Source: Deinococcaceae bacterium (GTDB lineage Bacteria > Deinococcota > Deinococci > Deinococcales > Trueperaceae). Taken from it: a DNA stretch of 15,965 nucleotides. The DNA is taken from contig JBDZWC010000069.1 of NCBI GenBank assembly GCA_040256005.1, positions 1 through 15,965 on the forward strand. Direction: 5' to 3'. Position numbers and translations under genes: made by a program. Position 1 is the first letter of the stretch, and the number at the start of each line of letters is the position of its first letter. Shown here piece by piece: positions 1 to 15,965 of the stretch. Below the pieces are notes generated by a model that was not told the origin of the DNA, did no database searches, and was given only the letters and a program-made list of their open reading frames with translations.

Positions 1-353
1 CGGAAGATCGACGCGTCGTAAGCTCCACGCGGCTCGAGCACGTACGGAACTTGGAGGCGCCTTGCATCCTTTCCGGCGACCACGTTGTGGAAGGTCCAGG
101 CCGAGTGCAAGACCGCCACATCGGCGGTCTGTAATTGAGAAGAGAGGCCAACTGGATAGCGTAGCTCCTTCGGTCCCCTGTGATCGACCGGAACCCACGT
201 GAACCTGTCGTTCTGAGCAAGGCGACTGTCATCATCGATCACCACTCGGACCGTGGCGCCCGCGTTCACCATCGACCTCGACACGCTACGAACCGAGTTC
301 GTTATGCCCCCATCGCCTATCCAAGCGCGTGGGTGGTAGCGAAGCACGTCCAT
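1..353 (-). CDS. Glycosyltransferase family 4 (GT-B), N-terminal part; runs off the left edge
   Basis: Not in the ORF track because it has no stop in the window. Manual translation from ATG 353: MDVLRYHPRAWIGDGGITNSVRSVSRSMVNAGATVRVV...TADVAVLHSAWTFHNVVAGKDARRLQVPYVLEPRGAYDASIF. The GG motif, G-x-x-V-x-V, D-x-x-x-x-H and PYVLEPRG are typical of the GT4 N-domain. AAGGAG lies 14 nt upstream. Confidence 0.85.
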   Translation of the reverse strand, partial: MDVLRYHPRAWIGDGGITNSVRSVSRSMVNAGATVRVVIDDDSRLAQNDRFTWVPVDHRGPKELRYPVGLSSQLQTADVAVLHSAWTFHNVVAGKDARRLQVPYVLEPRGAYDASIF

Positions 354-551
354 ATCTGTAGTCGGGACTCCTTTAGGGCTTTGGTGGTTACCTACCCACC
401 ACACGATAATCGCGTGGCCTCCGTTCGTGCCGTGTCATTCGTCAGGCCTCGGGATGCTACGGCGCATAACATGAGGGCTGGTTGCTGGTGTGAGGCACAC
501 CTGCTCGCCGGCTTGGGGCCACGGTTCCGCCGACACCATCGGAGGCTTTGG

Positions 552-1394
552 GTGAGAGTCACTTACGACGTTCCGGCGCACGAGGAGACAGCATCTGACC
601 GGACTGAACTCTGGCTCAGCCTGCTTCGGCGTATCACGCAGGAAGTGCCTTCATGGTCGACTTGGAAGAACGTGAACTCGGCTTTGGCAGGCACCGGCGA
701 CGTGGACTCGCTCGCGCCCCCTTCTGACTGGAAGCTGATCCGCGAGCTCTTCCTTGATTGGGCTGGGGAGAACGGGTTCGGTCCGGCGATCGTTTGTCCA
801 CATGTTCCCCAGGGGCCACACTTCATCACCTTCGAGCCCCAAGGGACCCGGATAATTCAGCTCGACGTCAAGGTCAGGGCCACCTTCAGGGGTTCGACCC
901 TAGTCGACGCCTGGAACATCGGTTCGCTTTCGTACATGGATCCACGCGGGTTTCGATGTGTTAGACCGGGCGCGGACGGCGTAATCCGCCTCTTGTCGAA
1001 CGGTACGCGGACCGGCGGCCGTGAGAACCGGCACGCACTCAAGGTCAAGAGGGTCGTAGAGCTTCTAAGGGCTGACCCTGAGGGCATAGAGGCCATCGCT
1101 CGCTATTTCGGCCCAGCACGCCAGGCGGTCATCGATGGTTCGAACGCGGTGGTCGCAGGGACATGGGACCGCCGCGCGATGCTAGCGGTCGAAGCATGGT
1201 CTATTGCCCGAGGCGTGTTCGAGCCACAGGTCGGGCTCAGCCGCCTATGGTTCGCGCAGGTACCCAAGCGCCGCTGCCCCGTGATCCGCTTGATACGCGA
1301 GAGCGACCGCCACGTGCCGCCAGATCTAGCCTCCTGGCTGGAGCACGTCAAGCGCGACCATGAAGTGGTTTCCTTGGACCGCGCGTCCGCATGA
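552..1394 (+). CDS. Uncharacterised protein, probable nucleotidyltransferase (Pol-beta superfamily) fold, ~280 aa
   Basis: The track start at 180 overlaps the opposite-strand GT4. The in-frame GTG at 552 has GGAGG (541-545) 6 nt upstream. Motifs: WKN...AGTGDVD (696-707) and a third Asp in IQLDVK (864-866). The stop overlaps the SDR start (ATGA 1391-1394). Confidence 0.65.
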   Translation: MRVTYDVPAHEETASDRTELWLSLLRRITQEVPSWSTWKNVNSALAGTGDVDSLAPPSDWKLIRELFLDWAGENGFGPAIVCPHVPQGPHFITFEPQGTRIIQLDVKVRATFRGSTLVDAWNIGSLSYMDPRGFRCVRPGADGVIRLLSNGTRTGGRENRHALKVKRVVELLRADPEGIEAIARYFGPARQAVIDGSNAVVAGTWDRRAMLAVEAWSIARGVFEPQVGLSRLWFAQVPKRRCPVIRLIRESDRHVPPDLASWLEHVKRDHEVVSLDRASA

Positions 1395-2131
1395 CCGATC
1401 CCCACAGAGGGATCGCGCTCGTGACGGGTTCTGCGGGCGCCATCGGCTCGGCGACAGTTTGTGCCCTCTCAGGCGCCGGCTACGAAGTCATCGGCCTCGA
1501 CCTGTCAGAGCCGGCGGAGAACTCGATCGGCCATCACTACAAGGTCGACGTCCGCGACCAGAGGGCGCTGGAGCAGGTGATCCGTTCGGTCCGTGTATCC
1601 GGACGCCTCAGACACGTGATCAGTATCGCGGGCGGTGCGTTGCCCGGTGAACCAGAGTCCAAGCGAGATCTAGAGGCACTAGATCCCGACCTATTTCGTC
1701 GATCCCTAGAGGCGAACCTGACTTCACACTTCCTCGTCGCCCGAGCCTCGCTCCCGTGGCTGATGGAGAGCGGCGAAGACCGGTCCATCACTTTCACTTC
1801 GTCATTCAATGCGCTTAGCGCCCAAGGGATGCCTGCTTACTCTGCGGCGAAAGCGGGCATTATCGGGTTGATGCACTCGCTTGTCGACCCTCTAGGAAAG
1901 CGCGGCATACGTGTCAACGTCGTAGCTCCCGGGACCATCAGGACTCCACGAACCGAGCGGCTCTGGCAACACAAGGCAGGGCACTTCGAGGGCTTAGAGC
2001 AAGGCACAGCGTTGGGACGGCTCGGCACACCTGCTGACGTCGCCGAAGGCTTCGTGGCGCTGACCAGCCTCAGGCACGTAACAGGGCAAGTACTTGTCGT
2101 CGACGGCGGGCAACTCACCGTGCACCGCTGA
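1391..2131 (+). CDS. Classical SDR family NAD(H)-dependent oxidoreductase
   Basis: TGSAGAIG Rossmann motif, acidic residue after beta2 (IGLD, suggesting NAD preference), catalytic N (EANL), S (FTSS) and YSAAK, plus RVNVVAPG and C-terminal TGQVLVVDGG. Confidence 0.93.
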   Translation: MTDPHRGIALVTGSAGAIGSATVCALSGAGYEVIGLDLSEPAENSIGHHYKVDVRDQRALEQVIRSVRVSGRLRHVISIAGGALPGEPESKRDLEALDPDLFRRSLEANLTSHFLVARASLPWLMESGEDRSITFTSSFNALSAQGMPAYSAAKAGIIGLMHSLVDPLGKRGIRVNVVAPGTIRTPRTERLWQHKAGHFEGLEQGTALGRLGTPADVAEGFVALTSLRHVTGQVLVVDGGQLTVHR

Positions 2132-2400
2132 TTCAGCACCGATCTACCGGGTCATGTGACATTCGCTACTCATGTGATTCATGACTTCTCAGGTCACCTG
2201 AATCGACCGACGGGGACGGCTAATCTGCCCTACGCCGGATCGAGCCCCGAGACGTTCTCTCACTCCTCTAACGGATTACTCACGCTCACTCGGCCCACAC
2301 CGACATAACCTTCCCGTTGGTCCAGCGGACTGACGCTTTCTCCTACGACCAGACCTGCGTTCGTCTGTTGAACCCAAGAGTTCGGCCCCTTAGGGGGTTG

Positions 2401-2476
2401 GTCTCAGAAGCGATGACGCTTGTCCGTGACTTGGGCGCTTGGGACAAGCCGAGCTAGTAGCGCAACCGGCTGAGGC
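2401..2476 (+). ncRNA. Cyclic di-GMP-II riboswitch aptamer
   Basis: P1 GTCTCAG 2401-2407 / CTGAGGC 2470-2476. P2 AGC 2409-2411 / GCT 2453-2455. Kink-turn: GAT bulge plus tandem GA 2415-2416 / GA 2451-2452. P3 GCTTGTCC 2418-2425 / GGACAAGC 2442-2449. Loop TTGGGCGCTTG pseudoknots with AGCGC 2459-2463. 3' core AGTAGCGCAACCGG. This matches the class II consensus (..UGGGCACUU..GAGUUAGUAGUGCAACCGR) with compensatory changes. Confidence 0.92.
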
Positions 2477-2483
2477 TAGCGCA

Positions 2484-2576
2484 GGACCTCCCGTAAGTCC
2501 AACGCAGCCTTCGCGATAACGGACGTCGCCTGTTCCTCAGGCGGGCTGCGGTCAATGGGACGCGGCGGGAAGGTCT
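2484..2576 (+). promoter_or_regulatory. Putative riboswitch expression platform (anti-SD/SD helix)
   Basis: GGACCT-CCCG 2484-2493 is complementary to CGGG-A-AGGTCT 2566-2576, which contains the SD-like GGGAAGG 9 nt before ATG 2583. It encloses stems CGCAGCC 2503-2509 / GGCTGCG 2544-2550 and CGCCTG 2527-2532 / CAGGCG 2538-2543. No U-tract terminator is present. Confidence 0.5.
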
Positions 2577-2582
2577 GGATAG

Positions 2583-4505
2583 ATGCGTTTTGGCTCTTCG
2601 CTAAGTGCTATTGGTCAGCCGTCGACGAGCTTGCGGTTGCCGCACATGCGTTCTTTGGCTGCGATCGCTCTCTTGATATCGGCCTTCATCACCGCCTGCT
2701 CGCAAGGTCCTGACGTGGACCTGCAGACGGAGAACATCCTCGTACGACCTGCCGGCATCGCTTCGGCCGACTCCACTGAGTACGTGGGCGACGAACTCGA
2801 TGGGGCTTCGGTGGCCGGGGTGATAGAGGTCTTCGTCAGGCCCGCCGGTTGGATTCGCGAGGTCCACTACTCGGTCGACAACGGGTTCGTCACGTTCGTG
2901 GCGACCGAAGCTCCGTTCGCGTTCGTGCTCGACACGACGGGCTTGAGCGACGGTTCTCACAAGCTTACGCTCACACCGCGGTTGGCGAACGGCAGGCCCA
3001 AAGGTGGTCTGGACGTGAGCTTCAACGTCGCCAACGACACGGGTGACGGCGGCGGCGGCGACGGTGAGGGTGACGGCGGCGATCAGGGTGGAGGTGGAGA
3101 TGAAGAGCAACCGAACCGGGCACCCACGATCACCTTGGAAGGACCTGCCGAGGCCGTAATAGATGTTCCTACGATCCTGAAGGCCAATGTCTACGATGAC
3201 GGGCTCCCGAACAAGACGCTAAGCGTCAGGTGGTCACTCGTTTCTGGTCCAAAGGACGTGGAGTTCTCGAGCCCGAACGCAGCGATCACATCTGCTACGT
3301 TCCAGGCACTTGGCTCCTACGTACTGCGGGCCTCGGTGACGGACGGGGAGCTTAGCGCGGCGGCCGACCTCGAGGTATCCGTGCAGGAGCCAGACGGTGA
3401 GCCAGACCAGCGAGACGATCCGCTGGATGGCGACTTCGATCCGCCGATAAAGATCACGAAAGGTGGGGTCTACACCGGGCGTTGGGCGAGTGACGATCCG
3501 GACGTCCCTGCAGTACTGATCGACACCGCTGAGCCTGTCACCATCGAGAACTCGGTGCTGACTGGGCCGGGTCACCTCATCTCGACAGATTTCCACAAGA
3601 CTACCCGGCTCGTCGTCCGAAACAGCCAGGGATTCGGGCAGAACCCTGACGTGTACGGCGAGAATCCTGGTCGCTTCATCCACGTTGAGTCGTTCGCTGA
3701 CCTCGTCGTAGAGAACAACTACCTGGAAGGGACATCTGGGATCTACGTTCACAGGTGGCTCGGCGGGGGCTCGGTGAAGATTCGCTTCAACAGGGCCCGC
3801 AACATCGTTGGGCTGTGGTCGGACGGCAACGGATCATGGCTGGACGGCGGGAACCAGTTCACGTACGCCCAGTTCGTTCAGTTCAACGATGTTAGAGGTG
3901 TCAGCGGTGCCGAGATCTCTTGGAACGAGGTCGTCAATGTCGCCCGCGAGAGTCGGACCGAAGACGTTATCAGCATGTACAAGAGCGGCGGAACGACCTC
4001 CAGCCCTATCCGCATTCACGACAACTTCATCAGAGGCTCCTACCCGGCGAAACCGGAGTCACACTCCTTCTCTGGGGGCGGGATACTCCTCGGAGACCAC
4101 GGCGGAGACAACCAGGTCGCCTACCAGAACCAGATCGTCAACGTAGCCAACTACGGCGTGGCCATCGCGGGCGGGGTCAACAACCGGCTCGAATCGAACC
4201 GAATAGTCTCGTCCGGAGCACTTGAAGATGGTACGAGGATTCACGCTGCGAACGTCGGCATCTATATCTGGAACCAGACCGATCATCCGTTCGGTAGCAG
4301 CGCTGGGACAGAGAACGTAGTTGGATACGTTCAGCTCAAGACTGACGGAACACCTGTCCGAAACGACTGGTGGATACCGGATGCGAGTACGTGGACTGGG
4401 AACACGAAGCTGGCGGGGCCGATAACGGCAGCGACTGAACACGCCGAGTTCGAAGCTTGGCAGACCAAGTACACGCAGGCCGGCGTCAGCATCGGGCTTA
4501 ACTAA
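2583..4505 (+). CDS. Lipoprotein: Ig-like domain, Gly/Asp linker, PKD/Ig-like domain and C-terminal probable parallel beta-helix carbohydrate-active domain
   Basis: Hydrophobic signal with lipobox ITA-C (Cys39). Ig-like segment (V.YSVDN...APF.F.LDTTGLSDGSHKL). PKD-like segment (NRAPT...DDGLP...L.V.WSLVSGP...GSYVLR.SVTDG). Residues 283-640 carry recurring x-E/R-N-N/S turn repeats typical of beta-helices. Alternative start at ATG 2646. Confidence 0.8.
   Translation: MRFGSSLSAIGQPSTSLRLPHMRSLAAIALLISAFITACSQGPDVDLQTENILVRPAGIASADSTEYVGDELDGASVAGVIEVFVRPAGWIREVHYSVDNGFVTFVATEAPFAFVLDTTGLSDGSHKLTLTPRLANGRPKGGLDVSFNVANDTGDGGGGDGEGDGGDQGGGGDEEQPNRAPTITLEGPAEAVIDVPTILKANVYDDGLPNKTLSVRWSLVSGPKDVEFSSPNAAITSATFQALGSYVLRASVTDGELSAAADLEVSVQEPDGEPDQRDDPLDGDFDPPIKITKGGVYTGRWASDDPDVPAVLIDTAEPVTIENSVLTGPGHLISTDFHKTTRLVVRNSQGFGQNPDVYGENPGRFIHVESFADLVVENNYLEGTSGIYVHRWLGGGSVKIRFNRARNIVGLWSDGNGSWLDGGNQFTYAQFVQFNDVRGVSGAEISWNEVVNVARESRTEDVISMYKSGGTTSSPIRIHDNFIRGSYPAKPESHSFSGGGILLGDHGGDNQVAYQNQIVNVANYGVAIAGGVNNRLESNRIVSSGALEDGTRIHAANVGIYIWNQTDHPFGSSAGTENVVGYVQLKTDGTPVRNDWWIPDASTWTGNTKLAGPITAATEHAEFEAWQTKYTQAGVSIGLN
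3036..3107 (+). repeat. Low-complexity Gly/Asp/Glu interdomain linker (GGC/GGT/GAC codon repeats)
   Basis: Encodes DTGDGGGGDGEGDGGDQGGGGDEE between the two Ig-like domains. Confidence 0.75.
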
Positions 4506-4556
4506 CTAAGGCGATGAGGTGGGTGGCTCGAGGCGGCGAAGGGAAGTTCGTGGGCT

Positions 4557-5486
4557 CTACATGTGTCGGGCGGTCAGCCATCTGGCCGCCTGTGGCACCT
4601 GGTAGGCTCCGGGGACGGTTGTCATGGTCCAGGCCATCCACCTCCAGAACCACGATGTAGTTGGTCCGAACTGGCTGCGCCTCCGGCGGGCGGCGTCCCG
4701 CTCTCCACGTTGGAGAAGGCGCATGCACTCCCAGACAAGCATCTTTCCTAGGCGATCGTCATAGTCGGCGGAACGACGGCTCGTCTCGCGAGCACCGAGG
4801 TACGCAGTCATCAGCGCTTCCCAAACGGCGTCGTACTTCTTGGAACTCAGCGTGTCCGGATGATCAAGCCACTTATGAATCGGCGCCTCGATCCCGACCG
4901 CCTTCACACCCGCCTGACCCAGCCGCAGGAGCAGATCGACGTCACAGCCGTGTCCCGAGTCACGTGCGAAGTAAAGCCCAGGCAGGTCACGTCTGAACAA
5001 CACCGCGTTTATCGAGAAGTTGTAACCGCGTTTCAATAAGTGCGCTTCCAGGTCATCGATCGCGCCACCAGCTAGCTCGTGGGAAGGCGATAGCGACACG
5101 CGCCGGTGGCCCGGAGCGACCTCTAGCTGCACGCGGCCGATGGCCATTCCGTACTCGGGGTCTGCCTCGATCGCTTTGACCAACGCAGCGAGCGCACCGG
5201 GCAACATCGAGTTGTCAGCAGACATGACCATGACCAGGTCTCCGGTTGACGCCTGGATCGCCCGGTCCCAGTTCGAGGCTAACGGGACGTGATTCTCGAA
5301 CCTCCTGACCACCAGGCGCTCATCGTTGAACCCACTCAGTACCCGTTCCGTCTCGTCCGTTGAGCGGTTGTCGATCACAAGCACCGTCAACGGCTCGTAC
5401 GTTTGGGCTAGCACGCTAGCGACCGCCCGGCCGATGAACTTACCGCCGTTGAAGACCGGTATGGCGACGGTTACATGAGGTTGCAC
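4557..5486 (-). CDS. Glycosyltransferase family 2 (GT-A), ~309 aa
   Basis: VTVAIPVFN, AVASVLAQT, VIDNRSTDET, NWDRAI, and C-terminal DVDLLLRL. The start is moved from track 5549 to GTG 5486, which has GAGGGGG upstream and lies downstream of a TAGACT -10. Confidence 0.9.
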   Translation of the reverse strand: MQPHVTVAIPVFNGGKFIGRAVASVLAQTYEPLTVLVIDNRSTDETERVLSGFNDERLVVRRFENHVPLASNWDRAIQASTGDLVMVMSADNSMLPGALAALVKAIEADPEYGMAIGRVQLEVAPGHRRVSLSPSHELAGGAIDDLEAHLLKRGYNFSINAVLFRRDLPGLYFARDSGHGCDVDLLLRLGQAGVKAVGIEAPIHKWLDHPDTLSSKKYDAVWEALMTAYLGARETSRRSADYDDRLGKMLVWECMRLLQRGERDAARRRRSQFGPTTSWFWRWMAWTMTTVPGAYQVPQAARWLTARHM

Positions 5487-5508
5487 GTACGTTGTCCCCC
5501 TCGGCCGA

Positions 5509-5550
5509 AGTCTATGTCGGCCGCCAGGAGCCCGGCGCGGTTTCATCACA
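5509..5550 (-). promoter_or_regulatory. Putative promoter of the GT2: -10 TAGACT with upstream TGTGA half-site
   Basis: On the minus strand TAGACT spans 5514-5509 and TGTGA spans 5550-5546, starting 36 nt upstream. Confidence 0.4.
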
Positions 5551-5676
5551 AGCTCATCCGCGAGTGTATGGCCCGACCTGCATAGCGGCCTGATGTATCG
5601 TTGTCAACCCATGCGGTTTCGCGCTGACGCGTCTGCTGCTCGTGGCCCTACGAACGTAGCCGTGCTCCACGTGGTC

Positions 5677-6888
5677 ATGCGTTGGGTGATAGTAACGGTG
5701 ATCCTGGGAGTGCTCGTATCGTTCCGTGCGCTTCCAGACGATGCCGTACCGATACCGGTCCGTGCGCCCGAGCTGCTAGGTCAATCTGATATCGCAGTCG
5801 AGCTCTTACAGGGAAGTTTCGACCCGCCCATTCGTATAACAGCTGGTGGGACCTACTCCGGTAAGTGGGCAAGTACCGATCCGGATGTTCCCGCGGTGAT
5901 GGTCATCACAGATGAGCCGGTAACCATTGAGAACTCGATCCTGACTGGCCCCGGCCATCTAGTCTCGACGGACTTCCACACGACCACGGACCTCACGGTG
6001 AGGAACACATACGGTTTCGGACAGAACCCGAACGAATACGGTAGGCCACCCGGACGTTTCCTCCACGTCGAGTCCTTCTCTCAACTCATCGTTGAGAACA
6101 ACTACCTCGAGGGCACGATGGGTATCTACGTCCATCGATGGATGGGCGGTGGAACCGTGAAGATACTGTTCAATCGCGCCCTAAACGTGATCGGGCTATG
6201 GTCAGATGGCGCTGGGTCCTGGCTACGCGGCGATAGCCAGTTCTCCTACGCCCAGTTCGTACAGTTCAATTCTGTGCACGACATACCCGACGCGGAAGTC
6301 GCTTGGAACGAGGTCGTCAATCTGCCATGGCAGAGCCGCACCGAAGATGTGATCAGCATGTTCGACAGCAGCGGGACGCCTGATAGTCCTATATCCGTGC
6401 ACGACAACTTCATTCGCGGTTCGTATCCAGCCGATCCCGCCAACCACTCCTTCAGTGGTGGCGGCATCTTGCTCGGGGACGGCGGCGGCGGCTATCAGGA
6501 GGCGTTCCATAACCAGGTTGTCAGCGTGGCGAACTACGGGATCGCCATCGCAGGCGGACGACATAGCCGGATCGCTAGGAACCGCGTCGTATCCGCCGGT
6601 CTTCTTGAGGATGGAACTCGAATCGCATCCGCGAACGTAGGTATCTACATCTGGAACCAGTATCGAAGGCCCTTTGGCGATAACGCCGGTTCGGATAACG
6701 TGGTCGGCTACGTGCAAAGACCATCGGGCGCTAGCGCGGTACGGAACGACTGGTGGGTTCCCGACGCCGCGAGCTGGAGCGGCAATCGACGGCTCGAGGG
6801 ACCCGTGAGCCAAGACACCGAAAGGGCCGAATTCGACCGCTGGGTACAGAAGTTGCGCACAGCCAACGTACGCTTGGGCGTCAACTAG
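5677..6888 (+). CDS. Exported or membrane-anchored probable beta-helix protein, paralogue of the 2583-4505 C-terminal domain
   Basis: N-terminal hydrophobic segment MRWVIVTVILGVLVSFRA with no lipobox. Nucleotides 5812-6885 encode 358 aa that align without gaps to 3429-4502 (241/358 identical by manual count). The start is uncertain (5593, 5611 or 5677). Confidence 0.8.
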   Translation: MRWVIVTVILGVLVSFRALPDDAVPIPVRAPELLGQSDIAVELLQGSFDPPIRITAGGTYSGKWASTDPDVPAVMVITDEPVTIENSILTGPGHLVSTDFHTTTDLTVRNTYGFGQNPNEYGRPPGRFLHVESFSQLIVENNYLEGTMGIYVHRWMGGGTVKILFNRALNVIGLWSDGAGSWLRGDSQFSYAQFVQFNSVHDIPDAEVAWNEVVNLPWQSRTEDVISMFDSSGTPDSPISVHDNFIRGSYPADPANHSFSGGGILLGDGGGGYQEAFHNQVVSVANYGIAIAGGRHSRIARNRVVSAGLLEDGTRIASANVGIYIWNQYRRPFGDNAGSDNVVGYVQRPSGASAVRNDWWVPDAASWSGNRRLEGPVSQDTERAEFDRWVQKLRTANVRLGVN

Positions 6889-7107
6889 ACGCGGCCTCCT
6901 CTACGACAACTGGCCCAGTTCGAGCCGTTCCACGACGGGTCGCCCAGACGGGGCTTGGTTTTCCAGCGGCAGGTGATGGTCGAGGTGATGCCTGTGAGGA
7001 AACGTTGGGCCTCGACGGCTAGCATGCGATCGACGAATGGTTCCCACCAACGCAGGCGCATCACCACGTACCCCGCGCGTCACTTCCAGCACCGGTAAAC
7101 AGAGCCC

Positions 7108-8400
7108 GTGAAGGGTCTTCGAGAGGCACTCGGCACCGGAACCTGGGCGGTCGTAGACCAAGCTTTGTTCGCAGGAGCGAACTTCGTGCTTACCGTGTTC
7201 CTGGCAAGGTGGTTGGGAGACTCCGCGTTCGGCATATACAGCCTCGCTTACACCATCTTCCTGCTCGTTTCGCTTGCGTTCACCGCCTTACTCATAGACC
7301 CCTTGTTGGTCTTCGGAGCTGGACGGTGGCGCGGTGCCTACCATACGTACCTGAACCGGGTGCTTATCGGGCTTGGCGTTCTGAGCTGCGCTGGCAGCCT
7401 ATTGATATTTGGTCTCGCTCAGTTCAGCCATCTACTTGACAACACGGGTCCGCTAAAGCAGCTGCTGCTGACCTTGTCCTGGGCAGCGCCGATAATCTTG
7501 CTCATGTGGGTGCTTCGACGCGCCCTATACGCCATCGGAAAACCACACGTTGCCGCCGTGGGAGGGGCGATCTATCTCGTATCGCTCCTCTCGCTGGCCA
7601 TGACGATCAATTACGTAGTGGGCCTATCTGCACGGGGCGCAATCGTCGTGATGGCGCTTGCCAGCCTCGTTTCCGCCGGATTCCTTTGGAAGGCTGTGTC
7701 GGGCGCCGACGTCGGTGGGCGGGCCGTGATCCCTGTAACCTCAACCAAAGAGGTCCTACGTGCGCACTGGCGGTACGGTAGCTGGCTCCTCGGCTGGTAC
7801 GTCCTCGACTGGCTCAGTACGGACATCCTGTACCTCGTACTGGCCCCGGTACACGGGACAGCCTCGGTAGGCTCGTTGCGAGCTGCGATGACGCTCATAC
7901 TGCCAGCGCATCACATCTTTATCGCGGTCAGTTCCGTCGCTGTGCCTTGGTTCGTCTCCCGCATCGGCAGCAGAGGGCTCTCCCGAGCCATGACCTGGTT
8001 CTGGTTGGCGGCCTTCGGCATGGCCGGGCTCTACTGTGTCGGGCTCTTGACTTTCGCCGAGCAGATCCTCGGTCTCGTGTTCGGAGAGTCGTTCCATGGG
8101 TTGCGTCCTATCGTCCACATCGCAGCGTTCATCCCGTTGACGCTAGCCACACAGGCCGCATTCGGCACCGTCCTGAGAGCTTTGAACCGCACTCGCGACC
8201 TGTTCGTGGCCTCGGCTCTTACTGCCCTTCTGACAGCTACCGTCGGCGCATGGTTGAGCGTGACCAACGGGGCAGTGGGCGCAGTTTCCGCGTTTCTGAT
8301 TGGGGCCACCGTCAACGCAGTAGTCGTTGCGATCATCGTCCGGCTCAGACTGAAAGCTGGAGCACCCGGAGACCGTCTAGTCATCAGGGCAAGGGCATGA
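7108..8400 (+). CDS. wzx: Wzx-type polysaccharide flippase (MOP/PST family)
   Basis: About 12 hydrophobic segments, WAVVDQ...NFVLTVFLARWLG...FGIYSL, LRALNRTR near the C-terminus, and EPS gene context. An in-frame TAA at 7096 limits upstream extension. Confidence 0.85.
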   Translation: MKGLREALGTGTWAVVDQALFAGANFVLTVFLARWLGDSAFGIYSLAYTIFLLVSLAFTALLIDPLLVFGAGRWRGAYHTYLNRVLIGLGVLSCAGSLLIFGLAQFSHLLDNTGPLKQLLLTLSWAAPIILLMWVLRRALYAIGKPHVAAVGGAIYLVSLLSLAMTINYVVGLSARGAIVVMALASLVSAGFLWKAVSGADVGGRAVIPVTSTKEVLRAHWRYGSWLLGWYVLDWLSTDILYLVLAPVHGTASVGSLRAAMTLILPAHHIFIAVSSVAVPWFVSRIGSRGLSRAMTWFWLAAFGMAGLYCVGLLTFAEQILGLVFGESFHGLRPIVHIAAFIPLTLATQAAFGTVLRALNRTRDLFVASALTALLTATVGAWLSVTNGAVGAVSAFLIGATVNAVVVAIIVRLRLKAGAPGDRLVIRARA

Positions 8401-8462
8401 ACCGTCCCTTTAGCCGCGGCCAAATTACGTGCCTCATGTTGGTATCCCGCGAACCCTGCCAT

Positions 8463-8505
8463 TGTGACAACCGGCCCCCCGGTTGGTACTAGGTGGCCAT
8501 AGAGT
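8463..8505 (+). promoter_or_regulatory. Putative leaderless promoter of the wzy-like gene: -10 TAGAGT with upstream TGTGA half-site
   Basis: TAGAGT 8500-8505 is followed 7 nt later by ATG 8513 with no SD. TGTGA 8463-8467 starts 37 nt upstream of the -10. Confidence 0.4.
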
Positions 8506-8512
8506 CTGACTG

Positions 8513-9907
8513 ATGGTTTCCGCTAGTACCGTCGGCCAGATGCTGCCGTGGGCAGCAGTGCTAACGGCCGCCCTTCTTTCGGTACTCGCAGTCTCGTTAC
8601 ACTTCCGCGACCGCCTCAAACGCGTCTCGGGGATCGCAGTCGGGATCCTACTGGTGGGCTACGCCTTCCTGCACAGGAGCTTCGCCTACTTGGGTGCGCC
8701 GCCGTTGTTCATCGGCGAGCTGGTGCTCCTATTGCTGGTACTCACGGTAGCGCTAGCGGGAAGCCCCGCAACCGTCCTCAGATCGCGTCCCGCGAGGGCC
8801 TTGCTAGTGTTTCAGGCCGTCGGCCTAGTTGCCACGGTTCCGTACCTGGCGGCATACGGAGTGGACGCCCTCAGGGATGCCGTCCTCTGGGGCTACGGCG
8901 TGTTCGCGATAGCCATAGCTGCGCTCGCGACCGACAAGAGCGTGCATAAAGCCATGGAGGTGTACGGGCGCCTGGTCCCGTGGTTCTTAGCGCTGATGCC
9001 AGTGATGATCGTTGCAGGTAGGTTGGTTCCTGGCCTGACCAGCGCCGTCACGTTCCAAGGCATCCCCGTGTTCGATCCGAAGTCTGGTGACATCGCGGTT
9101 CATCTGGCAGGTGTGGCCGCGTTCCTCGCGCTGGGCCTTCACCGTCAAGCGCGAACTGGTGTCAGATCGTCGGCAGTATACGAGTGGGTTCTGTGGGGGC
9201 TCTGGCTGGTCACTTTCGCCCTGATCTCCGACAATCGCGGCGGGATGGTAGCGGTCCTGGCCGCGATGATGGTTCTGATCATCCTCGCCCGCGGTTCGAC
9301 CCGCTTCTGGAAACCGCTAGCGCTGGCGGTCTGCCTGGTCGGACTAGCGGCTGCTTGGCAAGTGGAGATCGGTGGCGAGGATCGCGTGGTCTCGGTGAAC
9401 GCGATATTCCACAGAATCAGCAGCGCGTTCGTAAATACGGGCGAGGAGGGCGTCGACGGAACGAAAGAGTGGCGGATCGATTGGTGGACCGATATCGTCG
9501 GCTACACGGTGAACGGTCCGTACCGTTGGCTAGGCAAGGGATACGGCGTGAACCTAGCTGACGACGACGGATACCAAGTACAGGCAGACGGTTCCCTCCG
9601 TAGTCCGCACAACGGTCATATGACGGTCCTAGCCAGAAGTGGCATGCTCGGACTTGCCGCTTGGGTCTTGTTCTTGGTCGCTCTCCTGTTGCCACTCGCA
9701 CGCGTAGCGACTTCACAGGGGATCGCGAGTCGGCTACCGGCTCTGTGGCTGCTTATCTACCTACTTGCAGCCCTTGTCAATGCCACGTTCGACGTTTATC
9801 TGGAGGGGCCACAAGGCGGCATCTGGTTCTGGGTACTAGCGGGAGCAGCAATGACCTTGCTTAGATCCTCCAGACCGCCTAGGTCGATAAGCGCGGACCG
9901 CACTTAG
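8513..9907 (+). CDS. O-antigen ligase/Wzy polymerase family membrane protein, likely the polymerase of this locus
   Basis: Polytopic. NRGG after a TM helix, periplasmic loop with WRIDWW and LGKGYG, and RSPHNGHMTVLARSGMLG (Wzy_C/WaaL H-N motif). Confidence 0.85.
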   Translation: MVSASTVGQMLPWAAVLTAALLSVLAVSLHFRDRLKRVSGIAVGILLVGYAFLHRSFAYLGAPPLFIGELVLLLLVLTVALAGSPATVLRSRPARALLVFQAVGLVATVPYLAAYGVDALRDAVLWGYGVFAIAIAALATDKSVHKAMEVYGRLVPWFLALMPVMIVAGRLVPGLTSAVTFQGIPVFDPKSGDIAVHLAGVAAFLALGLHRQARTGVRSSAVYEWVLWGLWLVTFALISDNRGGMVAVLAAMMVLIILARGSTRFWKPLALAVCLVGLAAAWQVEIGGEDRVVSVNAIFHRISSAFVNTGEEGVDGTKEWRIDWWTDIVGYTVNGPYRWLGKGYGVNLADDDGYQVQADGSLRSPHNGHMTVLARSGMLGLAAWVLFLVALLLPLARVATSQGIASRLPALWLLIYLLAALVNATFDVYLEGPQGGIWFWVLAGAAMTLLRSSRPPRSISADRT

Positions 9908-9913
9908 GCCTAC

Positions 9914-9929
9914 ATCAGGTCGGCCTGAT
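9914..9929. terminator. Small hairpin between convergent genes
   Basis: ATCAGG-TCGG-CCTGAT lies between stops at 9907 (+) and 9930 (-). There is no U-tract, so the function is uncertain. Confidence 0.25.
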
Positions 9930-11549
9930 TCAGGTCTTCGTCACAACCGTCTGTGGCGTTTTGGGCGCCTCTCCGATGCGCTCTGTAGCGCTTCGATCCG
10001 AGAGGCCCGTACCCTTCTCAGGGGCTACGTCCCAGCCGCCAAGCTGAGTTCTCGTCGCCTTCGTACGTCGACGGCTAGCACGCCCGCGACCAGATGTACG
10101 AGCCTTGCTCGTGTATACGATGCTGAAGTCCTCGCTTCGCCTGTTGCGGATCAGCCTGGCGGCAACCAACGCATCCTGGCGAGACACTGCCTCCGCATCC
10201 AAAAGGAAGATAACGTCATCACTATTGGCGATGAAGCTAAGCGCGTCAGCAGCTTCCAGAAGCGGCGTGGTGTTGACAACGATGAACTCGTAGCGCGCTG
10301 AGATCGAAGCTATGAGGCCGGGCATGCCGCGAGCCAGCAGGACGGTCGCGTCATCGGACTCGACGGAGGCCTGGATGATGTCCAGCCTCGTGATGCCCTT
10401 CTTCAGGGTGGCTGGTCGGAACGAGCTGGTTCCGCGTCTCAATGCCTCCCCGAGCGTTGCGACCCCCTTCTCCTTCCTCGGCAGGTTCATGAAAGAGACG
10501 GGGTTGCGAAGGTCGCTATCTATGAAGACCGTGCGTTTACCGAGATCCGCGAACGCGACCGCCAATCCCAACGCGAAGCTTGGCCCCTGCTCGCTCCTCC
10601 TTGGGCTAGCGACGGTCACCACGTGCCCGGCCATACCGGTTGACTCTGTCCGAATGAGGTTCGCCGCTGTGTACGCGGCGGCGTCTCGCAGAGCCTTGGA
10701 GTCGACCTCCGTGGTGCGTCTCCGCAGGTACTCGCCCACGACGGGTGCCTCAAGGTAGTCCGCAGCCTCCAGGCCGGTGGTGAATCGGTCGGCGACCGCT
10801 GGCCTGATCACAGCCGCGGCGAGGACGGCGACGAAGGCCGTGATGAAGGCGACGACGGCGAAGAAAAGCGGTCGGGGAAAGCTGGGTTCCAACGGCGGTA
10901 CAGCTCGCGATACGTAACTTGCTGAGCTCGTAGCCGAGCCTCTCAGCGCCAGAAGCGCCTGGTATCTCTCGAACTGCTGGGTGCGAGCGGCTTCCTCTGC
11001 CGCACCAATTACAACTCCCGCTTCGGCACCAAGGGTGGCCTCCAGTGCACTGATGGCGTTCTCAAGAAGAGATTCTGCTCTTTGTCGATCCCACTCGATG
11101 AGGACGTCGGCCATGGCGTTCGCCATGCCCGCCGCGGACTCCGGGCTTTCGCCCGTGGCGGTGACGTTCACGAGGTCTGCGTCGTTGCCGCGGGAGACAG
11201 ACACACGTAGTCCGTTCGCAGCATCCTTGACAGCCGCCGTATCTATCGGTGTGAGGTCCGTCCTAGAGAGGGCCTCCGCTATCGCTGTCTGGCTCTCGGC
11301 GACGATCACGTAGGCACTCGAGTCGGTTCGGGGCGCGGAGAACGCGACCCCGGCAACTCCGCCGCCCGCCTCAGCAGGCGCGATGCTTAGCGTCGCGGTC
11401 GCCTCGAAGCGCTCCGGAAGGCGCTGTGAACCAAAGTAGACGGCGGCGGCAAGAGCAGCGCCGATGACGACCGCGGCCAGAGCGTTTCGCCTCACCAGTT
11501 GAATGAAGGTATGCATCTCCACGTCTATGCCGGCGGGGTAGACGTTCAT
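9930..11549 (-). CDS. Wzc-like polysaccharide co-polymerase with degenerate BY-kinase domain
   Basis: Wzz-like N-terminus (TM1, P.RFEATATL), A.PP.EPSFPRP before TM2, and a P-loop-type cytoplasmic domain with GKRTVFIDSDLRNP. RBS AAAGGA lies 9 nt upstream of the ATG. Walker A/B and the Tyr cluster are degenerate. Confidence 0.85.
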   Translation of the reverse strand: MNVYPAGIDVEMHTFIQLVRRNALAAVVIGAALAAAVYFGSQRLPERFEATATLSIAPAEAGGGVAGVAFSAPRTDSSAYVIVAESQTAIAEALSRTDLTPIDTAAVKDAANGLRVSVSRGNDADLVNVTATGESPESAAGMANAMADVLIEWDRQRAESLLENAISALEATLGAEAGVVIGAAEEAARTQQFERYQALLALRGSATSSASYVSRAVPPLEPSFPRPLFFAVVAFITAFVAVLAAAVIRPAVADRFTTGLEAADYLEAPVVGEYLRRRTTEVDSKALRDAAAYTAANLIRTESTGMAGHVVTVASPRRSEQGPSFALGLAVAFADLGKRTVFIDSDLRNPVSFMNLPRKEKGVATLGEALRRGTSSFRPATLKKGITRLDIIQASVESDDATVLLARGMPGLIASISARYEFIVVNTTPLLEAADALSFIANSDDVIFLLDAEAVSRQDALVAARLIRNRRSEDFSIVYTSKARTSGRGRASRRRTKATRTQLGGWDVAPEKGTGLSDRSATERIGEAPKTPQTVVTKT

Positions 11550-11607
11550 AGGGGTGAGTCCTTTCGCGATCGTGCGAGCATGGACTTACCGGGACGCGCG
11601 GCGCCCA

Positions 11608-13065
11608 TCAGTAAGCTCCTTTGGAAACTATGACCGCCCAAGGGGTGCGCGCCATCACGTAGAGATCGAGCCAGAGCGACCAGTTGGCGATGTAGTAACT
11701 GTCGAGTTCGACTTGACCGGCGAGGTCAGCCGTGGCGCGCGAGGTAACCTGCCAATACCCCGTCAGCCCCGGTGGGACCGAGGCTCTAAGTTGTCGGAAG
11801 TCATCCGTGAACGAGTCGAGATGGTAGTCGGGGAACGGCCGGGGGCCAACGAAACTGAGCTCACCCTTCGCTATGTTGAGCAGCTGCGGAAGCTCGTCTA
11901 GGCTCATGCGGCGGAAGAAGCTGCCTACGACTGGGATGATGCGCGGATCTTTCTCGAGTTTGAAACGCGTTCGCCACTCTTCGCCCGCTGCCGGGTTCGT
12001 ATCCAGGTACTCCTTCAACAGTTCTTCCGAGTTCCGATGCATTGTCCGAAGCTTCCAGAGTCGGATCCTCCGACCGCGGTAGCCTTCTCTAACTTGGGCG
12101 TAGAAGGGGTTACCGGGGCTGGTCACGAAGATCGTGATCGCCGAGATAGTGAGGATCGGTATCGCAACCAGGCCTAGGGGAGCGAGCAGGACCAGGTCGA
12201 CAACGCGCTTCAGAAACAGGTTGCGACGCAGACTCAGATGTCCCCTGACGTACAGCCCCACTACGGCCCCGCTATCTCGGGTACCTACTCCTGAGCTCGT
12301 CATCCCGAATGCGTTCGGGGTCACGACCACTTTCGCGAACAGTCGGCCAAGCCTGTCGACGAGCGTCGAAAGTGCGTTCGGAGCCATGCCTGGCATGGCT
12401 ACGATCGCGTAGTTCACGCCGTTGCGGCGTACTCGTGAGATCTCGGACCTGATGGAGCCTGTCACCGGAACGCCCGCTACGTCGAGACCCCAGATATCGG
12501 GGTTGTCGTCTAGGCACTCGATGATCTTGAGGTTCAGGTTAGGTTTCCTCGCCAAGCTCTCGATGATGAGGCGGGCTGTCTTTCCACCACCCAAGACGAC
12601 CGCGGGAACACCCCACCATGGGCGCCGTGCGAGCAGCTCACGCAGCAGGATGCGCATTTCGATCACCAACAGGACGGTCGCTACGTATATGACGCCGAGT
12701 TGTAGCAGTGCTGTGATGCCCAATCCCTGTGCGAGACCCGCCACGAGGAATGTCAATGCGAAGGTCGAGAGGATCAGGATTATCGATCGCATCTCGTCCA
12801 CAGGGCTGACCCCGGCACCAGGGTAGAGATCGGCCAGCATGAAGGCGAGCGGGACGGCGACCGCGATGATCAGGACGTGCCAGCCCTGGATGACCGGAGC
12901 TTGGTCGAGGAACGAAGCCAGGATCAGTGCACTACCGCTCGCCAACGCGATCGCGACCAGATCACCGAGCAGGAGCACGAGCGACGTCATACCGGGACTA
13001 GGCCGGGCCGAACTACTCAAGTCGGTGTTGAGCTCGGACATGGACTCGGTGAGCACGCTGGACAT
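11608..13065 (-). CDS. wbaP: Undecaprenyl-phosphate hexose-1-phosphate transferase (WbaP/WcaJ/CpsE family priming enzyme)
   Basis: Four N-terminal TMs, a Rossmann-like middle domain, then KRVVD, KLRTM, DPRI, SLDELPQL, SFVGPRP, PGLTGYWQV and D.YYI.NWSLWLD. Sugar specificity (Gal vs Glc) cannot be determined by eye. Confidence 0.93.
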   Translation of the reverse strand: MSSVLTESMSELNTDLSSSARPSPGMTSLVLLLGDLVAIALASGSALILASFLDQAPVIQGWHVLIIAVAVPLAFMLADLYPGAGVSPVDEMRSIILILSTFALTFLVAGLAQGLGITALLQLGVIYVATVLLVIEMRILLRELLARRPWWGVPAVVLGGGKTARLIIESLARKPNLNLKIIECLDDNPDIWGLDVAGVPVTGSIRSEISRVRRNGVNYAIVAMPGMAPNALSTLVDRLGRLFAKVVVTPNAFGMTSSGVGTRDSGAVVGLYVRGHLSLRRNLFLKRVVDLVLLAPLGLVAIPILTISAITIFVTSPGNPFYAQVREGYRGRRIRLWKLRTMHRNSEELLKEYLDTNPAAGEEWRTRFKLEKDPRIIPVVGSFFRRMSLDELPQLLNIAKGELSFVGPRPFPDYHLDSFTDDFRQLRASVPPGLTGYWQVTSRATADLAGQVELDSYYIANWSLWLDLYVMARTPWAVIVSKGAY

Positions 13066-13080
13066 CGTCGGGTGGTCGAC

Positions 13081-14061
13081 CTACGCGAGCACGAGAGAAG
13101 ACGACATATCTGCATCGTTCGGGTAGGCGGGTTCCTCCCGAAAGTAGGTTATCGCCTGTATGAGCCCGGTCTTTAGGTCGGTACTTGGCTCCCAGCCCAG
13201 GACGCTTCGCGCCCTTTGGATATCGGGGCGACGGCGCCGTGGGTCGTCTGTAGGCAGCTTGCGGAACTGGATCGTGAGGTCCTCTTCGACGAGGTCTCGG
13301 ATCAACTCAGCAAGCTCATGCACCGTAGTCTCTTCTGGATTCCCAAGGTTGAACGGGCCGATAACATCGTCGTCGGTAGCCATCAGCCTGACGAGTCCAT
13401 CGACCATGTCAGATACGTAGCAGAACGACCGAGTCTGTCGACCGTCGCCGTAGACCGTCATCGGGCCGCCATTCAGCGCCTGTACGATGAAGTTGCTGAC
13501 CACGCGTCCGTCGTCGGGTTGCATCCTTGGACCGTAGGTGTTGAAGATTCGTGCAACCTTGATCCGCACGTTGCGCTGCCTGTGATAGTCGAAGAATAGG
13601 GTCTCGGCCGCTCGCTTGCCTTCGTCATAACAGCTTCGTGGACCGATTGGGTTGACGTTGCCCCAGTAGTCCTCAGTCTGAGGATGAATCTCCGGATCTC
13701 CGTAAACTTCACTAGTGCTGGCCTGAAGGATCTTCGCACCGGTGCGTCGGGCGAGGCCGAGCATGTTGACGGATCCTACGACTGACGTCTTGATCGTTTG
13801 CACGGGGTCACGCTGATAGTGGACCGGGCTGGCGGGACAAGCTAGGTTGTAGATCTCGTCGACCTCGACATACAAGGGGAAACTGATGTCGTGTCTCAAG
13901 AGCTCGAAGAACGGGTTCGTTAGCAGGTGCTTGACGTTCTCCTTGCGACCCGTATAGAAGTTGTCGACACACAGTACGTCGTGCCCATCCTCCAGCAGCC
14001 TTTCACATAGATGGGAGCCGATGAAGCCAGCGCCACCGGTAACCAAGATGCGCTTACGCAC
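13081..14061 (-). CDS. uxs: UDP-glucuronic acid decarboxylase (UDP-xylose synthase)
   Basis: [81 protein letters not shown]. The start is probably GTG 14061 (GGAGG 7 nt upstream) rather than TTG 14067. Confidence 0.95.
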
Positions 14062-14164
14062 TCTCAAACCTCCAGGCCGGCAAAGCGAAGTACGTTGGAG
14101 TGCACGACTCGCCTGGTGCCGGAGGGAGGTCGCATAACGAAAGCAGGGACCTTCCCCAACCGTG

Positions 14165-14207
14165 ATTATCTTGGCCCCATCCGGCGCTGCTGAGTACGCC
14201 CGTCACA
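14165..14207 (-). promoter_or_regulatory. Putative promoter of uxs-wbaP-wzc: -10 GATAAT with upstream TGTGA half-site
   Basis: On the minus strand GATAAT spans 14170-14165 and TGTGA spans 14207-14203, starting 37 nt upstream. Confidence 0.35.
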
Positions 14208-14225
14208 TGCGAACATTCGAAGCGC

Positions 14226-15410
14226 TCAGTCGGCCGGCCCGCTGCGGTTCGCCTGAACCGCTCGCTCATAAGCAGCCGCGAGGGCATCTAGCCCTACCTG
14301 CGCGGAGTAGTTCGCTTCGAAGGTGGCGCGTGCAGCTCTCCGCATGAGGCTCAATCTGACCTCGTCGCTTGTCATGGCAACTACGGCTTCACGAAGTGAT
14401 CTCGCATCGCCAGGGTCGAAATGGAGCCCGTCCAAACCATCTGTGACGACCTCCTCCAAGGCTCCGATACGAGAAGCGATAACCGGGAGTCCCACGGCGA
14501 ACGCTTCGATTGCGACCATGGAGAGGCCTTCATACCACTCCGATGGGACGATAAGAACTGTGGCTTCTGCCATATGCTCCGAAACCCGTTTGCGGTCAAG
14601 TACTCCCAAAGCGGTTACGCCCCTGAGTCTCGATGCTCTCGTCCGGACGTGTTCGCCGAGGGGCCCGTCCCCAACGATCCGCAATGGTAGTTCGTAGCCC
14701 AGGTCCTCCCAGGCTGTCAGAAGCGTCTCAAGCCCTTTTTCAGATGAGAGCCTTCCGACGAAAAGTGCATAGCCGCCGGTCCCGTGGCCTACTCCTGGGT
14801 CGACACTTAGAAAGTTCGGTTTCACGACGATCTTCGAGGCAGGGAAGCCGCCGTCGACAAACTTCTGCCTAGCGAATCGAGTTAGCGCCAAGTACAGGTC
14901 GATCTTGTTCCTGAACGTACCGACGGCGCGATGGAAACCGAGAAGCCCGGCAACCGCCGTACTGGCACGCCGGCTGCCCTTGTAGCAGCCATGCTTGACC
15001 GCTGGCCACGGAATCGGCTTCCCCAGGCAGTCCTCACATACCTCGCCGTCCCTGAAGAACGTCGCCGCAGGACAGATGAACCGATAGTTGTGGAGCGTCT
15101 GAACCGTCGCGGCACCGTAGCGTTTCGCGACGTGGTGGACCGCAGGAGAAATAACCGCCAGGGTGTTGTGAACATGGACAACGTCCGGCTCGAACTCCTC
15201 CATAGCGCGCCGCAACTGGTCGGCTTGGGCGGAATTCCAAATCGCGTCGATCCCCGCCTTCAAACCAGAGCGGATCTCTAGCCCGTCGTTAGAGACATGG
15301 TAACGGGCAACCGCGAAACCGTTCGATGACAAGATGTCGAATTCGGCATCGAAGACGGTGTCTTCGCCTCCAAGTTGCTGATACGAGTTGTGAACCTGCA
15401 TGATACGCAC
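14226..15410 (-). CDS. Glycosyltransferase family 4 (GT-B, retaining)
   Basis: MRIMQVHNSY...GGE, PDVVHVHN, TLHNYR.ICP with Cys-rich insert (CEDC...C), FVGRLSSEKG, and PSEWYEGLSMVAIEA (E-x7-E). GGGGAG lies upstream of the GTG. Confidence 0.93.
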   Translation of the reverse strand: MRIMQVHNSYQQLGGEDTVFDAEFDILSSNGFAVARYHVSNDGLEIRSGLKAGIDAIWNSAQADQLRRAMEEFEPDVVHVHNTLAVISPAVHHVAKRYGAATVQTLHNYRFICPAATFFRDGEVCEDCLGKPIPWPAVKHGCYKGSRRASTAVAGLLGFHRAVGTFRNKIDLYLALTRFARQKFVDGGFPASKIVVKPNFLSVDPGVGHGTGGYALFVGRLSSEKGLETLLTAWEDLGYELPLRIVGDGPLGEHVRTRASRLRGVTALGVLDRKRVSEHMAEATVLIVPSEWYEGLSMVAIEAFAVGLPVIASRIGALEEVVTDGLDGLHFDPGDARSLREAVVAMTSDEVRLSLMRRAARATFEANYSAQVGLDALAAAYERAVQANRSGPAD

Positions 15411-15515
15411 GCTAATTTTGCTCCCCGTCGGCGTTCGCGGCTAGGGCGTTCTAGAGAAGGAAATCGCCCTCGCTGTAAACAGGCCACGTCCAAGCCTTCG
15501 TTGGCTGCATGGCTC

Positions 15516-15965
15516 CTAGCCGTAGCCGATTTCCTGGACCTTGATGTCGCTTGGCTGCGGCACCGGCCTCCATAGGTTCAAAGCTTGTAAGGCCAGCAAG
15601 GCGAGGAACTGGGTATTCGTCAGCAAGTACCGCTTCCAAAGCCGACCGGGCTCCTGCAGCAGACGGAATAGCCACTGCAATCCGTTCCTTTGAACCCATA
15701 GCGGCGGTTCTCGCAGGAGTCCGGCATGGTAGTCGAATGCGGCCCCGACGGCAAGTACCGGCATCGACAAATGGTCGCCGAACTCGTATGCGAAGACTTC
15801 CTGCCGAGGGCACCCCAATCCTACGAACACCGCCCGAGCGCCAGAGGACTTGATGCTGGCGATAATCTCCTTCTTTTCGTCAGGTGTGATTGTCCTAAAC
15901 CGCGAAGGCTGTCTCCCGGCAACCACGAGACCCGCTGGGCGGACCAGAGCATCAACCGCTTCGCG
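15516..15965 (-). CDS. WecB/TagA/CpsF family glycosyltransferase (GT26), C-terminal part; starts beyond the right edge
   Basis: VFVGLGCPRQE, AVGAAFDYHAG, P.WVQRNGLQWLFRLLQEPGRLWKRY. The frame is open to the window end. Confidence 0.92.
   Translation of the reverse strand, partial: REAVDALVRPAGLVVAGRQPSRFRTITPDEKKEIIASIKSSGARAVFVGLGCPRQEVFAYEFGDHLSMPVLAVGAAFDYHAGLLREPPLWVQRNGLQWLFRLLQEPGRLWKRYLLTNTQFLALLALQALNLWRPVPQPSDIKVQEIGYG

Follow-up and report, generated by a model that had tools for sequence, protein, structure and literature searches.

In the class II c-di-GMP riboswitches described from C. difficile, the aptamer acts as a transcriptional ON switch or controls splicing, according to three reports (PMC11477304; PMC9495366; PMC7583470). 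The C. difficile switches (Cdi2_1 and those of CD2831, cmrRST and the pilA1 operon) share their aptamer class and their association with cell-surface genes with the RNA studied here, whereas in our locus neither a terminator nor an intron was found and an anti-Shine-Dalgarno platform, probably an OFF switch, is predicted. The binding pocket of the class, as seen in the C. acetobutylicum structure 3Q3Z, consists of A13, the A14-U60 pair, A61, A69, A70 and G73 (PMC13715770). A review lists c-di-GMP-II for clostridia and deinococcus (PMC9495176); the occurrence of the class in Deinococcus-type bacteria, stated in the initial annotation of this DNA, was already in print.

The locus lies on a 15,965-nt stretch of DNA (the window) from a Deinococcaceae bacterium. 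Assignment to the class matters little by itself, since Rfam detects the aptamer immediately and Deinococcus-type bacteria are known to carry the class. What goes beyond this is a specific model of OFF switching, together with the signature in the promoter and a beta-helix target yet to be characterised. In c-di-GMP logic, matrix is made when the dinucleotide is high and released when it is low; if true, an OFF translational switch on a matrix-cutting enzyme would complete this logic by RNA alone. A search of the open-licence literature gave no study of OFF translational use of a class II aptamer ahead of a matrix enzyme in this phylum. We rate our account as a whole, in which the aptamer heads the leader of a single lipoprotein gene and forms a translational OFF switch in an exopolysaccharide cluster, as somewhat better than an even bet.

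Identity and structure of the aptamer

A cmscan search of the whole window, which the initial annotation had proposed with RF01786 and its variant models, gave c-di-GMP-II (RF01786) as the single Rfam match, at 2397-2480 (+). It covers model positions 1-84 and scores 76.2 bits (gathering cut-off 53.5; E 5e-16). This full-length match bears out the class that had been read from the letters; the interval given at that time, 2401-2476, is real and comprises only the inner part of the aptamer. With Rfam, covariation and a pocket mapped by spacing to 3Q3Z, membership of 2397-2480 in the class is virtually certain. The GAG (RF03169) and GCG (RF03170) variant models passed their own cut-offs at 58.9 and 57.1 bits, respectively, and both score lower than RF01786. 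These variant names denote a G-led pocket; the variants belong to the same clan, whereas the pocket here reads A, A, G. An altered-ligand variant identity was rejected because RF01786 outscores both models.

Each of the elements that had been named, P1, k-turn, 8-bp P3, pseudoknot and core, could be read on the + strand of the sequence. P1 has 11 bp, three of them G-U (2397-2407/2470-2480), and is followed by P2 AGC/GCU (2409-2411/2453-2455). The k-turn between P2 and P3 has a 3-nt bulge, GAU (2412-2414), and tandem G.A/A.G pairs formed by GA 2415-2416 against GA 2451-2452. P3 is a perfect 8-bp helix (2418-2425/2442-2449), the pseudoknot P4 joins GCGCU (2435-2439) to AGCGC (2459-2463), and the core AGUAG-CG-CAACCGG spans 2456-2469. 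When pocket residues were assigned by spacing against the 3Q3Z numbering in PMC13715770, all were present: A2408 corresponds to A13, A2409-U2455 to A14-U60, A2456 to A61, A2464 to A69, A2465 to A70 and G2468 to G73.

P1-P4, k-turn, pseudoknot and pocket are the same as in the 3Q3Z aptamer, which has A-U as its central P4 pair where the present copy has G-C; the k-turn here also differs in carrying C.C at 3b.3n. This C.C occurs in 2 of 60 aligned aptamers, with A.G in 37/60, and is allowed because 3b=C agrees with the ion-folding rule (3n=G or 3b=C) given in PMC4382518. The aptamer is a canonical copy of a known RNA sensor class and ordinary within it. It lies in the 5' leader, in sense with the gene and 102 nt ahead of ATG 2583, and the same arrangement is found in the orthologous loci L037 and L039.

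Covariation among family aptamers

A pattern search of the fetched loci yielded 105 distinct aptamers. Sixty were aligned, and the 45 left out were near-duplicates, length variants and most of the copies from other families. In the 60 aptamers, 86.7% of the cells pair, pseudoknot included, compared to 74.5% after shuffling, where 0 of 500 shuffles reached 86.7%. In controls with slid partner strands, pairing drops to 34-39%. Double-sided changes were observed in 22 of the 27 pairs. P4 is 99.7% paired, and one of its pairs covaries between U-A and C-G (41/17). The central P4 pair is an invariant G-C in all 60 family aptamers, and its A-U form was seen in L027, L028 and L030, which belong to other families of the order. 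Because G-C is present in 60/60, the P4 change is lineage-wide and not peculiar to this copy: the substitution that had been called compensatory is a real change, but a family-wide one that is not special here. Comparison of four sequencing runs revealed no strain variation inside the switch or leader, so no compensatory strain variants could be read.

The floor of the pocket varies within the alignment. C replaces A13 opposite G in 8/60 aligned aptamers, possibly forming a C-G in place of the A.G floor; copies with this change are found at C186:4298-4382 of the same genome (L003) and in L008, L020, L064, L083, L111 and L126. Judged by their sequences, these aptamers are a possible specificity or affinity variant.

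Ligand

We infer with high confidence that c-di-GMP is the working ligand; it is only inferred because class II aptamers are tolerant in vitro. They discriminate poorly, binding c-GpAp at 10 nM or better (PMC9495366), and for a variant engineered from the B. halodurans aptamer an affinity of 11 nM for 3',3'-cGAMP is given (PMC13715770). Both values would fit another cyclic dinucleotide in vivo, e.g., 3',3'-cGAMP, which we nevertheless consider very improbable in view of the enzymes encoded by the genome and of the lower scores of the GAG/GCG variant models. The genome has 12 GGDEF and 7 EAL matches. At the position where cGAMP-making Hypr GGDEF enzymes carry Ser, Asp is kept in 11/11 GGDEF domains that cover the site, and no match to SMODS/CD-NTase was found in this 96.8% complete genome.

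The regulated gene encodes a beta-helix lipoprotein

The gene under the switch (2583-4505, +) encodes a 640-aa lipoprotein, which we characterised from its ORF by Pfam, AlphaFold and fold searches. It carries a lipobox signal with Cys39, Pfam matches to Big_7 (Ig-like; weak) and PKD, and a beta-helix at the C-terminus encoded at about 3426-4502. The C-terminal domain is modeled as a right-handed beta-helix with a pLDDT of 97.6 (AlphaFold, 71 homologues); single-sequence folding of the N-terminal domains gave a pLDDT of 37. Fold matches with Z 22-26 over 250-310 residues include PL6 lyases, the epimerases AlgE/AlgG, tailspikes, the adhesin PfbA, NosD and RbmB. Atlas recognition agrees on the fold, with a score of 2271, just below the 2300 mark. 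Whereas the fold and the location in a polysaccharide cluster are shared with PL6/PL9 lyases, AlgE/AlgG, RbmB, GH28 enzymes and tailspikes, the present protein is set apart by an identity of only 7-18% to the fold matches, known beta-helix polysaccharide enzymes included, with no single best match. No CAZyme family matched the beta-helix domain over the cut-off, and a sequence search for a solved relative of the family found none.

Across the 71 sequences, conservation of E460, D461, H479, D505 and R364 is 89-100%. Such conserved acidic, His and Arg residues suggest an enzyme, to which no specific activity is assigned. The likely role of the protein is to cut or modify the polysaccharide made by its own cluster, but its fold suits adhesins and NosD no less than lyases. 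About 70 members make up the beta-helix family defined by this target; the family lacks a solved relative and may supply new polysaccharide-active enzymes.

A paralogous beta-helix gene at 5593-6888 (+), 65% identical over 381 aa, has no riboswitch. The distribution is patchy: the gene was not found in 11/11 congeners searched, and full matches of the beta-helix family occur in 5 of 128 family genomes. In four of those five (G000, which is the genome studied here, G050, G084 and G057) a copy lies under a c-di-GMP-II aptamer, and polysaccharide genes flank the switch-led gene in G050, G057 and G084. Among 20 metagenome loci the switch was present in L039 only; most of these loci carry remote relatives, and in some the upstream sequence is truncated.

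An exopolysaccharide cluster on a probable island

The description of the surroundings as an exopolysaccharide biosynthesis locus is supported by the Pfam matches, which identify a Wzx/Wzy-type cluster with Wzx-like, Wzy_C, Wzc-like, priming sugar transferase, GT2, GT4, WecG and epimerase genes. A 404-aa ORF in the cluster (180-1394, +) gave no Pfam or NCBIfam hit. Since the gene that follows 2583-4505 is a convergent GT2 gene, the switch leads one gene, and its placement ahead of a single exported protein instead of the synthesis genes had been recognised correctly in the initial annotation.

The GC content of the contig is 60.6% compared to 68.9%, the lowest among 160 contigs of at least 5 kb, and a search of 11 congeners did not find the Wzy gene. 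The cluster therefore resembles an acquired island. Three cluster genes of G050 match contig C54 of the present genome with 69-71% identity, which weakly backs the binning of the contig; no contig overlap connecting C4 to other contigs of the genome was found. An acquired island raises the idea of an idle relic, i.e., an intact aptamer brought in with transferred DNA ahead of a gene that is no longer switched. The low GC content, the missing homologues in congeners and a window leader that is predicted closed whatever the ligand would agree with this. However, the pocket bases and helices are all intact, and promoter, leader elements and Shine-Dalgarno sequence are kept in three orthologues with diverged spacers, so that we give this explanation almost no weight.

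Gene order and strain data gave further observations on the surroundings of the GT2 gene. GT2 has the switch-led gene as its divergent neighbour in L037 and L039. In the window this position belongs to the switch-less paralogue, and the switch-led copy is found on the opposite flank of GT2, suggesting local duplication and rearrangement. The strain in run X11 has many differing sites in or beside GT2 (4547-5071) and one site in 2100-3000, hinting at local recombination.

Promoter region

A predicted -10 box, TAACCT (2306-2311, +), is conserved in L037 and L039 and places the predicted transcription start near 2318. Upstream of it, a TCAC half-site (2280-2283, +) lies where an activator of the class II CRP type would be expected to bind. 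The pattern TCAC-N22-TAnnnT is present in all three orthologues (2280-2311 in the window), and the promoter search gave no hit to a sigma-70 consensus. Spacers of 21-23 nt were found upstream of 28/93 aptamers, compared to 1/93 on the antisense strand, and every other spacer length occurred 0-2 times; about 10 of these 28 belong to GH26 promoters that are orthologous to one another and carry the complete GTGA-N6-TCAC. Within the window alone the pattern is not significant, with 4 occurrences against 2.4 expected by chance.

We take the spacing from TCAC to the -10 box to match that of class II CRP promoters, in which a full TGTGA-N6-TCACA is centred near -41.5. The genome encodes a CRP protein with the RETVTK helix of DdrI. 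In D. radiodurans, DdrI binds TGTGA-N6-TCACA (PMC11253593). Compared to class II CRP/DdrI promoters, the present promoter has TCAC 22 nt ahead of the -10 box with conserved spacing, and compared to the full TGTGA-N6-TCACA its upstream half is degenerate, leaving a putative site.

A possible upstream promoter, TCAC-N23-TAATCT, lies at 2194-2226 (+), with a similar match in L039 and none in L037; it would place a transcription start near 2233. Two copies of TCATGTGA, 18 nt apart, were noticed at 2152-2177, between the end of the SDR gene, which they closely follow, and the two promoter-like sites; they might form an operator. Run X18, which is labelled RNA-Seq and whose RNA status is a guess, gave near-identical contigs at 2246-2497 and 2616-2766 with a depth of about 3. 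Because the first of these begins upstream of the predicted start, the signal may come from DNA or from the second promoter-like site.

Leader and expression platform

The leaders of the window, L037 and L039 have in common the aptamer, CCAACGC, a small hairpin, GGCYGCG and GCGGGAAGG. The last is the Shine-Dalgarno (SD) region (2565-2573, +), which is invariant in the three orthologues. Its conservation 5-9 nt upstream identifies ATG 2583 as the start codon, and a start at ATG 2646 was rejected since the conserved SD precedes 2583 instead. There is no intrinsic terminator in 2480-2750, and the single terminator-like hit lies upstream, at 2315-2335, with 0.5 expected by chance. A transcriptional terminator platform was rejected because no terminator lies between aptamer and gene. 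The same holds for a riboswitch-ribozyme of the Cdi2_1 type: no group I intron follows the aptamer, the window has no other Rfam match and the leader is just 102 nt. A special 5' hairpin at 2318-2376 was also discarded, being no stabler than shuffles in the three orthologues (z -1.0, 1.2 and -0.9). We regard control at the level of translation as quite probable.

Three parts of the leader (+ strand) could produce such control. With P1 formed, the anti-SD strand 2484-2494 is predicted to pair with 2565-2576 in an 11-bp helix with A2570 bulged. The switching strand CGCAGCCUU (2503-2511) can pair with either the P1 3' strand (2472-2481) or 2544-2550, with predicted duplex energies of -16.5 and -16.4 kcal/mol, respectively, compared to -14.8 kcal/mol for P1 itself; it is conserved in all three orthologues and appears in the RNAalifold consensus. 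Furthermore, RNAalifold predicts an open-state hairpin of GGCUGCG (2544-2550) with CGCGGC (2561-2566) that leaves the SD free and has one column with U-G, U-A and C-G pairs.

Folding calculations, which exclude the pseudoknot and ligand energy, were used to examine these states. With the aptamer enforced in the window leader, 2484-2494 covers 2565-2576 and the SD is unpaired with a probability of 0.17, as compared to 0.95 in the alternative fold. When the P1 5' strand was omitted from the three leaders, RNAalifold gave a P1-breaking helix together with the 2545-2550/2561-2566 hairpin and a mostly free SD, in a consensus platform with a double-sided change in only 1/30 pairs. The P1-breaking helix dominates in growing transcripts of all three orthologues (0.51-0.89 in the window at ends 2510-2540), and the RBS-open fold carries it in 3/3.

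Opening of the RBS in the window leader costs 17.1 kcal/mol, compared to 8.5 kcal/mol with shuffled linkers (z 3.2), whereas RBS closure in L037 and L039 does not beat shuffled linkers (z 0.4 and -0.8). The bound state makes opening costlier in 22/24 settings for the window and in 24/24 for L037, but in 9/24 for L039, for which 12/24 settings gave the opposite and 3/24 equal costs. The sign was reversed for the window leader in 4/4 runs when the RBS window was widened and the 3' end extended. We consider the OFF direction fairly likely.

The reverse, an ON switch in which ligand-stabilised P1 frees the RBS and the protein is a matrix adhesin or polymer-maturing enzyme produced together with the polysaccharide, appears unlikely to us, at roughly one chance in five. 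The RBS could be freed from, e.g., a possible second anti-RBS element, CCAGACCT (2349-2356, +), which is complementary to 2571-2578. An upstream RBS complement of 8-9 Watson-Crick nucleotides occurs in all three orthologues (shuffle fractions 0.024, 0.009 and 0.019), and its duplex energies prefer the own RBS in only one of the three. An ON switch would also agree with the C. difficile class II switches, which PMC11477304 describes as switching ON and leading adhesin and pilus genes, with L039, where from the predicted 5' end opening is easier when bound in 11/12 settings, and with the fold search, in which the adhesin PfbA and the epimerases AlgE/AlgG are tied as best match. On the other hand, the calculations favour closure when bound in most settings for the window and in all for L037, and the 11-bp anti-SD helix of the window is fully compatible with P1.

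Of 50 leaders, 31 allowed the start to be inferred and entered a broader comparison of RBS closure; the 19 dropped comprised 3 with a start beside P1, 7 with spacers longer than 150 nt and 9 whose start calls were weak. RBS closure by the post-aptamer strand exceeds the shuffled mean in 25/31 leaders, with z >1.5 in 16; the free state opens more readily in 16/31 and less readily in 7. Release of the P1 3' strand alone opened the SD in 3/47 leaders and closed it in none. Among the three orthologues, the anti-SD strand showed no self-over-cross preference for its own RBS, and covariation between the two was not borne out. Closing and opening SD folds both exist and are conserved, and equilibrium models switch uncleanly between them.

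For the full window leader at equilibrium, the SD is closed also without ligand (unpaired 0.17), and the open fold is some 10 kcal/mol less favourable. The ON state must therefore be kinetic. The closed SD in both states would also suit a leader that is poorly translated throughout and in which the ligand alters Rho-dependent termination or RNase access. Rho is encoded in the genome and the predicted 5' extension is pyrimidine-rich, but the conserved leader elements centre on the RBS and the termination site is a candidate only; we consider control of transcript fate improbable.

The OFF model can be described as follows. Transcription would start near 2318 from the -10 box, aided by a CRP/DdrI-type activator. 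Without ligand, 2503-2511 would capture the nascent P1 3' strand, trapping the anti-SD strand 2484-2494 in a loop; 2545-2550 would then pair with 2561-2566, leaving the SD open for ribosomes to load. With c-di-GMP bound, P1 would be held, 2503-2509 would pair with 2544-2550 and the anti-SD strand would cover 2565-2576. At low c-di-GMP, the surface-anchored beta-helix protein would thus be made, giving matrix release, and at high c-di-GMP its repression would allow matrix build-up. The three orthologous leaders make this switching model directly testable. A more far-reaching reading is that a class II aptamer was rewired into a kinetic translational OFF switch under a CRP/DdrI-type promoter, silencing undescribed surface-anchored beta-helix depolymerases inside the very clusters they dismantle, on an island that moves between genera; we put this forward tentatively, as possible but short of probable.

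Distribution and other targets in the lineage

The initial annotation had called the class relatively rare, which does not hold in this lineage. The genome has four c-di-GMP-II copies, 33 of 41 relatives match (29 over the cut-off), and a DNA search matched 109 of 128 family genomes, nearly always across the aptamer alone. The D. radiodurans control also matches c-di-GMP-II. A search for c-di-GMP-I gave nothing in this genome or in the control genomes and so carries no information. A lipobox ORF lies downstream of 4/4 copies in this genome and in 38/54 loci picked by Rfam search alone, compared to 145/3114 coding-like frames of the genome under the same lipobox rule; since many are orthologues, the 38/54 loci are not independent. 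Pfam searches of 36 targets identified GH26, GH99, polysaccharide lyase, beta-helix, subtilase and Ig/PKD domains, AlgF and one GGDEF protein, with no hit in 14/36. In the relative L131, an aptamer precedes a GGDEF gene, a possible feedback loop.

The N-terminal module of lipobox and Ig/PKD domains is common to many other riboswitch-led genes (loci L063-L086), where it is joined to different catalytic domains (GH99, Pel9-like, GH115-like); the aptamer is present in 15 of 20 loci scanned. From these sequences, lipobox, Ig/PKD module and aptamer look like a reusable switch-plus-anchor cassette. A second target class consists of small proteins (about 150-220 aa) that are secreted but lack a lipobox (L089, L093, L130, L133-L135, L142, L027 and L028), which gave no Pfam or NCBIfam hit where tested and whose genes are sometimes consecutive, with a separate aptamer for each.

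The family often carries c-di-GMP-II aptamers in tandem, at distances of 150-350 nt (L023, L069, L075, L078, L080, L095, L132, L138-L140 and L143-L145), and in the L132 tandem each aptamer has a TCAC/-10 match. A different platform was seen at C226:192-273 of the same genome (L004) and in L099 and L105, where a Shine-Dalgarno sequence GGAGG overlaps with or directly adjoins the P1 3' strand and lies 8-10 nt ahead of the start of a Big_5 lipoprotein.
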